From an uncultured Pseudohongiella sp. (GTDB lineage: Bacteria; Pseudomonadota; Gammaproteobacteria; Pseudomonadales; Pseudohongiellaceae), in contig CAYFKD010000003.1 in assembly GCA_964343795.1 (NCBI GenBank), forward strand, positions 260,669-324,668: 64,000 bases of DNA. Direction: 5' to 3'. Of this stretch, positions 1 to 64,000 are shown piece by piece. Each line of letters opens with the position of its first letter. Positions within the stretch are counted from its first letter, which is position 1. The notes under the pieces were generated by a model, which searched no databases, was not told where the DNA came from, and saw only the letters and a list, made by a program, of their open reading frames with translations. The position numbers and the translations under genes were made by a program.

Positions 1-672
1 CAGAACCAGGCCGGCTCATCCAATGCGGCACCGGCCCGGGTTTTTATCCCATTTACTTCTTCCAAGACCCGTTTCGGTGAAACCCTGACCCGGCAGACCG
101 CCGGCGGCATGGAATCGGAGACCGTGGAACTGCACGAGGCCATCATCCAGATCGATGACCAGGAGATGGTGATCGAGGTGGGGGAGATCATCGAGCAGAT
201 GCTGGGCCGCCGCCACCGCGGCGAGGAAGACTATACCGTGGAAATACCCCTGGCCCTGCTCAGGCAGGCCGAGGCCAGCGCGTTGAGGGACCAGATTGTC
301 GCCGGCGCCATCGCCGGCATTTCCCTGCTGGTGGGTGGTATTGGCATCATGAACATCATGCTGGCCAGTGTTACCGAACGCACGCGGGAGATTGGCATTC
401 GCCGCGCCCTGGGCGCCAAGAAGCGGGACATCATTGCGCAGTTCCTGGTGGAAGCCGTGATTCTTTCCGGGGTAGGGGGGCTAATTGGCGTCGTTCTCGG
501 GATTATCATTCCGTTCATTATTTCCACGTTCTGGGGCATGACGACTATAGTTACGCCGTTGGCCCCGATACTGGCGTTTTCAATCTCGGCAATGATTGGG
601 GTGATATTCGGGATATATCCGTCGATGCGTGCTGCTGATATGGATCCAGTGGAAGCTTTGAGGCATGAATAA
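1..672 (+). CDS. ABC transporter permease, MacB/FtsX family (C-terminal part; 5' end lies outside the window)
   Basis: Frame 1 is open from base 1, with no stop before the listed Met at 109. The translation shows the FtsX-type C-terminal TM bundle (GGIGIMNIMLASVTERTREIGIRRALGAKKRDI). Confidence 0.85.
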   Translation, partial: QNQAGSSNAAPARVFIPFTSSKTRFGETLTRQTAGGMESETVELHEAIIQIDDQEMVIEVGEIIEQMLGRRHRGEEDYTVEIPLALLRQAEASALRDQIVAGAIAGISLLVGGIGIMNIMLASVTERTREIGIRRALGAKKRDIIAQFLVEAVILSGVGGLIGVVLGIIIPFIISTFWGMTTIVTPLAPILAFSISAMIGVIFGIYPSMRAADMDPVEALRHE

Positions 673-823
673 TCTGGCTACTAGGTAATCGTAAGAGAAA
701 GTATTGATGGCATCCATGCCGCGGCAACCGTCTTCTTACCAGGGCCCAGCCTCGCCATCCCTGGCGAGTCGTTCGCCCCTGAGCGAGCAGTGCTCGCTCT
801 GGCCAACGGCCACCGGGGCTCAC
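673..823 (-). repeat. Structured GGA-hairpin element, copy X (same family as 32285-32415 and 32435-32565)
   Basis: The reverse complement shares the block CGAACGACTCGCCAnGGATGGCGAGGCTGGG (1 mismatch) with copy U1, plus the GTGAG start and two NNCA-KGGA-TGNN hairpins (751-768 and 709-720). Confidence 0.8.
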
Positions 824-850
824 CCAGTAGAAGCCCTTAGGCACGAATAA
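824..850 (+). repeat. Displaced duplicate of the last 8 codons plus stop of the MacB-like gene
   Basis: CCAGTAGAAGCCCTTAGGCACGAATAA here versus CCAGTGGAAGCTTTGAGGCATGAATAA at 646-672. There are five differences, all synonymous; both copies read PVEALRHE-stop. Confidence 0.85.
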
Positions 851-906
851 AGACTGACCAATTCCATCGTCCGAGGTAATATTCATAAAAAATTCTCGGA
901 CAGGTC

Positions 907-2565
907 ATGCGACTCAAATTTTCTACTCTTTTATTTCTTTTAGCTGGGTGTGTCGGCACAGCAGCGGAACAGGAATCTGCACCCGGTCCAATTTGGGCTC
1001 CCTATGACCAGAGTGGTGATATTGCCACTCTCGCCCAACACGAAAATGAACGAATGCATTTCCAGGTGCTGCAATCCCGCTACCTGGATAAGAATGAGTT
1101 ATTCTCACCCTTCGTAGAGGACCTTGCCGCCTTTGGTGAGGATCGTTACCAGGCCTTAAAACCACTGGTACTTGACCAGCCCATTACCGCACTGCAGTCA
1201 GCGGTGACGTCCGGTGACCTCAGTTATGAAGAACTGACCACCTTCTACCTCTATCGCATCCGGGAAATCGAATTCGATAGCCAGCGCTACCTCAATGGGG
1301 TTATCTCCCTCAATCCTGATGCGATACGGCGGGCGCGGGAGCTGGATCGCCAGAGACAACAGGTCCAGGTCGATGCCGATTCCATTTTCGGCATGCCGGT
1401 GCTGCTGAAAGACAATGTGGGATTTGCCGGATTGCCGACTACCGCCGGCGCCGTGGCCCTGGCCAATAATGTCACTGCCAATGCCTTTATCGCCGACCGC
1501 CTGGAAGAAAACGGCGCGGTCATCCTGGGCAAGGCCAACATGAGCGAATGGGCTTACTTTTTCTGCGGCAATTGCCCGTCAGGCTGGACTGCCCTGGGAG
1601 GTCAAACTCTGAACCCCTATGGCCGTTTCCAGTTTGGCACCGGGGGTTCCAGTTCCGGCAGCGGCGCCACTATGGCGGCGAATTACGCGGCGGCCGCGGT
1701 TGGTTCGGAAACATCGGGGTCCATCCTGTCACCATCCAGCTCCAATTCCCTGGTAGGGCTCAAACCCACTACCGGTAGCCTGAGCCGCAGCGGTGTGGTT
1801 CCGATTTCCGCAACTCTCGATACCGCCGGACCCATGACCCGCAGCCTGCAGGACACGGTAATCATGTTCAACGCCATGGCCGGCTACGACGCCGCGGATA
1901 GCATGATGCGTGCAGAAGACGACGACAAGCGTCTGCAGTACCGGCAGGTTTCCCTGGACGGCAAGCGCCTCGGTGTCATGGAAAGGTATAGCGACAACGA
2001 ATATTACACCGGGGCGGCGGAACTGCTTGGCGCCAATGGTGCCGGCATGGTGCCCGTGACCCTGGAGCAGACTCAGTTCAATGGTTTTGGAGAGTTCCTC
2101 GGCATCGAGATGGTGAGAGACCTTGCCACCTACCTGGACCAGTACGGTTCGCAGTTTCTCTCAGTTAAATCAGTCCATGACGTTCAGGCTTTTAACCTGG
2201 TGAACTTTACCAGGCGAGCACCTTACGGTCAGGCGGAATTCGACATGATGGCAGGGCTGGACCTGACGCCAGCGCAACACGAAACTCTTCGTTACCGATT
2301 ACAAAACGCGGCCAGGGCCGAATTAAACAGGGTGTTCTCTGAAGGCGAGCTGGACGTATTGTTGTCCATTAACAATTTCAGTGCCGGCATCGCGGCCCTG
2401 GCAAACTACCCGGCCCTGACTATTCCCATGGGATATGAAGAAGACGGCAGGCCCATCGGACTGACCCTGATTGCGCCGTCCTGGGAAGAGCAGCGCCTGA
2501 TCGACATCGGCGCCCGGTTCGAGCGACTGAGCCAGGCGCGCATCAGCCCCAAGGGCTACCAGTAG
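907..2565 (+). CDS. Amidase-signature family amidase, lipoprotein-type signal peptide
   Basis: 552-aa ORF with N-terminal LLFLLAGC lipobox and the amidase signature GGSSSGSGA. Confidence 0.85.
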   Translation: MRLKFSTLLFLLAGCVGTAAEQESAPGPIWAPYDQSGDIATLAQHENERMHFQVLQSRYLDKNELFSPFVEDLAAFGEDRYQALKPLVLDQPITALQSAVTSGDLSYEELTTFYLYRIREIEFDSQRYLNGVISLNPDAIRRARELDRQRQQVQVDADSIFGMPVLLKDNVGFAGLPTTAGAVALANNVTANAFIADRLEENGAVILGKANMSEWAYFFCGNCPSGWTALGGQTLNPYGRFQFGTGGSSSGSGATMAANYAAAAVGSETSGSILSPSSSNSLVGLKPTTGSLSRSGVVPISATLDTAGPMTRSLQDTVIMFNAMAGYDAADSMMRAEDDDKRLQYRQVSLDGKRLGVMERYSDNEYYTGAAELLGANGAGMVPVTLEQTQFNGFGEFLGIEMVRDLATYLDQYGSQFLSVKSVHDVQAFNLVNFTRRAPYGQAEFDMMAGLDLTPAQHETLRYRLQNAARAELNRVFSEGELDVLLSINNFSAGIAALANYPALTIPMGYEEDGRPIGLTLIAPSWEEQRLIDIGARFERLSQARISPKGYQ

Positions 2566-3299
2566 TTTTCTATGGTGATATGACCGGGCGTCCTGCGCCG
2601 GTTCTTGCTGAAGCCCATGGGTTTTAATGCTTCGATGGTGTCCTTCACCATGTCCGGATTGCCGCACAGCATAAAGTGAGAGCGATCGGGGTCGAAGTCC
2701 AGTCCCACGGCCTGTGCCAGCGCCCCGTTCTCAATAGCGGCAGGGATGCGCCCGTGCAGCGTACCCGGGATCTCTTCGCGGCTGACAAATGCCTGGAATA
2801 AAAACTTGTCAGGGTGCTTTTCCTCAAACGATTCAATTGTTTCCTGGTAACGCAGGTCAGCCTCGGTTCTTACCGCGTGGACCAGCACGATTTTTTCAAA
2901 GCGTTGCCACGGCTCATCGGTACCCAGTATGGACAGAAATGGCGCCAGGCCGGTTCCCGTTCCCAGCATCCACATCTCGCTGCACTGAGGAACTTCATTC
3001 AATACGAAGAAGCCATTAGCGCCCTTGCGCAGGAACAGCTTGTCACCTGCTTCCAGTTTGACCAGGGCATTGGAAAGCACGCCATCGGTGGCAGTATAGA
3101 AAAAGAACTCGAGCGGATTTTGACCCGGTGAGCTTAGATAGGAGTAGGGGCGCGCGACTCTTTCATCATTAATATCAAGCGCCAGGCTTGTGAACTGGCC
3201 GGCAGTGAAGTTATCCACGTCGGCATCGATCCGCAAAGAGAAAAGATTCTCGGTCCAGTGCAGGTTTTCAACAACTGTGCCCTCAATCCATGGTGCCAT
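2556..3299 (-). CDS. fpr: Ferredoxin-NADP(+) reductase
   Basis: 247 aa. It is collinear with E. coli Fpr as I recall it (RPYSY, MLGTGTGLAPFLSIL, HGRIP, MLCGNPDMV, C-terminal ENYW). Confidence 0.93.
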   Translation of the reverse strand: MAPWIEGTVVENLHWTENLFSLRIDADVDNFTAGQFTSLALDINDERVARPYSYLSSPGQNPLEFFFYTATDGVLSNALVKLEAGDKLFLRKGANGFFVLNEVPQCSEMWMLGTGTGLAPFLSILGTDEPWQRFEKIVLVHAVRTEADLRYQETIESFEEKHPDKFLFQAFVSREEIPGTLHGRIPAAIENGALAQAVGLDFDPDRSHFMLCGNPDMVKDTIEALKPMGFSKNRRRTPGHITIENYW

Positions 3300-3426
3300 G
3301 TGCGTGCTTCAGGATCCTCTGTCAAAACTGGAACTATGGTATGAATTTCTATAGTCTGCAAGCAAGCCCGTGAACAACAGCTTCATGGCCGGACACAATA
3401 TTAATAAGGCGGAGTGTTAGGAAGTT

Positions 3427-4683
3427 ATGGGATACGGCTTGAGTACCTGGTTTGAGATCGCATTGTGGAAGCGAATTCTCGCCGCTATGGTAGTAGGGGT
3501 GATCGTGGGTGCGATCTGGGGCCCGGGCGCGGAAACCATAGGCTGGATGGGTGACCTGTTCATTCGCCTGATTCGCATGATCGTCGTGCCCCTGGTGTTC
3601 GTCACTATCGTTGCCGGCATGGTATCCATGGGCGATCCGTCCAAGCTGGGTTCCCTCGGCGCCAAGACTATTTTCCTCTACATGTTGACCACCCTGGTGG
3701 CCATTACCATCGGCCTGGTGCTCGCCGCTTTATTGCAGCCCGGTGACGGCGTCGTGCTCACCAGCGATCCCGTGGCAATGGCCCAGGAACCCATGCCCTT
3801 GTCGGAACGGCTTATCGGCATCGTGCCGGAAAATCCATTCGCCGCACTGGCCGAAGGAGATATTCTGGCAACGATTTTCTTCGCGCTGCTGATTGGCGTC
3901 AGCCTGTTAACCATTGGCGAACAGGCCAGGCCGGTATCTGATTTCATGGAGGCATCCAGTGAAGTGGTGCTGCGTATTACCCACTGGATCATGGAGTTCG
4001 CGCCATTCGGGGTATTGGCGCTAATCGCGCGGGTTACCGGTCAGCAGGGTTTCCAGGTGTTGCTCGATGCTATCGGGCTGGTAATCGTTGTGTTGACCGC
4101 CTGTATCGGCCACGTCATCCTCATGCACGGCGTGGTTATCATGCGTTTCATGCTGAAACTTTCCCCGGTGATGTTCTTCCGCGGCGCCCGCGACGCCATG
4201 CTGGTGGCATTTTCTACTTCTTCCAGTGCCGCGACCCTGCCGGTATCCATGTCCGTGGCGGAAGAAAACCTGGGGGTAAAACCTATCGTGGCTTCTACGG
4301 TGTTACCCATTGGCGCCACGATTAATATGGATGGCACCGCCCTGTATGTTGGCATTGTGTCCGTATTTGCCGCCCAGGTGTTCGGTATCGAGCTGACACT
4401 CGCGGACTATTTCATCATGGCCGGCACCACCACCCTTGTGTCCATCGGTACCGCCGCCGTACCCAGTGCATCCCTGTTCCTGATGTCGGCGGTAATGGAC
4501 ACCATCGGCATGTCACCGGACCAGGTTGCCATTACGGTAGGATTTATTTTTGTCATCGACCGGCCCCTGGACATGCTGCGCACCGTGGTCAATATCACCG
4601 GCGACTTGTCTGTTGCCACTGCGGTGGCCAATTGGGAAGACGAGTTTGAAAAACGCGTCTTCGACATGCCTCTGAAGTACTGA
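3427..4683 (+). CDS. Dicarboxylate/amino acid:cation symporter (DAACS family)
   Basis: 418-aa polytopic membrane protein with the family-typical motifs SSSAATLP and NMDGTALY. Confidence 0.85.
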   Translation: MGYGLSTWFEIALWKRILAAMVVGVIVGAIWGPGAETIGWMGDLFIRLIRMIVVPLVFVTIVAGMVSMGDPSKLGSLGAKTIFLYMLTTLVAITIGLVLAALLQPGDGVVLTSDPVAMAQEPMPLSERLIGIVPENPFAALAEGDILATIFFALLIGVSLLTIGEQARPVSDFMEASSEVVLRITHWIMEFAPFGVLALIARVTGQQGFQVLLDAIGLVIVVLTACIGHVILMHGVVIMRFMLKLSPVMFFRGARDAMLVAFSTSSSAATLPVSMSVAEENLGVKPIVASTVLPIGATINMDGTALYVGIVSVFAAQVFGIELTLADYFIMAGTTTLVSIGTAAVPSASLFLMSAVMDTIGMSPDQVAITVGFIFVIDRPLDMLRTVVNITGDLSVATAVANWEDEFEKRVFDMPLKY

Positions 4684-4684
4684 G

Positions 4685-6019
4685 ATGAGAATTCTCTTAG
4701 TAGCACTTTCGCTCGTAATATTCTGCGGGCCCGTTGCTGGCCAGGAGCTGGCCCGGCGGGCATTCCTCGGCGTCATGGTTGCGCCCCTTGATGAAAGCCA
4801 GCAGGCACTCACCGATCATGGCCTCACTATCCAGCGAGTGTTCGACAATTCCACTGCGAGCCGCTTCGGTTTCCAGGAAGGGGAAGTAATCCTCTCGGTT
4901 AACGATGTCGAATTGCGTGGGGTGGGCGAATTGCCCCGGGCGCTGCGGGACTTTCGCAGCGGCGACACCGTTGAGTTCGAAATCCTGGGAGCAGACGGTG
5001 TCAGCAATCGAGAAGTTACCCTGCAACAATTCCCACCGGAACAGTATGAAGCTGCGGAAATAGTCTATGACGCGGTGCAAACCGTGAACGGTTTGCAGCG
5101 CAGCATACTGACAGTTCCGGAGAATGTGCCAACTCCACCAGTGGTGTACATCCTGCAGGGCTTTGACTGTTCTTCCATCGATGTCGCCCTTTCTCCTCCC
5201 AATTCCACGGCCTTATTAATCGAACGCTTAAACAGCATCGGCATGGCCACTTACCGCCTGGAAAAAAGCGGCCGCGGTGACAGTATGGGCCGGCGCTGTG
5301 AAGAGATCGGATTCGAAGATGAATCCAGTGGCTTCATGGCAGGCCTGGATGCATTGAAGAACAACACATCGATTGACCCCGACCGTGTTTTCTTGCTGGG
5401 CATCAGTCTCGGCGGCATCTGGGCACCCATGCTCGCCGCCGAGTCCGAAGTTGCCGGAATCGTGTCATTCGGAACTATCGCCAAGACCTGGCCGGAATAC
5501 ATGTACGACAACTGGCGCCGGCAGTGGGAACTGGCAGGGCGTAGCTATACCGACATGGATAGCGACCTGAAGCTGGCCAGCCAGTTCTGGCATCTGTTGA
5601 TCTCGGAAGACAACAGCCCGGCACAAATCTTTTCACAACAACCACAGCTAAATGAAATTGCAGATTCCGTGGCGTGGGTGGAGCAGTACAACTCCCTGTT
5701 TGGCCGCCATTACAGTTTTGTCGCGGAACTGGCACGCATCAACATCATGGCCCTGTGGCAACAGGTGGAAGCGCCAACCCTGGTGTTATGGGGTCGCGGT
5801 GATTACATCGCCGGGGAAGAAGAGCAACAACTTATTCATCGCGCACTGCAACAGCGCAACGTGGATGCGTCCATTGAATACGTGGATTCCGATCACTACT
5901 GGCGCGAGTCCGAGGATTTCTACACCAGCTACATCAACCTGCGGGAAGGAACACCCACTCCCTTCCAGGAGCAGGTGTTTGCAAAAATACTCGATTGGTT
6001 GGAGCCCAGGGTTTCCTAG
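4685..6019 (+). CDS. Secreted PDZ-domain / alpha-beta hydrolase fusion protein
   Basis: Signal peptide, then a PDZ-like segment (GEVILSVNDVEL), a GxSxG nucleophile elbow (GISLGG) and a late His. Confidence 0.6.
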   Translation: MRILLVALSLVIFCGPVAGQELARRAFLGVMVAPLDESQQALTDHGLTIQRVFDNSTASRFGFQEGEVILSVNDVELRGVGELPRALRDFRSGDTVEFEILGADGVSNREVTLQQFPPEQYEAAEIVYDAVQTVNGLQRSILTVPENVPTPPVVYILQGFDCSSIDVALSPPNSTALLIERLNSIGMATYRLEKSGRGDSMGRRCEEIGFEDESSGFMAGLDALKNNTSIDPDRVFLLGISLGGIWAPMLAAESEVAGIVSFGTIAKTWPEYMYDNWRRQWELAGRSYTDMDSDLKLASQFWHLLISEDNSPAQIFSQQPQLNEIADSVAWVEQYNSLFGRHYSFVAELARINIMALWQQVEAPTLVLWGRGDYIAGEEEQQLIHRALQQRNVDASIEYVDSDHYWRESEDFYTSYINLREGTPTPFQEQVFAKILDWLEPRVS

Positions 6020-6588
6020 TAAGGATATCCCGGAAGTCTCGGAGTCTTGGCCGGCCACTCCGGCAGCGGCGCCCAATTATCCCTGTTAGGCATTTCTATA
6101 TTCGGCAGGTTGTCCTGGTTTAACACGAACTGGTCATCGTCGATGATGTCGTTCATGAAGAACAGGAATGCCGTTAAGGCATATACCTCGTCAGGTGTCA
6201 GGGTGCCTTCCGCGCCCAGGGGCATGCCACGGTTGATGTAATCCCACACCGTGGGTGCGTAGGGAGAACGAATGGGCAGGATACGGCCCCATTGCCAGGG
6301 GTCGTCCGGCGTCGGCATGTCCCTTTTTACTAGCCGTGGTGCCAGTACCCCCTGGCCGTCGGCGCCGTGGCAACCAGCACAGCCCTTGGACAGGAATAAT
6401 TCCGATCCCTGGTCGGCGGTACCGCTGCCGGCGGGTAATTCGTCTCCTGTAATTGGGTTAATTGCGATATCCCAGGCATCGACCTCGGCCTGGGTGGGCG
6501 CGCGGCCCACACCATAGGTGGGGGACTGGGCTTCAACCGCGAAGCCCAGTAAAAGAAAAAGTGGCAGCGCAATCTTAAGCAATCGCAT
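6016..6588 (-). CDS. sorB: Cytochrome c subunit of sulfite dehydrogenase (SorB-like)
   Basis: I take the start at the internal Met (MRLLKIALPLFLLLG signal peptide). There is a single CAGCH heme motif. The gene lies directly downstream of, and overlaps, the molybdoenzyme gene. Confidence 0.75.
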   Translation of the reverse strand: MRLLKIALPLFLLLGFAVEAQSPTYGVGRAPTQAEVDAWDIAINPITGDELPAGSGTADQGSELFLSKGCAGCHGADGQGVLAPRLVKRDMPTPDDPWQWGRILPIRSPYAPTVWDYINRGMPLGAEGTLTPDEVYALTAFLFFMNDIIDDDQFVLNQDNLPNIEMPNRDNWAPLPEWPAKTPRLPGYPY

Positions 6589-7819
6589 TGTGCACACTTC
6601 CGTCGGCATCGATGCGCCAGGGCTGAATTGAATTGTCCTGGCCCTTGACCCGGCCTCGCTCGCCACGGTCTTCCCAATACTGCATGGCTTGCTGCCGTGA
6701 CGGCTGCACTGACCCCAGTTCGTCGATGCAGCGGGATTGCAGTTCGCAGGGCGAGCCGTCCCAGGTCCAGTTAAAGCTGAACGCGGTATGGGCATGGGGG
6801 TGGGCTTCGCCACGAATGTCGGCGTCGAACCAGGTCTCGCCGCCATCGGTGGTCACTTCCACTCGCTCAACACGGCCGCCGCCGGACCAGGCCAGGCCAC
6901 GCACTTCGTAGAAACCGGGGCCGGGCAATTGCTGGCCGCCGGAGGGATAGGTAATCACTGACTTCGGTCCGATCTGCAGGCTCAGGGCGGCATCGTTCGC
7001 ATCCTGGCGCAGGTGTCCATAGTCGTTGTAGGTCATGTAGAACTGGTCCACCACCTTGATGCGGCGCAGCCACTTCACGTTGAGTATGCCTTCACCGCCG
7101 GGAACGATCAGGCGCAGGGGAAAGCCCTGTTGCGGCCGTACCGGTTCGCCGTTCATGCCATAACACACGAGACAATCCGCCATGGCCTTGCTCATGGGAA
7201 TACTGGAGGCGCCTTTCACTTCTTCCACGCCTTCCGCCACGATCCAGGTACCGCCATCCTGCACGCCAGCTTCTTCCAGCAAGGTGGAAAGCAGTACCCC
7301 GGTCCATTCGGCGCAGCTGGTCATACCATGGGTTTCCTGCACCGTGACATGCCGGCTGTTGGCGCGGTTACCGGCACACTCAATAAAATGCAGGCGGGTT
7401 ACGGAAGGCAATCTTTTCAGGTCGTCCATGGTGAACACCAGGGGGTTGTCCACCATGCCGTGAATCATCAGTCGATGTTTTTCCGGGTCGATGTCCGGAA
7501 CGAAAGAACCGCGAGTCGTGCCTACGTAGTGCAGGGAAGAGGGGGTAATAAGACCAACCTGGTCCTGCAGCGGCGTGGCGATGTGGAAGTCCAGCCCAAA
7601 CGCGTCAGGGGAGGGACGCCCACCGTGGGGAATGCGCTTGGAGTTTACGAAGCGGGAACGCTTGCCGTAGGCGACCAGTTCATCGGTACCACGAATCTGG
7701 GCCTCGGGCCCGGGTATTTGTCCCGATGCGGATCGCGCCGTGGCTCCCAGGGCGGCGGCCCCGGCCAGTGCGGCTCCCTGCTTGAGGAATTCCCTTCGAT
7801 CAGTCTTCTTGGAACCCAT
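6575..7819 (-). CDS. sorA: Sulfite dehydrogenase molybdopterin subunit (SorA-like, Tat-exported)
   Basis: Twin-arginine signal (DRREFLK) and sulfite-oxidase family architecture. I take the start at MGSKK (7819), preceded by GGAGAG. Confidence 0.8.
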   Translation of the reverse strand: MGSKKTDRREFLKQGAALAGAAALGATARSASGQIPGPEAQIRGTDELVAYGKRSRFVNSKRIPHGGRPSPDAFGLDFHIATPLQDQVGLITPSSLHYVGTTRGSFVPDIDPEKHRLMIHGMVDNPLVFTMDDLKRLPSVTRLHFIECAGNRANSRHVTVQETHGMTSCAEWTGVLLSTLLEEAGVQDGGTWIVAEGVEEVKGASSIPMSKAMADCLVCYGMNGEPVRPQQGFPLRLIVPGGEGILNVKWLRRIKVVDQFYMTYNDYGHLRQDANDAALSLQIGPKSVITYPSGGQQLPGPGFYEVRGLAWSGGGRVERVEVTTDGGETWFDADIRGEAHPHAHTAFSFNWTWDGSPCELQSRCIDELGSVQPSRQQAMQYWEDRGERGRVKGQDNSIQPWRIDADGSVHNAIA

Positions 7820-8021
7820 GGTTCTCTCCTTCTTACTGAGGTCAACCGAAAGTACTGCCATTTCAAGGGAGTATACGACGGGGAATCGGAAACAAAAAGC
7901 ACCCCGGCGGGCGTGGGAATCGCTTCACCGTAGAGGTCTGAGCTTCACTGCGCCTGGGTTTCGCCCGGTGCCGGATCCGTGCTGCGGAAGTCCGATCCGG
8001 TCCGGGTTAGCGGCGCATTGC

Positions 8022-8459
8022 TTACTGTTTCACCAGTCGTGCACAGTATGAAGTAATCGTGCCGACTTCCTGGTCCAGGTTGGTGAGACAGTATTCAAAC
8101 TCGGACTCACTCTGAAACCACAAATGTCCACGGCTGCCGCCTTCCGTAATGAATAAGGCTTCATCACCCGTGGACCTGATCGATCCCCATACATGCTGAC
8201 CAGGATTATCTGCTGGCGTGGTCGCCGTACGGGAACGGCCGACGAATGTTTCGCCATCCTGCGCGTCGATGGTTAATTGAAGTTCAATTTCACTGATGAT
8301 GACGCCGCCCCGGTCAAGACGATCACTGTTTATATTACCAGAACTCACAACACGTACATTGCCCTTCCAGACACCTACCATGTCCGGATAAGTTTGCGCA
8401 TTCACTGCAATTGAAGAAATTAGAATGAGCGAGCAAGTAAAAAACGAAGAGATCTTCAT
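8022..8459 (-). CDS. Hypothetical secreted protein
   Basis: 145-aa ORF with an N-terminal signal peptide. I do not recognise a family. Confidence 0.6.
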   Translation of the reverse strand: MKISSFFTCSLILISSIAVNAQTYPDMVGVWKGNVRVVSSGNINSDRLDRGGVIISEIELQLTIDAQDGETFVGRSRTATTPADNPGQHVWGSIRSTGDEALFITEGGSRGHLWFQSESEFEYCLTNLDQEVGTITSYCARLVKQ

Positions 8460-8620
8460 ATGCCCCTCCAGTCAATTCTTGATCACTCGCCCAAGCTATC
8501 ACTTAATCCCATATATAGGTAGATAAATCGGCGGCATCTTTTTGACGGCCTCACGAATTTCCTTGGCGAACAAATTACCCGGGAGTACACTCGAGAATTT
8601 ATACCCGGGAAAAACCGGCA

Positions 8621-9064
8621 TTGAAGTCGATACTACGCAGTACTGCTGCGGTCATTCTCAGCCTTGTCGTTGCGCTGGCGCTGGTCGTCGCGATCGAGGT
8701 CATTTCCGCAGTGATGCATCCCTTTCCGGAGGATTTTGGCGGAACCCGCGAAGAAGTGGCCGCACACGTGGCCAACTACCCGGCAGGGGTGCTGGCGCTC
8801 CTCGGTGGAGCGGGGTATGCATTGACCATGGGAGTTTCGGTGTGGCTGGCGACGCGCCTGGGCAGCAGCCGTCATCCGGCCCACGGCTATGGTGTGGGGG
8901 CGTTGTTACTGGCGGCGTTAATCTTCAATATGTCCATGCTGCCTTATCCGCTGTGGTTCGTGGTTCTCGATCTTATCCTGTTGCCGGCCTGCATTTACCT
9001 TGGTGTAAAACTGGGGCGTGGCGAGGTGGGAAATGGCGCAAAGCCAGTAGCTCAGAACGAATAA
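8621..9064 (+). CDS. Hypothetical membrane protein (4 TM)
   Basis: 147-aa hydrophobic ORF. I do not recognise a family. Confidence 0.55.
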   Translation: MKSILRSTAAVILSLVVALALVVAIEVISAVMHPFPEDFGGTREEVAAHVANYPAGVLALLGGAGYALTMGVSVWLATRLGSSRHPAHGYGVGALLLAALIFNMSMLPYPLWFVVLDLILLPACIYLGVKLGRGEVGNGAKPVAQNE

Positions 9065-10482
9065 CTGAGCGTGGCGCCAACCCGGAGATCTTCATCGAAA
9101 AAGATCAAAGGGGTTTCTCCGGTGGCGGTGATGGATATGACCTGGCCACTGACGGACCAGTTGTCATTGAGAATGTAATCCAGCCCGACCAGTGCCAGCA
9201 GCGACTCGGCTTCCAGGTCTCCCTGCAGGGTGGAAGAAAGCACCAGGTCACCGTTCCTCATGCTGTTGCTGTAACGAATCAGCCAGCTTCCGAATACGCC
9301 TTCGTTGACCAGGGCCTGTCCCGGTTGCAGGCCCTGCTTTTCATCGAGTATTTTCTGGGCCTGGATGCCAAGGCTCATACTCTGTTCATTGTCGATGGCC
9401 CATTCGAATCCGAATGAGGTCCCGATCTGGTCTTTCTTCAGGTCAATTGGATTGGCCAGGGAAGATGCACCGGGAAAGTTAAAGCTGTTCTGCTGGATGT
9501 CATGACTGAACGCGAGATCGAAATTCAATAACACCCTTCCTATGGCCCGGTTGGCACTGAATCCCAAAAGGATAAAGTCATTTATTCTGGGAATACCGTC
9601 CTGAGACATGGGACTGGTGGGTGGATCCCAGCGCAGCTGATTTTCGTAGAGATAGGCCGCCATCACGGCAACATCGCTGCCTTCGAAGGTGCGCCGGTAC
9701 TGGGTGCCCACTTCCACCAGTACATCGTTATTGCGGTCATAGTCCAGCATGTGAAAGCCGGGATCGAAAAACAGGGGGCTGCCGCGCACGGGCGCCGGGT
9801 TAAATTCAGGATACAAATTAATAAAGGTGGACCATTGGCTGCGGTTCTCGCCAAAGAAATCCCACACCAGCATCCACTGGTTGAGGCGGGCGTCCTCGAT
9901 GTCGATGATGGTGAAATCCCGGAATTCATTGATATTGATGACGTCCAGTACCGAGTTGCCCACGGTCTCGCCCCAGACCACGGTCTGGCGGCCGAACTTG
10001 AGGCTGTGCTGACCGAAACTGCGCTGCACGAAGAATTCGTTAACCCGGGATTCCGTCTCGATGCTGTCACCGTTGGCCCGGTACTCGTAGTCTTCCTTCC
10101 AGTACACCCGTGACTGGGCGCTGGCCTGTAGTAACCAGCCGGCGGCAAAATTATTCTGGTAGCGCACATTAATGCCGAAGCGGTTGTTTTCGACTTCCGC
10201 TTCCCGGGGAAAGGAAAAACCGGGGGCGAGGTCCACGCCGTGATTGTTTACCTGGCCGAAAAACTGCTGGCTGAGCCGCACGGTAAATCCGTCCAGCCAG
10301 GAATCTTGTTCTTCTTCATCACCTGCAAAGGGATCTTCGAACAGGTCTTCCTCGAAACCAAAATCGATGTCGAAGTCGGTTACGTCATCCAGGCCCGGCT
10401 GGTCGTCGGGCTGGGCGTGGATAAGGGATAGAGGCAGGTGCAGACCAGTAATCAAAATGATCTGCGCGATAAACCTGGTCAT
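9052..10482 (-). CDS. Outer-membrane beta-barrel protein (DUF1302-like), third gene of the RND exporter cluster
   Basis: Signal peptide, acidic N-terminal stretch, alternating beta-strand pattern and a C-terminal aromatic residue (YSF). Confidence 0.55.
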   Translation of the reverse strand: MTRFIAQIILITGLHLPLSLIHAQPDDQPGLDDVTDFDIDFGFEEDLFEDPFAGDEEEQDSWLDGFTVRLSQQFFGQVNNHGVDLAPGFSFPREAEVENNRFGINVRYQNNFAAGWLLQASAQSRVYWKEDYEYRANGDSIETESRVNEFFVQRSFGQHSLKFGRQTVVWGETVGNSVLDVININEFRDFTIIDIEDARLNQWMLVWDFFGENRSQWSTFINLYPEFNPAPVRGSPLFFDPGFHMLDYDRNNDVLVEVGTQYRRTFEGSDVAVMAAYLYENQLRWDPPTSPMSQDGIPRINDFILLGFSANRAIGRVLLNFDLAFSHDIQQNSFNFPGASSLANPIDLKKDQIGTSFGFEWAIDNEQSMSLGIQAQKILDEKQGLQPGQALVNEGVFGSWLIRYSNSMRNGDLVLSSTLQGDLEAESLLALVGLDYILNDNWSVSGQVISITATGETPLIFFDEDLRVGATLSYSF

Positions 10483-10499
10483 GAGAAATCCGTCAGGTA

Positions 10500-11393
10500 C
10501 TAGTCTACCTGGGCGCGCAGTTGTTCCAGTTCGGTTTCACGGAACGCCACGTCGGTGAGGGTTCGCTGGGTGAGGAACTCATCTTCCACGTTGATGCCCA
10601 GGTGAATCTCCAGGATAGCCATGTTGGACAGGCGGTTGGTGACCAGGTTCATCATGGTAAGTGAGCGCGCCATCCAGACGTCGTTGATGTATTCGATGCG
10701 CGAGGCCAGCAAGCGTTTAATTTCGCGGTCGTACTGGTCATACATCTCAACCTTCAACGGTACGAAGCGCTCCTTGTCGATGTAATTCACGGTGCGTGAA
10801 TAGCGTGATTTACGGGCGCGTTCCTCGTTAGGGATCAATTCCACCTTCCAAACCTCGCGGCCGGCTTCGGTGGTTTCTTCCAGCAGGTTAATCTCGTATT
10901 CCTCCAGCTTGCCCGTGTCCTGGTCCTCGGTGGTGAACTCGGACCCGAAGATGGAGGCAGGCTCGGTGTCATCGTCCGAACTGCCACTGGCGATACGTTT
11001 TACCCGGCCGAGAGCGGACAGGTATAGCCAGGTTTCGTTGTCACGATCGCTGTCGTCATAGGCGTAGCTGAGCATGCCAATACCGCGCTCCGCCGCCGGC
11101 TCCAGGACAATGGCTATGCTCTTGGTGTCCTTCAGGTCGACGCCGTAATTCTTGCCCACGGACTCTATGGCTTTTACCCGGGGTCGTTCCGCACAGGTGA
11201 TGCGATTGTCCTTGACGCCAAAGCGGCAGGTGGAAAGTTGCATCCTGTTGAATGCCGAGTCGGTAGTAGCGCGCTGGTAGTCCTCCACCTTTTCCATGAT
11301 CTCGCGTCCGGAAAAGTTTTGCGCTGCTGCACTGAAAGACAGGCCCAGGATTGCGGCTACAAGAATGATATTCGTACTGCGCAGGGAAATCAT
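10500..11393 (-). CDS. LolA-like outer-membrane lipoprotein-sorting family protein
   Basis: 297 aa with a signal peptide. It is translationally coupled to the RND gene (4-nt overlap at 11390-11393), and that genomic pairing is typical. Confidence 0.6.
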   Translation of the reverse strand: MISLRSTNIILVAAILGLSFSAAAQNFSGREIMEKVEDYQRATTDSAFNRMQLSTCRFGVKDNRITCAERPRVKAIESVGKNYGVDLKDTKSIAIVLEPAAERGIGMLSYAYDDSDRDNETWLYLSALGRVKRIASGSSDDDTEPASIFGSEFTTEDQDTGKLEEYEINLLEETTEAGREVWKVELIPNEERARKSRYSRTVNYIDKERFVPLKVEMYDQYDREIKRLLASRIEYINDVWMARSLTMMNLVTNRLSNMAILEIHLGINVEDEFLTQRTLTDVAFRETELEQLRAQVD

Positions 11394-14143
11394 GCGGCAC
11401 TCTCCATGAAGGTAATTCGGGTATCGGCATCTTTCTGGCCGAAAGTAGGTTTGAAGATCATTATCATGGCGGGAATCAGGAACAAATCACACAGCAATGC
11501 GACGAATATGGCCGCGGAGCCGAAGAATCCCATTTTCGCCATGCCCAGGTAATCGGAGAAGCTGAGAAGGGCGAAACCCAGGCCCAACACCATGGTGGTA
11601 AACATGACAGCCTGGCCCACATCGCGGATGGTGGATTTCAATGCTTCGCTGATGCTGCCGGTACGAATCAGGTCCACCCGGTAGTGGGTCATGAAATGAA
11701 TGGTGTCGTCCACCGCGATACCGATGATCAATGGGGCGATCAGCAGGGTGTCCGTGTCCAGCGGTATGCCCAGCAGGCCCATCAGGCCAAAGCTCAGCAT
11801 GGCGGGAATCATGTTGGGGATCATTGCCATGACACCACCCTGGAGGGAACCCAGGGTGATTACCATGATGATGCTGATCACGCCAATGGCGAGAGCGAAG
11901 CTGTTGAACTGGGAGTTGGCCACTTCATCGGCCATGCGCATGAGCAGCGCCATGGAGCCGGTGAGGTATACGTCCAGCTCCGGGAACTCTGCTTCCAGCG
12001 GACCGAAAATTTCCTCGATGTCTTCTCCAATCTCATCGAAAAATACCTGGTACTCGTATGACCCGGCGTTATAGACATTCAGGGAAATGTGGGAACGGCT
12101 GTAATCATCTGAAACCAGTGCACGGCGATCTTCCGGGTTGGCACTGTTGAACAGGTATAACAGTTGGGATATCAGTTGCTGGTCATCTGGCACGCGGTAA
12201 AACGACGGATCGTCGTCGTTCATTATTTCGTAGGTATCCTTGACGATATTGGCCAGGGAATTTGTGCGGGAAACCTGGTCGCCATACTCCGTTTCGATAT
12301 GATTCTGCATGGTGTCCACCGCCTGCAACAGGCGCGGGTTGAGCATGCCGTCGATGGTCTTGGTATCGATCATGATGACCATGGACATGGCACCAGCCAT
12401 GTTGTCGTCCACGATCTCATAGGCCTGCCGCATGGGATTGTCCTCGCGCAGCAGCTCGGTCATGTTGGTGTCTATGCGAATCAGGGTGGTGCCGTAGGCG
12501 CAGATACCCAGGGTGCCGAAGAAAATAATCACGATCAGTGAAGGCCGCTTGGCCACGATATAGGGCACGAAACTGAGAATCTGTTTCTGCCAGTTCACCA
12601 CCACGTAGGTAAGGAACGATATCAGCGTGATGTAGGTGCCTACCCACAACCCTAGCAGGGCATACACCAGAGTAAAGTACACAACGGCGATGGTGAGCTG
12701 TTTACCGACGTAGAGATTGGTCCACCAGATTCCCAGCCTGTCCGCCCAGGTCGCATCTTCGGCGCCGGGTTTTCCGGGATGCCACACATCCAGCAGGATC
12801 GGCAGCAGGATGATGGTGAAAAACAGCGCCATGAATACACCGAAGGCAGACATCAGGCCAAACACGTAAATCGGTTGCAGGTTGGATGTAGTAAGCGCCA
12901 AAACACCACACATGGTGGTTATGGTGGTAACAAGGATGGCCAGGCCTGTCTTGCCATAGGACAGTGATAATGCCTTGTAGTGTTCTTCCCCTTTTCGCCG
13001 AAAAGAGAAATAGGCGCTCATGACATGTACGCAGTCGGCGATGCCCACGGCGAATACCAGCAGCACCGTGAGTGAAATCATCTGTGACACGGTGACGCCG
13101 AGCCATACTGTAATACCCCAGGTCCAGGCCATACTGGCGGCAATGGTGACCATGGGCCATACCACGGCGCTGAAAGAGCGGAATAAAATCCACAGCAGCA
13201 AGGTGAAAATCATCACCATGAGGATGCCCAGGTTCTGCAATTGCAGGAGCATGTCCATCATGAATTCCATCATGGGCGGATTGCCCACGGGATAGAATTC
13301 GAACTGGTCGGAATAGCTTTCGTAAATTGCCTTGGTGGCGATGTGGAAGGCGGTATAGCCGAGCATGTCCGTAGGCTGAAAATCGATTTCCTGGATTTCG
13401 GCGGATTCGTCAAAATCCAGCTCCAGGATGTTGCCGGCGGCGCTGTCTTCGAATGCCGCGAAATCGAGAAAGCTGTCGTCAAGGACCACATCGGCGGCAT
13501 CCACCACGGGCACGTAGTCTTCAACCGGTTGGGCGCCGAAGTCGGTCTGGATCATCATGGCGCCGTAGCGGCCATCGGGAGAGTAAAAGGCCAGCAGGTA
13601 ATCTTCCTGTGACAGGGCACGGGCTTTGATCTCGGCCAGTTCTTCGTCGGACTCGGGTAATTCCGCCGGCACCAGGCGGTTGGAGAGCAGGGAATCTCCT
13701 ACGTTTTCCTGGAATCGCACATTGGCAATGGATTGCACCCGGCGAACGTGGTTCAGCTCATTGAAGTCCAGTTCAATACCGTTGATTTCTTCCGGGTAGT
13801 CCGCCGGGTCCAGCTCCTGCCAGAAGCGCAGGTCGTTGGTGAGATTCTGGATGGCTGTAAGTGACTCCCGCGAGAACACATCGCCGTCTTTGGCGCGGTA
13901 GACGAGGAACACGGAATCGTCGCTGCCAAACTGGCGGCGGAACTCATTCAATGCGGACATGGCTGGATCGGACTGATCCAGGAAACTGTCCGTGGTCATG
14001 TCCAGTTCGGTACGGGTGAAGATGCCGTACACCATCATGGCGGTTAGCACGAACAGGCCCGTCAGCACGAAACTCTTGAATTTCAGTACTTTATAGGGGG
14101 CTTGCGCGAAGATGTCGCTGAGCTGGACGAGATATTTATCCAT
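11390..14143 (-). CDS. RND superfamily exporter (MMPL/HAE3-like, 12 TM, two large periplasmic loops)
   Basis: 917 aa with a duplicated 6-TM architecture and large soluble loops. Confidence 0.8.
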   Translation of the reverse strand: MDKYLVQLSDIFAQAPYKVLKFKSFVLTGLFVLTAMMVYGIFTRTELDMTTDSFLDQSDPAMSALNEFRRQFGSDDSVFLVYRAKDGDVFSRESLTAIQNLTNDLRFWQELDPADYPEEINGIELDFNELNHVRRVQSIANVRFQENVGDSLLSNRLVPAELPESDEELAEIKARALSQEDYLLAFYSPDGRYGAMMIQTDFGAQPVEDYVPVVDAADVVLDDSFLDFAAFEDSAAGNILELDFDESAEIQEIDFQPTDMLGYTAFHIATKAIYESYSDQFEFYPVGNPPMMEFMMDMLLQLQNLGILMVMIFTLLLWILFRSFSAVVWPMVTIAASMAWTWGITVWLGVTVSQMISLTVLLVFAVGIADCVHVMSAYFSFRRKGEEHYKALSLSYGKTGLAILVTTITTMCGVLALTTSNLQPIYVFGLMSAFGVFMALFFTIILLPILLDVWHPGKPGAEDATWADRLGIWWTNLYVGKQLTIAVVYFTLVYALLGLWVGTYITLISFLTYVVVNWQKQILSFVPYIVAKRPSLIVIIFFGTLGICAYGTTLIRIDTNMTELLREDNPMRQAYEIVDDNMAGAMSMVIMIDTKTIDGMLNPRLLQAVDTMQNHIETEYGDQVSRTNSLANIVKDTYEIMNDDDPSFYRVPDDQQLISQLLYLFNSANPEDRRALVSDDYSRSHISLNVYNAGSYEYQVFFDEIGEDIEEIFGPLEAEFPELDVYLTGSMALLMRMADEVANSQFNSFALAIGVISIIMVITLGSLQGGVMAMIPNMIPAMLSFGLMGLLGIPLDTDTLLIAPLIIGIAVDDTIHFMTHYRVDLIRTGSISEALKSTIRDVGQAVMFTTMVLGLGFALLSFSDYLGMAKMGFFGSAAIFVALLCDLFLIPAMIMIFKPTFGQKDADTRITFMESAA

Positions 14144-14293
14144 GGTTTTTGCCTACTGAGGGAAGCGGACTGCCGGCAAGAAATAACCAGAGAGCGCCAT
14201 TATATAGAAGCCGCGGGTTTTTCTCAGGTTTGATCCTGCCGCGATCACTGAAAAGGTCGCGGCGAATCGCACATCGGTTCATTACTATGCTCT

Positions 14294-14941
14294 TCATTCC
14301 TCCAGCTCCCGCTCGTATTTGAAGTAGTAGTAAATTGAGTAGATGGCTGCGATAACAAGTGGTGCCAGGGTCAGAGCGAGTGTTATGCCCAGGTTGCTGT
14401 AGATCGTATTGGTAACCAGCAGCACCATTCCGCACACAACGGCCAGCTGGCCCGCGAGGCGATGGGTTACTTTCCAGTTGGAAATCGAGTTTATTGTCCA
14501 GGGCAGGCGCAGGCCAATAAAGAAATTGCGCTCGGTTTTGCCAAATACATTGCCAACGATAATGAGGAATGCGGCCAATCCGTAAGACAGGTAGCGTACG
14601 AAAACGTCGAACGAGCCATTGTTATTCAGCAAGGCATAATGCAGGAAACACAGCATGATGCCTGTACCGAATATAAAAATATCCAGGGCCCGGCGGCTGT
14701 TTTGCATGGAAAACTTTTGCGGAGAGATATGTGCAAGAAAATTTATTGAAGCAATCAAGCCAAGGAATATTGCCGGAAGCAAAACAACTGCCAGGGATTT
14801 GGACATTGTGCCCTGCGGCACACCGTCCATGTCGAAATCGGTTGGGAGTTGGGCAGGCAAATCTTCATACAACAATATGCTCATCAAAATCATTACCAGC
14901 AGTGAGACAAAACTGAGCAGGTTGGCTTTCAGGAAATTCAT
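14294..14941 (-). CDS. SdpI/YhfL-family membrane protein
   Basis: 215-aa multi-TM protein. It overlaps the upstream SdpR-like repressor gene by 4 nt. Confidence 0.6.
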   Translation of the reverse strand: MNFLKANLLSFVSLLVMILMSILLYEDLPAQLPTDFDMDGVPQGTMSKSLAVVLLPAIFLGLIASINFLAHISPQKFSMQNSRRALDIFIFGTGIMLCFLHYALLNNNGSFDVFVRYLSYGLAAFLIIVGNVFGKTERNFFIGLRLPWTINSISNWKVTHRLAGQLAVVCGMVLLVTNTIYSNLGITLALTLAPLVIAAIYSIYYYFKYERELEE

Positions 14942-15231
14942 TTTTTCTGCTCCTTACGATCCTGGAAGAAGCCCATCACGAACTGCGCTGCATCGTCGAA
15001 CACACTGGTATTTATGGTGTAGTAGATGCTCTGTCCGCGGCGGGTGGTTTGTACCAGGTCGGCCGCTTTTAGCTTGTTCAGGTGATGGGACATGGAGGGG
15101 CCACTGATCTCGAAATGCTCGCCGAGTTCGCCGGCAGACATCTCGCCCTTCTTTAGCAGGTCGAGTATCTGGCGGCGGGTCGGATCCGCTATGGCTTCGA
15201 GAACTTCTTGCATGGTCACTCCTTTAGACAT
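14938..15231 (-). CDS. ArsR-family transcriptional repressor, SdpR-like
   Basis: 97 aa with a winged HTH (ADPTRRQILDLL, SMSHHLNKLKAADLV). Confidence 0.8.
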   Translation of the reverse strand: MSKGVTMQEVLEAIADPTRRQILDLLKKGEMSAGELGEHFEISGPSMSHHLNKLKAADLVQTTRRGQSIYYTINTSVFDDAAQFVMGFFQDRKEQKK

Positions 15232-15309
15232 TTAGAAAATTATCTAAATATCTAAGGATTGTCAACACTTGTGTGCAAGTTGTTATAAAAGTCTTTTTAA
15301 TTCAGCGGC

Positions 15310-15645
15310 TTAGGGGCAGGAATAGACGCTGAAGGACTGGCCCCCGTCGGTGATTACAGAGTCCGGGACGATGGTATTTCCACCCATGCGGCCGGCTTCG
15401 TTGCGGGCCAGGATCAATATTTCTTCCTGGACGGCCTCGCTGCTGCGGTCAACTACGGCGACCCGGCTGCGGGTTTGGGCCGTGGCCCGGCCCAGGCGCT
15501 GGCAGTTGTTTACCTGGCCGACTTCCGCCAAGCGCACGCCTTCACCTTCATTGGTGAGCCTCACCCAGGCACAAGCTGTAAGCGTTGTTGCCGCAACCGA
15601 GGCAAGCAGGAATCTGAAGATCATGGGTGAATTGTGCTTGTTCAT
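15310..15645 (-). CDS. DUF4156-like small lipoprotein
   Basis: Lipobox LTAC. I take the start at MNKH (15645), preceded by GGAG. Confidence 0.6.
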   Translation of the reverse strand: MNKHNSPMIFRFLLASVAATTLTACAWVRLTNEGEGVRLAEVGQVNNCQRLGRATAQTRSRVAVVDRSSEAVQEEILILARNEAGRMGGNTIVPDSVITDGGQSFSVYSCP

Positions 15646-15776
15646 GGGAAACTCCAAAAGTTACTGAAGGCCGGTTAATCGGGGCGCTCTCGGGATTCTA
15701 GCAGTATCGTCGCTGCGCATTACAGGGAAATTACTGTGCTACTATCACGCCTCCCCGTCCTTCCGCCGTTTGCTTC

Positions 15777-17174
15777 ATGAATTCTGCGTTGTCTCCACAA
15801 TTAATCAATGACCTGAAACAAATTGTTGGCAGTTCCGGGTATCGGGAGGGGGACGACCTGGATGACAGGCACTACAAAGACCTCATGGGATACCGTGCGT
15901 TCAGGCCCGAGATTTTGCTGCGCCCGAAAACTACGGAAGAAGTTTCGCGAATCCTGAAATGCTGTTACGACGCCGGTCAACCGGTCGCACCCCAGGGTGG
16001 CATGACCGGACTGGTGGCCGGCGCCGCACCTCTCGAAGGCGAGATTGCCCTCAGCCTGGAACGGATGAAACAGGTGGTGGAAGTCGATCCGTTAACCAGC
16101 ACCATGACCGTGGAAGCCGGTGTGCCGCTTCAGGCGATCCAGGAGCAGGCCGATGCCCATGGCCTGTTGTTTCCGTTGGACCTGGGTGCGCGGGGCAGCT
16201 GCACCATCGGCGGCAATCTCTCTACCAATGCCGGGGGCAACCGGGTGATTCGTTACGGCATGATCCGGGACCTGGTTATCGGGGTGGAAGCGGTGCTGGC
16301 GGACGGTACCGTAATTGATGGCTTGCACAAGCTGCGCAAAAACAATACCGGTTACGACCTCAAGCAACTGTTCATCGGCAGCGAGGGCACCCTGGGCATA
16401 ATTACCCGGGCGGTGCTGAAGCTTTCCCCCAAACCCGCCAGCCAGGGGCTGGCCATGTGTGCGGTAACGAATTTTGACCAGGTGGCGAAACTCCTGGTTC
16501 ATGCCCAGGCAACGCTCGGTGCCAACCTCACGGCCTTCGAGGTGATCTGGCAGAACCAGTACCAGCTCATCAAGTCCCATGTCAGCCACGTCACTGCGCC
16601 CCTGCCGGACAATCATGGATTCTATGTGCTCGTCGAGAGCATGGGATCAAACCCGGCAAGGGATTCGGAGTTATTCCTGCAGGTGTTGCAACAGGCCAGC
16701 GAGCAAGAACTGGTTGAAGACGTCGTGGTTGCAGAATCAGACAGTAAGATCAGGGATTTGTGGGCGGTGCGGGACTGTGCCGTGGAAGTGAGTTCCGGCG
16801 TGGGCTATATGCATGCCTATGATGTCAGCTTAAACGTTTCCGACATGGGGTATTTCGGAGAAGAAGTTGAACGCCGGCTTCGTGCACAATGGCCAGAGTC
16901 CGTACTGGGTCTGTTTGGACACATCGGCGATGGCAACGTTCACATCGTGATACACACCGGTCCCGACACCCGGGATCATCACCTGGCCATTGATGAAGTT
17001 ATCTACGGTCTGATCCAGGAATTGCACGGATCGGTTTCCGCTGAACATGGTATCGGCATCATGAAAAAACAGTTCCTGCCCTACAGCCGCAGCGACGCTG
17101 AGATTGAATTGATGAAGCGCCTCAAGTCCACAATGGATCCCAGGGGCATTCTCAACCCGAATCGAATTTTTTAG
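15777..17174 (+). CDS. FAD-linked oxidase (GlcD / D-2-hydroxyacid dehydrogenase family)
   Basis: 465 aa with an FAD-binding PCMH-type N-terminal domain and a C-terminal HGIG motif. Confidence 0.85.
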   Translation: MNSALSPQLINDLKQIVGSSGYREGDDLDDRHYKDLMGYRAFRPEILLRPKTTEEVSRILKCCYDAGQPVAPQGGMTGLVAGAAPLEGEIALSLERMKQVVEVDPLTSTMTVEAGVPLQAIQEQADAHGLLFPLDLGARGSCTIGGNLSTNAGGNRVIRYGMIRDLVIGVEAVLADGTVIDGLHKLRKNNTGYDLKQLFIGSEGTLGIITRAVLKLSPKPASQGLAMCAVTNFDQVAKLLVHAQATLGANLTAFEVIWQNQYQLIKSHVSHVTAPLPDNHGFYVLVESMGSNPARDSELFLQVLQQASEQELVEDVVVAESDSKIRDLWAVRDCAVEVSSGVGYMHAYDVSLNVSDMGYFGEEVERRLRAQWPESVLGLFGHIGDGNVHIVIHTGPDTRDHHLAIDEVIYGLIQELHGSVSAEHGIGIMKKQFLPYSRSDAEIELMKRLKSTMDPRGILNPNRIF

Positions 17175-17206
17175 CTATATAGAAAGACAATAGAAGGGAG
17201 CTTGAT

Positions 17207-17923
17207 ATGAGCAATAACCTGGAAGGTAAAAATGTGGTCATTATCGGTGGCACCGCGGGTATCGGCCTTGCTGCCGCTGTCTCCGCTGCCGGGGCCGGCG
17301 CAAAGGTTTGGGCGGCAGGCCGCAGCGAAAAACACATGGAACAGGCCAGGGCCGCCGGGGGCTTCGACGTGAGACAGGCGGATACCCATGACGAGGATGC
17401 GCTAAAGGCCATCTTCGAAGAAGTAGGCACAATCGATCACCTGGTATCCGCCGCGGTAGGTGGTGAGCGTACCCTGAAACCATTCCTGGAACAGACCCAG
17501 GAACAATTCCAGGCGGCTTATGACAAGTTGTGGGGTTACTGCAAGGTTGTTCGAACCGGTGCGCCATATTTAGCGCAGGATGGGTCTATAACGCTGGTTA
17601 GCGGATCACCGGCGCGCAAGATCAAGCCGGCGCAGTCGCCTTTAAGTTGTGTGGGCGCCTCGGTGGAAAACCTGGCGCGCTGCCTCGCGGTTGAAATGGC
17701 GCCCATCCGGGTCAACATTGTCAGCCCGGGAACTGTGGACACCGCCATGTTTGACTGGATGGGGGATGAGAAAGCAGAGAAGCTGAAGGGAATGACTGCC
17801 ACGCATCTTATAAAGCGAGCCGGTAAACCTCAAGAAGTTGCAGAAGGAATCTTATTCGTAATGAATAATTCTTTCGTTACCGGAACAACAGTTGACGTGG
17901 ACGGCGGCAGGATTCTTTCATAG
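17207..17923 (+). CDS. Short-chain dehydrogenase/reductase (SDR)
   Basis: 238 aa with the N-terminal Rossmann motif IIGGTAGIG. Confidence 0.85.
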   Translation: MSNNLEGKNVVIIGGTAGIGLAAAVSAAGAGAKVWAAGRSEKHMEQARAAGGFDVRQADTHDEDALKAIFEEVGTIDHLVSAAVGGERTLKPFLEQTQEQFQAAYDKLWGYCKVVRTGAPYLAQDGSITLVSGSPARKIKPAQSPLSCVGASVENLARCLAVEMAPIRVNIVSPGTVDTAMFDWMGDEKAEKLKGMTATHLIKRAGKPQEVAEGILFVMNNSFVTGTTVDVDGGRILS

Positions 17924-17938
17924 TCCTCGCAATTGGTT

Positions 17939-18030
17939 TTTGTGCCTTTTGTGCTTTTTGTGGTTATTCATGCGGTCTTGTGGAAACCACAAAAGTTTTA
18001 AATGGCCACAAAAAGCACAAAAGGCACAAA
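17939..18030. repeat. CACAAA-rich palindromic intergenic element, copy 1
   Basis: Perfect 25-bp inverted arms: TTTGTGCCTTTTGTGCTTTTTGTGG (17939-17963) and its reverse complement (18006-18030). An inner GTGG-aaa-CCAC hairpin lies between them. Confidence 0.9.
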
Positions 18031-18064
18031 GGTTAGAAAGGTATTTTTGGAGCAAGTGTTGAAA

Positions 18065-18760
18065 ATGGAAGATTCTGTGGTGAAAGACCCGGATATGGGT
18101 TTGATTGAAGCGATCTACCAGAGAAGATCGGTTCGGGGATACCTGGACAAGCAAGTACCCCAGGATGTGCTCGATCGCATTTTTGAGATTGCCCAGCAGG
18201 CACCATCCAACTGCAACGTTCAACCCTGGCAGGTGTACGTGGCCTCGGGTGGACTGAAAGATCGATTGAGCCGGCAGATGCTCGACAATACCGTCAACGG
18301 CGTCGAGCCGAATCCGGATTATGAATACCGGGGTGATTTCGAGGATGAACACCGTCGCCGCCAGGTCGAGTGCGCCGTAGCCCTATATTCCAAGATGGGC
18401 ATCGAGCGGGGCGATAAAGAGGGCCGCATTCGAGCGGTGCTGCGGAATTTTGAATATTTCGATGCGCCCCATATGGCGTTTATTGGCATGAATCCCCGAT
18501 TCGGTACCACGGTTGCCATCGATGTAGGAATGTTCGCCCAGACCCTGATGCTGACCATGGTTGCTTTCGGGCTACACAGTTGCCCTATGGGAACCATGCG
18601 AAATTTTCCCGATTTGGTCCGGGATGCATTTGCTATCGAGGACGGCACTAAAATACTATTTGGCATTGCATTCGGATATGAAGACATGGATGTGCCGGCG
18701 AACCAGTGCCGCACAGTCCGGGATCCGATATCCGCTAACGTGGTTTTCAAATCGGAATAG
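18065..18760 (+). CDS. Nitroreductase family protein
   Basis: RRSVRGY motif near the N-terminus. I moved the start to 18065 because the listed 18002 start translates the palindromic repeat. Confidence 0.8.
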   Translation: MEDSVVKDPDMGLIEAIYQRRSVRGYLDKQVPQDVLDRIFEIAQQAPSNCNVQPWQVYVASGGLKDRLSRQMLDNTVNGVEPNPDYEYRGDFEDEHRRRQVECAVALYSKMGIERGDKEGRIRAVLRNFEYFDAPHMAFIGMNPRFGTTVAIDVGMFAQTLMLTMVAFGLHSCPMGTMRNFPDLVRDAFAIEDGTKILFGIAFGYEDMDVPANQCRTVRDPISANVVFKSE

Positions 18761-18775
18761 ATCAAGCGCTCGCTC

Positions 18776-19264
18776 ATGAGTCTCAAGCCAGTCGTTCTCA
18801 TTTACGACCTGAACAATACACTCGTGGACCAGTGTGCCAGCATTATCGGGCAGACTGGGCTTTACACCACTATTAATACCTATAACGAAAGTAATGCTCA
18901 TGAGGCCATGAAGCAGTATGACCGGTTTTTCGGGCTGCTTAACAGCAAGCTTTCCTGCCTGATCACGGGCTGGAACAGCTACAAGAAACCCAGGGACCAG
19001 TTATTGTTCAAATTGCGCAGCGAGGAACGGCGCAGTCCGTTCCGCAAGCCGACGCCGGTTATCATCATTACTGAAGATCATCGTTTTGACCTCAAAAATA
19101 TTGCCCTCGATCCCATGGATGGCTATGTCTCGGCCTACCTGCATGTGGATGACTACGAAGAACAGCTCAATGATGTTCTGCACAAGATCGTATTCGGTGA
19201 GCGGGCGCAGGAATTGAATTCCATTGCCTATGCCCAGCTGCGTCGTGAAGAAGACGAGGAGTAA
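18776..19264 (+). CDS. Receiver-like (pseudo-receiver) domain protein
   Basis: CheY-like topology, but the expected phospho-acceptor position reads ITGWN instead of (I/L)xDWN. Confidence 0.5.
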   Translation: MSLKPVVLIYDLNNTLVDQCASIIGQTGLYTTINTYNESNAHEAMKQYDRFFGLLNSKLSCLITGWNSYKKPRDQLLFKLRSEERRSPFRKPTPVIIITEDHRFDLKNIALDPMDGYVSAYLHVDDYEEQLNDVLHKIVFGERAQELNSIAYAQLRREEDEE

Positions 19265-19368
19265 TCCCGTACTCTGCAGTTGACCCTCTTACGGTCGGGG
19301 CGTAGCATCCTGACCATCGCTTTTCGCGGGCCAGCCCGCAACCGATAAAATCAACAGGAGAGAATCCC

Positions 19369-20187
19369 ATGAAGCGTTTCGCAATCGCTGTTGCTGCATT
19401 GTTGTTTTGTGCAACGGCAGCAGCACAAACTCAATTCGTTCGTTACTCCCAGGGTGGAGATGAAATTCACTGGGGCATGGTGCATCCCGATGGCAGCATC
19501 CACCAGCTTGCGGGAGCTCCTTACAACACCATGGAGCACACCGGCGTTGTGGTACAGAGAGACGAGATCAAGCTGGAAGCCCCGGTTGATCCCCAGCTGG
19601 TTTTCATGACGGCCTTTAATTTCCGCAGCCATATTTCCGGTGACCCGGCGGAAGAACCGGGACTGTTCATAGTGCCACCCAATTCCATAGTCGGTCCGGA
19701 AGATCCTATCGTGCGCCCGGCGGAATCACGTAACCTGCACTACGAGGCAGAAATGGTAGTGGTCATTGGCAAGCGTGCAGAAAACGTGTCCGTGGAAGAG
19801 GCCGGTGACTACATTTTTGGTGTTACCGGTGGCAACGATGTTTCCGAACGAGCATGGCAGGGTGGTGATATCCAGTGGGTGCGCGCCAAGGGATCCCGGG
19901 GATTTAACGCGGTGGGCCCGGTGCTGGTACAGGGCGCCGACTACAAAAACACCCAGATTACCGGCCGCTTTAACGGTGAGGTGGTGCAGGGCGAAAACTC
20001 ATCGGACCTGATCTTCGGCATGGAAGAAATGGTGAGCTATATCTCCAAGTACTTCACCCTGGAACCGGGCGACATGATCTGGTCCGGCACCATGGGCAGT
20101 ACCCGTGCCATGGAACCCGGCGATGTGTATGAAGTGGAATTGTCTGGAGTAGGTGTGCTGCGCAACGAGGTTGTACAGGGCAGGTAA
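19369..20187 (+). CDS. Fumarylacetoacetate hydrolase (FAH) family protein with signal peptide
   Basis: 272 aa with the FAH-fold motifs YEAEMVVVIGK and GTMGS. Confidence 0.8.
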   Translation: MKRFAIAVAALLFCATAAAQTQFVRYSQGGDEIHWGMVHPDGSIHQLAGAPYNTMEHTGVVVQRDEIKLEAPVDPQLVFMTAFNFRSHISGDPAEEPGLFIVPPNSIVGPEDPIVRPAESRNLHYEAEMVVVIGKRAENVSVEEAGDYIFGVTGGNDVSERAWQGGDIQWVRAKGSRGFNAVGPVLVQGADYKNTQITGRFNGEVVQGENSSDLIFGMEEMVSYISKYFTLEPGDMIWSGTMGSTRAMEPGDVYEVELSGVGVLRNEVVQGR

Positions 20188-20217
20188 AAGCCCGGCAAGT
20201 AGTAAAGAGCAGTTAAC

Positions 20218-20251
20218 AAACCCGGCCCGGGATTCCCTGGCCGGGTTTTTT
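20218..20251 (+). terminator. Rho-independent terminator
   Basis: CCCGGCC..GGCCGGG stem followed by a T6 run. Confidence 0.8.
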
Positions 20252-20401
20252 AACCGAGCGATTGTGAAATTCCCCAACAATTAGTATTTTGGCTGGATTC
20301 CTGTCCTGTGCAGAGAATCTAATTGCCTGATATTTATGGAAATTATTATCTGGCATGATACTTGCGGCTAATCTCTCAATAATTAAAAAGAGGAATTCCC
20401 C

Positions 20402-20659
20402 ATGTATGCAGCACTGGAAATATTCGCGATCCTGATGGCGGTATTCGTGCCGATCTTCCTCCCGTTTATTATTAGCGCGTACCTGGATTACAAGAAGAAG
20501 ACGGAAATCGAGTTCGCCAAAATACGCAAGGAAATTGATGAAAACTCCGTTGAAGACATGGAAAACGAACTTGTTGATGTGAAAGACAGGCTGGCGGTCC
20601 TGGAGAAAATCGTTACGGATCGCGGCTTTGAAGTTGAACGCAAAATCAGTAATCTTTAA
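20402..20659 (+). CDS. Small membrane-anchored coiled-coil protein (PspB-like architecture)
   Basis: 85 aa with one N-terminal TM and then a charged helix ending in LAVLEKIVTD. The PspB resemblance rests on architecture only. Confidence 0.45.
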   Translation: MYAALEIFAILMAVFVPIFLPFIISAYLDYKKKTEIEFAKIRKEIDENSVEDMENELVDVKDRLAVLEKIVTDRGFEVERKISNL

Positions 20660-20672
20660 AAAATCGGGAATT

Positions 20673-20716
20673 AAAAAAGGGGAGGAGCAGTAATGCTCCA
20701 CCCCTTTCTTTTTTCG
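20673..20716. terminator. Bidirectional rho-independent terminator
   Basis: A-run, GGGGAGGAGCA / TGCTCCACCCC stem, then a T-run. It lies between convergent genes. Confidence 0.75.
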
Positions 20717-20745
20717 GGCGGTAGCCGGTGCCCGAATCCTTGCGA

Positions 20746-21132
20746 TCAGGAAGACGGCTCAGTCATGCAGAACACGTTGAGCTTGTTGCCGTCCAGGTCG
20801 CGAAAGTAGCCGGCATAAAAACCGGAATCGCCGCGCGGGCCGGGAGCGCCTTCGTCGGTGCCGCCCAGCTCCAGTGCCTTGTCATAGACCTTCTGTACCT
20901 TGCCAGTGCTGTCCACAATCAGCGCAATCATGACGCCATTGCCTACGGTTGCGGGATTGCCGTCGAAGGGTTTGGTTACGGAAAACCCCGCCAGGTTTGG
21001 ATTGGTGGCCCAGGCCACGAAGGTATCTTCGATTTCCATGAAGCGCTTGGCGCCCACTTCCGCGAAAAGTTCATCGTAAAAGGCGACCGCCTTGGCCAGG
21101 TCGTTAGTCCCTACAGTTGTGTATCCAATCAT
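20746..21132 (-). CDS. VOC (glyoxalase/bleomycin-resistance) family protein
   Basis: I take the start at MIGYTTVGTNDL. It has the typical VOC N-terminus and size (128 aa). Confidence 0.75.
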   Translation of the reverse strand: MIGYTTVGTNDLAKAVAFYDELFAEVGAKRFMEIEDTFVAWATNPNLAGFSVTKPFDGNPATVGNGVMIALIVDSTGKVQKVYDKALELGGTDEGAPGPRGDSGFYAGYFRDLDGNKLNVFCMTEPSS

Positions 21133-21164
21133 GATGCATCCTCTTTTTGAGCTGAATTGTGGTT

Positions 21165-21740
21165 CTAATTCTTCAGTTCCCGGTAACGGAAACAATTACT
21201 TGTGTGGTCATTGACCAGCCCCGCCGCCTGCATGTGGGCATAGCAGATGGTGCTGCCGACAAATTTGAAGCCGCGTTTTTTCATGTCCGCGGAGAGGGCA
21301 TCGCTCTCCGGGGTGGTGGCGGGAACATCCTTGCTGGTCTTGCGCTTGCCGTCGATGGTCTTGTGACCAACAAAAGACCAGATATAGTCATTGAATTTGT
21401 CGTACTCATTCTGCACTTCCATAAACGCCAGGGCATTAGTGCGGATGGCAAACAACTTGGCGCGGTTCCGGATCAGGCCGGTGTCCTGCAACAGTTTTTC
21501 GATGGTGGCATCACGCATGCGAGCCACTTTTTCTACCTCGAAATTTTTGAATGCGCGGCGATAGTTGTCGCGCTTGCGCAACACCGTAATCCAGCTCAGG
21601 CCGGCCTGCTGGCCTTCAAGACAGAGGAACTCGAAGTGCTTCTGGTCGTCATGGACCGGTACGCCCCATTCTTCATCGTGGTAGGCGATGTAGTCCGGGT
21701 CCTCCCCGGGCCACCAGCAACGGTCTGCCTCCGTGGGCAT
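21165..21740 (-). CDS. tag: DNA-3-methyladenine glycosylase I
   Basis: Strong match to E. coli Tag as I recall it (YHDEEWGVP, CLEGQQAGLSWITVL, FKFVGSTICYAHMQAAGLVNDH). I take the ATG at 21740, preceded by GAGAGGAG. Confidence 0.93.
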   Translation of the reverse strand: MPTEADRCWWPGEDPDYIAYHDEEWGVPVHDDQKHFEFLCLEGQQAGLSWITVLRKRDNYRRAFKNFEVEKVARMRDATIEKLLQDTGLIRNRAKLFAIRTNALAFMEVQNEYDKFNDYIWSFVGHKTIDGKRKTSKDVPATTPESDALSADMKKRGFKFVGSTICYAHMQAAGLVNDHTSNCFRYRELKN

Positions 21741-21769
21741 TGGCAAGCTCCTCTCTGACTAAATCGTAT

Positions 21770-21789
21770 TACTGTATAGATATACAGTA
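21770..21789. promoter_or_regulatory. LexA (SOS) box
   Basis: TACTGTATAGATATACAGTA matches the gammaproteobacterial consensus TACTG(TA)5CAGTA at 19 of 20 positions. It lies 30-50 nt upstream of the tag start codon. Confidence 0.7.
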
Positions 21790-21978
21790 ATTGTAGCAAG
21801 CTCTAAATGCAGCAAGCTAGTAGAAACTCCCATCCGGTGCAATCTCCATGAAATGAAAACTGCAGAAAGAAGTTCTTTTCATGCATAGACGGGCAATTAG
21901 CACGAGCCGGAGCATATCGGCAGCTGAATCCGGGCATGGGCATTAGTATTGATCAGACATTATCGATGAGGAAAGACC

Positions 21979-22497
21979 ATGAAAGTTCGGCTACCACTGC
22001 TTGCTGCCGTCGCAGCAATCCTGCTATCTGCGTGCATGTCCACTTCCGAACCCCTGGGTCCGCCCGCCAGCGCCTGGGATAACTACTTGAACTGGTACCG
22101 GGTAACACCGGAACCCGCCACGGGAGATCCCACCGGGTTTCTTGCCGGGGTGCATGATGGAGAAGACGCCTATCGCCTGATTTACATCAACTCGACGGGC
22201 GAGGCCGTGAACCGCGGTAACAGGGGATTTCCCTATCCGGCGGGTACCATCATCGTGAAGGAAAGTTTTAACTCCATGGCGGCGCTGCAGGATCGGCGCA
22301 ATCCGGAACTGACCGCCATGATCAAACTGCGCCAGGGGCAGTCACCGGAAACCGGCGACTGGGAGTATGTACGACCGGATGGCGCCCGCGGCAGTGGCGA
22401 CTCCGGGCTGGGCCAGTTCTGTTTCGGCTGCCACCTGTTCGCCGCCGGAACGGATTACAACTTCATTAATTCCCGGTTCTACCAGGACAACCAGTAG
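21979..22497 (+). CDS. Cytochrome P460 family protein
   Basis: 172 aa with a lipoprotein-like signal (LLSAC), a single C-terminal CFGCH heme motif and a TIIVKE segment like that of P460 proteins. Confidence 0.6.
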   Translation: MKVRLPLLAAVAAILLSACMSTSEPLGPPASAWDNYLNWYRVTPEPATGDPTGFLAGVHDGEDAYRLIYINSTGEAVNRGNRGFPYPAGTIIVKESFNSMAALQDRRNPELTAMIKLRQGQSPETGDWEYVRPDGARGSGDSGLGQFCFGCHLFAAGTDYNFINSRFYQDNQ

Positions 22498-22715
22498 ACC
22501 GGGAGACTCATTCCACCGGCCGGATTGCCCGTCCGGCTACCCAGTGGAATCGTTGCACGCCGGGGGCTGCCCACCTCCGGCGTTTTTTTGTCTGCTCAAT
22601 TGGTCTTGCTGAAAAGATTTGTAACCGAACTTCTCTTGCCTTTGGTGGGGCCTGTGCTAGTTTACGCTGCTTGTTTTTTACCCGGTAATTCAATCAATTA
22701 GCTTTGGGAGCAGTA

Positions 22716-24953
22716 ATGGGCAGCATGAATTCAAGGATGCCTTTTTCCTACCTGGTTCTTTTCCTGGTCCTGGCGCCTGCCGTGGCGGCCCAGGAATACA
22801 GTTCACGCACCGTACAGCCTTCAACCCAGGCCTATGCCCTGGGCATCACACCGACGATCGATGGTCGCATCCTGGATGACGAGGCCTGGGAAGGCATCAC
22901 TCCCACCTCTGGCTTCTGGCAAACCCGCCCCGATGAAGGCCAGCCCGCTACCCAGCGCACCGAGGTGTACATGGGCTACACCGCTGATGCGCTCTATATC
23001 GCGGTCATGGCTTACGACGATGATCCCGAGGGGATTATCGTGGCCGACAGCCGTCGCGACTCCTCCCTCAGCGAAACCGACTCATTCCAGGTCATCATCG
23101 ATGGCCTGCTGGATCGCCAGAACGGTTTTGTATTCGGCACTAACCCTGCCGGTATCGAGTATGACGCCCAGGTTACCAACGAGGGTGGTGGCGGCGGCTT
23201 CGGTGGCCGTGGTGGCGGCACCGGCGGATTTAACCTGAACTGGGATACTACCTGGGAAGTGGCGGCGACCATTGCGGATTACGGCTGGAGCGCGGAAATG
23301 GAAATTCCCTTCAGTGCCCTGCGCTTTGGCAATGACGAACTGCAAACATGGGGAATTAATTTCCAGCGCAATATCCGCCGCAACAACGAGGAAGCTTACT
23401 GGGCGCCGCTTGACCGCCAGTACAACCTGAATCGCGTGTCGGAAGCGGGAACCGTGGAAGGCATTACAGTCCCTGCCCAGCGCAACCTGCAGTTTACGCC
23501 TTATGCGTTGAGCCTCACCGAAAAGGGCGGCCAATTAACTGATACCCAGTCCAGCGAAGATTACGGCTTCGACATGAAGTGGAGCATTACGCCCAGCCTG
23601 ACCCTTGACGCTACTTACAACACCGACTTCGCCCAGGTGGAAGTGGACGAAATCCAGGTCAACCTGGATCGCTTCAGCCTGTTCTTTCCGGAAAAGCGTC
23701 CCTTCTTCCTGGAAAATGCGGGCCAGTTCGCGGTGGGCAACCCGCGGGAAGCGGAACTATTCTTCAGCCGCCGTATCGGTATCGACAGCGGTTCTCCCAT
23801 TCCCATCGATGGCGGTGCACGCCTCACCGGCAAGGTGGGCAACAACACCAACATTGGCCTGTTGCGCATGCGCACCGAAGGTATCGTGGGCGTTTCACCC
23901 CAGAATGATTTTTCCGTTGTAAGGATTAACCAGGAATTGCCTAACAGGTCTGCCCTGGGTGTGATGTACGTGGAACGGGACGGCGATGGCACCGTTACCG
24001 GCTTGCCCGGCAAGGACATTAACCGGACCTATGCCGTCGACGGCCGTTGGGGTATTGGTGATTACACCCGTATCTCGGGATGGATTTCCCGCACCGAAAC
24101 GCCGGGTATAAAAGACGACGATACGGCCGGCGGCATCAGCTGGAGCTACCGCGATGCGGAATGGTCTCTCGATGCCGGGTATTCAGAAGTAGGAAACAAT
24201 TTTAACCCTGAAGTGGGTTTCCTGGCGCGCAAGGGATTTCGCAAGTACACCGCCGGGTGGCGTTATAACTACCGCCCGGAAAACCTGTGGAACCTGCAGG
24301 AATTGCGCCCCCACATGAACTACCGCGCCTACTATGACTTCGATGGCTTCCAGGAAACCGGTTACCTGCACATCGACAATCACTGGGAGTTTGAAAGCGG
24401 CATGGAAATTCACACCGGCATGAATATGACCCAGGAAGGGGTGAAGGAAGCGTTCGAGATCGTGGATGGTGTGGTGGTACCACCCGGTGAGTATGAGCAC
24501 GAAGAAGCCCAGCTCGTGTATTGGTCAAACCAGGGTGCGCCCTTCAGCGTGAACATCCAGACCCGCCTCGGTGGTTTCTTTGGCGGCGACCGCAAGAACG
24601 TGGACGCGACCTTACGTTACCGGGTGGGCGAACGCTTTAACTCGGAACTGACCTGGAGCCACAGCGACATCGAGTTGCCTGTAACCAACGGAGACTTCAA
24701 GGTAGACCTGGCCCGCCTGCGCCTGACCTATTCCTTCACGCCGCGCATGTCCATCCAGACACTGATGCAATACAACAAGCGTGATGACGTGTTCTCTACC
24801 AATGTGCGCTTCGCCTGGTTGCAGTCCGCCAACGCGGGCCTGTACCTGGTGTATAACGAGGTGGACGAAGGCGGTCTGCTTGCACCCCGTGGCGATGCCC
24901 AGCAGTTCGCGATCAAGTACTCGCGGATCTTCGACGTGTTCGACTGGTTCTAG
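22716..24953 (+). CDS. CBM9-like / DUF5916-type large outer-membrane-associated protein
   Basis: Signal peptide and an N-terminal IDGRILDDEAW motif typical of the CBM9/DOMON-like domain, followed by a long beta-rich C-terminus. I take the ATG at 22716 after GGGAG. Confidence 0.55.
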   Translation: MGSMNSRMPFSYLVLFLVLAPAVAAQEYSSRTVQPSTQAYALGITPTIDGRILDDEAWEGITPTSGFWQTRPDEGQPATQRTEVYMGYTADALYIAVMAYDDDPEGIIVADSRRDSSLSETDSFQVIIDGLLDRQNGFVFGTNPAGIEYDAQVTNEGGGGGFGGRGGGTGGFNLNWDTTWEVAATIADYGWSAEMEIPFSALRFGNDELQTWGINFQRNIRRNNEEAYWAPLDRQYNLNRVSEAGTVEGITVPAQRNLQFTPYALSLTEKGGQLTDTQSSEDYGFDMKWSITPSLTLDATYNTDFAQVEVDEIQVNLDRFSLFFPEKRPFFLENAGQFAVGNPREAELFFSRRIGIDSGSPIPIDGGARLTGKVGNNTNIGLLRMRTEGIVGVSPQNDFSVVRINQELPNRSALGVMYVERDGDGTVTGLPGKDINRTYAVDGRWGIGDYTRISGWISRTETPGIKDDDTAGGISWSYRDAEWSLDAGYSEVGNNFNPEVGFLARKGFRKYTAGWRYNYRPENLWNLQELRPHMNYRAYYDFDGFQETGYLHIDNHWEFESGMEIHTGMNMTQEGVKEAFEIVDGVVVPPGEYEHEEAQLVYWSNQGAPFSVNIQTRLGGFFGGDRKNVDATLRYRVGERFNSELTWSHSDIELPVTNGDFKVDLARLRLTYSFTPRMSIQTLMQYNKRDDVFSTNVRFAWLQSANAGLYLVYNEVDEGGLLAPRGDAQQFAIKYSRIFDVFDWF

Positions 24954-25068
24954 TCGATAGACAGCAACCAGGTTTTCCCCGACAATTGGCTGGTTTCCTG
25001 CCGCTGTGAGTCTCATCGCAGCGGCATCCTGTTGTACAAACTAACAATCAAGAACACAGGATGACGCC

Positions 25069-25650
25069 ATGAACCCCCCGGAAATTCGGGTCGCCACTGA
25101 AGCCGACCGCGCTGCTGCCATTGATTCGTTGTTACTGAGTTTTTCTTCCGATCCACTGGTGCGCTGGATCTGGCCCGATCCTTCGGTGTACATGAAAACC
25201 CATGAAGGCTTCGATGCTTTTGGCGGCCGCGCCATAGACAGCAACACCGCTTACGTCACGTCAAACTTCGAGGGAGTGGCGTTGTGGATGCCGCCGGGGG
25301 TAGAAACCGATGAAGACCGCATGGTCGCCTTCCTGCAGAAATCCGTACCCGAAGAACGGCACGAAGAGGTGTTTGCCCTGTTCGAAAAACTGGACGAGTT
25401 TCACCCCGAAGAGGAGTGCTGGTACTTGCCTACAATCGGAGTCGACCCCGCCTTCCAGGGAAATGGCATCGGATCCCAGCTCATGAAGCATGCGTTGCAA
25501 AGAATCGATAAAGAAAACCTGCCGGCCTACCTGGAGTCATCAAACCCCAGGAACATTTCACTCTATGAGCGGCATGGCTTTGAAATTGTCGGCCAGATCC
25601 AGGTGGGGGATTCGCCGGTAGCGCATCCAATGTTGCGAACCCCCCGATAG
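25069..25650 (+). CDS. GNAT family N-acetyltransferase
   Basis: 193 aa with the acetyl-CoA binding motif (VDPAFQGNGIGSQLM). Confidence 0.8.
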   Translation: MNPPEIRVATEADRAAAIDSLLLSFSSDPLVRWIWPDPSVYMKTHEGFDAFGGRAIDSNTAYVTSNFEGVALWMPPGVETDEDRMVAFLQKSVPEERHEEVFALFEKLDEFHPEEECWYLPTIGVDPAFQGNGIGSQLMKHALQRIDKENLPAYLESSNPRNISLYERHGFEIVGQIQVGDSPVAHPMLRTPR

Positions 25651-25656
25651 TTTGCT

Positions 25657-26283
25657 TTAACCACGCTCCTGTTCAATCAGGAAGTTCACCACGTTTAGCA
25701 TCTCCTGGTAACTCCCGGCGGCGGTGGTTACGACGTACTTGCCGTTCACGTACATCATGGGAGTCTGCGCCGGTCCATACTGGGCGATCTGGCTGCGCGC
25801 CTGGTTCACCCGGGAGCGGATAGAAAAAGAATTAAACACCCGATCAAAATTCCCGGATGCCACGCCACAGGATTCGAAAAACTCCCGCAACAGGCCCTCA
25901 TTGTGCAGGCGATTTCGATTCTGGTGATATTCATTGAAAAAAGGGTCGTGTACCGCTTCCATCACATCCAGCGCCTGGGCGGTGAAATACGCACGGGCAT
26001 GAAGTTCGGTAATAGGATCCCATACCGCCGGCAGGCGCTTGTGGTCCACGTCGGCCGGGACGTTGCGTTCCCAGGCCGCCATCAGGGGCTCGAAGGCATA
26101 GCAGCCCGGACAGCCGTACCAAAACAGTTCGATCACCTCGATGCGGTTTTCATCGGCGGTGCGTACCGGTGTTTCCAATGCTGCATAATGCACGCCCTCG
26201 ACATACCTGGTTACCTGTGCATGCGCTGTAGCTGAGAGGATTGACAGCAACAGTAATGCAAGAGAAATTCTTAGAGTTTTCAT
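25657..26283 (-). CDS. dsbA: Thiol:disulfide interchange protein DsbA
   Basis: Signal peptide from MKTLRISL and the CPGC active site in FWYGCPGCY. Confidence 0.85.
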   Translation of the reverse strand: MKTLRISLALLLLSILSATAHAQVTRYVEGVHYAALETPVRTADENRIEVIELFWYGCPGCYAFEPLMAAWERNVPADVDHKRLPAVWDPITELHARAYFTAQALDVMEAVHDPFFNEYHQNRNRLHNEGLLREFFESCGVASGNFDRVFNSFSIRSRVNQARSQIAQYGPAQTPMMYVNGKYVVTTAAGSYQEMLNVVNFLIEQERG

Positions 26284-26324
26284 AACGGAGTCCTTATTTC
26301 TTGGCAACCATCGATCAGTTGCTG

Positions 26325-28799
26325 TCATGGTGCTTTTATGGTGTTGATAAGTATCGGAGCCGATCCGCTGCTGGCAACCAGTGTCAAATGAGAGTTGTCT
26401 GCAGCCAATACTCCCAATAAAGTAGTTTCTTCCGGCGTACCCGCGCCAATTGTAATCATGGTTTGCCCATCTGATTCGACGCTGTAGTCGAGTTCGTAAA
26501 GTGTAGAGGTTATATTGCCGTCGCTGTCTTCGGTAATTAGTGAGCCACCGCCCATTCCATCCAGGTCTATGGCAAAAAGGACCGTTGAATCGACAATTAG
26601 TGCCCCTGCCACATATCTTCCATTAAGGTCTGCATTAGTCTTTCCGGAACTAAGCTTTTGCCCGCTGATAATCAGGTTTGCAGAGCCGGTGATGGAGGCT
26701 ATATTAAACGCAGAGCCGTCTGCAGCAACTATTCCCTGGAATTCCTGTAGTTCGCCATTTTCATCGACAGTGACATTTAACAGTCCACTACTGGATACTA
26801 TATAGGTTAGTGGAATCGTGACATCGGCTGCAGTATCGCCTTCCTGAAGATCATGGAGCGCCTCAAATCCACCATTACCCGCACCGTCGAAATGAAACGA
26901 CAGGTGCGTGTCAGATTCACTACTGCCGGCACTGGCATAGAAGTCCCCATTAAGTATCGAATTTGACAGCCCGGAACTAATCTTCTGAGCAACCATCAAT
27001 GAAGGTTCATTGTCTGATGATGCCAGCATAAAACTGGTTGAATCTGGACTTACGATCCCAGCAAAAGTTTGTTGTTCAGGGCCCGGTTCCAGCACTAGTT
27101 CGGCCCGATAATTTTGTTTGACGTTGTATTCGATCGCAACACTATCGAGGTTGTAGGTTTCTTCTTCGGAGTAGCTAACGCCGTTCACGATCAAACCGGC
27201 CCCGAGTCCGTCAAAACTCATGGTGGCGACAACATTGGACACGCCATCCGCGGATAGCACGAGAAATTCCCCGGCAAGCAATTCCGCTGCGATATCAGGT
27301 ACCGCCCTTTCGACAACATTGAAATCGAAAGTGCTTCCGTTGGGCGAGTAAGTAATTATCGTACCGGCTCCTGTGGCACCGGATTGTCCGCTGACAACGA
27401 AAAATTCGGTTCGCCAACCAGCCGAATCTGCGATCAGCGGAAAGTAAACCGGCGCAACTCCCGGAGACGTGCTCTCGTCTGAAAGGGGGATTCTCATGAG
27501 TTTCGGTGGGGCATTTTCATCGCCAGACACCCGTGATCTCAGCCCGGCTGTGACTATATTACCTGTGCTGCTGATTCGCAGGATTCCTCCGGCGAATGAA
27601 CTTCCGGTGATGGTCAGATGGTCGGTAGGAGTGAACAATACGCCGGTATCCGCAGGAAGCGGTACGGTGTTGGAGTCAATTAACAGGCCGTCGATACCGG
27701 TGAGTTCAAGCAGTAGACTATTCGTGGTGCCGGAAACGTCATGAACGTAAAAAGCGTTGAGAGTATCACTGCTATCGTTTGTATCATCGCCTTCGATAAA
27801 ATATCTAAATGCGGTGCCAGGAGTAATCTGCGGCACATTGACGGCAGAAGTGATTCTTGCGCTGCCAACAGGTGGATCGAAAGAGTCGGTAATCAATGTG
27901 TAAGCCTTTGGTGACATGCTGCCCTGGTCCGGGATTACCTGGACTGATGCCTGGAAAAGACCGTCTAGAAAACCGTCCGGGAGTTCCGATTCCTGTGGTG
28001 GCTCAACTTCCTTACTTGACCATGCTCCATTCGGGGAAATCGAATAAGTGAATAAGTCGGCAGCCTGGCCGGTAATACTGGTGAATCGCAGCCGCCCGGT
28101 TTGGGTTTCCGAAGTTGTATTTATCAGTATCACAGTGGAATCTGATACATTGCCGTCTATCCCTTCTCCGGCAAGATGAAATGGCAGGAACACGATGTTG
28201 GAATCAGCCTGGGAAACAGGTGCGATCGGTATTGATGAGATAAGCGGCTCATTGGCGCTGTTTTCAAACAAGCGAATTGCCCCTGCGGCTATGGGGACCG
28301 AAGAAGAAAATGTGAGCGTGCCGTCATTAACCGGATTGTTGAATGGTGCTTCATTTAAAAAGCCGGAAAACTGTTGGATGGGAGCAATTTCGATTTGACC
28401 ACTGCTGATCTGGGATTGTGAAGCGTCGCTAAAATAGTATTCCACAGTTGCTGTAGTGTTATTAGGATTCACCAGGGAGATCGCAGTTCGTGCGGAGACT
28501 TCTGTTTCAACAAAGAACCGACCTTCAGATTGCAGATCAACAGCCGGAACCAGCATTTCAGAAAGAAGCAAGTTTCCTGCGGCTAGAGTGAGGACGGCAA
28601 AACCATCAGATGGTCTTCCACTGCCTGTGTGTTGCAGTTTGGCATATCCTGCAAGCAGCGTAGAGTCAGCCCCCGGGGAATTCAGGGTCACCGCTCCGCC
28701 ATCGGGAACTGTAAAATTAATGAATTGGGCGGCTGTTTGAGAAAGTGGTTGACAAAACAGGCTGAGTAATACGAGTAGCTTTAGGAGGTTGTTCTCCAT
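26325..28799 (-). CDS. Large secreted protein of unknown function with three C-terminal repeats of about 105-110 aa
   Basis: I take the start at MENNLLKLLVLLSL (28799; signal peptide). The repeats share FDGxGxG ... FxGIVxxDxSxF ... KxSSGxxNxxLNGxYxA. Confidence 0.7.
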   Translation of the reverse strand: MENNLLKLLVLLSLFCQPLSQTAAQFINFTVPDGGAVTLNSPGADSTLLAGYAKLQHTGSGRPSDGFAVLTLAAGNLLLSEMLVPAVDLQSEGRFFVETEVSARTAISLVNPNNTTATVEYYFSDASQSQISSGQIEIAPIQQFSGFLNEAPFNNPVNDGTLTFSSSVPIAAGAIRLFENSANEPLISSIPIAPVSQADSNIVFLPFHLAGEGIDGNVSDSTVILINTTSETQTGRLRFTSITGQAADLFTYSISPNGAWSSKEVEPPQESELPDGFLDGLFQASVQVIPDQGSMSPKAYTLITDSFDPPVGSARITSAVNVPQITPGTAFRYFIEGDDTNDSSDTLNAFYVHDVSGTTNSLLLELTGIDGLLIDSNTVPLPADTGVLFTPTDHLTITGSSFAGGILRISSTGNIVTAGLRSRVSGDENAPPKLMRIPLSDESTSPGVAPVYFPLIADSAGWRTEFFVVSGQSGATGAGTIITYSPNGSTFDFNVVERAVPDIAAELLAGEFLVLSADGVSNVVATMSFDGLGAGLIVNGVSYSEEETYNLDSVAIEYNVKQNYRAELVLEPGPEQQTFAGIVSPDSTSFMLASSDNEPSLMVAQKISSGLSNSILNGDFYASAGSSESDTHLSFHFDGAGNGGFEALHDLQEGDTAADVTIPLTYIVSSSGLLNVTVDENGELQEFQGIVAADGSAFNIASITGSANLIISGQKLSSGKTNADLNGRYVAGALIVDSTVLFAIDLDGMGGGSLITEDSDGNITSTLYELDYSVESDGQTMITIGAGTPEETTLLGVLAADNSHLTLVASSGSAPILINTIKAP

Positions 28800-29123
28800 A
28801 AACACAAATCCTTTGCGGATTGATCCGAAGAGAGGGGCGCAAGCGCCGCTTTCATTTTTGTAAGTCTTGAAGTTCAGTATAACTATATCGTACCAAAACT
28901 CGAATACCAGACTACAAACAAACTGGTTCTGGTGAACATCAGGGATTCCTGGCCTGATAATGTCGAGCCAAAAAACGGGCCAGCGATTCATGTACCAGCC
29001 CATGCTATGATTACCCGGTCTGGGGCTAGACTATTCCTGTGCTTGACCCGGTACCTGCTCTAAGGATTAAAGTGTTGATTCTGCCCTATTCGTCCGCATT
29101 ACTATGGGGAAGAGGAGTGGACC

Positions 29124-30215
29124 ATGACTGAACACCACTGCGAACATCACCACCAGGAAGAACACCAGGCCCAGGGCCATGTTCCTTCCTGCCATGCCAA
29201 TATCGACAAGCCCGACTGGTTGCTACGCGCCTGCCTGATCGCAACGGTGGTTTTGTATGGCGGCCACTTCCTGTTCCTGGATTTCATCCCGGAGGGTTGG
29301 GCCATGATTCTGGCCCACTCTGTTTTCGAATTGATCAATACCATCTGGTGGGGCGTGGCCATCGGTATCCTGATGATCGCTGTACTGGGGCGCGTACCGC
29401 GGGAATTCGTGATGAGTGCCCTGGGCACGAAAACAGGACTTGGTGGCATCTGGCGCGCAACGTTCGCCGGTGTACTGCTGGATCTCTGCAGCCATGGCAT
29501 TCTCATGGTGGGTGCCAAACTTTATGAACGGGGTGCCAGTGCCGGGCAGGTGATGGCATTCCTGGTTTCCAGCCCGTGGAATTCCTTTTCCCTCACCCTC
29601 ATTCTCATCGCCCTGATTGGTTTGCCATGGACACTTGGCTTTATCGTGTTCTCCATGGTCATCGCGTTCATCACCGGACTGCTATTTGATCTTTGCGTAC
29701 GCCGCGGTGTGCTGCCGCAGAATCCCCAGCAGGTGGACCTGCCGGAAAACTTTCATTTCTGGTCCGCCGCCCGCGCCGGGCTGAAGGAAACAGAGTTCAG
29801 CGGCGCATTTATCTATGACGCGTTGAAATCCGGATTGAAAGAATCAAAGATGGTGGTGCGCTGGATTCTGTTCGGTGTATTACTGGCGAGCCTTGTGCGT
29901 GCCTTCGTACCACCGGAGGCCTTTGCGACTTATTTCGGTCCCACTCTCATGGGGCTCGTTGTCACCATCGGAGTGGCCACCATACTGGAAGTGTGCTCGG
30001 AAGGTTCCACCCCCATTGCCGCGGACATCCTGAACCGGGCCGGCGCGCCGGGTAATGCCTTTGCTTTTCTCATGGGCGGTGTCGCCACGGATTACACCGA
30101 GATCATGGTATTGAAGGATGCTACCCGCTCATTGAAGATGGCATTGTTCCTGCCATTGATCACCGTTCCCCAGGTGATCCTGCTGGGCTGGGTAATCAAT
30201 CTCGCCACCACCTGA
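29124..30215 (+). CDS. Permease (COG0701/DUF318-type) with a His/Cys-rich N-terminus
   Basis: 363-aa multi-TM protein with the N-terminus MTEHHCEHHHQEEHQAQGH. Confidence 0.7.
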   Translation: MTEHHCEHHHQEEHQAQGHVPSCHANIDKPDWLLRACLIATVVLYGGHFLFLDFIPEGWAMILAHSVFELINTIWWGVAIGILMIAVLGRVPREFVMSALGTKTGLGGIWRATFAGVLLDLCSHGILMVGAKLYERGASAGQVMAFLVSSPWNSFSLTLILIALIGLPWTLGFIVFSMVIAFITGLLFDLCVRRGVLPQNPQQVDLPENFHFWSAARAGLKETEFSGAFIYDALKSGLKESKMVVRWILFGVLLASLVRAFVPPEAFATYFGPTLMGLVVTIGVATILEVCSEGSTPIAADILNRAGAPGNAFAFLMGGVATDYTEIMVLKDATRSLKMALFLPLITVPQVILLGWVINLATT

Positions 30216-30223
30216 TTGACGCG

Positions 30224-30691
30224 TCAGTCTTCGCTCTCGTGAAGTATTTCCGTCATGCCCGCGCGGATGCGCTGGGTGGACACACTGACCTCGAACAGGA
30301 ACAGGATCAGTCCGGCGGTGACCAGGCACATGGCGGCTACAAACAATACCGCTACGATGGTAGCCAAATCGAAAGTGACTATCTCGCCGACGAACAGGGA
30401 CATGATCACCAGGCATACCAGCAGGGCACCGGTGACGAACATTCTCAGGGCCCAGTTAACCAGTCGAATGCGTTTCCACAACCCTTCGGTTTCCGATTGC
30501 AGCAGTGTGCGGTGTTCTTCGTGGGGCTCCTGGGCCATCCGGGTTTCCACCACCCGCGCCCGGTCCACGATGCGTCCCAGCCTGATGGACAGCACGTTGA
30601 GCATGCCGGCTATGCCCGCCAGCAGGAATACCGGCGCGACCGCCAGTTGAATGACCGCGGCAATGGATTCGATTGAAGTGGGGGCGTCCAC
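30224..30691 (-). CDS. DUF2721-like membrane protein
   Basis: Motif IQLAVAPVFLLAGIAGMLNVL. I propose a GTG start at 30691 so that the gene does not overlap the upstream gene. Confidence 0.5.
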   Translation of the reverse strand: MDAPTSIESIAAVIQLAVAPVFLLAGIAGMLNVLSIRLGRIVDRARVVETRMAQEPHEEHRTLLQSETEGLWKRIRLVNWALRMFVTGALLVCLVIMSLFVGEIVTFDLATIVAVLFVAAMCLVTAGLILFLFEVSVSTQRIRAGMTEILHESED

Positions 30692-30695
30692 CGGG

Positions 30696-31496
30696 TCAGG
30701 AGGCCGTCGCCCGAGCGTCCAGGTCCTTCCAGTGACGGGCGCCATTGCCGGGAGTGCGGGTGAGATTAATCCAGATCTCACCGGCTGCGATATTGGTTAC
30801 TCCCGCCATCCAGAAGGTTGTGCCGAACAGCACTTCGACGCCAATGCTGGTATTGGACATCAGTATTCCCAACATGACGCGTTCGGTGGCCACAGCAAGC
30901 ATCATGGCGAAACTGCGAATCATCCATTCCCGGTGCGCGCCGAAATTGCGCTGGCGTATGCGCGTGTAAGCCATGGTGAGGGCGAACAGGGTATACATGG
31001 CAAAGAAAGCGGTAGCCATGGATTCATTAAATCCCTGGCCGGTAATTTCCATGAAGGGATCCAGCACACCGATGATGCTGCCGGACAGGGCAGCAACAAA
31101 TCCACAGGCCAGCCACAGGCGTCCGGACCAGCGATGGAAGTTAATGTATTTCTTGCGGATTACCCGAATGAACTGCAACGGGCCGAGACAAAAGATGATC
31201 AAACCAGGAATCAGGTGTGCCCAGGTAGCCACGGGATTGCGTACGTATCGCCCATCGAAGGGATTAAATGTAGCGAGTGGATCGGTGAACTCCATGGACA
31301 TGGCCTCGCCCATGAAGACGGCGCGGCCCAAAATGGAAGTAAGCCCGGTCCACAGCAGGACCGCCACGATCAGCCACCCCAGGATTTCCACGGTCTTGCG
31401 AATCGCCGGCATGGGTGCGGCGGTAAAATCGGATTGCGCTGCTGCAGGCGCGTTTATTCCCGGTGCAGTCAGGTCAGTCATAGTATCCCCCTTCAA
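30696..31496 (-). CDS. DUF2306-like membrane protein
   Basis: 266-aa multi-TM ORF. The start may instead be MTDL at 31481. Confidence 0.55.
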   Translation of the reverse strand: MKGDTMTDLTAPGINAPAAAQSDFTAAPMPAIRKTVEILGWLIVAVLLWTGLTSILGRAVFMGEAMSMEFTDPLATFNPFDGRYVRNPVATWAHLIPGLIIFCLGPLQFIRVIRKKYINFHRWSGRLWLACGFVAALSGSIIGVLDPFMEITGQGFNESMATAFFAMYTLFALTMAYTRIRQRNFGAHREWMIRSFAMMLAVATERVMLGILMSNTSIGVEVLFGTTFWMAGVTNIAAGEIWINLTRTPGNGARHWKDLDARATAS

Positions 31497-31581
31497 TCAG
31501 ACTGGGCCTAGCTTAGCGTTTGGAACCTTAAAATTCTATCAGGCAGCAGAATAGTGCCCGGCACATTGTATTGGATTTTAC

Positions 31582-32094
31582 CTAATTGGATTCCGAGGAC
31601 TGTTCGATTCCCAGGCCTTGTTCGGCGGTATCAGACATGATCAGCAGGGAGAAATTGTAGACGCTGACCAATAACTGAAAGCTGATGGCCAGAACATACA
31701 TTTTCGCGGAAGGAAGGATTAGTAAAGCGCCGAGAAAATTTCCGAAGCAGATGCTGGCACCAAGCGGGAGCATGGCCCGGTGAACCAGGGAAGCGCGGAA
31801 CAGGCCGCCCCGGCTGAGGAAATACCAGATGTTAAGACCCATTATTGTAGCAACCACCAGGTTCCCGAAGCGCCAGGTGAGCTCGCGGTCGTCGAGAAAC
31901 ATAAAGAGCAGGTAGGGGAGCAGGGCCAGGAACATGGCCGAGATGCTGGCCCGCAGCATGGTCTGGAACTTGGTGATGCTCTCGCCTTCCCAGTCGCCGC
32001 GGCGGAATCGAAAAACCGCCACAATGCCGGTAAAGCCGGCCAGGGCAACGGCAAGCTCAGCGACGAGGGAAAGGTATTCCTGGTGTTCCAGCAT
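31582..32094 (-). CDS. Hypothetical membrane protein
   Basis: I take the start at MLEHQEYL (32094). The longer listed ORF would run into the tRNA promoter region. Confidence 0.5.
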   Translation of the reverse strand: MLEHQEYLSLVAELAVALAGFTGIVAVFRFRRGDWEGESITKFQTMLRASISAMFLALLPYLLFMFLDDRELTWRFGNLVVATIMGLNIWYFLSRGGLFRASLVHRAMLPLGASICFGNFLGALLILPSAKMYVLAISFQLLVSVYNFSLLIMSDTAEQGLGIEQSSESN

Positions 32095-32284
32095 AAGGAT
32101 AAGCTGAGTCTTTCTTCTATTAACCGGGTTAGCGGCACAATCACCTATATGCTTCAGTCCGCGGGCATGACCAACTCCCACCAAACCGCTATAATCTCGC
32201 CTCCAAAACCGGTGCCATAATCTATAATGGCGTGGAGGTTTTGGATCAGAGCCCTCGTTTCGCATCGATCCCGTAGCTCAGCTG

Positions 32285-32415
32285 GGTGAGGCTCGCGAAG
32301 TACGCAAAGCAAAGCTTTGCGCGAGCCGAACGACTCGCCATGGATGGCGAGGCTGGGGTAATTTAGGAGTGCTAATGTTGCGCCAGGGATGGCATGTAAG
32401 ATATCTATAGAATCA
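32285..32415 (+). repeat. Structured GGA-hairpin element, copy U1 (candidate CsrA/RsmA-binding RNA module or miniature insertion element)
   Basis: 131 nt, preceded by a decayed copy of tRNA-Arg positions 1-19 (32266-32284). Hairpins are CTCGCCA-TGGA-TGGCGAG (32333-32350) and GCCA-GGGA-TGGC (32381-32392). Confidence 0.8.
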
Positions 32416-32434
32416 CGCGCCCGTAGCTCAGCTG

Positions 32435-32565
32435 GGTGAGCATGAGCGCGATGGAAGCGATAGCTTCCAGCGAAATGCGAACGACCGGCCATGGATGGCC
32501 GGGCTGGTATTTAGAGAAGCACTGAAGTCGCGACAGGGATGTCAGGCAGGAAACTACAGAATCAC
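32435..32565 (+). repeat. Structured GGA-hairpin element, copy U2
   Basis: Exactly 150 bp after U1 and preceded by GCGCCCGTAGCTCAGCTGG (32416-32434, identical to the tRNA 5' end). Hairpins are CCGGCCA-TGGA-TGGCCGG (32484-32501) and GACA-GGGA-TGTC (32531-32542). Confidence 0.8.
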
Positions 32566-32642
32566 GCGCCCGTAGCTCAGCTGGATAGAGTAACTGGCTT
32601 CGAACCAGTTGGTCGGGAGTTCGAATCTCTCCGGGCGTGCCA
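32566..32642 (+). tRNA. tRNA-Arg (anticodon TCG)
   Basis: Hand-folded 77-nt cloverleaf: acceptor GCGCCCG/CGGGCGT, D arm GCTC/GAGT, anticodon stem ACTGG/CCAGT with loop CTTCGAA, T arm GGGAG-TTCGAAT-CTCTC, G73 and an encoded CCA. Confidence 0.9.
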
Positions 32643-32646
32643 AATG

Positions 32647-32675
32647 AAAAAGGGGAGCCAATGGCTCCCCTTTTT
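32647..32675 (+). terminator. Rho-independent terminator after tRNA-Arg
   Basis: AAAAGGGGAGCC-aa-GGCTCCCCTTTTT. Confidence 0.85.
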
Positions 32676-33069
32676 GTTTGGTATGGCTGGAGAATTGATT
32701 CGAACTCCAAAGTTCGACAAATTGCGTGAGCAATTTGGACGGCCGTAGGCCGCCCCGAAGGGGTGAGGAATTTGCGCCAACGCAAATTCTGAATCAATCT
32801 CTCCGGTGGAAGCCGAAGGCTTCCCGAACGGAGGCAGTGAAATGATCAAAGCCCCACTTAGCTAAGTTACTAGTTTATCAGTGTCCCCTGGATACTAGGC
32901 AGCGCAAGTTTGCCGCAATTTTTCCTAGTGATGTCAAATAATCCTCCAAGCTCTGGCCAGAAGTTATTGATGTAGAGGATAGTAGTTTCCAACGAGCGAA
33001 TAGTCATGTTAATCAAGATGACATGGCTAAAGGAAAAGTTTAGGGAAACTAACTTGGGGGAATGGATCT

Positions 33070-34260
33070 CTATAATTCAAGAAATGCCAGCTGCTTTTTA
33101 TTGAGCCTAGTAATATCTATGCCCGTTTTATTTAGTACATAAGATACAACGGAATCCCTGGTGTCTTTCATCATTTGTGACAACTTCTCAACATTTTCAC
33201 ATTCACTGTAAGTCAAAATGTAACTCTGTACAGTAGACTCGATGCGAGATAAGAATCGGGGGTACGTGATCCCTCTTCGTAGCAGATTATCGAAATCTTT
33301 ATAAGCTAACAGCTTTTCTTTGATTTTATTCGCCTGTGGAGTTGTGACCGTGAGACAATACTTCTTATTCTTTTTTCGCCGGCTAATCCCTTGCCCGAGA
33401 AACTCCGCAGTCTGTTCTGGAGTGTAGATTTTGGTCTTACTTCCATCTCCTAATGCGTGAATTTTTAGTTTCACTGACGCCAATAAGTCGGCACATGTAT
33501 CATGAATCAACTTGCAATCCTCTTCTGTTTTTGCGAAGGCTATTATGTCATCAGCATAGCGAATAATTTCGAACCCAGTAGACAGAAGCTCACTATCGAA
33601 ATCCCAAAGCAACAAATTAGCAAGGTATGGGGACAAAGGCATACCTTGCCTTAGGCCAACTCCATTTCGAATACCCATTGCTCGGATCTTCTTTCTATCT
33701 TCGAAAACACTCTGGTTTACCTCCGTATCAATAACGGCATCGAGAAGAGGGAACAATGACGATACCCTTAACTTCATCCGCAACTGCTCCTTGAGTACCT
33801 CGCGTGGAATCTTGTCGAAGAATGAAGAGATGTCAGCCTTGTAAACCCAGGGGTTATCATGTCGTTTCTTCACTGACGCTTTGAGAGCATCTTTTGCAGA
33901 CTTCCCGCGGATGAATCCATAACTGACAGGATTGTCGAAAGAATATTGACCATTACTTAGGAAGCGATACATTGCTCGTTGCACTAATCTATCGCGGATA
34001 AGAGGGATACAGATTAATCGCTCTGTACCTTCAGGTTTTGGAATAAAAACGGGCGTTAATGGACTGAACGTATAGCTGCCGCACCGGAGTAGCTTAGAGA
34101 TTTCTGAAATTTGAAGTTTCTTTGTTGCTTTAAATTCTGAAAGGGACATTCCACTAGAATCGTGAAATCCACGTACTCGAGTATTCGAGGCCCGGAACAT
34201 TTCCGCCCATTCGAATTCTAGAGAATCAATGGTTGAGAATTTCGAGAAAGCTGATGCCAA
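33070..34260 (-). CDS. Stand-alone reverse transcriptase (RT domain only; defence-associated or unclassified type)
   Basis: The 396-aa protein shows RT motifs 1-7: IPKPEGTERLICIP, RDRLVQRA, YGFIRGKS, KADISSFFDKI, LRQGMPLSPYLANLLL, RYADDIIAF, SKTKI, FLGQGI. The start is TTG, and there is no maturase or endonuclease domain. Confidence 0.85.
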   Translation of the reverse strand: MASAFSKFSTIDSLEFEWAEMFRASNTRVRGFHDSSGMSLSEFKATKKLQISEISKLLRCGSYTFSPLTPVFIPKPEGTERLICIPLIRDRLVQRAMYRFLSNGQYSFDNPVSYGFIRGKSAKDALKASVKKRHDNPWVYKADISSFFDKIPREVLKEQLRMKLRVSSLFPLLDAVIDTEVNQSVFEDRKKIRAMGIRNGVGLRQGMPLSPYLANLLLWDFDSELLSTGFEIIRYADDIIAFAKTEEDCKLIHDTCADLLASVKLKIHALGDGSKTKIYTPEQTAEFLGQGISRRKKNKKYCLTVTTPQANKIKEKLLAYKDFDNLLRRGITYPRFLSRIESTVQSYILTYSECENVEKLSQMMKDTRDSVVSYVLNKTGIDITRLNKKQLAFLEL

Positions 34261-34324
34261 TAGGAGTATTTCCTTTACTCATCGAAGCAACTAAGCCCCA
34301 GTTCGATGAGATTTATTGAACTGG

Positions 34325-34471
34325 CACCAAACGCGAAAACAGTACGCACTTCGTTATTCGCGTGACATCAATGGCGAACTTGCTGTAGCGAGAGCTCTCG
34401 CAATTTGGAACGCGCCAATGTTTAGGCTTTCTCGCAACCCGCGAAACTGCACATTGGTATGCGAAATACAC
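34325..34471. repeat. Direct repeat R, copy A (RT-proximal)
   Basis: Identical base-for-base to 34724-34870 (compared by hand). Confidence 0.95.
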
Positions 34472-34723
34472 GGCGCGATTCCAAATGAGAATGCTTATCA
34501 CTCGTATCAAGCTAAGACCGAAATCTCTCATGGCTAGAAGTACCTTAGGACTAAAGCCGCAGAGCATGGCTACGGTGCGTCGAAATTTGACTACTACCTC
34601 GACGAGCTTGACCAGCCGGCCAGCGCACTCCGATACCGCGGCTCCGCAGTCGATCGCGTGAAAGCCGTTGCCGGCCACCCTTGCTTCTGGGGCGAATGAC
34701 CGGACATCGACGCGTAACAAGAC

Positions 34724-34870
34724 CACCAAACGCGAAAACAGTACGCACTTCGTTATTCGCGTGACATCAATGGCGAACTTGCTGTAGCGAGAGCTCTCGC
34801 AATTTGGAACGCGCCAATGTTTAGGCTTTCTCGCAACCCGCGAAACTGCACATTGGTATGCGAAATACAC
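34724..34870. repeat. Direct repeat R, copy B (RT-distal)
   Basis: 147-bp perfect copy. The offset is 399 bp, which equals 133 codons. Confidence 0.95.
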
Positions 34871-34878
34871 CGACAATC

Positions 34879-34909
34879 ATTATGTAAGGCCTGGCCTAAA
34901 GATTTTCAA
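34879..34909 (-). promoter_or_regulatory. Putative sigma70 promoter driving the R-U-R RNA and the RT gene
   Basis: On the minus strand the sequence reads TTGAAA, 19 nt, CATAAT. The predicted start near 34872 is about 2 nt upstream of repeat B. Confidence 0.3.
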
Positions 34910-35088
34910 GGGTTTCTAACTATTCGAATGACTACATAGGATTGTTGGTCAATTATCGACCAGCCGTCAAGAACAGGAGTTCACGGCTAATGGCGACGAG
35001 AATTTTTCTGAAGTTTGGATAGTGTAGTAGCAGTTGTACTCAGCCCAACTCGATGTAGGCAATTTTGACTCAATTCTAGATTTAACCA

Positions 35089-35170
35089 AGGTCGCAAGTC
35101 ATTGATATCTATATAACTGCAATTTTTTAGAGCGAGATTCGAATCTTAGCAACCGAGATTGGACGGCCGT
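35089..35170. repeat. Internal module junction: degenerate right-end plus tRNA T-arm remnant plus left-end motif
   Basis: GGTCGCAAGTCATTGATATCTATATAACTGCAATTTT resembles 36946-36987. GAGATTCGAATCT is a T-arm remnant. AGCAACCGAGATTGGACGGCCGT resembles 32729-32746. Confidence 0.65.
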
Positions 35171-35521
35171 TCAATATTCGAATGGTTTCAGTGAATTGCA
35201 GTGGAAGCTGAAAAGCACTGATTCAAAATCTAGTAGAAAATATTTCTAGAAGGCTATGCAGGGGTCTAAAAAGATAAGTCGTGGCCAAGCTGGCCAAGAA
35301 GGATTATCGCTTAGAAGCAAGTATTCACATTCCTTTAGAATCCGGAAAATCTCTAGTTGGGATTTTTCCGAAAGATGCGCCTTGCCCACTAAAATAGTGG
35401 GAATTGTCCTACATACACGAGTTTCGTGGGGGTGTAATGTTCGTCTCCTTGGTGGTTGATTCCAAGATATTTATGGGTCCGCGAGAATCTTGTTTAGACT
35501 GGACGATTAAGGAGAACTCAA

Positions 35522-36127
35522 TTGAATTATAGAAGATGGCTTACATCAGTATTTGCTCTATTAGCATTTATAAATCCTACAATTAGCTTCGCACAGTGCT
35601 CGGTAAATCCATTGTCGTGGTTATGGTGGTCAAATCTAGGGGATGCAGAAGATCTAACTTCTGGCCCGGGCTCTTACCCTCAAACCTATACCTACTGGAT
35701 ACAATCGGGGGCAACCACATACTTAAATACGGACCTGGATGCTGGTTTAGGGCCTAATGGAGAAGGCGAAGTTACTTTCTTCAACACTGCAATGGGGCAG
35801 AATGGACCATTTGGATCGACAGAAGCTTGGTCCACTAGTGAAACGTGCCATGTCTGGATAGGTGGAAGAACCTACGATTCGGGGAATTGTAATACTACTA
35901 CCCAACGACCGATAAAAGGTCAGATTAGGTTAAATGATTCAATTCTTGCGAATCCATCATACATAGCTCTTGGGGCTCCTATGACAACGATTCAACATGA
36001 AACAGGGCACATATTCGGAATGGGACATAATGATTCCTGCACTTCATTTATGAAAACGAGCTTCGTGGCTGGATTGCCTTCAAGTTTGCAATTCTGGGAA
36101 GTTATTTGGATTAATGCAAATTATTAA
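35522..36127 (+). CDS. Secreted metzincin-like zinc metalloprotease
   Basis: Signal peptide and the HETGHIFGMGH motif (HExxHxxGxxH), with a downstream Met (SFM). The start is TTG after AAGGAG. Confidence 0.65.
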   Translation: MNYRRWLTSVFALLAFINPTISFAQCSVNPLSWLWWSNLGDAEDLTSGPGSYPQTYTYWIQSGATTYLNTDLDAGLGPNGEGEVTFFNTAMGQNGPFGSTEAWSTSETCHVWIGGRTYDSGNCNTTTQRPIKGQIRLNDSILANPSYIALGAPMTTIQHETGHIFGMGHNDSCTSFMKTSFVAGLPSSLQFWEVIWINANY

Positions 36128-36152
36128 TACTCAAATAAATAAGGGGAGAATT

Positions 36153-36812
36153 ATGAAATCATATATTTTCGTGCTAGTTCTACTGGTGCCTTTAGGGGCC
36201 GAAGTAAATCCTCTATATGCTCAAGGCATATCAGCTGACCAATTCATTTACTACATGGATTATTCAGCAGAAAACGGATGGATACCGGAGAGTATAGAAA
36301 CTATGGTGTCTACATCTCATATTATTGTGAAAGGCAGATTTGGCAATTTGATTAGTAATCAACCCTTTTGGGGTTATGGCGAATCTCGCGAGTCTTTTAT
36401 AGAAAAGTTAAATATATCGGATGAAGAAGCTGATCGCATGGCTATTCCTTTGAGTGAGTATGAAATAGTTATTGACGAGGTAGTTTTTGGAGACATTAAA
36501 TCCGATAAAATTGTCTACAGAGTCTTTGAGAGCTACCCTTCAGAAGAAGAAGAGCTTGATCAAAAGAAGTCTATTGAAAGACTTTTTTTCCTCAGACTGA
36601 ATGAGGATGGAGAAACATACTCGAGTATTGGGCAACCGTTTATTTTGGACAATATAGACGGTGAGTATAGCTTTTTAGCTCGTGGAAGATCGATAACTGA
36701 TACTTCTAGAAAGACTTTGCCATTTGTTGAAAGTATGCAGAAAGTCGCTTTTGAGCAGGCAATAAAACAAGAGGTTGCGAGACAAATGGCAGAAATCGGG
36801 CGAGCAAATTAA
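36153..36812 (+). CDS. Hypothetical secreted protein (partner of the metzincin)
   Basis: I take the start at MKSYIFVLVLL after AAGGGGAG. There is a signal peptide but no family I recognise. Confidence 0.6.
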   Translation: MKSYIFVLVLLVPLGAEVNPLYAQGISADQFIYYMDYSAENGWIPESIETMVSTSHIIVKGRFGNLISNQPFWGYGESRESFIEKLNISDEEADRMAIPLSEYEIVIDEVVFGDIKSDKIVYRVFESYPSEEEELDQKKSIERLFFLRLNEDGETYSSIGQPFILDNIDGEYSFLARGRSITDTSRKTLPFVESMQKVAFEQAIKQEVARQMAEIGRAN

Positions 36813-36992
36813 CATCCAATAAACAACGCTAAGAAGAAGCCATGCCGAATTGTTCACACTCTTGGTTCGAGTATCAATATGTAACAAAAAACCACTCTTT
36901 ATTGCTCATTGGAGATACCTATGAGTTAATTCTCAAATCAACCGAGATCGCAAATCATTGATATTCTAATAGCTGTAATTTTGTGGATACTC

Positions 36993-37070
36993 CTTCGAAC
37001 CAGTTGATCGGGAATTCGAATGTCTCCGGGCGTGCGAAACAAAAAGGGGAGCCAATGGCTCCCCTTTTTT
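36993..37070 (+). repeat. attR-like displaced 3' half of tRNA-Arg plus terminator copy
   Basis: Aligns with 32598-32675 with about five substitutions and one 1-nt indel, and it lacks CCA. Confidence 0.85.
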
Positions 37071-37083
37071 ATCCGCTCCAATT

Positions 37084-38883
37084 CTATCTCGGATCCTGCC
37101 CCCTCTCTCTTCGCTCCCTTACAGGCGCGGCCCGTGATGGCGCGGCCCGTGACGGTGCAGCTCGTGAGGGTGCTTCGGCCCTCCGCGGCGCTGCAGAAGG
37201 AGCCTGTCTCCGTGCCGGGGATGGTTGGCTTCTCCGCTGAGGAGGGGGTGCGCTCCGTGCCTGTCTTGGCTGGGAAATTTCACGTCTTCGTTCGGGAGGG
37301 GCCGAACGCTGGCTGCGCTGCGGTTGCACGCGGGCAGGTCTCGGTGAAGATTGCCTGATCGTGGGTTGAGCGGTAAGAGCTTGCCGGTTTTGAGGCTGGC
37401 TCGTTACGCGGCTACGGTTATTCTGACTGGATGCCGTGTTACGAGTGGTTCGCTGTCGGTTCGAACCCGAACGTTCCATCCTGTTACGAAAAGTGAATAC
37501 CGCCTCGGGCTGGCTCCTGTTACGTGCGCTTGCAGCGGATTCTTCGGTACTGGAGTTACCCTGGTTTACACCTGTGTTGTTTCTCCTGGGTGATGGTCTC
37601 GCGACCCTGTTACCGGACTGCCGGCGATCGCTACTGGATCGGGTCAGGTTGTCCGGCGCGGTTATTGCCGCCGTGTTGGTATCCGGCCCCAGGGAATTCG
37701 ACAATGAGCGGGCGCCATTGGTATTGGGTCGGCCGCTGCCCTGGCGCAGGCTGCGTTCCCGCGCGCTCGGATTCTGTCGGCCGGCGCCGCTCAGTGCGGC
37801 AAGGTTTGAGTTCGACGCATTGCTGCGGTACTGGCCGTAGCTGCCGCGATTGCGCAGTGCTTCATCGAAGCGTTCGCGGGCCGGTGAGCTGTTGGCGTAG
37901 TAGTCGCGATAGCTGGAACTGTTCGGGCGTGATCCACTGTGGCGTTGCGGCCGCCAGTAACTGCCATAACGGTTCTTGTCCCGCACTTCCCGAAAACTGT
38001 TGTTGACGTAGTGACGGTTAAAACTGGCGATGGTTGGGCGCCGGTAGTGGTGGTACCCGAAGTCATAGTAGTGACCATAGTACGGGTGATGGTGGTAGCT
38101 GTGGTGAAAAACGCCCAGGTAATGATCCGACCAGTGTATGGAAAATGCCGTCGTGACGCCCCAGAAAAAACCGGAGTGAAAGTGATAGCCTCGCGGGTAG
38201 GGATAGTAGTACACGGGGCGGGGCCGGGGGTAATAGTGGTAGACCGCAACGGGCTGTTCCACGATGACTTCCTCGACTACGTAATAAGGAACATAGACTA
38301 CTTTTTCATCCACCGGTGTAATTTCGATGGTTTCTTCCGTAACCAACACGTTCTGGTATTCATCCGAAACCAGGTTGCCGGCGGCATGGGCGCGCGCCCG
38401 GAATGACTCCACTGCCGCCAGCACATCGGTTTGCTGTGCAATCACCGCTTCACCCAGCTGCCAGGTGGATTCGATTTCTTCATTCATTAGCAACAGAATT
38501 TCCGGATAGTTGAGCAGGGCAATGATGGATTCATCCCAGGATTCATCGGGGGTGAGATCGGGATCGGTTTCAAGCTGCTCAAGAAACCGCGCCGCCAGGA
38601 CAATTTCCAGGGGATAGGTGGAGGCGGGCAGGATGATGGCCAGCAGGTCATCCGGCTGTAGCGCATAAGGGCCAACCAACTGCTCAAGCTCGGCAGCCGT
38701 GTAGAGGATTACCGCGGGATCAGGATCTATGGGTTGCTGTGCCGTGGTCGAGATGATTTCCAGCGGGTTGCCGTCGGCGTCCACTGGTGTCTGAGCGCCT
38801 ACAGATCCGCAACCCATTAAAAGGAGTAACGGAAAACACAGTAAGCTTCTGAAAAAGCGAAGGATTGCTGATTTCCTGGTCAT
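37084..38883 (-). CDS. DUF3300-like lipoprotein with a long low-complexity C-terminal tail
   Basis: Lipobox LLMGC and the N-terminal motif LLAIILPASTYPLEIVLAARF. The C-terminal half or so is rich in S, R, N, P and Q and ends in APSRA repeats. Confidence 0.7.
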   Translation of the reverse strand: MTRKSAILRFFRSLLCFPLLLLMGCGSVGAQTPVDADGNPLEIISTTAQQPIDPDPAVILYTAAELEQLVGPYALQPDDLLAIILPASTYPLEIVLAARFLEQLETDPDLTPDESWDESIIALLNYPEILLLMNEEIESTWQLGEAVIAQQTDVLAAVESFRARAHAAGNLVSDEYQNVLVTEETIEITPVDEKVVYVPYYVVEEVIVEQPVAVYHYYPRPRPVYYYPYPRGYHFHSGFFWGVTTAFSIHWSDHYLGVFHHSYHHHPYYGHYYDFGYHHYRRPTIASFNRHYVNNSFREVRDKNRYGSYWRPQRHSGSRPNSSSYRDYYANSSPARERFDEALRNRGSYGQYRSNASNSNLAALSGAGRQNPSARERSLRQGSGRPNTNGARSLSNSLGPDTNTAAITAPDNLTRSSSDRRQSGNRVARPSPRRNNTGVNQGNSSTEESAASARNRSQPEAVFTFRNRMERSGSNRQRTTRNTASSQNNRSRVTSQPQNRQALTAQPTIRQSSPRPARVQPQRSQRSAPPERRREISQPRQARSAPPPQRRSQPSPARRQAPSAAPRRAEAPSRAAPSRAAPSRAAPVRERRERGQDPR

Positions 38884-39136
38884 CGGTCGCCCCCTTACCG
38901 ATTCAATCGGTGTTTTTTCCTAGGGTCAACTCTATTAGGGGGAAGCTGAACACCAGCTTAAGCAAAGATGGCAGGGAAGGCTTGTTAAACAGACCCGGTG
39001 GCAATGGGTAAATCATTCAGCATGGATTCAGTTCTTCCCCCTTAACTTCACACTCCAGGAGCGAAGTTTTCGGCATTGCCAGTTCGCACCAACTTGATTG
39101 CATTATCCCTGTAAGGATTATGAAAAGGGGGAAACC

Positions 39137-39517
39137 ATGAAAAAACTGATGTTCATACTCGTTCTGGCCATAGGTGCACCGCAGGCGATTGCCGACGCCA
39201 GCAATACTATTACCTGGGAAGTATTCGGGTTGCGTGTTGGCGGTGCTTTCGTTGACTACATTGACCTGGATGTTGAAATTGGTAATAACTACGTGCACAT
39301 GTACGGTGCGCTGGATTTTAACGACGGGTTTTCAACACCGGCTAACGGATCCTGTTTTTTCCCCAGCGGAAATAGTTTCCTGTTTTGCAATCTAAGCGTT
39401 GGTGAGAATTCGGTCGTATTGTCAATCGATGACGACTTTCACGGCACGGTGGAATCACTGGATGCCGACGGCTTTTTTGAAGACGAAGGTTTCCTGACCT
39501 TTCTCGGTATTCTCTAG
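39137..39517 (+). CDS. Hypothetical small secreted protein
   Basis: I take the start at MKKLMFILVLAIG after AAGGGGGA. It has a signal peptide. Confidence 0.6.
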   Translation: MKKLMFILVLAIGAPQAIADASNTITWEVFGLRVGGAFVDYIDLDVEIGNNYVHMYGALDFNDGFSTPANGSCFFPSGNSFLFCNLSVGENSVVLSIDDDFHGTVESLDADGFFEDEGFLTFLGIL

Positions 39518-39608
39518 CAGTTGATACCGGGGTTCAGGAACTGGAGCCAGGGTAGAAATACAGCGATGCGTTTTTACTCTGGCTCCTTTTGTGTTCCAAT
39601 GGGGCGCC

Positions 39609-39890
39609 ATGAAATTCGCTATACCCACCAGCCTGCTCTGTATCCTGCTCGGCGCCTGTGCCGTTGATGAGAACAGGATTTACCCCAACGCCATGACTAA
39701 CGAAGAAATCGTGGCCTACAACGAGACCCAGGACCGCATCTGGGATCGCATCTACTGCCTGGAGGATGTGCGAATCGATTCCCGCATCCGCAAACGTTAC
39801 TGTGCCACCTTGACCGAGCTGCGCCGGCGCAACATCTCGGCCGAACAGATGAACAACATCAACTTCGGCACAACGGGCCTGTTTCGCTAA
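39609..39890 (+). CDS. Hypothetical lipoprotein
   Basis: MKFAIPTSLLCILLGAC lipobox. Confidence 0.55.
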   Translation: MKFAIPTSLLCILLGACAVDENRIYPNAMTNEEIVAYNETQDRIWDRIYCLEDVRIDSRIRKRYCATLTELRRRNISAEQMNNINFGTTGLFR

Positions 39891-39891
39891 T

Positions 39892-39963
39892 AAAAAGGGG
39901 ACGGAGGGATTTATTTTTGATCAATCAGCACTGATCAATAATAAATCCCTCCGTCCCCTTTTT
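39892..39963. terminator. Long bidirectional terminator palindrome
   Basis: Perfect 24-bp arms AAAAAGGGGACGGAGGGATTTATT (39892-39915) and their reverse complement (39940-39963). The arms include A- and T-runs, and the element lies between convergent genes. Confidence 0.8.
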
Positions 39964-40852
39964 AGTCCGCGATCATCGGCGCGCGCTTACTGCCCGCCTT
40001 CTTCGCTTCCGCCTGGGTTCGGCGCCGTTCTTCGCCCAGTTGAGCCAGGTGATCCCGGTTGTTGTCATCAACCCGGGCATAGGCATCGCGCCAACTTTCG
40101 TCATCGCTCCATATATAAGGAAGCCGTTTAACGGTTTTTGGACCCTTCGCTTCTTCGAAGAGCTGCAAGGCCCGGCGGGCTATGTCCAGTTGCATGGCCT
40201 CGTCCCAGGGTTTGCCACTGGGGTTGCCAAGGGGGAAATCCAGGTGCAGGTAGCGGGGCACGCCACAGTACTCAACAATATCCAAGGCGGAACCGTTAAT
40301 CACCGTCGGCATGCCGTTGGCTTCCAGGTGGCGGGCGACCAGACTCACGGTCTGGTGACAGACAGGTCACAAGGGCACCAGCAGGGCAATATCTGCTTTG
40401 TCCTCCCGGCAGCGCTGGAGTATCTCCGGTGCATCTTCTTTCACGGTGGCGCGCTGGCTGTACTCGGTAGGAACGGAATGGAAGCGGGGAGCGACATTGC
40501 CAAGCATTCCTTCTTCCACCAGTTGATTCAGTTGGCGCAGGGGCAGGAAGGAATTCACGTCCCGGGTGTGGGTGGCTTCCTTGTCCCAGGACAGCTCATC
40601 GGTATACATGGATGCCGGTATGGGAGAGACTGGCGTGGAATAAACGCGTCGCTCCGCATGCCCTTGGGGAGTATCGGGCATGGCGGTGGTGATTACGACG
40701 AGTCTGGATTCGGCTACGGGCTTGTCCAGCGGCTGAAACGGGGTCTCATCGAAATGGGCCCACTGGTAATCCACGGTATAACCCTGGGCGCGGTAATAAT
40801 CCCGGGTCCGTTCCATGTAGGGCACATCGTAGGCGTTGGTCATATTCAGCAA
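39962..40852 (-). CDS. GrdB-family (glycine/sarcosine/betaine reductase component B-like) protein with in-frame TGA, candidate selenoprotein
   Basis: The two listed ORFs (40367-40852 and 39962-40348) are in the same frame and are separated only by a TGA at 40367-40369. Read-through gives LLVPL-U-PVCHQTVSLVARH. Confidence 0.7.
40338..40356 (-). other. SECIS-like hairpin
   Basis: The mRNA reads ACCAGAC-CGUGA-GUCUGGU. The stem starts 10 nt after the UGA and the apical loop contains a G. Confidence 0.55.
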
Positions 40853-41051
40853 TCAGCTCGGCGTGAAATCACAGTACTGTATTTTTCGGCCGGCGCCTAT
40901 TTTTCCAAATATACCAGTTTATTCAGAGGCTTAGAGCGGCCGTTCGATCTGTCAAATATCGTCACAATTCCCAAGCCATTTGGCTTTTATTCTCTACAGG
41001 CCAGATTTATACTGGCCTGCCCTAGCTTATAAGAACAAAGAGGCTTTACCC

Positions 41052-42203
41052 ATGAAGAAATTCCTCTCCGGAGCGCTGGTTACCCTGCTGTTCGCTCCAT
41101 TACTAGCTCTTGCCCAGGCAAGCGAATCCGTGGAGCCGTTCAAGGTCGGTACATTCGCGGTAGGTACCGACAAGTTCGTCGGCCTGGTAGTTCGCGACGA
41201 TTCACTGATCGTGGACGTACAGGAAGCCAACCGCGCCATGGAGCTGAGTTCCCAGTACGCTGAAATCAATGTTCCCGACGACATGCTCGGCTTTATTGAG
41301 CAATACGAATATGGCCTGAAGTACCGGGTTTACGAAGTCATGAACTGGCTGGTAGCAAACGGACATCTGGTGGGCAGCAATCGACCCTCTTATGTTCATG
41401 CGGTAGCCGATGTGGATATCCAGGCCCCGATCCAGTTTCCCAGCAAGATCATGAACGCGGCGGTGAACTTCTACACCCACGCCTGCGAAGGATGTACAGC
41501 CGAACAACTGGCCGAGCGTACCCGCCAGCGCCAGGAAAATCGCGGCGTTCCTTACCTGTTCCTCAAGCCCACCCGCGGTGCGGTAGTGGGTGACGGCGAA
41601 GACATCATCATGCCTTATGGCCGTGATGAGATTGAATATGAAGTGGAAATGGCCATCGTGTTTGGCAAAACCGGCAAATATGTCTCTGCCACTCGCGCCT
41701 ATGACCACGTATTCGGTTACATGGTTGCCATGGACGTGTCCGACCGTGGCGGTCGCCCACCCGGTGGTTACGGCAGCCGTTCCGACTGGTTTGTGGGTAA
41801 AGGCCACGACACCTTTGCGCCTCACGGACCGTGGATCGTGCCCAAGGAATTCTACGGTGATCCCATGGAGCGCCTGCACCAGATTACAGTAGTTGACGGT
41901 GTAACTGTGCAGGAAGCCCAGGCCGGGGACATGATTCACAACATCCCCGAGTTGATCGAGTATGCGACGTCACTGATCACAGTCTTCCCGGGTGATGTTA
42001 TGCAGAGCGGTACCTCCGGTGGTACTGGTGCCGGCCGCGTGCAGCGTGCCACAGGTTCCGGTTACCTGGTGGATGGTGAAACCATCCAGGCCAGCATCGA
42101 GGGCATCGGTACCCTGACTCACCGTGTAGTGAGAGAGCGCAGTATTCCGGACGATCTGAGCGGAGCGCAACTGCCGCCGACCGCTGATTATCGCGACCGG
42201 TAA
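41052..42203 (+). CDS. FAH family hydrolase with signal peptide
   Basis: I take the start at MKKFLSGALV (41052). FAH-fold motifs are present in the C-terminal two thirds. Confidence 0.75.
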   Translation: MKKFLSGALVTLLFAPLLALAQASESVEPFKVGTFAVGTDKFVGLVVRDDSLIVDVQEANRAMELSSQYAEINVPDDMLGFIEQYEYGLKYRVYEVMNWLVANGHLVGSNRPSYVHAVADVDIQAPIQFPSKIMNAAVNFYTHACEGCTAEQLAERTRQRQENRGVPYLFLKPTRGAVVGDGEDIIMPYGRDEIEYEVEMAIVFGKTGKYVSATRAYDHVFGYMVAMDVSDRGGRPPGGYGSRSDWFVGKGHDTFAPHGPWIVPKEFYGDPMERLHQITVVDGVTVQEAQAGDMIHNIPELIEYATSLITVFPGDVMQSGTSGGTGAGRVQRATGSGYLVDGETIQASIEGIGTLTHRVVRERSIPDDLSGAQLPPTADYRDR

Positions 42204-42227
42204 TACTTCGCAATCAGTAAATAAGGA

Positions 42228-42261
42228 AACGCCGATCGGTAAACGCCGGTCGGCGTTTTTT
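42228..42261 (+). terminator. Rho-independent terminator
   Basis: ACGCCGA..TCGGCGT stem followed by a T-run. Confidence 0.6.
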
Positions 42262-42331
42262 ATTGAGCGGGAGCTAAGCCATCGAACAATTACTGTTTTC
42301 CTGGCTGGAACGATTCGGGCAGTTTGCTGTT

Positions 42332-42778
42332 TTGCTGGTTCCTTTCTTTGCCTTCGCGGAAGCCTGTTTCGGCATTGGGTTGTTTGTTTCCGGTGCCTTC
42401 CTGGTGCTGGTAACCACTTTGCTCATCGCCAATGATCTGGCTCCAATCGAGATGATTTTGACGCTGGCATTACTGGGCGCCATGGCGGGGGATCATGCCG
42501 GGTTTTATATCGGTCGCTGGCTGGGACCCCGGTTCCACGAGACCGCCTTAGCCAACAAGTACCAGAACAGCATTGGCAGTGCGGAAAGGCTGATTAAACG
42601 CTATGGTGCACTGGCAATCTTTATTGGCCGCTTTGTCCCGGCCATACGCAGCCTGTTACCGGCACTGATTGGTATAAGTGGATTCGGTCGCGGCCTCTAC
42701 CTGTTATTGGATTTTATCGCTTGTCTTCTGTGGTCACTGGCCCTTGGTGGCATACTGCTGACCATTGTCGCACTCTGA
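42332..42778 (+). CDS. DedA family membrane protein
   Basis: DedA-like sequence. The listed start is TTG, but the frame stays open and DedA-like back to 42278, with no ATG, GTG or TTG in that stretch. Confidence 0.7.
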   Translation: MLVPFFAFAEACFGIGLFVSGAFLVLVTTLLIANDLAPIEMILTLALLGAMAGDHAGFYIGRWLGPRFHETALANKYQNSIGSAERLIKRYGALAIFIGRFVPAIRSLLPALIGISGFGRGLYLLLDFIACLLWSLALGGILLTIVAL

Positions 42779-42895
42779 TATAGTGCAAGAAAAGCTGGCA
42801 ACAGCCGAATTGATATTGAATACCATGAGCAATCCTGAGACTCGTAATATTGTCCAGTCACACTGAATTGCAGCCGCAGCCGCCAGGAATCAAGC

Positions 42896-43525
42896 ATGAA
42901 TAATTCTCGTCTCATAACACTATATTTAATTTTCTCTCTCGTATCGGGTTGCGCGGTGATGAGCGAGGAAGAATGCAACTACTCTGACTGGACCGCGGTG
43001 GGCTATGAAGACGGTGCCGACGGCCGTGGCAGCGACCGTTTTGGTGACTACCGCCGCGCCTGTGCCGACTACGGTGTAACTCCGGACTTCGCCGCCTGGC
43101 AGGCGGGGCGGGAACGGGGCCTGGTGGAATACTGCCAGCCGTCCCGGGGCTTCGCGGTGGGCCAGGCCGGCGTCGGCTACAACGGCGTATGCAGCGCCGA
43201 ACTTGAACCGGCCTTCCTGGATGCCTACCGGCTGGGGGCCGAATTGTTCGGGTTGCGCCGCAACCTCAATGCCATAGTTACGGACTTCAGTTCCAACGCC
43301 CGCGCCATGGAACGAATAGATGCCGACATCGAAGAAATCGAATCCATTATCATCCTGGAAGAAACCACGGCCGAGGAACGGGCCGCGCTGCTGGCGGACA
43401 TGCGGGAGTTGTCCGAGCTAAGAGGCGAGCTTGAAGTCGAGGCGGAGCTGCTGATCGAGGCACGCACACTGGCCGAGCTCGAGCTCGCCGAGTTCGAGGA
43501 ATCCCTGCTGCAGTACGGTTTCTAG
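42896..43525 (+). CDS. DUF2799-like lipoprotein
   Basis: Lipobox LVSGC, then the motif CNYSDWTAVGYEDGADG, repeated Cys pairs and a C-terminal coiled coil. Confidence 0.65.
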   Translation: MNNSRLITLYLIFSLVSGCAVMSEEECNYSDWTAVGYEDGADGRGSDRFGDYRRACADYGVTPDFAAWQAGRERGLVEYCQPSRGFAVGQAGVGYNGVCSAELEPAFLDAYRLGAELFGLRRNLNAIVTDFSSNARAMERIDADIEEIESIIILEETTAEERAALLADMRELSELRGELEVEAELLIEARTLAELELAEFEESLLQYGF

Positions 43526-43920
43526 CCGGTCTTACCCGAGGCTTTCAGCGCTGCCTTCACGGCATTTTCCAGGTCGCGCATGCTAAACGGTTTCGGCAGC
43601 ACGTCATTGGCGCCCAGTGCCAGGGCCTCTGCTTTACCCTGAACAAATCCACTGACAAAGATTACCGGTACCCCAGGTGAGAGACCGCGGATCTCTTCCA
43701 GTATATGGATGCCATTGATATCGGGCATCGCCACGTCCAACAGAACGAGGTCGATGCTATTGGGTGCATCGCGGAAAGCCTGAAGGCCGGAAGTGCCATC
43801 GTGACGCTCAATGACCGTGTGACCCAGGTCTTCAATCGCCAGCCTGATAAACTCCGCCATCTCCAGGTTGTCATCTATTACCAGGATAGAGGCTGATTTC
43901 GATTCCTGCGTCTGTTCCAT
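43522..43920 (-). CDS. Single-domain response regulator (CheY-like)
   Basis: I take the start at MEQTQESK (43920). Canonical receiver residues are present: VIDD, LVLLDVAMPDING, VSGF and PKPF. Confidence 0.85.
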   Translation of the reverse strand: MEQTQESKSASILVIDDNLEMAEFIRLAIEDLGHTVIERHDGTSGLQAFRDAPNSIDLVLLDVAMPDINGIHILEEIRGLSPGVPVIFVSGFVQGKAEALALGANDVLPKPFSMRDLENAVKAALKASGKTG

Positions 43921-44127
43921 AAGCTCGCGAGACTGCTGCTGCCTTGCAGGTTTTCTGCCTGAAGATCGGTTACGGAGTTGGCTGGCAATGTAACTCGATA
44001 GCCCAGGCTGAAATATCAGAACATTCTTACAAAACAGACACTTTTCCGAATTAAATGCCAACAAAAAGGGCAGGCTCATCGCCTGCCCTTTTTCATTCAG
44101 CCAAAGGCCGATTGCAAAGCCGGAAAG

Positions 44128-44820
44128 TCATCCCGCGTAAAGCAGGCTGTAGCCGTATTCCTGGGCCCGGGTCAGGGCCATGACACCGGCGGAGACGAAG
44201 CGGCCGGGTACGGCATTGGCCTTGAGTTCCTCGTACACGGTTGCGACGTCCTGGCCGGTAGCCGGTGCGATCTGGGTGGACAGGAACTGGGTGGCGGCAT
44301 CACAGATGGCGATTTCCACGCCGAGCCCACGCACTGCGTCAATGGTATTGCCGAAGTTGGGCAATCCGAAACCGTAAGCCGTTGATTGCATCAGGTTGAA
44401 TCCGGGGGCGGCACCGGTATTGGGGTCAGGAATCTGGGTCACGCTATGGAAGATCTCGCCGTACTTCCCCCACATGGCATCGTTGAACGCAAAGGGAGTG
44501 GAGAAATGACGCAGGCAGAGAATCATGGCCAGGCCGGCGTCTTCCCCGGCATAGGCACTGATGGTGGCGTTGGTCAGATTACGGGAATATAGCAGGCCTT
44601 CTGCTCCACCTTTTCCCGTGGCGGTATCGATAAAGATGCGGTGATTTCCGGGCAGCGCGTCCATCCATGCATCGGTGCTGTGGCGTGAGGGTTGAAATCC
44701 GGAACTCCCGGCCTGGGCCCTGGCGGTGTTTGGTGCGATAACGGTAGCGCCGGCCATTGTTGCTGCCAGCCCCATGAGCATGGCGCGACGGGAATTGGTT
44801 TCAGGATTCTGGTCTAGCAT
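44128..44820 (-). CDS. Tat-exported DsrE/DsrF-like protein
   Basis: Twin-arginine signal (SRRAMLMGLAA). The C-terminal pattern VEIAICDAA ... FVSAGVMALTRAQEYGY resembles the DsrE-like fold. Confidence 0.45.
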   Translation of the reverse strand: MLDQNPETNSRRAMLMGLAATMAGATVIAPNTARAQAGSSGFQPSRHSTDAWMDALPGNHRIFIDTATGKGGAEGLLYSRNLTNATISAYAGEDAGLAMILCLRHFSTPFAFNDAMWGKYGEIFHSVTQIPDPNTGAAPGFNLMQSTAYGFGLPNFGNTIDAVRGLGVEIAICDAATQFLSTQIAPATGQDVATVYEELKANAVPGRFVSAGVMALTRAQEYGYSLLYAG

Positions 44821-44920
44821 GGTAATCATCCTCTCATCTATTGCGGACGCATCCGCTGAATTATTTTTATCAAAATGCTGATGGGCTCGAAGTACAGCAC
44901 GGAAGCCGGTGGAGTCCAAA

Positions 44921-45256
44921 CTATTTTTTCCGGCCGCCTTCGTTTTTCAGGTCCGAAAGATACTTGTCCAGTGAATCAAATTTCCTGTTCCACAATTTTT
45001 TCACTTCCAGTATCCAGCTACTCACTTCATTCATGCCATTCTGGTCAATGCTGTACAGGCGTTTCTGCGCCTGCTTTTTCATCTGCACGAGCCGGGCTTC
45101 CCGTAAAATCTTCAGGTGCTGGGAAACGGCTGGTGCGCTAATGGAAAACTTGTTGGCGATTTCGGTGGCGGTAATCTCGCCACGGCGGGCGATGATGCGA
45201 ACGATTTCGCGGCGAGTGGGATCGGAAAGGGCGGCGAAGGCATCCATGCCGGCCAT
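44921..45256 (-). CDS. ArsR/SmtB family transcriptional regulator
   Basis: 111 aa with LSDPTRREIV and SAPAVSQHLKILREARLV. Confidence 0.85.
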   Translation of the reverse strand: MAGMDAFAALSDPTRREIVRIIARRGEITATEIANKFSISAPAVSQHLKILREARLVQMKKQAQKRLYSIDQNGMNEVSSWILEVKKLWNRKFDSLDKYLSDLKNEGGRKK

Positions 45257-45270
45257 TGTATTAGGGGAAT

Positions 45271-45297
45271 CTTAATTAAGATACAACTTAATTAATT
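45271..45297. promoter_or_regulatory. Palindromic operator AATTAAG-N6-CTTAATT, copy A (upstream of the ArsR-family gene)
   Basis: CTTAATTAAGATACAACTTAATTAATT matches the site at 56838-56861 at 22 of 24 positions. Confidence 0.55.
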
Positions 45298-45346
45298 TTC
45301 TGTGGAGATTGTGTATGCCTGGTCAGAGATTGACCAGGAGCAGGGT

Positions 45347-45781
45347 CTAAGCCTGGCGCTCGAGAGTAAAGTGATGCAGCACCATACCGGCAACCATGGC
45401 GGCAACGAATAACAGGACATTGCTGTTCAGGGTGACCAGGGCCACCACGGCGGGACCGGGACAGAAACCGGCTATGCCCCAACCCAATCCGAACAGCACG
45501 GCACCGAGTAACAATTTCTTGTCGATGTCCATGCGGGTGGGCAGGAAAAATTTTTCTTCGAACAGCGGCTGAGGCTTACGCAATACCAGGTGAAAGGCCG
45601 GTACCGTGACGGCCAGTCCGGAGGCCATAACTGCGATGAGGGTCGGATCCCAGTTGCCGGCAATGTCGAGAAAGCCAATCACCTTGCCCGGGTTGGACAT
45701 GCCTGAAATAACCAGGCCCAGGCCGAACAACACGCCCGCTGCAAGAATGGAAAACCTGGATGCGAAAGTCGTGGCGGTCAT
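45347..45781 (-). CDS. YeeE/YedE-family (DUF395-type) sulfur-compound transport protein, second half-size subunit
   Basis: I take the start at MTATTF. ATGA overlap with the upstream gene; 4-TM protein with the GFCPG motif. Confidence 0.7.
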   Translation of the reverse strand: MTATTFASRFSILAAGVLFGLGLVISGMSNPGKVIGFLDIAGNWDPTLIAVMASGLAVTVPAFHLVLRKPQPLFEEKFFLPTRMDIDKKLLLGAVLFGLGWGIAGFCPGPAVVALVTLNSNVLLFVAAMVAGMVLHHFTLERQA

Positions 45782-46209
45782 GAGATCAGGCCCAGCACGT
45801 GGCGCGTCAGGAACACCGTGATTACCGCGGCGCCGATGAACGTGGCGGTCGCGGAGAACGAGCGTTTGGAAAATCGAGCGATACCGCAGATGCCATGACC
45901 ACTGGTACAACCGCTGCCGAGGCGCGTACCGAAACCTACCAGCAGCCCGGCAACAATTGTGAGCAGGGGCCCGGCCTGGATATCGAGGGCCAGGGATTCA
46001 CCGGTAACCAGGATGTAGAGCAGGGGACCCAGCAGCATGCCGCCGAGGAAAAGGGCGCGCCAGGTGAAATCCGTACGGCTGGGAAAAACTACGCCGGAAA
46101 GTATTCCGCTGATTCCGGCTATTCGACCGTTGGCCCACAGGGTCAGGGTGGCTGCCAGCCCGATGAGCACGCCGCCTATGATGCCGGTAAGAGGTGTGAA
46201 ATTTTCCAT
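45778..46209 (-). CDS. YeeE/YedE-family sulfur-compound transport protein, first half-size subunit
   Basis: 143 aa with the GSGCTSGHGICG motif. Confidence 0.75.
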   Translation of the reverse strand: MENFTPLTGIIGGVLIGLAATLTLWANGRIAGISGILSGVVFPSRTDFTWRALFLGGMLLGPLLYILVTGESLALDIQAGPLLTIVAGLLVGFGTRLGSGCTSGHGICGIARFSKRSFSATATFIGAAVITVFLTRHVLGLIS

Positions 46210-46246
46210 GGCGGTATTGTAACCGGGCAGATTGTTTCGGCCTCAT

Positions 46247-46402
46247 TTTTTGTGACCTTTGTGCCTTTTTGTGGCCATCAAAGTAATGCTGAAGGTCGCC
46301 ACAATAAAGGTAAAAAGCAGCTAGCTAGTGGGAAATAATCCCTGTGGTGGCCATCGTAAGCCGTCGGGGATTGGCCACAAAAAGGCACAAAGGTCACTAA
46401 AA
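46247..46402. repeat. CACAAA-rich palindromic intergenic element, copy 2
   Basis: Arms TTTTGTGACCTTTGTGCCTTTTTGTGGCC (46247-46276) and GGCCACAAAAAGGCACAAAGGTCACTAAAA (46373-46402), with one mismatch between them. Confidence 0.85.
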
Positions 46403-46504
46403 CTTAAACTGCAACACTACGGAATTTTCCACTGATGTCGTAGAAGCTCGCAAAGCAAGCTAAAATGCCGGGCCTGATCGCAGTGAATTCAGGCAGGCAA
46501 GTGC

Positions 46505-47215
46505 GTGTATACGAAAAAACTTTTGGTAATCATGACATTAATTACGCTGAGCGGAGCTGTCTTCGGCCAGGGCCAGCCCGATCCGGCGGCCATCCAGGCA
46601 TACCTGGAGCAGCAGAGCCGCAGCAGCCCCTATGAATCCATGGCCCGCATGCAGGTGGACATCCAGTACCGGGATTTCCTGGATTCCCTCGGTGGCAGTG
46701 ATGCCCATCGCGCCGAAGCGGAACAGGCGCTGATCGAGGTCATGTCTGAGCGGGCGGAAATGAGCTCCCGCGCTGTCAGTGGCCAGGCTACTCCCGAACA
46801 ACTGCGAGAGATCACGAGCTATGACTACCTGCGTAACCATATGTCATCTGTGCTGAATTCCACGGAACTGCAATTGCTGGACAGCCGCCAGGAGGGTATG
46901 GCTGAAGAACAGCTTCGTAAGAACTACGCCGAACAGATGCGCCAGATCGTTCCCGACGTGACGGAAGAGAACAAGGAGGTAGTACTGAATGTGCTGGTGG
47001 ACCACATGCTGCTGGACGAACTGGATGCCGCCCAGCGCGGTCGCATGACGGCGGAGGAGCTGGTGCAACAACAACTGTTATCCCTGATGGACGCGCGCAT
47101 GGAATTGCAGGACAGGTTCCAGGGCGAACAGATGGAGATGGTGAACTATTTCCTCAACGACCTGCGCGCCAACCTGTTCCTGAACCAGTCCATGGCGGAA
47201 GGGCTGGAGCAGTAA
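46505..47215 (+). CDS. Hypothetical secreted helical protein
   Basis: 236-aa ORF with a GTG start, a signal peptide and a Q/E/L-rich sequence. Confidence 0.55.
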   Translation: MYTKKLLVIMTLITLSGAVFGQGQPDPAAIQAYLEQQSRSSPYESMARMQVDIQYRDFLDSLGGSDAHRAEAEQALIEVMSERAEMSSRAVSGQATPEQLREITSYDYLRNHMSSVLNSTELQLLDSRQEGMAEEQLRKNYAEQMRQIVPDVTEENKEVVLNVLVDHMLLDELDAAQRGRMTAEELVQQQLLSLMDARMELQDRFQGEQMEMVNYFLNDLRANLFLNQSMAEGLEQ

Positions 47216-47216
47216 T

Positions 47217-49028
47217 TTACCAGCCCACTGCCGCCCCATCTTTGCGGTGATCAGAGCCGCCCCGGTAAACCCCGTTTACCGGCCGGTCCTCGGCAATACT
47301 TTCCGGGCCAAATACCGGTTCCGGTAAGCCCGGATCTTTCGTAAACAGTATTCCCTGGTAACCACCTACCCGGCCACCGTTGGCCGGCCGCACCTCGTGA
47401 CCGCGGGCCATCAGGGCACCACTTACCAGTTGATACAGGCTGTTCTCCAGGGACAGGATGTTGCTGTTCTGGCTGTGAGTGAATCGCGCCGCGTCCGTGG
47501 TCATCTGTACATTCATGCCGTGGTCGATCATGTTTACCACGTGCTGGGCATGGGTTTCGGGTTGCACCGAGCCGCCCATGTTGCCGAAGGTCATCAGGGG
47601 TTCGCCGTCTTTCATGATGAAGCCGGCGATGATGGAATGAAACGGTCGCTTGCGCGGCGCCACCACGTTGGGATGGTCTTCATCAAGGGAGAAGGCCACG
47701 CCGCGGTTATGCAGGACCATGCCATAGGGCGGCACGGTGGCTGCGCTGCCATAAACCGAAAACACGCTGTGGATAAACGAAACCATATTGCCCCATCGAT
47801 CGGCAGTGGTGAGGTAAATCGTACCGCCGTCCAGACCGCCCTTGACCGATGGCTCACTGGCCTGGTCCATGTCGATGCGATCGCACAGCGTCGCAGCGTA
47901 TGCCTTGTCTAACAACTGGTCTACGGGTACATCACTGAACTTGGGGTCGGCGTTGTAAGCCTGCAGATCGGAATAGGCCAGTTTTTTCGCTTCCACCATG
48001 AAATGCCAGTAGTCTGCGTTGGACGGACCCAGCTCGGCCAGGTTCAGGCCATGGTGTGGCGCACACACTTCCAGGATGTTGAGCATCTCCAGTGCGGCGA
48101 AGCCCTGGCCCGGTGGCGGCAACTGGAAAACATCATAACCGTGGTAATTGGTGGAGATGGGCTCGATCCATTCCGATTCAAATTCGGCCAGGTCGGCATG
48201 GGTCATAACGCCGCCGTCGGCCTGTACCTTGGCCACGATGGCATCGGCGATTGCGCCCTCGTAGAAGGCATCCCGACCTTCCGCCTGCAGCAGGCGCAGG
48301 GCATCGGCCAGGCCGGGGTTACGGATCACGCTGTAAAGCGGCGGCACTTCACCATCGTCCAGGAATACCGCTGCCGAGTCCGGATCGTTAGCGAGGCGAT
48401 TGCGGGCGCCTACCAAGTCCCGGTGCCGGCGTTCCGCCTGACCCCAACCTTCTTCCGCCAGTTGCGCGGCGCGATCCAGGGTTTGGTCGAATCCCATGGT
48501 GCCAAATCGTTTAAGCAGGGCATCGAATCCGGAAACGGCACCGGGCACGGTGGCGGCATTGACCCCGGAACCAGGGACGCGTTCCACACCCAATTCTTCC
48601 TTGAAAAACTCCGGGGTCCAGCCCGCCGGTGCCCAGCCGGCGGAATTCAGGGCATAGAGTTTCTTGTCCCGCGCACTATAAACCAGGGCAAACAGGTCAC
48701 CAGCCAGGCCGGTATCGTTCTGGGAGGTCACATCCAGCACCGCCGCCGCTGCAACAGCGGCATCGATGGCATTGCCGCCATTGCGCAGGATTTCCAGACC
48801 GGCCTCCGCGGCCAGTGGGTCCGACGTGGCTACCATGCCATGACGAGCCAGCACCTCACTGCGGCCCTGGCCCAGCCAGCCCTGGGCCCGGTCACCCGGG
48901 GCTGCCACCACATTGGCGGCGGGATTGCTGATGCCGTCTCCAGGAATGCCGAATGGGGTGTCCGATTGAGCCCAGAGAGGGGCTGACAAGCTCAGCGAGA
49001 TGGTGCCAAGCAGGGCTGAAATGCGCAT
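47217..49028 (-). CDS. ggt: Gamma-glutamyltransferase
   Basis: 603 aa with a signal peptide and the conserved autoprocessing region TIYLTTAD. Confidence 0.88.
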   Translation of the reverse strand: MRISALLGTISLSLSAPLWAQSDTPFGIPGDGISNPAANVVAAPGDRAQGWLGQGRSEVLARHGMVATSDPLAAEAGLEILRNGGNAIDAAVAAAAVLDVTSQNDTGLAGDLFALVYSARDKKLYALNSAGWAPAGWTPEFFKEELGVERVPGSGVNAATVPGAVSGFDALLKRFGTMGFDQTLDRAAQLAEEGWGQAERRHRDLVGARNRLANDPDSAAVFLDDGEVPPLYSVIRNPGLADALRLLQAEGRDAFYEGAIADAIVAKVQADGGVMTHADLAEFESEWIEPISTNYHGYDVFQLPPPGQGFAALEMLNILEVCAPHHGLNLAELGPSNADYWHFMVEAKKLAYSDLQAYNADPKFSDVPVDQLLDKAYAATLCDRIDMDQASEPSVKGGLDGGTIYLTTADRWGNMVSFIHSVFSVYGSAATVPPYGMVLHNRGVAFSLDEDHPNVVAPRKRPFHSIIAGFIMKDGEPLMTFGNMGGSVQPETHAQHVVNMIDHGMNVQMTTDAARFTHSQNSNILSLENSLYQLVSGALMARGHEVRPANGGRVGGYQGILFTKDPGLPEPVFGPESIAEDRPVNGVYRGGSDHRKDGAAVGW

Positions 49029-49330
49029 GGTATTTCCTCGTACTTTTTATTTTCTACAAGCGGGTCAGAATAAAAGGAAAGCCCAAAATAAACCAAGCTT
49101 TTTTGTCGGAAATCAACAATACCGCGATAAACCGCAGACCGCTGGGATTCGGCCGCGATGGGTTGTAAACTATCTGGCGATAGCTACTCAATTTGTTTGG
49201 CAGCCGGGAGTAACCACCCATACCTGGATTTTCTGCATAAGCAGCATCAAGCAGACCGTAGTTAGGTAGCCGTATTGGGCGCAGTTGCTCCCGTACTGCA
49301 AACTGTGAATTCACAGGAGGCGGTATCGAT

Positions 49331-50140
49331 ATGGTTGAATTGACTCACCACAACGATGATCAATTGTTTGAGGACATCTGTCTTCAGGCGGATGACATCC
49401 AGACCCGAACCATAAAACTGGATGACCTGTGGCAGTCCCTCAGGGAAGGGTACGCAGACTACGGCATCAAGTCCGGCAGCATTCCTCTTGCCATAATCTT
49501 CTATTTCATCGCGGCATTGCTCTTTGTGTTGTTCTTCTCGGGGCAGCCGCTGCGTTACCTGGCATTCCCCATGGTGGCGGGCTTCAACCTGATCGGCCCG
49601 ATCGTAGCCACGGGTTTCTTTGAAATGAGCCGGCGCAAGCAGCAGGGATTACCCCATGGCTGGCGGCACTGCTTCGGATTTATTCATACCTATTCCTTTG
49701 CCCCGGTTCTGGCCCTGTCCGTGGTGATGATGCTGTTGTACGTGCTGTGGGTGTACATGGCCGAGCTGATTTTCTTTGGCACATTTGGTGAGACCAACCC
49801 GGAATCCTTTTCGGCATTCTTCAGCGAATTATTTTCCACCCGTCACGGTGGTGCGCTGATCGCCTATGGCAATTTCGTCGGCTTCCTGTTTGCTTCTTCG
49901 GCGCTGGCGCTCTCCGTCGTCGCCTTTCCCCTGGCACTGGACAAGCCGGTCACTTCATTTACCGCCGTCAAGGTGTCGATCCGCGCTGTGTGGACTAACA
50001 CATTTGTGATGGCCGTATGGGGACTGGTGGTGGTGGCACTGGTGGCCATCGGCTTCGCGTTTTTCCTGATTGGGTTGGCGGTTACCCTGCCCATACTGGG
50101 CCATTCCACCTGGCACCTGTATAAAAAGATCGTAGTTTAA
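49331..50140 (+). CDS. DUF2189-like integral membrane protein
   Basis: 269 aa with a soluble N-terminus (LWQSLREGYADY) followed by multiple TM segments. Confidence 0.6.
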   Translation: MVELTHHNDDQLFEDICLQADDIQTRTIKLDDLWQSLREGYADYGIKSGSIPLAIIFYFIAALLFVLFFSGQPLRYLAFPMVAGFNLIGPIVATGFFEMSRRKQQGLPHGWRHCFGFIHTYSFAPVLALSVVMMLLYVLWVYMAELIFFGTFGETNPESFSAFFSELFSTRHGGALIAYGNFVGFLFASSALALSVVAFPLALDKPVTSFTAVKVSIRAVWTNTFVMAVWGLVVVALVAIGFAFFLIGLAVTLPILGHSTWHLYKKIVV

Positions 50141-50154
50141 AAAAGCAGTGCAGG

Positions 50155-50181
50155 AAAAAGGGAGCCGCGGCTCCCTTTTTT
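50155..50181. terminator. Bidirectional rho-independent terminator
   Basis: AAAAA-GGGAGCCGCGGCTCCC-TTTTTT. Confidence 0.8.
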
Positions 50182-50188
50182 GTGTTTG

Positions 50189-50626
50189 CTAGTTTGCGAA
50201 TAATTTCCGTTGCCACCACAGTGAAACGGCCAGCGCAACGAAAAGAGCTGCTGCAATCACTCCTGCAATCAAGCCGCTGTCAGGATCCAGGGCCGCCCAC
50301 AGCAACATGCTGAAAGCGATCTGCAGAACGTAAATAATTGCCCAGGGGTGCAACCACTTCTTCATGAACAGGAAGCCGTAGAACCCGAAGCCATACACCA
50401 GCCAGTGCAGCACGGCGCCAAGCTTGGCCGACCAGCCGGTGAACATCAGTCCCAGCCACACCTCCTGGTCCACCGCCAGGGGCTTGAAAAAAAGATCCCA
50501 GGGAACATAGATAAAGGTCATGTACCCGCAGAACAGCAGGATGCCGTTCATCCAGTGAGGACGTGACTGCAGGTTGGCCTTCAACCAGGCAAAGGCATCC
50601 ATGGCCGGTTTAGTCCGGTAAGGCAA
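50189..50626 (-). CDS. Hypothetical membrane protein
   Basis: 145-aa, 4-TM ORF that overlaps the end of the PQQ-dehydrogenase gene by 17 nt. Confidence 0.55.
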   Translation of the reverse strand: MPYRTKPAMDAFAWLKANLQSRPHWMNGILLFCGYMTFIYVPWDLFFKPLAVDQEVWLGLMFTGWSAKLGAVLHWLVYGFGFYGFLFMKKWLHPWAIIYVLQIAFSMLLWAALDPDSGLIAGVIAAALFVALAVSLWWQRKLFAN

Positions 50627-52325
50627 ATACCCAGATCACGCCACCCTGGGGTACAAAGGTACGGGTACCGCGAATCTGGTCGACACGGGCGGTCATGCTC
50701 GCCGCATCAACGCCCCAGCCGGATTGCACGGCGATGTACTGCTTGCCATTCACCGAATAGGTTGAGGGCACGCCAATGATTCCGGAGTTGGTGCGGAAGC
50801 GCCACAATTCCTCACCGTTGCTGGCATCGTGAGCGCGGAAGAATCGGTCGGTAGTGCCGCCGCTGAAGATAAGATTGCCGGCGGTGGTCAGTATGCCGCC
50901 CCAGTTATGGGATTCGAATTCCTGGGTCCACACTTCTTCACCGCTGTTCATATCCCAGGCCTGGATCTCGCCGATGTGGTCGGTGCCTTCGCGTAACTGG
51001 AACTCGGTACGCACACCGGTGAAAGAACTGCCGGGCATGTAAACAACTTCTTCACGGCCTTCGATGACACCGCAATGGTTTTCATTGGCGGGGATGTACA
51101 CCAGCCCGGTGTCAGGATTGTAAGCGGCGGGTGGCCAGTCCTTGCCACCCCAAAGGGAAGGGCAGAAGTCCGTGGACGATCCGGTTACCGGTTTGTGAGC
51201 CGGGTCGTAAGTTGGCCGGCCGGTTTCCGGATCGATGCTGGCGAAAGCATTCTGGTAAACATAGGGCTCGGCGTCCACGAAGCCGATACGATCGGCCTGC
51301 CGTTCCAGGGTCCACAAGTAACCATTGCGACCGGCATGAACCAACGCGTCGAACTGGCGGCCGCTGCGTTCCACCGGCATCAGGATCGGGGTGGAAACCT
51401 CGTCCCAGTCCCAGGAACCGTTCCAGTGGTACTGGTGATGGGCGCGAATGGCGCCGCTGTCCACATCAAGCGCCAGCACGGAATTGGTATAGAGATTGTC
51501 ACCGGGGCGCTGGTCGCCTACCCAGGGTCCCGGATTGCCGGTGCCGAAGTAAGCCAGTCCCAGGTCGGCATCATAATGTCCAGGAACCCACACCGCTGCG
51601 CCGCCGGTACGCCAGGATTCACCGGGCCAGGTTTCATTGCCAGGCTCGCCCGGGCCGGGCACGGTGTAGGTGCGCCATTCTTCCGCCCCGGTCTCTGCAT
51701 TCAATGCCACCACGAAACCGCGTATGCCCAGCTCACCTCCCGAGGTGCCCACCATGATCTTGCCATCGATGGCCAGAGGCGCCAGGGTAATGTAATAGCC
51801 AAAACTGTTGTCTTGTACCGTCACATCCCAGATTTTTTCCCCGGTGCGGGCATCCAGGGCAACCACTCGCGCATCCAGCGTCGCGGTATAGACCTTGTCG
51901 CCGTACAGGGCAACACCGCGGTTGGTGCGGTGGAATGCAATGAGGCTCTGGGGCAGGTCATGCTGGTAACGCCATAACATCTCTCCGCTGGCCGCATCCA
52001 GTGCGTAGACCAGGTTGCCCGGCGTGGTGACGAACATGATGCCGTCGTTCACAATAGGAGGTGCCTCGTGGCCGCCGGTTACACCAGTGGAAAACGTCCA
52101 TACCGGTTCCAGTTCGGTGACATTGCCGTCCGTAACCTGGTCCAGGGTGCTGTAACCCCAGCCTTCCAGGTTGCCGCGGTAGGATAGCCAGTTGTGTGCC
52201 TCTGGATTAACCAGGCGATCATCTGTAACCGCGTTGTAACTGCTGATTGGCGCCTGTGCCACCACTGAAAATGATGCGACGGACAGCAACACGGCTGCGA
52301 CTAGGCTGAGTCTGGCGTGAATCAT
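50610..52325 (-). CDS. PQQ-dependent dehydrogenase (methanol/ethanol family beta-propeller)
   Basis: 571 aa with a signal peptide and the motifs WxYRGNLEGWGYS, GHEAPPIVNDGIMFVTT and repeated W-motif blades. Confidence 0.85.
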   Translation of the reverse strand: MIHARLSLVAAVLLSVASFSVVAQAPISSYNAVTDDRLVNPEAHNWLSYRGNLEGWGYSTLDQVTDGNVTELEPVWTFSTGVTGGHEAPPIVNDGIMFVTTPGNLVYALDAASGEMLWRYQHDLPQSLIAFHRTNRGVALYGDKVYTATLDARVVALDARTGEKIWDVTVQDNSFGYYITLAPLAIDGKIMVGTSGGELGIRGFVVALNAETGAEEWRTYTVPGPGEPGNETWPGESWRTGGAAVWVPGHYDADLGLAYFGTGNPGPWVGDQRPGDNLYTNSVLALDVDSGAIRAHHQYHWNGSWDWDEVSTPILMPVERSGRQFDALVHAGRNGYLWTLERQADRIGFVDAEPYVYQNAFASIDPETGRPTYDPAHKPVTGSSTDFCPSLWGGKDWPPAAYNPDTGLVYIPANENHCGVIEGREEVVYMPGSSFTGVRTEFQLREGTDHIGEIQAWDMNSGEEVWTQEFESHNWGGILTTAGNLIFSGGTTDRFFRAHDASNGEELWRFRTNSGIIGVPSTYSVNGKQYIAVQSGWGVDAASMTARVDQIRGTRTFVPQGGVIWVFALPD

Positions 52326-52467
52326 GGAACTTCCCCTGGTTTACTTCTTGTTGCGACAGAAGTTATTACCGGAACGGGTGATTGTCCAGCGCGCCAGTCC
52401 TGGTGAATTAGGCTACAATCCCGATGTTCCTGCCTTTTCCTCCAATAACAACAAACAGGAGGTGTGC

Positions 52468-53469
52468 ATGTATCCCATGTTTTCCAGAATCCTGCGCCTG
52501 GTTACCGGCTGCTGCCTTGTGGGACTGCTTCCCCTTACTCTTGCCATCGCCCAGACCCAGGGCCCGTTCGTGTCTGAAGAACAATTCGATCGCTGGATGG
52601 ATGAACTGTCCAACTGGGGCCGCTGGGGTCCGGATGATGAGATCGGTGCACTCAATCTCATTACCCCGCAGAAGCGAATCGAGGCGGCGGGACTGGTTCG
52701 CAATGGCGTTTCGGTGTCACTGGCCCGCACCGCCGATCATGAAGAAGCAATCGACAATCCCTGCCCGACGGAATGGGCCATGATCAACGCCAGTCCCCGG
52801 GGCGCCAGCGACCAAATCAATTTCCAATGTATTCATGGACCCGGTACCACTCACATCGATGGTTTTGCCCATCGATTCTTCGACGGCAAGATGTGGAATG
52901 GCTACGAAATGGAAGAGTGGATTACCCAGGAAGAAGGCACCCGCGTCGCCGATGTGCTTACCATGAAAGACGGCATCGTGACCCGCGGTGTGCTCTATGA
53001 CATCGCGGCATTGAAGGGCGTGGAATACCTGGAGCCGGGTTACCGTATCACCGTGGCTGACCTGGAGGCCTGGGAGGCGCGCACCGGTGCGGCAGTGGGA
53101 CCCGGTGACGCCATGTTCCTGCGCTGGGGCCGCTGGGTGCGGCGGGAAGCGGTGGGGCCCTTCGATACCTGGGCGGAAGCGGCGGGTTTCGACAACACGG
53201 TGATTCCCTGGCTGCGGGAGCGTGATATCGCCATTCTCGGCTGGGAAACACCGGGCTATACGCCGAGACCGGACGGGGATTTGCCCACCCTGGCACTCCA
53301 TGATTTTGCCCTGACCATGCTGGGTATCCACCTGGTGGACCGGGCCGACCTGGATGCCCTGTCGGAAACCGCGGCGGAACTGGGGCGCTATGAATTCATG
53401 TTGAACATTGCACCCTTGCCAATACCAAATGGTACCGGTTCGCCGGTGAATCCAATTGCGATTTTTTAA
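52468..53469 (+). CDS. Cyclase family protein (kynurenine formamidase-like fold) with signal peptide
   Basis: I take the start at MYPMFSRIL after AGGAGG. The sequence has a GTTHIDGFAH-type metal motif. Confidence 0.65.
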   Translation: MYPMFSRILRLVTGCCLVGLLPLTLAIAQTQGPFVSEEQFDRWMDELSNWGRWGPDDEIGALNLITPQKRIEAAGLVRNGVSVSLARTADHEEAIDNPCPTEWAMINASPRGASDQINFQCIHGPGTTHIDGFAHRFFDGKMWNGYEMEEWITQEEGTRVADVLTMKDGIVTRGVLYDIAALKGVEYLEPGYRITVADLEAWEARTGAAVGPGDAMFLRWGRWVRREAVGPFDTWAEAAGFDNTVIPWLRERDIAILGWETPGYTPRPDGDLPTLALHDFALTMLGIHLVDRADLDALSETAAELGRYEFMLNIAPLPIPNGTGSPVNPIAIF

Positions 53470-53499
53470 TCGGAGCTTTCATCCACAAGATTATTTAAT

Positions 53500-53563
53500 G
53501 GCCACAAAAAGGCACATATTTCACAAAGGCGAGATTTTGTATTCTTTTGTGCATTTTTGTGGC
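53500..53563. repeat. CACAAA-rich palindromic intergenic element, copy 3 (arms in the opposite arrangement)
   Basis: GGCCACAAAAAGGCACA ... TGTGCATTTTTGTGGC. Confidence 0.75.
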
Positions 53564-53597
53564 TGACATACATTTTTGACATCAGGAGACAGTTGTT

Positions 53598-54035
53598 ATG
53601 AATGAAACAACTACTGTGGCTATCCCAAAATCATTTTACTGGGTTGCTGGAATCGGCCTGGTGTGGAACCTGATCGGCCTGGCGACCTATTTCATGCAGG
53701 TGACCATGAGCCCGGAAACCCTGGCCGAATTGCCGCCGGAACAACAGGCGCTCTATTCGGACATTCCCATCTGGGCAACTTCCGCCTATGCCATTGCCGT
53801 TAATGCCGGGTGGATCGGTTGCCTGTTATTGCTGCTGCGCAAGAAGCTGGCCCTGTATCTATTGATATTGTCCCTGGCCGGGGTGATCGTGCAATTCGGC
53901 CATGCCCTTTTGATGACGGACGCATTGGCGGTAATGGGCGTAATCAGCCTGATTGGCCCGGTGTTTGTGTGCGGGATAGGCATCTTCCTGATCTGGTTTA
54001 CACTGTACAGTACCAATAAAGGCTGGTTATCCTAG
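53598..54035 (+). CDS. Hypothetical 4-TM membrane protein
   Basis: 145-aa hydrophobic ORF. Confidence 0.55.
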   Translation: MNETTTVAIPKSFYWVAGIGLVWNLIGLATYFMQVTMSPETLAELPPEQQALYSDIPIWATSAYAIAVNAGWIGCLLLLLRKKLALYLLILSLAGVIVQFGHALLMTDALAVMGVISLIGPVFVCGIGIFLIWFTLYSTNKGWLS

Positions 54036-54072
54036 GGCGATCGAAGCGTACTCAACACCTCACTGCATCCTC

Positions 54073-55098
54073 ATGGGGAAAACAATGATTAGAGACAAGC
54101 GCATACTTTTTAAACTACTGGTGCTGATCACAGGAACCATTGGCCTGAGCAGCCTGGCTCTGTCACAGGCCCATGATCATGGTGACCATGACGATCACGC
54201 TGATCATGCCGCCCACGAGTCCCATGATGGGGGCTACGGCAGTGCCGTCAGCGTGAATGAAACGGCACGACAGCAAATCGATGCCGCGAAAGCGGAAATC
54301 ATGGCCAACTACGGTTCACCCGAACAGGCTCAGGCGGCGGGCTGGCGCAGGCCCCGGTCCAGCACTCCCACCATGGGTGAGCACTGGAGCAATCCCCAGC
54401 TCGCCAGGCAAGCCGGTTTTGACCCCAGCAAACCGGAAATCCTCATGTATGCCCCCATAAACGGGGAGCTGACCCTGGTGGGTGCCTCATGGATGAACCG
54501 GCAGCCCCCGGAGGCGGATATTCCGCCGCTGTTTGATGGCCTGGACAACATGTGGCACCGCCATGATGCCACTGATGCATTGAATCGGGCCCAGGCTGCA
54601 GTGGCTGAAGCAAACGGCCGGCCCGCGGGACAACGGGCTTCCGGTATCGTCATGAACCATGTGTGGTTTATCGATGCCCAGCAGGGGGAATTCACCGGGC
54701 ATAACCACTGGATGCCGTTCATGGATGCGGACCTGCCCATCCCTCCTGCGGAGATCAGCGGTGAGCTGCTGGGCAAGGCCGCAGTAGCCCTGGGCGAAGT
54801 TAATGGATCGGCGTTTATCGTCGGGACTTATTACGACATGCTGTCGGCTGCTGCCCAGCAGGAAGTGGACGGCCACCGTGCCGCCATCCGCGGGCTGATA
54901 CCGGATTATCAAGACGCTCACGATGCAGGAAACGTGGATGGAATGCACGGCGTGCTGGCGGACATGGGTGCCCACTGGGACATGATCCGCGCGGTGCACA
55001 GCCGGGAATTCAGCCCGGAAGTGGCCAACCTGCTAAACGTTGCCTACGGAAACATGGTCTCGGCGAATGAGCACTCCGCCGACAGTCACGACCACTAA
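54073..55098 (+). CDS. Hypothetical secreted protein with His-rich termini
   Basis: Signal peptide followed by HDHGDHDDHADHAAHESHD, with the C-terminus HSADSHDH. Confidence 0.6.
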   Translation: MGKTMIRDKRILFKLLVLITGTIGLSSLALSQAHDHGDHDDHADHAAHESHDGGYGSAVSVNETARQQIDAAKAEIMANYGSPEQAQAAGWRRPRSSTPTMGEHWSNPQLARQAGFDPSKPEILMYAPINGELTLVGASWMNRQPPEADIPPLFDGLDNMWHRHDATDALNRAQAAVAEANGRPAGQRASGIVMNHVWFIDAQQGEFTGHNHWMPFMDADLPIPPAEISGELLGKAAVALGEVNGSAFIVGTYYDMLSAAAQQEVDGHRAAIRGLIPDYQDAHDAGNVDGMHGVLADMGAHWDMIRAVHSREFSPEVANLLNVAYGNMVSANEHSADSHDH

Positions 55099-55134
55099 AT
55101 GAAAAAGTGCCTGGCACTAATTGGTGCCAGGCAC

Positions 55135-56292
55135 TTACTGTGCCGCGCGCTGGTAATCCAGGTGCTGGAATTCCAGGGTAAAGCTCAATGGGACTGACAC
55201 CGGCAGGTAACAGATGGCGTCGTCACAGGCCTGGTAATCCAGCGTGCCGGTGAGCGTCAGCGCATTGATTTCCCGCAATTCTTCCTCTTTCTCCGCAGAC
55301 GCCTCTACCGTCGCCTCGAGCGTGACCCGGAAGGGTTCCTGGTAAACCGGGACATACTCATCAAGGGGTGCAAAGTAGTATATTTCCGAATCCGGATACT
55401 CCACGGTGGTATAGCGGACAAATTCAGAGTCGGCCATATTCAGGCTGATAACACGGTAACCTTTTTCTTCCGCCCCGGGCGCATACACATGCATGTCCTC
55501 CCCCGGTTCCACATCCACCGCCAGTGAAAAGCGTGAACCGTTGGTGACGATGGGATTGCTCGGGTAGGCAGTGAACTTCAATTGCGCCGTAGAGCCCTCG
55601 ATGGCGGCGATGGGCGACAGGGCAATACCGGATTTCAGCATCACGTTGGAAGTGGTAATGCGCTCCCGGTAAAACTCCTCGAAAAAGCGCGCGGTCACAC
55701 GGCCACGGGAATCCAGCACGAAGGTGCCGGGGAAGGGAGTGCCGTTAATCATCTGGCGCAGGCGCGGGGAATCGAATACTTCCGCCGCCACGTACCTGTG
55801 CACGTCGGCGGTTACGTCGGGGTCGTCGGCATTGGGCCCCAGTCCTTCGATGGCGATGGTGTTGAGAATGCCGTAGTCCGTGATGACTGCCGAGTCATCA
55901 TCGGACAGCAGGGGGAAGGTGATACCTCTCCGTGCAGCGAACGCCGCCAGGGTGTCTTCGCTGTCGTAACTGATGGCGGCCACGCCCATGCCCGCTGCCG
56001 TGAGCTCTTCCAAGCGGTCCTGCAACTCCACGAGTTGCGCTTTACAGTAAGGTCACCAGTCCGCGGAACGGTGAAACAGCAGCAGTGCGCCGTTGGGGCC
56101 GAGCACCGATTCCAGGCTGTGGTATTCACCGGACTGGTCAGGCAGGTTGAAATCGGGAACCCGTTCGCCCACCTGCGGGCCGAGTGCTTCGACATCTACA
56201 CCCGTGAGTGACTGCGCATTGGCAGTTGCCGCCGTCCCGGCCAGCAATGCAGTTATTGCGGTGATTCTGACTACTTCTTTAACAGGAGCCAT
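55135..56292 (-). CDS. Redoxin (AhpC/TSA-like) fused to a DsbD-N-like domain, with in-frame TGA; candidate selenoprotein
   Basis: The ORFs 56053-56358 and 55135-56031 share a frame and are separated by a TGA at 56053-56055. Read-through gives FHRSADW-U-PYCKAQLVELQ. The C-terminus has YQACDDAICYLP. I take the start at MAPVKE (56292) after GGAGGAG. Confidence 0.75.
56022..56038 (-). other. SECIS-like hairpin
   Basis: The mRNA reads GCAACUC-GUG-GAGUUGC. The stem starts 14 nt after the UGA. Confidence 0.55.
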
Positions 56293-56294
56293 TG

Positions 56295-56828
56295 TTATTC
56301 TCCTCCACTGGCGGTCGCAAAAGCCGACTTCGCTTCTTCGACTCCCTGGGGCGACCATTGCTGGTCTGCCGCATCTTCTATCTCTTTTTCGATCAGGACT
56401 CGAAAACCATCACTGAATAAGTGTTTCCGGTCATCGAAATAGGCTTTAAAACCCTTGCTCATGATTATCTGGCTGCGATGGCGCTTCAGAGTATCCCAAA
56501 GACTTTCATCTATTCGGCCTTCGCTGCGAAGATAAAACGCCCGCTCCCAGATCATTACATTCTGCATGACAGTAACCCGAAAGCGGGACAGTTCTTCCGG
56601 GGTCAGGCTGGGATCCGCCATGTGGCCCCGAATCCAAAGGTTCCAGCCGTCGGGGTCAATGCTCTGTTGCCGAATTCCCGTCAGCGCCTGGTTCAGGATT
56701 TCCTGGGTACCGGTGTGGCGGGCAGAACGATTGCTTTCCCTGATCTGCGCAGACAGGTAGAGCAGGGTAACAATGACGCCGATAGCACCGGCAATCTCTC
56801 CGATGGCGCCAAGTGCTTCCCAATTCAA
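56295..56828 (-). CDS. Hypothetical membrane-anchored protein (first gene of the selenoprotein operon)
   Basis: 177 aa with a TTG start after AAGGAAA and one N-terminal TM. Its stop lies 2 nt before the redoxin start. Confidence 0.55.
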   Translation of the reverse strand: MNWEALGAIGEIAGAIGVIVTLLYLSAQIRESNRSARHTGTQEILNQALTGIRQQSIDPDGWNLWIRGHMADPSLTPEELSRFRVTVMQNVMIWERAFYLRSEGRIDESLWDTLKRHRSQIIMSKGFKAYFDDRKHLFSDGFRVLIEKEIEDAADQQWSPQGVEEAKSAFATASGGE

Positions 56829-56837
56829 AACGATTTC

Positions 56838-56863
56838 CTTAATTAAGATATTACTTAATTACT
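56838..56863. promoter_or_regulatory. Palindromic operator AATTAAG-N6-CTTAATT, copy B
   Basis: CTTAATTAAGATATTACTTAATTAC lies immediately upstream of the 56828 start and overlaps its RBS. Confidence 0.5.
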
Positions 56864-57862
56864 TTCTTGCGCCAGGCGTTCTTCCACCCTGGCACCACGA
56901 AGTATGTTCACCATGCCGTAATTGCCTTCGTGGCAGGCATACTCGTAAACCTGCCCGTCCACCCGCGTCATTGCGACGATGCCGGTGAAGCGATCGGTGT
57001 AGGTAGAGGGATCATCCACGGTAAATTCATAATCGACGGTATATGGCCCGACGCGAGTGAAGCGCTCGGTAAGCACCTTGTCATAGGAAGTGCCGGCGGA
57101 ACCGAAGCTGCTTGAGAGGCCGTTGAAGTTCCGGGTGACTACAACAAGTGTGTCGTCATCCCAGTAGCCTTTCGAGTCACCGGTCCACAGCCGCACATCG
57201 TCATGGAGGTTCGGCACATCGTCCTCGGAATCATATAAAGGAACGATGCGGGCATCGTGAATCATCTCGGTCATGAGGACGGCGGTATCTTTTGACTGGA
57301 AGATCTGCACGTTGTTGTTGTACAGGCTGGGTGTAAAAGGAGGGCCGGCATTAAAGCCGATGATGCAGCGTTCGGACAGGCCCCGGTCCTCCGGGCCATC
57401 GGCGCCGATACCGCCGGCGGCTATGCGCACCGGGCGCGATTCGCCGGTGCTGGCACCACCGTAAATTCCCTGTCCGGAAATCGCTCCTTCCACCAGGTCC
57501 GGCAGGCGGCCGTCTTCCGGGTAAATAATGTGGGAGGTGCGCACGGTGTCGCCGATGCCGGCGTTCTCGATCCAGAAGTCGTTATAGGATTCATCCACAC
57601 CACCAATGGGCAAGGCGGAGTCGGAGGCGGCGTCCGCCGCGGCTCGCCGGGCCAGGATTTCCTCGATTTCCTCGTCGGTGAGGAACTGGCGGGTGCCGTA
57701 GCGGGGCGAGCGCTGCATGGGCACATTGGAAGAGAAGTTCCATACGCCCTGCAGGTCAGGCTGGCCCCATTCGGTGTGAGGTACCACATAGTCTTCGGCA
57801 GCAAAGGCTCCCAGGGTAAATACAGCGGCAATGGCGGGAAGAACAGTGTTGGCTCGGATCAT
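56855..57862 (-). CDS. Hypothetical secreted protein
   Basis: 335-aa ORF with a signal peptide. Confidence 0.6.
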   Translation of the reverse strand: MIRANTVLPAIAAVFTLGAFAAEDYVVPHTEWGQPDLQGVWNFSSNVPMQRSPRYGTRQFLTDEEIEEILARRAAADAASDSALPIGGVDESYNDFWIENAGIGDTVRTSHIIYPEDGRLPDLVEGAISGQGIYGGASTGESRPVRIAAGGIGADGPEDRGLSERCIIGFNAGPPFTPSLYNNNVQIFQSKDTAVLMTEMIHDARIVPLYDSEDDVPNLHDDVRLWTGDSKGYWDDDTLVVVTRNFNGLSSSFGSAGTSYDKVLTERFTRVGPYTVDYEFTVDDPSTYTDRFTGIVAMTRVDGQVYEYACHEGNYGMVNILRGARVEERLAQESN

Positions 57863-58040
57863 GGCGGTCTCCGCGGAGGTCCGTAATTCTTATAATGCAC
57901 CAAGATTACTAGAGCCCGCAGGCCTTGCCAACGGGAAGGAACCGGGCTGAATCAGGTGCGGCATCACAGAATGGCTGGCGGCATGCGACTACGCTTGGCG
58001 GGGAAGGGCAGATTGCCGACAATAGTGATACAGCCAAGCT

Positions 58041-59846
58041 ATGACTGACCGAATCCTCCATATCGAAAAACTGCGCGGGATTGCCATCTTGCTGGTGCTG
58101 CTGTTTCACCTGGAAGTACCGGGCTTCAGCTATGGCTATTTCGGGGTGGACCTGTTCTTTGTCATCAGCGGTTTCCTTATGGCTCATCTCTATGGAGAGA
58201 TTCGCGACAGGGAACAGATTTCCCGGTTTTTCGTAAAACGTTTTGCCCGGATTTTGCCTGCTTACTACGCGCTCATCCTGCTGGTGGTGGTTGCCTCGGT
58301 GTTTTCGCTGCTGCCCCACGAAATCGAACTGGTCATGACAAGCAGCGTGTGGTCGGCCTTGTTGCTGCCTAATTTCGGTTTCTGGCAGGACGCGCCGTAT
58401 TTCGTGTACATGCTGTTCCGGCCGCTGCTCAACCTGTGGTCCCTGGGCGTTGAACTTCAGTTTTACCTGTTGTTTCCGCTGCTGTTGCTGGTCCGGCGGC
58501 AATCCTCATTATTATTTAACCTGGTCTGCCTGGTTTCTCTGTTGATCTATGGTGTCACCAGTTACGTGGATCCCAAGACCGCGTTCTTCATGTTGCCCGG
58601 GCGCTTGTGGGAGTTCTTTGCCGGAATTTATGTCGCTCAGCTTTTTTCCAGCAAAGGCGCTAAGCCTCTTTTGGGCGCCGCGGCTATTCTGACTCTGATT
58701 GCGCTTATCCTGCTTGCACCATTGCTGGAATTACGTAATGCCTTCCCGGTAGGCGTGCTGGTGGTTCTGTTGAGCGCAGTGGCCGTGCTGTTTGGATTTT
58801 CCACCGGCACGGAAACCAATCCTGTGTCAAAGTCGCTGGTGGAAACGGGAAAGTACTCCTACTCCATTTACCTGGTGCATTTCCCGGTCATAGTCTTCTT
58901 TAATTATGTGCCTTTCGAAGGGACCATATTGCAGGTAAGCGGCTTACCCGGCTTGCTGGCGGTGCTGTTGCTTATCGGGCTGTTGTCCTGGTTGCTGTAC
59001 AACTTGGTGGAAACACCTACTCGCCACACACTGGGAGGGCGACAGCTCCTTGGCATGGGCACCGTTGCGGCGGCATTGATGGTACTGGTAGCCCGGCCCG
59101 CGGTAACAATCGGTGAGTCGCGCCTGATTCCGGAAGAGCTCAATATCGTCAGCGGGCTGGATGACCGGGGCTACTACAAGTGTGACGAGGCGGCCACGGC
59201 ACGCAACCTGCTGGAACCCAGTTGCCAGCTCGATGACCTGGCGAACCCGATGTATCGATTTCTTATCGTGGGTGACAGCCATGCCGATACCATCAAGCAA
59301 CCGTTGCAGGCAGTGTTGAATGCAGCCAACCAGAGCCTGCGCCTGTGGGACGGTTACCACGCCATTCCCACCGCTTTCGACGGCAGTACGGTAATTGAAG
59401 AAGCGATCAGGCAGGGAGCGGGTACGATCATCCTGCACCAGATTCGCCAGTCCGACGACGGGGCCGGTATCGAAGCGTTCATCCAGAATGCCGCGGAATA
59501 TGATCTCGAGGTGGTCATGATCGCACCGGTGCCGCTGTATTGGGAAAGCATACCCAGGACCCTGCTCACCCAGTACCGCAGCAATGGCGAGTTAAACCGC
59601 GTGGGCATGAGCCGTGCCGAATATGATGAAGTGAATGGCTTGTTGCTAAGCCGCCTGAACCGCTGGGGCGAGCAGTATGATAATTTTCGTTGGTACAATA
59701 CCGCCCAGTACCTGTGTGACCGTGATTGTTATATCGCCGCCGAAGACGGCCGGCCTTATTACTACGATCACAACCACCTGACTCTCACCGGTGTCGAGCT
59801 TTTGCGTCCCATTTTTGAAGACATCAGTGCGAAAGCCGGAAACTAA
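58041..59846 (+). CDS. Acyltransferase family 3 protein with C-terminal SGNH-like domain (OafA/YrhL type)
   Basis: N-terminus HIEKLRGIAILLVLLFH ... GVDLFFVISGFLM, about 10 TM segments, and a soluble C-terminus with the GDSHA motif. Confidence 0.85.
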   Translation: MTDRILHIEKLRGIAILLVLLFHLEVPGFSYGYFGVDLFFVISGFLMAHLYGEIRDREQISRFFVKRFARILPAYYALILLVVVASVFSLLPHEIELVMTSSVWSALLLPNFGFWQDAPYFVYMLFRPLLNLWSLGVELQFYLLFPLLLLVRRQSSLLFNLVCLVSLLIYGVTSYVDPKTAFFMLPGRLWEFFAGIYVAQLFSSKGAKPLLGAAAILTLIALILLAPLLELRNAFPVGVLVVLLSAVAVLFGFSTGTETNPVSKSLVETGKYSYSIYLVHFPVIVFFNYVPFEGTILQVSGLPGLLAVLLLIGLLSWLLYNLVETPTRHTLGGRQLLGMGTVAAALMVLVARPAVTIGESRLIPEELNIVSGLDDRGYYKCDEAATARNLLEPSCQLDDLANPMYRFLIVGDSHADTIKQPLQAVLNAANQSLRLWDGYHAIPTAFDGSTVIEEAIRQGAGTIILHQIRQSDDGAGIEAFIQNAAEYDLEVVMIAPVPLYWESIPRTLLTQYRSNGELNRVGMSRAEYDEVNGLLLSRLNRWGEQYDNFRWYNTAQYLCDRDCYIAAEDGRPYYYDHNHLTLTGVELLRPIFEDISAKAGN

Positions 59847-59999
59847 CCTTTAGCCAGCCCTGAAATTCCTTCAAATATCCGGTTATGATTGAAAATCACC
59901 GGATATTCATCTTTCTATTCCTTCTGGAATATCCAAGAATGTTTCCCAAGCCTGCAATAACACTGGGCTTCGAGAAGATGACCGGAAGGAGAATGGAAT

Positions 60000-60824
60000 A
60001 TGAATTTTGGCGAGAAACTGCGCTTACTGCGTACCGAAAAGGGTTGGCATCAACCGGATTTGGCGGAAAAACTGGGTATTGAGCAGTCTTACCTGTCCAA
60101 GCTGGAGAACGGCAAGTCCATACCTTCCGCTGAGATTTTTGACAGCATTTTGCAGGCGTTTGGGATTTCCGTTGCGGAATTCATGGATGGCCTTGAAGAT
60201 CCTTCTGTTCGCAAGCAGCTGATGGGATTACCCCCGGTTGCCAGCTACCTTGGCACTCAGCAGGTTCGCCAAAACAGAAATCAACGTGCCTGGCTGATTG
60301 GTTCAGGATTAAGTCTCTGCCTGGGTTTCGGTGCCATAATCGCGGGGGCGCTTTCACTCGCCAATCCGACGATCTATTACCAATACATGTCCGATGGAAT
60401 AGTACCTCGCGGGGAGCAGGGCGAAATGTTCACCGTCCTTGAGGAGTACGTGGATTATGCTGTGTCTCAACGTCGTGTCGAGCTGATAGATTCCGGGTTA
60501 AGGTTGGATCAGGCTGCAATGGAGAGTCAGAAAGATGCCTACCAGATAAGTGCGCGGCTGGCAGGATTGCAATTCGATCACTACCTGTCTTCACGATTTT
60601 TTCGCGGACAGTTTTTTACCGTGGAGATGAACTCTAAGGAAGCCTGGGACGCCATGGTTGCAGCAGGAGTTGAGAGTGGTGGAACCCGCACCTATCACCT
60701 GAACTCGACCACTGAGATCAAGAGCCAAAACTATATTTACTATTTGGTTATCGGTGTGATGCTGTTTGTTGGTGGTTTTGCTGGTTTCGCAGTAGAGCGG
60801 CGTATGCACCAGCGAGGAATCTGA
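60000..60824 (+). CDS. XRE-family HTH protein with a membrane-spanning C-terminal region
   Basis: FGEKLRLLRTEKGWHQPDLAEKLGIEQSYLSKLENGK, followed by two TM segments. RBS GGAAGGAG. Confidence 0.8.
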   Translation: MNFGEKLRLLRTEKGWHQPDLAEKLGIEQSYLSKLENGKSIPSAEIFDSILQAFGISVAEFMDGLEDPSVRKQLMGLPPVASYLGTQQVRQNRNQRAWLIGSGLSLCLGFGAIIAGALSLANPTIYYQYMSDGIVPRGEQGEMFTVLEEYVDYAVSQRRVELIDSGLRLDQAAMESQKDAYQISARLAGLQFDHYLSSRFFRGQFFTVEMNSKEAWDAMVAAGVESGGTRTYHLNSTTEIKSQNYIYYLVIGVMLFVGGFAGFAVERRMHQRGI

Positions 60825-61940
60825 CTACCAGGCTACGCGCTGGTCGCCGTAGTAAAAGAATGGGAATTCGAAACGAATGCCGGGCCGCGGGCAGGGCTGG
60901 TAATCCGGATCGGCACTGCGGCGGATGGCTTCATCCAATACGAACTCCTGGGCGGCACGTTCTCCCGATTCGATCCAGATATCAAACCACTGGTTCGCAA
61001 GATCTTCATCCCAGAACATCAGGTCGTTGGCTAATCTCCTGTTCAGGTCATAGGAGCGCGACTCATTCGCATCCAGAATTACCTGGTTCATACGATTGTA
61101 GTTACCCGTGTCGCCAAGCATTTGGAATGCGGTTTGCTGTGTTGCTCTTCCCAGCATTTCACCCATGTAGTTGCTGCTCTGAGTTTCCATTAGCTCTCCA
61201 AATGCGAGGCAGTTGGAATAGAGCTGTTCATCTTCGGTAGCAATCGTGCAAACGCTATAAGTTCTGTAGTTAACCATATTCAGACCTACTCCCCGGCCAA
61301 ATAGATAGCCAAGAATCGGGTCCGAAAATATGGAGATACCATTCGGGATTCCGTCTCGGATTATTTGAAAATTTCGCGGAAGCATGTCATCGAACTCTGG
61401 CGCATTGGCAGCCTGGCGCATGGCTACGGTGGATCCGAAGTCATCACCCGTGGCATTTCGATAGATTGCCAACATGTTCCAGGCAGCGGAATTATTGCTG
61501 TTTAGGTCGGCGGCAGCACTTAGTAGCGCTTGATCGCAGGCTTCCGATTGTGAATTATTCGAACAGGCATGGAGGTAATGCATGGCCACGAATGCATTGT
61601 CGGGGTTCGTATCCATAAACTCGCGGGTAATCCGAGTTGCATCGGTTAGCGCAGGATCGAGCAAGTCTCCCACCAGGCGAGACTCTATATTGTCAGCTCC
61701 GGTAAGGTTTTCCATAAACCGATCGTTGAGATCTGCTCGCTGCTCCTCGAGCTCTTCGGGTGAAAGCCCTGTGATTTCTGGCGGAGCGCAATATAACACC
61801 TGCGCTTCTTCACGCGGCGGTTCGTAGTTCATCAGGAAAAACACAGGACGCGACCACAGAGCCAGGGCTACAAACGCCAGTGCGCCGGCGATAAAGAGTC
61901 GATATTTCTGGTAGGGCGAAGGTGGCACAGGGAGTTCCAT
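60825..61940 (-). CDS. Hypothetical membrane-anchored protein
   Basis: 371-aa ORF with an N-terminal TM. Confidence 0.5.
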   Translation of the reverse strand: MELPVPPSPYQKYRLFIAGALAFVALALWSRPVFFLMNYEPPREEAQVLYCAPPEITGLSPEELEEQRADLNDRFMENLTGADNIESRLVGDLLDPALTDATRITREFMDTNPDNAFVAMHYLHACSNNSQSEACDQALLSAAADLNSNNSAAWNMLAIYRNATGDDFGSTVAMRQAANAPEFDDMLPRNFQIIRDGIPNGISIFSDPILGYLFGRGVGLNMVNYRTYSVCTIATEDEQLYSNCLAFGELMETQSSNYMGEMLGRATQQTAFQMLGDTGNYNRMNQVILDANESRSYDLNRRLANDLMFWDEDLANQWFDIWIESGERAAQEFVLDEAIRRSADPDYQPCPRPGIRFEFPFFYYGDQRVAW

Positions 61941-61982
61941 ACTCCAGACGATGCCGCGCAGTATAGCAGAGGGATGACCTGG

Positions 61983-62726
61983 CTAGCGGGGCAGGTTCCA
62001 GTCGAAACGATACTCGACGTTTTCCACCGCGACCGCTTCTCCATCCACCAGCCGGGGCTGGAAACGCAGGCGTTCGCCGGCGCGCAGTGCTTCGCTGTCG
62101 AAGACACCGGGCGGCACACTCTCGGCAATGCGCAGGTTGGTCACGGAACCGGATCTGGTAACGGTAAATGCCACGACCACGTAGCCCTCTATACCTGCCA
62201 GTTCCGCATCTTCCGGGTAAGCCGGGGTAATAAACGAGGAAGGAAGCACTTCCCGGAACTGCAGCTCCTGGGGAGGTGGTTCACGCACCACAGCTTGCTG
62301 TTCTTCCAGTTCGTAGCGGAAGACATAGTGGATATCTTCCACGATATCGCCGCGGGTATTCTCAAAGGTGAGCCGGCGGGCGGCGCTGAGGGCTGACTGG
62401 GTGAAATAGCCGGCAGGCTGTTCTTCCTCGATCTGCAGTGAGCCGGGCATGACCAGGCCATTTTCATCCACATCGAAATGCAGCATGACCCAGCCTTCGA
62501 CGCGCTGGTTGCGCGCACGCAGGGGATACAGCGGCTCTGGTTCGAAGCGAGTGAGCAATCCGCGGGTAAAGCTGGGCGGGGGCAGGCGTTCGATATCGTC
62601 CGCAGTCAGTGGTCGAGGCACGTTTTCCACGGCATCACAGGCGACAAACACAACCACAGCCGCCACCAGCAGCAGGCGCAGCCTCGCTGGCGAACTGATC
62701 GGTTTATTATGGGTGGCTACTGTCAT
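61983..62726 (-). CDS. TonB-family protein with two TonB C-terminal domains
   Basis: Two copies of the YP..A...(V/I)EG.V...F.V motif (YPLRARNQRVEGWVMLHFDV and YPEDAELAGIEGYVVVAFTV). Confidence 0.7.
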   Translation of the reverse strand: MTVATHNKPISSPARLRLLLVAAVVVFVACDAVENVPRPLTADDIERLPPPSFTRGLLTRFEPEPLYPLRARNQRVEGWVMLHFDVDENGLVMPGSLQIEEEQPAGYFTQSALSAARRLTFENTRGDIVEDIHYVFRYELEEQQAVVREPPPQELQFREVLPSSFITPAYPEDAELAGIEGYVVVAFTVTRSGSVTNLRIAESVPPGVFDSEALRAGERLRFQPRLVDGEAVAVENVEYRFDWNLPR

Positions 62727-62775
62727 GGGCTGAGGCTAGCAAATTTTTGTTGTAAGTAAGTGCCAGTGGCAGCAA

Positions 62776-64000
62776 TCAGAAAGTGGTGCGGACTTTCAAT
62801 GCCAACTGCAGGCCGTTGCCGTTACAGAAATCTTCGATTTCCTCCACGATGCCATTCGCCGTAGCGCCTTCGTAACGGGTGCGGATTCGGCAGAACTTGG
62901 AATCCAGCAGGTTGCGTGCTTCGAAGCGGAAGGTGATGTCTTCGAACGCGGTTTTTTCCACGAAGGCGAACATCTCCGGGTCATTGATGCGGCGTTCCGT
63001 GTCTTCGATGTCAATTTCCGTGCGTCCGCTGCCACCGTTGGAGTTATGAGAGTAATTGAAACCGTAACTCATCCCATATTGCGGTACGTCATGACGGAAA
63101 CCGGTGCGCAGAGACCAGCGACCATTATTGCGCTGACGCCGCTTGATGCCGAGAAAGGGATCGATCACCTCGGAATCCCGTAGCCCGATGCCGGTAGTCA
63201 GCAGGGCATTGGGCAGGCCCAGGTAACCCAGGCGTGTGCTCACATCCAGGTTCATACCGTAGCGTTTGCCGTCACCGATATTGCCACGGGCTGACTGCAG
63301 GTCATCCGGGCTGGGGGAGACATCAACTCGGTCAATAACGTCTTCCAGGTCGCGATAGTAAAATTGGGTGTTTACCACACCGGCGTCATTGGGCAGGCGC
63401 ATTTCCACGTTGAGTTCATAACGCCAGGACTGTTCCTGGCGAATCTCGGGGTTACCGAACTGGGTGTCCTTGTCTTCATCGGAGTTATCCGAGGATGCAC
63501 TGAAATCGGAAAAACTGAGCTGGGATACTTCTTTTTCTACGCCGGCCCGGAGCTGTAAAGACGGGGTGATGTCGAAGCGGTAGTCCACCTTGGGGCGGAC
63601 GAACTGGAAACTGCGGGAATTGATCACGTCCCCGGATTGTTCGATGGTGGAGTCTTCGAACACCAGGGTGCTCTCCAGGGTCATGCGCGGATTGATCTGC
63701 CAGTTGTGCACCGCGAAAGGCTCATAGCGAATTTCTTCCACCTGGGACTTGGCATTAGTCACGTCGATAGGCACGAGCCCACCATGGTCCGCAGATGTCT
63801 CCAGGCCTTCGATGTTCAGGCCCAGGCGCAGGTCGTTGTTGCGAATGGTCTGGGCGCCTTCGACGCCCATTTCCAGGCCCTGGTTCTCGTTCAGGTCCCA
63901 GGTATAGGAGCTGCGTACAATGCGTTCCCGGTCCCGGCCAAAATTAAAGATGAACAGGTTTTTTTCGCTTTCACCGTCGATGACGTTGAAGCGGTTGCGC
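62776..64000 (-). CDS. TonB-dependent receptor, C-terminal barrel (5' end outside the window)
   Basis: The frame stays open to the window edge beyond the listed Met. The pattern is beta-barrel-like and the sequence ends in a terminal Phe (KVRTTF). Confidence 0.8.
   Translation of the reverse strand, partial: RNRFNVIDGESEKNLFIFNFGRDRERIVRSSYTWDLNENQGLEMGVEGAQTIRNNDLRLGLNIEGLETSADHGGLVPIDVTNAKSQVEEIRYEPFAVHNWQINPRMTLESTLVFEDSTIEQSGDVINSRSFQFVRPKVDYRFDITPSLQLRAGVEKEVSQLSFSDFSASSDNSDEDKDTQFGNPEIRQEQSWRYELNVEMRLPNDAGVVNTQFYYRDLEDVIDRVDVSPSPDDLQSARGNIGDGKRYGMNLDVSTRLGYLGLPNALLTTGIGLRDSEVIDPFLGIKRRQRNNGRWSLRTGFRHDVPQYGMSYGFNYSHNSNGGSGRTEIDIEDTERRINDPEMFAFVEKTAFEDITFRFEARNLLDSKFCRIRTRYEGATANGIVEEIEDFCNGNGLQLALKVRTTF

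What the first reader, a model, noticed from the sequence alone, without database searches (positions are those of the whole stretch)
33070..34260. Orphan RT-only gene with no effector partner, not a canonical retron or group II intron RT
The 396-aa protein has all the palm and finger motifs (IPKPEG..R, DRLVQRA, FFDKI, QGMPLSPYL, YADD, KTKI, FLGQGI), followed by a helical tail of about 110 aa that I do not recognise. Motif 7 is the generic FLG, not the retron-type VTG. There is no maturase/X domain, no HNH endonuclease domain and no fused nitrilase, protease or primase domain. No second protein gene is co-oriented with it in the module. The start codon is TTG. This RT-plus-ncRNA-only architecture resembles the stand-alone DRT classes, but I cannot assign it to one from memory.
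Basis: partly seen in the sequence, partly recalled or inferred. Interest (0 to 1): 0.6.

Follow-up and report, generated by a model that had tools for sequence, protein, structure and literature searches.

The report
G2L4-like reverse transcriptase with repeat cassette

Summary
The ORF at 33070-34260 (-) is real. It is 396 aa, starts at TTG, and all the quoted motifs are present.

- The "unrecognised helical tail" is the thumb/X domain of a group II intron RT fold (AF2 pLDDT 95; TM 0.80 to GsI-IIC RT, 0.78 to G2L4 RT).
- The gene is not an orphan. In about 80% of 76 related loci it follows a near-perfect direct repeat pair (R-U-R). In the window this is 147 + 252 + 147 nt.

The same architecture was published for G2L4 RTs as "long direct repeats" (Park et al. 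2022).

The RT belongs to a separate YADD clade (support 100/99.9). This clade is distinct from mobile group II intron RTs, RT-Cas1, retrons, DGRs and UG17/DRT10. G2L4 is its best-tree sister, with weak support.

The new part is this. In the YADD clade the repeat period is a multiple of 3 in 57 of 63 loci. A sense-strand frame is stop-free around the unit in 59 of 61. That frame carries an SD-ATG and a membrane-helix-like segment in permuted order. True YIDD G2L4 cassettes lack these features.

My preferred model is inferred, not shown: the RT copies its terminally redundant leader RNA head to tail.

The scan has met G2L4 cassettes before, on other DNA.

The parts
33070..34260 (-). Reverse transcriptase gene. 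396 aa, TTG start, YADD active site, fingers-palm-thumb/X with no endonuclease domain.
   Evidence: It is a family member by profile: members score at least 360 bits and outgroups at most 180 bits.
34271..34275 (-). Shine-Dalgarno-like AAGGA, 10 nt upstream of the TTG start of the RT.
   Evidence: Read directly.
34278..34310 (-). Leader hairpin between the proximal repeat and the RT start: CTCATCGAA, a 15-nt loop with GGGG, then TTCGATGAG.
   Evidence: RNAalifold on 20 gamma/beta loci gives 7 pairs, each with compensatory double changes in 1-5 sequences.
34313..34876 (-). Co-oriented open frame of 187 codons. It coincides almost exactly with the repeat unit: a TGA lies 2 codons before the distal repeat and a TAA 3 codons after the proximal repeat.
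   Evidence: The same close fit of the frame to R-U-R is seen in related loci. A gene caller called this frame on metagenome contig L172.
34325..34471 (-). Proximal long direct repeat (Rp), 147 nt.
   Evidence: 100% identical to the distal copy, period 399 = 3 x 133.
34410..34413 (-). "J site" in Rp. The window reads GCGT. Two otherwise identical metagenome contigs read AAAG.
   Evidence: The same patch is the main distal/proximal difference in other loci.
34472..34723 (-). Unique spacer (U), 252 nt. It holds an in-frame ATG at 34531-34529 with a weak AAGG 11 nt upstream, and a hydrophobic stretch.
   Evidence: In other beta/gamma loci a clear SD+ATG lies mostly 37-47 nt before Rp.
34724..34870 (-). 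Distal long direct repeat (Rd), 147 nt.
34941..34970 (-). Weak sigma-70-like site (TTGACG-18-AACAAT) about 70 nt upstream of Rd. It is a possible cassette promoter.
   Evidence: The number of such sites in the region is not above chance, so this is a lead only.

Best explanation
**Shown**
- The gene encodes an intact, probably active, free-standing group II intron-like RT. It has YADD, all palm and finger motifs, and a thumb/X domain. It has no endonuclease domain and no intron RNA.
- It belongs to a large proteobacterial YADD clade whose nearest relative in the best tree is the G2L4 family.
- It is the downstream half of a conserved, self-contained cassette: distal repeat, spacer, proximal repeat, leader hairpin, RT. 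This is the architecture published as "long direct repeats" for G2L4.
- In this clade the repeat unit is a whole number of codons and is stop-free on the RT-sense strand when read around the unit.
- That frame shows mild purifying selection. It contains an SD-ATG and a membrane-helix-like segment.
- In the beta/gamma branch, which includes the window, the helix-like segment lies upstream of the start codon. The coding sequence is therefore circularly permuted in the genome.

**Inferred model (about 0.35-0.4 on its own)**
1. The cassette is transcribed as one RNA.
2. The RT binds its own leader and reverse-transcribes the terminally redundant R-U-R RNA.
3. The cDNA end made on one R copy re-anneals on the other copy. 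This resembles retroviral strong-stop transfer and the programmed template jump of DRT2.
4. The result is head-to-tail or circular DNA copies of the 399-nt unit.
5. Only on such copies is the permuted frame continuous. It then yields a repetitive small membrane protein that would act as the effector, in phage defence or a stress response.

The classification part alone I hold at about 0.9.
For: **Fold and sequence**
- AF2 pLDDT is 95. Foldseek gives TM 0.80 to GsI-IIC RT and 0.78 to G2L4 RT over the whole length.
- TIGR04416 aligns across residues 36-377 at 176.8 bits, below the 300-bit cut-off.

**Clade**
- The family clade has support 100/99.9. It is separate from 21 canonical group II RTs (99/97), G2L4 (100/100) and RT-Cas1.
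- It shares with G2L4 a longer RT3a segment and the thumb motif Y-S-x-C-x-N.

**Cassette**
- A near-perfect direct repeat occurs in 63 of 76 testable loci.
- The period is 3n in 57 of 63 loci, across 24 distinct period lengths.
- A circularly stop-free sense frame occurs in 59 of 61 loci, against 15 of 61 on the antisense strand.
- The open frame ends just outside R-U-R.
- An SD+ATG lies in frame about 20 nt after Rd in alpha loci and mostly 37-47 nt before Rp in beta/gamma loci.
- pN/pS is 0.3-0.6 in the open frame for close pairs, against about 0.5-1.6 (mostly near or above 1) in the shifted frames.
- A TM-like window is present in 44 of 56 unit peptides, with mean hydropathy 1.81 against 1.16 for shuffles.

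**Natural control**
- True YIDD G2L4 cassettes have the repeats, but a 3n period in only 5 of 20 and a stop-free unit in 1 of 20.

**Other**
- No conserved protein neighbour in 67 loci.
- Leader hairpin with compensatory changes.
- Literature: LDRs precede about 70% of G2L4 RTs. RT-sense RNA depth is 20-fold higher over them, and they modulate the RT phenotype (Park et al. 2022).
- YADD favours primer extension over the strand annealing favoured by YIDD.
Against: - No cDNA, concatemer or circular product has been observed.
- In the alpha branch the SD-ATG follows Rd directly. A complete protein of about 100 aa with its hydrophobic segment is then already encoded linearly, so head-to-tail copying is not needed there.
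- In the window itself no good SD precedes an in-frame start. The hydrophobic window is also not above shuffles (1.75 against 1.91).
- The protein-level constraint is weak, and it is invisible in divergent pairs.
- The single R copy does not fold better than shuffles (z = -1.2).
- No promoter-like site lies inside the unit.
- The only characterised relative, G2L4, works in double-strand-break repair without needing the repeats.
- An earlier scan note on a G2L4 leader judged it "not a DRT2-style template" (e1-2869459).
- The sister relation to G2L4 has only 60/58 support. A grouping with group II RTs is not rejected (AU p = 0.24).
Confidence: 0.55

Rival explanations
1. The RT is a DNA-repair polymerase like G2L4, acting in microhomology-mediated end joining and translesion synthesis. 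On this reading the repeat cassette is only a structured leader, with a small leader ORF that tunes RT expression. For example, a ribosome stopping at 34313 next to the leader hairpin could couple translation to the RT start.
For: - G2L4 is the nearest characterised relative. It has the same fold and the same cassette layout.
- Park et al. showed DNA-repair phenotypes for the RT alone. The LDRs only modulated them.
- The open frame stops 3 nt before the conserved hairpin that precedes the RT ribosome-binding site.
- Earlier scan notes read the G2L4 leader as a control cassette (e1-3974500, e1-2869459).
Against: - The residue said to adapt G2L4 for strand annealing (YIDD) is YADD here in at least 90% of the family.
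- A regulatory leader does not explain three features: the 3n period, the stop-free frame through untranslated Rd and the 5' part of U, and the hydrophobic segment upstream of the start codon in beta/gamma loci. These features are absent from true G2L4 cassettes.
Confidence: 0.27
2. The cassette is a small mobile retroelement, with the repeats serving as its ends or processing sites. One version resembles a retrozyme or pararetrovirus: a transcript longer than one unit gives a unit-length circular RNA or DNA that the RT copies and that reinserts elsewhere.
For: - The cassette sits in unrelated genomic contexts.
- In the window it lies in a low-GC islet next to tRNA-Arg. The islet interior is missing from all 40 relatives searched, 24 of them in the same genus.
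- Park et al. noted nearby integrases and suggested an independently mobile element.
- A terminally redundant RNA is what pararetroviruses use.
Against: - There is a single copy in this genome and mostly one per genome elsewhere.
- The repeats flank only the 252-nt spacer, not the RT gene, so the RT would not travel with the unit.
- No known ribozyme was found.
- No target-site duplications were looked for or seen.
- Mobility of the islet by other means explains the patchy distribution equally well.
Confidence: 0.1
3. It is a decaying remnant of a mobile group II intron, or a member of a described stand-alone defence RT class (UG17/DRT10, DRT2, DRT9, retron, DGR, CRISPR-associated).
For: - Source annotations call relatives "group II intron reverse transcriptase/maturase".
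- The best PADLOC hits are a generic RT model, RT_UG17 and RT-Cas1.
Against: - TIGR04416 scores 176.8 bits against a 300-bit cut-off, while canonical intron RTs score 300-428.
- There is no domain V/VI RNA.
- The family holds at least 150 clusters at 50% identity with full-length conservation. That is not decay.
- The UG17 score of about 130 bits is also reached by G2L4-type RTs and exceeded (181.7 bits) by another, unclassified YADD RT. DRT10 needs a SLATT partner, 7-9 nt repeats and YVDD.
- Drt2 scores 47 bits against a 390-bit cut-off, and retron St85 scores 70.7 against 235.
- No cas genes or arrays lie nearby.
- The repeat copies do not differ in a DGR-like way.
Confidence: 0.05

Closest known systems
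G2L4 (group II intron-like 4) reverse transcriptase of Pseudomonas aeruginosa with its upstream long direct repeats (Park, Mohr, Yao, Russell & Lambowitz 2022, bioRxiv 10.1101/2022.03.14.484287; PDB 9d4s/9d5x)
   Same: - It is a free-standing RT of about 400 aa with the group II RT fold and thumb, no intron RNA and no endonuclease domain.
- It lies on horizontally acquired, low-GC DNA.
- It is preceded by two direct repeats of about 140 bp separated by about 240 bp. The window has 147/252/147.
- It shares the lengthened RT3a segment and the thumb motif Y-S-x-C-x-N.
- It is the best-tree sister.
   Different: - The active site is YADD, not the defining YIDD.
- QGMPLSP replaces QG(C/S)CLSP.
- It forms a separate clade, and the sister link has only 60/58 support.
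- Its repeat unit is 3n long and stop-free with an SD-ATG. G2L4 units are mostly 3n+1 and carry stops.
- No functional data exist for this clade.
DRT2 / Neo (Tang et al. 2024, PMC11100668; Wilkinson et al. 2024, PMC12039810)
   Same: - An RT lies next to an upstream RNA element.
- The element's template unit is a whole number of codons.
- A frame is continuous only across head-to-tail copies.
- The effector would be a protein absent from the linear genome annotation.
   Different: - The RT lineage is unrelated (UG2, class 2 UG/Abi). The Drt2 model scores 47 bits against a 390-bit cut-off.
- The DRT2 template is 120 nt and present once, and the jump is set by RNA structure and ACA motifs. Here the unit is 273-420 nt with 55-223 nt (mostly about 95-150 nt) of terminal redundancy written in the genome.
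- neo is antisense to the ncRNA, whereas the frame here is RT-sense.
- Nothing has been shown experimentally here.
Mobile group II intron RTs (e.g. GsI-IIC RT, PDB 6ar1/7k9y)
   Same: - Best structural match (TM 0.80).
- Same motif set, including YADD.
- NTE/RT0, RT2a and RT3a insertions and the thumb/X domain are present.
   Different: - No intron RNA.
- Single copy.
- Below the curated family cut-off.
- Falls outside the intron RT clade (99/97).
- RT3a is longer.
UG17 / DRT10 (PMC12632851; bioRxiv 10.64898/2026.04.29.721553)
   Same: - The second-best PADLOC hit is the UG17 model.
- An RT is paired with an upstream RNA.
- The product is repetitive DNA.
   Different: - DRT10 is tripartite with a SLATT protein, a 137-nt ncRNA, 7-9 nt repeats and YVDD. 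None of these is present here.
- The HMM hit is non-specific.

Membership tests
G2L4 RT | Free-standing group II intron-like RT without intron RNA or endonuclease domain | tested here: met
   - Pfam finds RVT_1 only.
- No Rfam intron hit at E<=1.
- Fold match to G2L4 at TM 0.78.
G2L4 RT | YIDD at the active site (named as the distinguishing conserved feature) | tested here: not met
   - The window has YADD at residues 235-238.
- Alanine is kept in at least 90% of 100 family members.
- G2L4 rows have YIDD or YLDD.
G2L4 RT | Two upstream long direct repeats of about 140 bp with a spacer of about 240 bp | tested here: met
   - The window has 147/252/147.
- The repeat pair is present in 63 of 76 family loci.
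- Published description.
G2L4 RT | Placement inside the G2L4 clade | tested here: not met
   - G2L4 is monophyletic without this family (100/100).
- The family is its sister in the best tree only (60/58).
G2L4 RT | Lengthened RT3a (9-aa insertion that plugs the active site) | tested here: inconclusive
   In the alignment RT3a is 7-11 aa longer than in intron RTs. The R190/R191-type contacts were not examined in the model.
G2L4 RT | [quoted passage not shown] | not testable with these tools
   This needs survival and biochemical assays.
Mobile group II intron RT/maturase | Score over the curated cut-off of TIGR04416, and an intron ribozyme (domains V/VI) around the ORF | tested here: not met
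   - 176.8 bits against a 300-bit cut-off. Canonical RTs in 200 genomes score 300-428.
- No RF00029-type hit.
- Single copy.
Retron RT | VTG in motif 7, retron RT model score, msr/msd with flanking inverted repeats | tested here: not met
   - FLG in place of VTG.
- NF038233 scores 70.7 bits against 235.
- The upstream repeats are direct, not inverted.
DGR | TR/VR pair differing at adenines, target gene with VR at its 3' end, Avd | tested here: not met
   - The copies are identical in the window.
- In relatives they differ at one 2-4 nt patch where non-A positions change too.
- There is no target gene and no Avd.
UG17 / DRT10 | SLATT partner, about 137-nt ncRNA, 7-9 nt tandem-repeat product, YVDD | tested here: not met
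   - No conserved protein neighbour.
- The active site is YADD.
- The 131-bit HMM hit is also reached by G2L4-type RTs and exceeded (181.7 bits) by another, unclassified YADD RT.
- Features taken.
DRT2 | Drt2 RT model over cut-off; single-copy template with an antisense endless frame | tested here: not met
   - NF041746 scores 47 bits against 390.
- The open frame here is RT-sense. neo is antisense.
CRISPR-associated RT | Fusion to or adjacency with cas1 or cas6 and a CRISPR array | tested here: not met
   - No Cas domain in the protein or in its neighbours.
- No array-like repeats in 32700-35600.
- RT-Cas1 proteins form a separate clade.

The most novel reading that the evidence does not exclude
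A second, independent lineage of reverse transcriptases builds a gene by copying RNA head to tail. In the YADD sister clade of G2L4, the terminally redundant R-U-R leader RNA would be reverse-transcribed, with strand transfer between the two repeats, into concatemeric or circular DNA. On that DNA a circularly permuted, stop-free, sense-strand frame becomes continuous and produces a repetitive membrane protein as the effector. This would also give a purpose to the unexplained long direct repeats of the G2L4 family. It would imply that these "domesticated repair" RTs are, or descend from, template-copying systems.
Probability: 0.3. Interest if true: 0.9.

Novelty: new variant of a known kind. 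Interest (0 to 1): 0.62.

Why it matters
G2L4 is the only characterised free-standing group II intron-like RT. Its conserved upstream repeats have remained unexplained since 2022.

This window belongs to a large sister clade, with at least 150 clusters at 50% identity in Alpha-, Beta- and Gammaproteobacteria. The clade keeps the ordinary polymerase motif YADD. Its repeat unit obeys coding rules: a 3n period, a stop-free circle, an SD-ATG and a hydrophobic segment. The G2L4 units do not obey these rules.

This contrast turns a vague "RT plus leader" into a testable hypothesis with clear mutants: frame-breaking against frame-keeping changes in a region that is untranslated in the linear genome. 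If the hypothesis is true, RNA-templated gene assembly is not a peculiarity of DRT2. It would have arisen at least twice, and standard annotation misses the effector.

If it is false, the finding still files a previously unassigned RT correctly. It also shows that the "orphan" label is wrong.

Tried and rejected
- **DGR-like mutagenesis between the repeats.** Rejected. Differences sit in one 2-4 nt patch, non-A positions change, and all other adenines are untouched.
- **UG17/DRT10 membership.** Rejected, because the HMM hit is non-specific.
- **Retron, DRT2, DRT3, DRT4 and AbiA models.** All score far below their cut-offs.
- **A normal 187-aa protein translated from the start of the distal repeat.** Unlikely. 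No SD+start lies at or before Rd in almost any locus.
- **A conserved protein partner.** None was found among 134 flanking ORFs or in the window.
- **Stable fold of a single repeat.** Not above shuffles (z = -1.17). The 646-nt leader as a whole gives z = -4.6, but from only 20 shuffles.
- **Promoter inside the unit.** None found, and the site count is at chance level.
- **Looking up the repeat-frame products in the protein collection.** Not on record.
- **The search for related loci with a single G2L4 protein.** It found only itself. An alignment was needed.
- **The look-up of sequencing runs.** No read-level test could be made for cDNA, concatemers or the J-site state.
- **pN/pS on divergent pairs.** Uninformative because of saturation and frame-guided alignment.
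Full report
**1. The observation**

The minus-strand ORF 33070-34260 exists and encodes 396 aa. Pfam sees only RVT_1, at residues 73-290.

TTG at 34260 is the only canonical start:
- An in-frame TGA lies seven codons upstream (sequence).
- The first 20 residues are conserved in homologues, with W18 nearly invariant.
- An AAGGA lies 10 nt upstream.

The gene and the upstream repeat are single copy in the 3.5-Mb genome.

**2. The "unknown tail" is the thumb/X domain**

- The NCBIfam group II RT/maturase model aligns over residues 36-377, covering nearly its whole length. It scores 176.8 bits, below the 300-bit cut-off.
- An AlphaFold model built on 100 homologues has mean pLDDT 95.
- Foldseek puts the full-length GsI-IIC group II RT first (TM 0.80 over 399 columns) and G2L4 RT second (TM 0.78).

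The protein is therefore a complete fingers-palm-thumb RT of the group II type. It has no endonuclease domain.

**3. Which family**

The profile scores separate it from the described classes:
- Canonical intron RTs from 200 gammaproteobacterial genomes score 300-428 bits on TIGR04416. This one scores 177.
- A profile of its own family scores members at 360 bits or more. Every other RT fetched scores 180 bits or less.

In a careful IQ-TREE of 69 RTs:
- The family is one clade (100/99.9).
- It is separate from intron RTs (99/97), RT-Cas1 (100/99) and G2L4 (100/100).
- G2L4 is its sister in the best tree, with only 60/58 support.
- A grouping with intron RTs is not rejected (AU p = 0.24).

Two shared characters support the G2L4 link:
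- an RT3a segment 7-11 aa longer than in intron RTs;
- the thumb motif Y-S-x-C-x-N (TYSECEN here, QYSFCND in G2L4).

The defining YIDD of G2L4 is YADD here, in at least 90% of the family.

The PADLOC hit to RT_UG17 (131 bits) is not diagnostic. G2L4-type RTs reach it and another, unclassified YADD RT exceeds it at 181.7 bits. UG17/DRT10 also needs a SLATT partner, short 7-9 nt repeats and YVDD. The retron, DRT2, DRT3 and Abi models all score far below their cut-offs.

Reviews state that the G2L lineage holds G2L4, G2L5 and four further clades. This family is probably one of those clades. I could not map it to a number.

**4. It is not an orphan**

Directly upstream of the gene, on the RT strand, lies a 147-nt perfect direct repeat with a 399-nt period: Rd 34724-34870, U 34472-34723, Rp 34325-34471.

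I fetched 80 related loci from Alpha-, Beta- and Gammaproteobacteria, with RTs 31-51% identical to the window's. Of the 76 with enough upstream sequence, 63 have the same layout:
- two copies of 55-223 nt (mostly 95-150 nt), 94-100% identical;
- a period of 273-420 nt;
- a proximal copy ending a constant 50-75 nt before the RT start.

Some repeat-less loci keep a lone R motif at the usual distance.

No protein family recurs among 134 flanking ORFs. The commonest is a type I restriction subunit, in 4 of them. The cassette is therefore self-contained.

I then found that this architecture is published. Park et al. 2022 report that about 70% of G2L4 RT genes are preceded by two "long direct repeats" of about 140 bp, separated by about 240 bp. 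RT-sense RNA depth is 20-fold higher over them, and they modulate RT-dependent survival. G2L4-type loci that I fetched show the repeats too.

**5. What is different in this clade**

- The period is a multiple of three in 57 of 63 loci, across 24 distinct lengths.
- One RT-sense frame has no stop when the unit is read as a circle in 59 of 61 loci. On the antisense strand this holds in 15 of 61.
- The stop-to-stop frame ends within a few codons of the R-U-R borders. In the window a TGA lies 2 codons before Rd and a TAA 3 codons after Rp.
- An in-frame SD+ATG lies about 20 nt after Rd in the alpha branch, and mostly 37-47 nt before Rp in most beta/gamma loci.
- For closely related pairs, pN/pS in the open frame is 0.3-0.6, against about 0.5-1.6 (mostly near or above 1) in the shifted frames. 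Divergent pairs are saturated.
- A 19-residue hydrophobic window (KD at least 1.6) is present in 44 of 56 unit peptides. The mean is 1.81, against 1.16 for shuffled peptides.
- In beta/gamma loci that hydrophobic segment lies upstream of the SD-ATG. It can be translated only if reading continues from R into the next U, that is, on a head-to-tail copy.
- True YIDD G2L4 cassettes serve as a natural control. They have the same repeats, but a 3n period in only 5 of 20 loci (12 of 20 are 3n+1) and a stop-free unit in 1 of 20.

**6. Other anatomy**

- A hairpin between Rp and the RT ribosome-binding site (34310-34278) is kept by compensatory changes in 20 loci.
- The open frame stops 3 nt before this hairpin.
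- The two repeat copies differ, in most loci, mainly at one 2-4 nt patch after a conserved GGC. The proximal copy reads AAC, AAA, AGC or ACA there, and the distal copy is variable.
- In the window both copies read GCGT. Two metagenome contigs of the same strain have AAAG in the proximal copy. They are identical to the window over 4457 and 4011 nt apart from these four bases.
- The window's "perfect" repeat is therefore either a recent gene conversion or an assembly effect.

**7. Context**

- The cassette lies in a low-GC islet next to tRNA-Arg.
- The interior of that islet is missing from all 40 relatives searched, 24 of them in the same genus. Only the islet's terminal short repeats match elsewhere.
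- The neighbours in the window are a small metzincin-like secreted protein, a secreted partner, a DUF3300 protein and a permease. There are no cas or known defence genes.

**8. How it most likely works**

Shown: an intact G2L-type RT, and its obligate pairing with a terminally redundant, coding-like unit.

Inferred:
1. The cassette RNA is the RT's own template.
2. The nascent cDNA transfers between the R copies and gives head-to-tail or circular DNA.
3. On that DNA the permuted frame becomes continuous and encodes a repetitive membrane protein.

This works like DRT2/Neo but is not a member of that family:
- the RT lineage is unrelated;
- the redundancy is written in the genome;
- the frame is sense, whereas neo is antisense.

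The main rival is the published G2L4 role in break repair, with the cassette as a regulatory leader. That rival explains neither the 3n rule nor the permuted hydrophobic segment. Both are missing exactly where the repair role was shown.

Weak points of my model:
- No product has been seen.
- The alpha branch already encodes the whole small protein linearly.
- The window's own unit lacks a clear SD.

**9. Earlier scan notes**

The scan has met G2L4 cassettes on other DNA. Some follow-ups read them as hiding a split gene that becomes whole only on a head-to-tail copy. One rejected a DRT2-style reading. I found the 2022 paper independently before reading those notes, and I treat them as leads. 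My own tests concern the YADD clade and the contrast with YIDD loci.

**10. Verdict**

- The RT is a new variant of a known kind: the G2L lineage, G2L4-like cassette.
- The cassette's coding-like periodicity is the interesting part, and it is directly testable.

Noticed in passing
window 34410-34413 (proximal repeat) vs L172:1495-1641 and L173:251-397: Two metagenome contigs of the same strain are identical to the window over 4457 and 4011 nt, apart from four adjacent bases in the proximal repeat: AAAG where the window has GCGT. This is the same patch that distinguishes distal from proximal copies in other loci. The cause is either a gene conversion or an assembly or polishing effect in the window's genome.
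   Followed up: partly
L130-L163 (YIDD G2L4 loci): The long direct repeats of true G2L4 cassettes have periods that are mostly 3n+1 (343, 337, 340, 370, 355, 427, 454). This holds in 12 of 20 loci, more than chance would give. They carry no stop-free unit.
   Followed up: partly
L165:1553-3265: In the contig of the closest homologue (P0006, 68% identical), the RT gene is followed 270 nt downstream by a second, co-oriented 570-aa RVT_1 protein. Nothing comparable follows the RT in the window.
   Followed up: no
window 32640-32830 and 36993-37069: The two ends of the low-GC islet carry short structured repeats. These occur in many copies in this genome and in genomes of the same genus. The islet interior (RT cassette and metzincin pair) is found in none of the 40 relatives searched.
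   Followed up: partly
window 35522-36127 (+) and 36114-36812 (+): A small secreted protein has a full HExxHxxGxxH zinc motif (HETGHIFGMGH), with only weak Pfam/NCBIfam metalloprotease hits. It is followed by a secreted protein with no family. The pair lies in the same islet and is oriented divergently from the RT cassette.
   Followed up: no
YADD and G2L4 repeats: An invariant GGTTGC (in GC-GGTTGCGC) lies about 35 nt into the repeat of gamma/beta YADD loci. A related motif, G(A/G)GG(T/A)TGC(G/A)C, appears in several G2L4 repeats. This hints that the repeats of the two clades are homologous.
   Followed up: no

Follow-up and report, generated by a model that had tools for sequence, protein, structure and literature searches.

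What is the role of a sequence that begins and ends with the same 147 nucleotides, is encoded directly upstream of a bacterial reverse transcriptase (RT) gene and is free of stop codons in one frame? This question is raised by a locus within a 64-kb stretch of DNA (hereafter, the window), for which a preliminary description had reported such an arrangement, denoted here R1-U-R2. The relevant elements are as follows.

33070..34260, minus strand: reverse transcriptase gene, 396 aa, TTG start, YADD active site
34724..34870, minus strand: R1, the RT-distal copy of the 147-nt repeat, from the repeat search
34472..34723, minus strand: U, the 252-nt unique segment between R1 and R2, stop-free in the R1 frame
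34325..34471, minus strand: R2, the RT-proximal copy of the 147-nt repeat, forming the 3' part of the short linear ORF
34313..34876, minus strand: stop-to-stop frame across R1-U-R2, 187 codons, remaining open in a head-to-tail array of the 399-nt unit
34313..34531, minus strand: short linear ORF, with an SD motif (AAGG, 34546-34543), ATG at 34531-34529 and 72 codons through R2 to the TAA at 34315-34313

Nearly all that had been claimed for these elements holds; the SD and ATG start within the unit, the hairpin after R2, the copy-specific block and the group-II-intron-like nature of the RT, all described below, had escaped the preliminary description. The repeat search recovered the two 147-bp copies at 100% identity and a spacing of 399 nt (3 x 133), with no third copy anywhere in the 64-kb window. 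The claimed RT-strand frame runs from the TGA at 34879-34877 to the TAA at 34315-34313 (ORF 34313-34876, 187 aa, TTG start) and reads R1 and R2 in one phase, as described, and the other frames are interrupted across this span, by 10 and 7 stops on the RT strand and by 3, 3 and 10 on the opposite strand. Upon circularisation, frame 0 of the 399-nt unit remains open, in agreement with the proposed stop-free concatemer, and the palindromes reported in the repeat are present in the sequence. The distance of about 50 nt between the end of the unit and the RT start has to be qualified: a distance of 52 nt to the TTG at 34260 applies to the stop codon, whereas R2 ends 64 nt before this TTG. The open frame is not attributable to chance because just 0.9% of the shuffles of the 399-nt unit of the window are open in any RT-strand frame when circularised. 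Neither is R1-U-R2 an assembly artefact, given that two independent metagenome contigs of the same organism (L001 and L002, 99.9% identical) both carry the unit. The sole 4 differences between these contigs and the window in 4.4 kb are in R2, with AAAG instead of GCGT (34413-34410), so that the perfect R1/R2 identity of the window is an unusual state. Coding of U on the opposite strand, which looks protein-like by eye in the window, was considered and rejected in view of the stops in the opposite-strand frames of the window and most other loci.

The R-U-R module is conserved. The locus set consists of 64 loci from a scan of a genome collection and contig look-ups, the window included, and 3 held-out IMG/VR loci, for a total of 67, with RTs that are down to about 31% identical to that of the window. 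In 65 of the 67 repeat-carrying loci, a repeat pair of 75-157 nt and 95-100% identity is located just upstream of a homologous RT; across the 67, the pair ends about 50-240 nt upstream of the RT. Periods span 273-453 nt; 65 of the 67 loci have a period divisible by 3 (binomial p about 1e-28 without correction for shared ancestry), as do 29 of the 31 distinct values. The circularised R+U unit is stop-free in one RT-strand frame in 61 of the 64 scan and look-up loci, where shuffles lead one to expect 2.4 of 61, and in all 3 held-out loci, that is, in 64 of 67 overall; none of the opposite-strand frames is consistently open among the 64. A 3n, stop-free, terminally redundant unit upstream of RT homologues, the pattern by which the preliminary description had proposed that its idea be judged, is thus found across Alpha-, Beta- and Gammaproteobacteria as well as in the held-out IMG/VR loci. 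The evidence to the contrary that it had named, homologues without the repeat, does exist in part, in the form of about 10 related loci with a single R and no U. Among these, Sphingopyxis loci match a two-copy relative at 97-98% identity over R2 and the flank that follows it; the single-R loci could be real deletions or collapsed assemblies.

Two further elements flank the unit.

34879..34909, minus strand: putative sigma70 promoter, -35 TTGAAA at 34909-34904, 19-nt spacer, -10 CATAAT at 34884-34879, from the sequence and its relatives
34278..34310, minus strand: hairpin just past the stop codon that follows R2, stem arms CTCATCGAA and TTCGATGAG, loop CTGGGGCTTAGTTGC

The TTGAAA-19-CATAAT promoter is present as claimed, and a TTGAA(A/T) -35 element occurs at equal offset in the gammaproteobacterial relatives L004-L010, L013, L018 and L021; it is missing from the promoter scan list because its 19-nt spacer falls outside the scanned range of 16-18. 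Transcription from this promoter is predicted to begin about 2 nt or less from the 5' edge of R1. Promoter-like sites with a score of at least 9 are found upstream of R1 in 8 of 64 loci, compared with 1.6% of shuffles, and show no enrichment upstream of R2 in the same 64 loci. The hairpin, which in the window is followed by the ribosome-binding site of the RT gene, varies in sequence but recurs in position: a perfect post-R2 stem of at least 6 bp is present in 62 of 65 loci, starting at most 15 nt from the R2 end in most of them, and stems of at least 9 bp are found in 45% of the loci versus 7% of shuffles, with 50 different stem sequences and GGG in the loop of 32. It is a candidate RT-binding or initiation element, and its location, overlapping the stretch that immediately precedes the RT start, brings to mind the DIVa binding site of intron RTs.

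The window contains all four features that define the module, namely, a direct repeat pair at most 250 nt upstream of the RT, a 3n period, an open circularised sense frame and a post-R2 hairpin. Clustering of the ORFs from 82 loci revealed no conserved partner genes, only the RT and the unit. A scan of representative genomes yielded 484 RT relatives, and such relatives are present in Acinetobacter, Burkholderia, Ralstonia, Bradyrhizobium, Sphingomonads and marine gammaproteobacteria. No published description of this family was found in the literature, a possibly relevant ncRNA-mining preprint aside (bioRxiv 10.64898/2026.09.22.753630). The best explanation of these observations is that the promoter, R1, U, R2, the hairpin and the RT gene constitute a widespread, undescribed, two-part retroelement-like module.

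The window RT consists of the RT (fingers and palm) and thumb/X maturase regions, without an endonuclease domain; its N-terminal 20 residues align with homologues, and it carries the QGxxxSP and YADD (IRYADDIIAF) motifs. Pfam identifies RVT_1 only, the best PDB matches are Cas6-RT-Cas1 (7kft, 1e-26), the GsI-IIC RT (3e-22) and G2L4 (1e-16), and TIGR04416 is matched over nearly the whole profile at 177 bits, which is below the family cutoff of 300. Judging by these matches, the RT is group-II-intron-like rather than UG/DRT-type. The group II intron RTs, G2L4 and the CRISPR-associated RT-Cas1 proteins are its closest sequence relatives, but there is no ribozyme here of the kind found in mobile group II introns (Rfam, 31000-38000), nor are there cas genes near the module loci; G2L4, which has YIDD in place of YADD, is a weaker match than RT-Cas1 or GsI-IIC. 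None of these group II intron RT relatives is reported with a repeat-flanked coding unit. Among the defence RTs, PADLOC RT_UG17 is the second-best named match (1e-38), although only profile positions 32-290 of 429 are covered. DRT10/UG17 (formerly G2L3) resembles the module as an ncRNA-templated maker of tandem repeats, but DRT10 produces 7-nt repeats and requires a SLATT effector (bioRxiv 10.64898/2026.04.29.721553), whereas neither a SLATT gene nor any other conserved neighbour accompanies the module in 82 loci; moreover, the G2L3 sequences of a 2014 survey (16 members in the dataset) have YVDD (PMC4244168), in contrast to the YADD of the window RT. The Drt2 models of NCBIfam (NF041746, 47 bits vs a cutoff of 390) and PADLOC (2.6e-15, much weaker than the generic RT and UG17 matches) match poorly. 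A retron affiliation was rejected, with NF038233 at 71 bits against a cutoff of 235 and with repeats that are direct, not inverted. The window RT is not a DRT2, DRT10/UG17, retron or diversity-generating (DGR) enzyme.

The position of the start codons is informative as to what keeps the frame open. In most beta/gamma-type loci, the sole SD-preceded in-frame ATG is located 40-75 nt before R2, so that about 190-220 nt of stop-free, 3n-constrained U, including an Arg/Lys-rich and hydrophobic segment, lie upstream of the start. In the window, U likewise holds the SD and ATG of the short linear ORF and, near its 3' end, a conserved motif coding for (V/M)RxIxI. In alpha-type loci, the SD and ATG are found 12-70 nt after R1, and R1 is still in frame. 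Although every credible start codon is located downstream of R1, this copy contains no stops and shares the frame of U; no conserved start codon in or before R1 was detected across the loci compared, and in many of them an in-frame stop occurs 0-3 codons upstream of R1. Because in many loci the stop-free stretch extends upstream of the sole credible start, the continuity of the frame from R to U is under selection even though it is linearly untranslated. An A-to-T change in the Cupriavidus and Ralstonia loci creates a TAG in R2 only, and a 1-nt indel at the copy-specific block (described below) in the Burkholderia loci shifts the frame of R2 only; in both cases R1 is open, which implies that the R1-U junction is selected and not inherited from R2. 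Taken at the level of sequence, selection keeps the R+U unit 3n and stop-free over the R1-to-U junction even where this junction is linearly untranslated.

R itself evolves as a nucleic acid. Its conservation exceeds that of U by a factor of 2-5 at each of the three codon positions, and clades differ in the phase in which it is read relative to the GGTTGC motif, from which it follows that R acts as RNA/DNA. With its conserved GGTTGCG motif and several hairpins, R1 is a structured RNA/DNA; RNAalifold predicts hairpins in R, with compensatory changes in only 4 pairs per clade, and no Rfam family was found in or around the unit (31000-38000, where the tRNA and weak chance matches are the only hits). 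A strong protein-coding signature was not found, the third-position excess being weak at only about 25%, and the hydrophobic segment of the predicted product is indistinct in the window and in L004. The 187-aa ORF has no match in NCBIfam or PHROGs, and its sole match among 5.8 billion proteins is the ORF of the sibling contig; a YmcF-like assignment was sub-threshold (24.9 bits vs a cutoff of 27) and is taken as chance.

The two copies evolve in concert, with 759 pairwise sites fixed in both copies versus 91 that are copy-specific. By this measure, R1 and R2 are continually homogenised, with the exception of one block of 2-4 nt.

34809..34812, minus strand: copy-specific block in R1, GCGT right after an invariant GGC; G/C-rich in R1 of relatives
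34410..34413, minus strand: copy-specific block in R2, GCGT (R1-type) in the window, AAAG in L001 and L002

In most relatives, the R2 block is A-rich (AAA, AAC, AGC), and the window is without this usual A-rich block. A role of the block as a helix switch, paired in R1 and open in R2, was rejected as too inconsistent: the minimum free energy is lower for R1 than for R2 in 17 of 22 loci, and clear extra pairs form in some lineages.

A 3n, stop-free, conserved R-U-R unit suggests that the RT builds a repetitive gene from this unit. There is a precedent for a cell writing a gene that is absent from its genome by repeated reverse transcription of a non-coding RNA, namely, DRT2, in which rolling-circle reverse transcription builds a 3n, stop-free repetitive gene (PMC11100668, PMC12039810). 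The specific proposition that the RT makes a head-to-tail or circular cDNA by repeat-mediated strand transfer, and that this cDNA carries a long repetitive ORF, appears to us evenly poised between right and wrong. Under this scenario, a single transcript, with its 5' end at the start of R1 or close to it, would cover R1, U, R2, the hairpin and the RT gene. The RT would bind its own RNA at the hairpin or R2, initiate cDNA synthesis near the 3' edge of R2 and copy R2, U and R1 as far as the 5' end of the RNA. The cDNA end complementary to R1 would then anneal to R2, either on its own template or on a second transcript, in the manner of strand transfer through R in retroviruses and pararetroviruses, and synthesis would resume. 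This would yield (R-U)n units joined head to tail or, if recombination follows, a single-R circle. In favour of this scenario, group II intron RTs are described as proficient template switchers (PMC8363836). Against it, the window RT lacks an RNase H domain that could release the growing cDNA for the transfer step, and the single-R loci, the weak coding signature and the lack of any locus with more than two R copies likewise count against it. On the sense strand of the product, an ORF beginning at the SD and ATG in U would run via R into the next U, past the linear stop beyond R2, and the encoded protein would repeat a basic stretch and a hydrophobic helix, making it a plausible membrane-acting abortive-infection effector. 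The copy-specific block likely makes R2 functionally unlike R1, for example, as an initiation or acceptor site.

The similarity to DRT2 lies in a stand-alone RT with an unannotated template region immediately upstream on the RT strand and no other conserved gene, in a template unit that is 3n and stop-free head to tail, and in a predicted product that is repetitive and hydrophobic, with a short ORF alone visible in the linear genome. Apart from the RT lineage, there are several differences. The units are 273-453 nt long compared with about 120 nt in DRT2, and the proposed jump would involve a genome-encoded terminal redundancy of 75-157 nt instead of 3-nt ACA motifs. In DRT2, neo is encoded on the strand opposite to the ncRNA, and its promoter is reconstituted across the repeat junction (PMC12039810), whereas the open frame here has the polarity of the RNA; both the long redundancy and the co-orientation of the frame with the RT had been correctly singled out in the preliminary description. 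No promoter can be reconstituted here because the multimer creates no new junction sequence, and the linear ORF has its own start and stop. In the family-wide scan, no promoter-like site was found at the U-to-R junction and no sigma70-like sense promoter inside the unit, so that DRT2-style transcription of a concatemer is without support. That scan also gave no support to a candidate internal promoter at the end of U (CTTGA, at equal offset before both copies in the window and L004).

The other relevant comparison is with retroviruses and pararetroviruses (caulimoviruses, hepadnaviruses). As in these viruses, the predicted RNA begins and ends with R, transcription is predicted to start right where R begins, and R would guide strand transfer towards a circular or greater-than-unit-length DNA. 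The hairpins in both R copies are reminiscent of the HBV pgRNA, in which the epsilon hairpin is reported to be contained in both redundant copies (PMC10534774). In contrast to retroviruses, LTR elements and pararetroviruses, the redundancy encloses only the 252-nt U, with the RT gene outside; no capsid, RNase H, integrase or terminal-protein domain is present, and the module resides in bacterial chromosomes, its unit measuring only about 0.3-0.45 kb and showing no sign of mobility.

Among the alternatives, amplification at the DNA level is unlikely. Here, RecA-mediated or cDNA-assisted unequal recombination would produce chromosomal (R-U)n-R arrays in a subpopulation, with proteins of 2, 3 or n units expressed from the native promoter and with the RT supplying recombinogenic cDNA or acting otherwise. 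Such arrays would provide the promoter, start and stop that the free multimer lacks and would account equally well for the 3n and open-frame constraints; concerted evolution fits frequent R1/R2 recombination, and the solo-R loci are evidence of R1 x R2 recombination, or of assembly collapse. Against this stand the structured, conserved R, the hairpin and the strict RT linkage, which are unaccounted for unless cDNA is involved, and the lack of arrays with more than two R copies in any of the 67 loci, although short-read assemblies would collapse arrays.

It is quite unlikely that R is a duplicated cis-acting RNA element, such as an RT-binding or regulatory leader, placed both before the small ORF and before the RT, the continuity of the frame being a side effect, with the RT making a short or single-round cDNA or regulating translation. 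The 3n period in 65 of the 67 loci is not predicted by such a duplication, and neither are the stop-free pre-start sequence and the open R1 despite the R2 stop; besides, no promoter was found before R2. What this account does capture is the conservation of R as a nucleic acid, with hairpins and motifs, and the copy-specific block, which suggests that R1 and R2 fold or act differently, and it has a precedent in a retron whose ssDNA is reported to relieve the repression of effector translation (bioRxiv 10.1101/2025.10.22.683967).

An ordinary protein of about 130-200 aa, with identical N- and C-terminal 30-50 residues maintained by gene conversion, is distinctly improbable. Gene callers do predict R1-U-R2 as a gene (185 aa in L001, 205 aa in L004), and coding constraint alone would hold indels to multiples of 3. 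However, a conserved start or SD at or before R1 is lacking, with an in-frame stop 0-3 codons upstream in many loci, the transcription start is predicted at the edge of R1, and there are clear SD and ATG starts within U. In several beta lineages, R2 is cut by a stop or frameshift with the nucleotides still identical; the third-position bias of R is weak and its phase varies among clades, and there is no protein family match and only one database relative.

A DGR-like diversifier, with R2 as the template repeat, R1 as the variable repeat and adenine-directed rewriting, is very improbable indeed: a repeat pair of about 100-150 bp does adjoin the RT, and the block is usually A in R2 where R1 has another base, but only this one block of 2-4 nt differs, dozens of other adenines never do, and non-A positions of the block differ as well. 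In addition, the RT, with its QGxxxSP and YADD motifs, groups with the group II intron RTs, there is no Avd, conserved accessory gene or target gene with a variable C-terminus, and the identity of L001 and L002 in R1 indicates no adenine-specific variation. The recent neutral 1.37-copy tandem duplication that had been offered as the alternative, or an assembly artefact, can claim the 100% R1/R2 identity in the window and the existence of one-copy relatives but is hardly credible at all, and is rejected given the R-U-R architecture in 67 loci with RTs down to about 31% identical to that of the window, the period and frame constraints, concerted evolution and the two independent assemblies from the same organism.

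If the RT does extend cDNA across the repeats into a multimer, the module could represent a second, independent gene-building RT system, in which a group-II-intron-derived RT acts on a chromosomal R-U-R 'pregenome' through retrovirus-like transfer and generates a stop-less ORF for a repetitive membrane protein, a possibility that we put forward tentatively, with doubt somewhat outweighing belief. The gene-writing principle of DRT2 would then have arisen at least twice, the second time in an unrelated RT lineage and with a retrovirus-like long-redundancy jump, threefold larger units and sense orientation. The module would be a bacterial counterpart of pararetroviral replication that supplies an effector gene when it is needed; orphan group-II-intron-like RTs, which form a large clade, would acquire a function, and a class of coding sequence invisible to standard annotation would come to light. 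The combination of a repeat pair, a 3n period and an open circularised frame is a search signature that is usable around other RTs. Even if the multimer model is wrong, strong selection on the frame across an apparently untranslated junction needs explaining.

Two loci have a defence-island setting: in Burkholderia lata, the module has a retron II-A on one side and a type I R-M system on the other, and in Chromohalobacter, it is beside HsdR. By analogy, and from these two neighbourhoods, the R-U-R and RT module may have a role in defence. In the window, the module is carried by a 4.3-kb low-GC islet bounded by two 78-nt direct repeats.

32598..32675, plus strand: left 78-nt direct repeat, comprising the 3' half of a tRNA-Arg and a terminator hairpin
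36993..37070, plus strand: right 78-nt direct repeat bounding the islet

Upstream of a reverse transcriptase (RT) gene, the window carries a terminally redundant R-U-R unit, in which a unique segment (U) separates the RT-distal (R1) and RT-proximal (R2) copies of one repeat. The features of this module are as follows.

34724-34870, minus strand: R1, 147 nt, from the repeat scan
34325-34471, minus strand: R2, 147 nt, from the repeat scan
34313-34876, minus strand: open frame through R1-U-R2, 187 codons, from the TGA at 34879-34877 to the TAA at 34315-34313
just upstream of R1, minus strand: promoter-like elements TTGAAA and CATAAT, 19 nt apart
ATG at 34531, minus strand: short linear ORF of 72 codons, its start preceded by a Shine-Dalgarno (SD) sequence
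34310-34278, minus strand: hairpin after R2, perfect stem
33070-34260, minus strand: RT gene, 396 aa, YADD

The repeat scan bears out the preliminary description of a 147-bp perfect repeat with a spacing of 399: R1 and R2 are 100% identical over 147 nt at an offset of 399 nt, and the 64-kb window holds no third copy. The claim that a single RT-strand frame is open across both copies in the same phase also holds: the copies share one reading phase in the 187-codon frame, the five remaining frames across the unit contain 3-10 stops each, and any RT-strand frame is open in just 0.9% of shuffled, circularised versions of the window unit. An assembly artefact is ruled out because two independent metagenome contigs from the same organism, L001 and L002 (99.9% identical), have the same structure. 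The window differs from these contigs at only 4 adjacent positions over 4.4 kb, all in R2 (GCGT in the window at 34413-34410, AAAG in the contigs; L001 1553-1556); either R2 of the window was converted to the R1 type or the assembler merged two variants.

The R-U-R arrangement is real, non-random and conserved. An RT alignment, used as the query against a set with one genome per species, recovered 484 RT relatives; the best 80 loci were retrieved, and the 1.6 kb upstream of each RT was compared with itself. Most loci with sufficient upstream DNA contain one repeat pair of 75-157 nt, with 95-100% identity, that ends ~50-240 nt ahead of the RT; the window RT gene starts 64 nt beyond the proximal repeat. 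These loci come from Alpha-, Beta- and Gammaproteobacteria, among them Acinetobacter, Burkholderia, Ralstonia, Cupriavidus, Janthinobacterium, Bradyrhizobium, Sphingomonas, relatives of Caulobacter and marine gammaproteobacteria. The comparison initially proposed, namely, whether RT homologues are preceded by a stop-free, terminally redundant unit with a period of 3n, gives a positive answer. The period is a multiple of 3 in 65 of 67 loci and in 29 of the 31 distinct periods (273-453), and the two others, 395 and 281, are each 1 base below the period of close relatives. In 61 of 64 loci, circularised R1+U leaves exactly one RT-strand frame without a stop (shuffle expectation, 2.4 of 61), and no consistently open opposite-strand frame was found across the loci. 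In three further, held-out IMG/VR loci (periods 453, 402 and 381), every module feature was found, including the single open circularised frame (3/3).

The RT itself matches RVT_1 alone in Pfam. The nearest NCBIfam model is that of group II intron RT/maturases (177 bits, below the cutoff of 300; positions 21-351 of 353), with the Drt2, Drt3, retron and Abi models scoring far lower. PADLOC places a generic RT model first, followed by a partial UG17 match and RT-Cas1, and the closest solved structures are Cas6-RT-Cas1 and the GsI-IIC RT, with G2L4 weaker. Against Rfam, the module region shows neither a ribozyme nor a known ncRNA. By these matches, the RT is classified as a free-standing, group-II-intron-like enzyme. 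It does not belong to DRT2, DRT10/UG17, G2L4, the retrons or the DGRs. The closest distinct relative, the Logan contig L003 (RT 68% identical), encodes a second RT of 570 aa, 270 nt downstream of the first (L003 1553-3265), which is absent from the window.

Pairwise comparison of related loci yields 759 sites substituted in both copies vs 91 copy-specific sites, a pattern showing that the copies are homogenised and evolve in concert. Substitution in R is 2-5 times below that in U at each of the three codon positions, with only a weak third-position excess (R, 319/281/425; U, 1185/1164/1465). The conserved R motifs are GGTTGCG and an invariant GGC, the R hairpins show few compensatory pairs, and the phase of the open frame relative to GGTTGC varies between clades. 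R acts as a nucleic acid, and selection in the open frame bears mainly on openness and phase, not on a particular peptide. The main R1-R2 difference is a single block of 2-4 nt after the invariant GGC, which is A-rich in R2 (AAA, AAC, AGC), usually as an in-frame Gln codon, and G/C-rich in R1. Folding predictions suggest a longer helix for the R1 version in several lineages, though not consistently. The window locus is atypical in two respects, an R1-type block in R2 and a U segment that lacks a clear hydrophobic segment, so that a typical member is preferable as an experimental model.

Promoter-like sites with a TTGAA(A/T) -35 element lie directly upstream of R1 in gamma- and betaproteobacterial loci, with the predicted transcription start 0-8 nt from the first repeat base. 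Such sites precede R1 in 8 of 64 loci (vs 1.6% of shuffles) and R2 in one of 64, without enrichment; the family-wide promoter scan found no internal sense promoter in the unit. Enrichment before R1 and not R2 suggests that the module is probably transcribed as a single R1-U-R2-hairpin-RT RNA. A hairpin with a perfect stem of 6 bp or more follows R2 in 62 of 65 loci, mostly no farther than 15 nt from the end of R2; the stems comprise 50 different sequences, the loop commonly reads YTGGGG, and 45% of loci have a stem of 9 bp or more, compared with 7% of shuffles.

In-frame starts preceded by an SD sequence follow two patterns. In the alpha-type, GGAGG and ATG lie 12-70 nt past R1, and the ORF of 90-130 codons spans most of U and R2. 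In the beta/gamma-type, which includes the window, SD and ATG lie 40-75 nt ahead of R2, and the ORF has 41-85 codons; the ~190-220 nt of U preceding this start are still stop-free and 3n. This stretch encodes an Arg/Lys-rich run followed by a hydrophobic segment of ~17-20 residues, the most recognisable protein-like feature of the family (50 of 61 loci). No conserved start codon in R1 was found across the loci, many of which have an in-frame stop 0-3 codons ahead of R1. R2 alone acquires a TAG by substitution in Cupriavidus and Ralstonia and a frameshift by a 1-nt indel in Burkholderia; R1 stays open in both cases. Together with the open U ahead of the start, this shows that selection keeps the R1-to-U junction translatable, which a linear reading leaves unexplained and a head-to-tail or circular arrangement explains.

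The best-supported reading is a strand-transfer mechanism. The RT would bind and copy its own upstream RNA, initiating near the 3' edge of R2 and running through to R1 at the 5' end of the RNA; re-pairing of the R1-complementary cDNA end with R2 would then let synthesis go on. The product would be (R-U)n multimers, or circles with one R if recombination follows, and on its sense strand, if expressed, an ORF begun in U would escape the stop beyond R2. The data establish the layout and conservation of the module, the concerted evolution of its repeats and the constraints on frame and period, whereas we infer the transcript ends, RT binding, the site of initiation, the cDNA jump, the multimer with its expression, and a role in defence. 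Against the multimer stand the missing internal sense promoter, RNase H domain and assembly with more than two R copies (none was found in any assembly), the weak coding signal, the ~10 single-R loci and the fact that it yields no new junction sequence. The main rival, chromosomal amplification of the unit, is a variant of the same model that would solve the promoter problem.

The single-R loci (L005, L007, L018, L021, L040, L044, L057, L067, L070 and possibly L073) have the order promoter, R, hairpin, RT, without U, and resemble solo LTRs; the R1-type block is present in the four gammaproteobacterial ones checked (L005, L007, L018 and L021). Deletion could explain the single-R loci, as could collapse during assembly; in some, a short-read assembler may have merged the repeat and dropped a U contig of <500 bp. 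Another related locus, L035, contains a second, degenerate pair (2470-2865; 80 nt, 72% identical, spacing 318 = 3 x 106) ~1 kb upstream of its intact R-U-R, possibly the degraded remnant of an older unit.

Like retroviruses and pararetroviruses, the module has a template with redundant ends, and the strand transfer through R proposed here would follow theirs, but the RT gene of the module is outside the unit. The proposed outcome most resembles DRT2, in which rolling-circle synthesis produces the repetitive gene neo (PMC11100668, PMC12039810), but the module departs from DRT2 in RT family, ORF orientation, junction promoter and jump motif. No such unit is reported with the relatives of this RT (group II intron RTs, RT-Cas1 and G2L4), and the repeat-unit family is absent from the full-text literature searched, the 2008-2022 RT surveys and the August 2026 defence-systems review. 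The module would be another form of RT-built repetitive gene, and it may well be something more distinct.

No other conserved gene was found beside the module in the loci compared. In Burkholderia lata, it has a type II-A retron on one side and a type I R-M system on the other (strain LMG 23254, locus L016: retron RT and NDT effector, HsdR and HsdM; 389-2274, 5209-9129), a defence island with two different RT systems adjacent; in Chromohalobacter, it adjoins HsdR. In the window, the surroundings comprise the following.

32598-32675 and 36993-37070: 78-nt direct repeats, each with the tRNA-Arg(TCG) 3' half and terminator hairpin
35522-36127 and 36114-36812, plus strand: two overlapping ORFs with hydrophobic N-termini
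37084-38883, minus strand: 599-aa ORF just outside the islet

The 4.3 kb between the direct repeats (32676-36992; GC 0.43 vs 0.545 for the whole window) contain the RT module and the two unannotated ORFs, lack an integrase and look like a small tRNA-targeted genomic islet. Neither ORF has a PADLOC or PHROGs match; the first has a zinc-protease-like HExxH motif (HETGHIFGMGH). Tandem repeats of ~150 nt at 32327-32584 carry the first ~20 nt of the tRNA-Arg gene with its upstream flank (32405-32435, 32554-32584) and a GC-rich palindrome (32327-32356, 32478-32507). These units, of which the sibling contigs contain three, may be scars of repeated integration. The N-terminus of the 599-aa ORF is lipoprotein-like, and its very long C-terminal half is of low complexity, with abundant Arg, Ser, Pro, Gln and Asn and short peptides repeated in tandem (APSRA).
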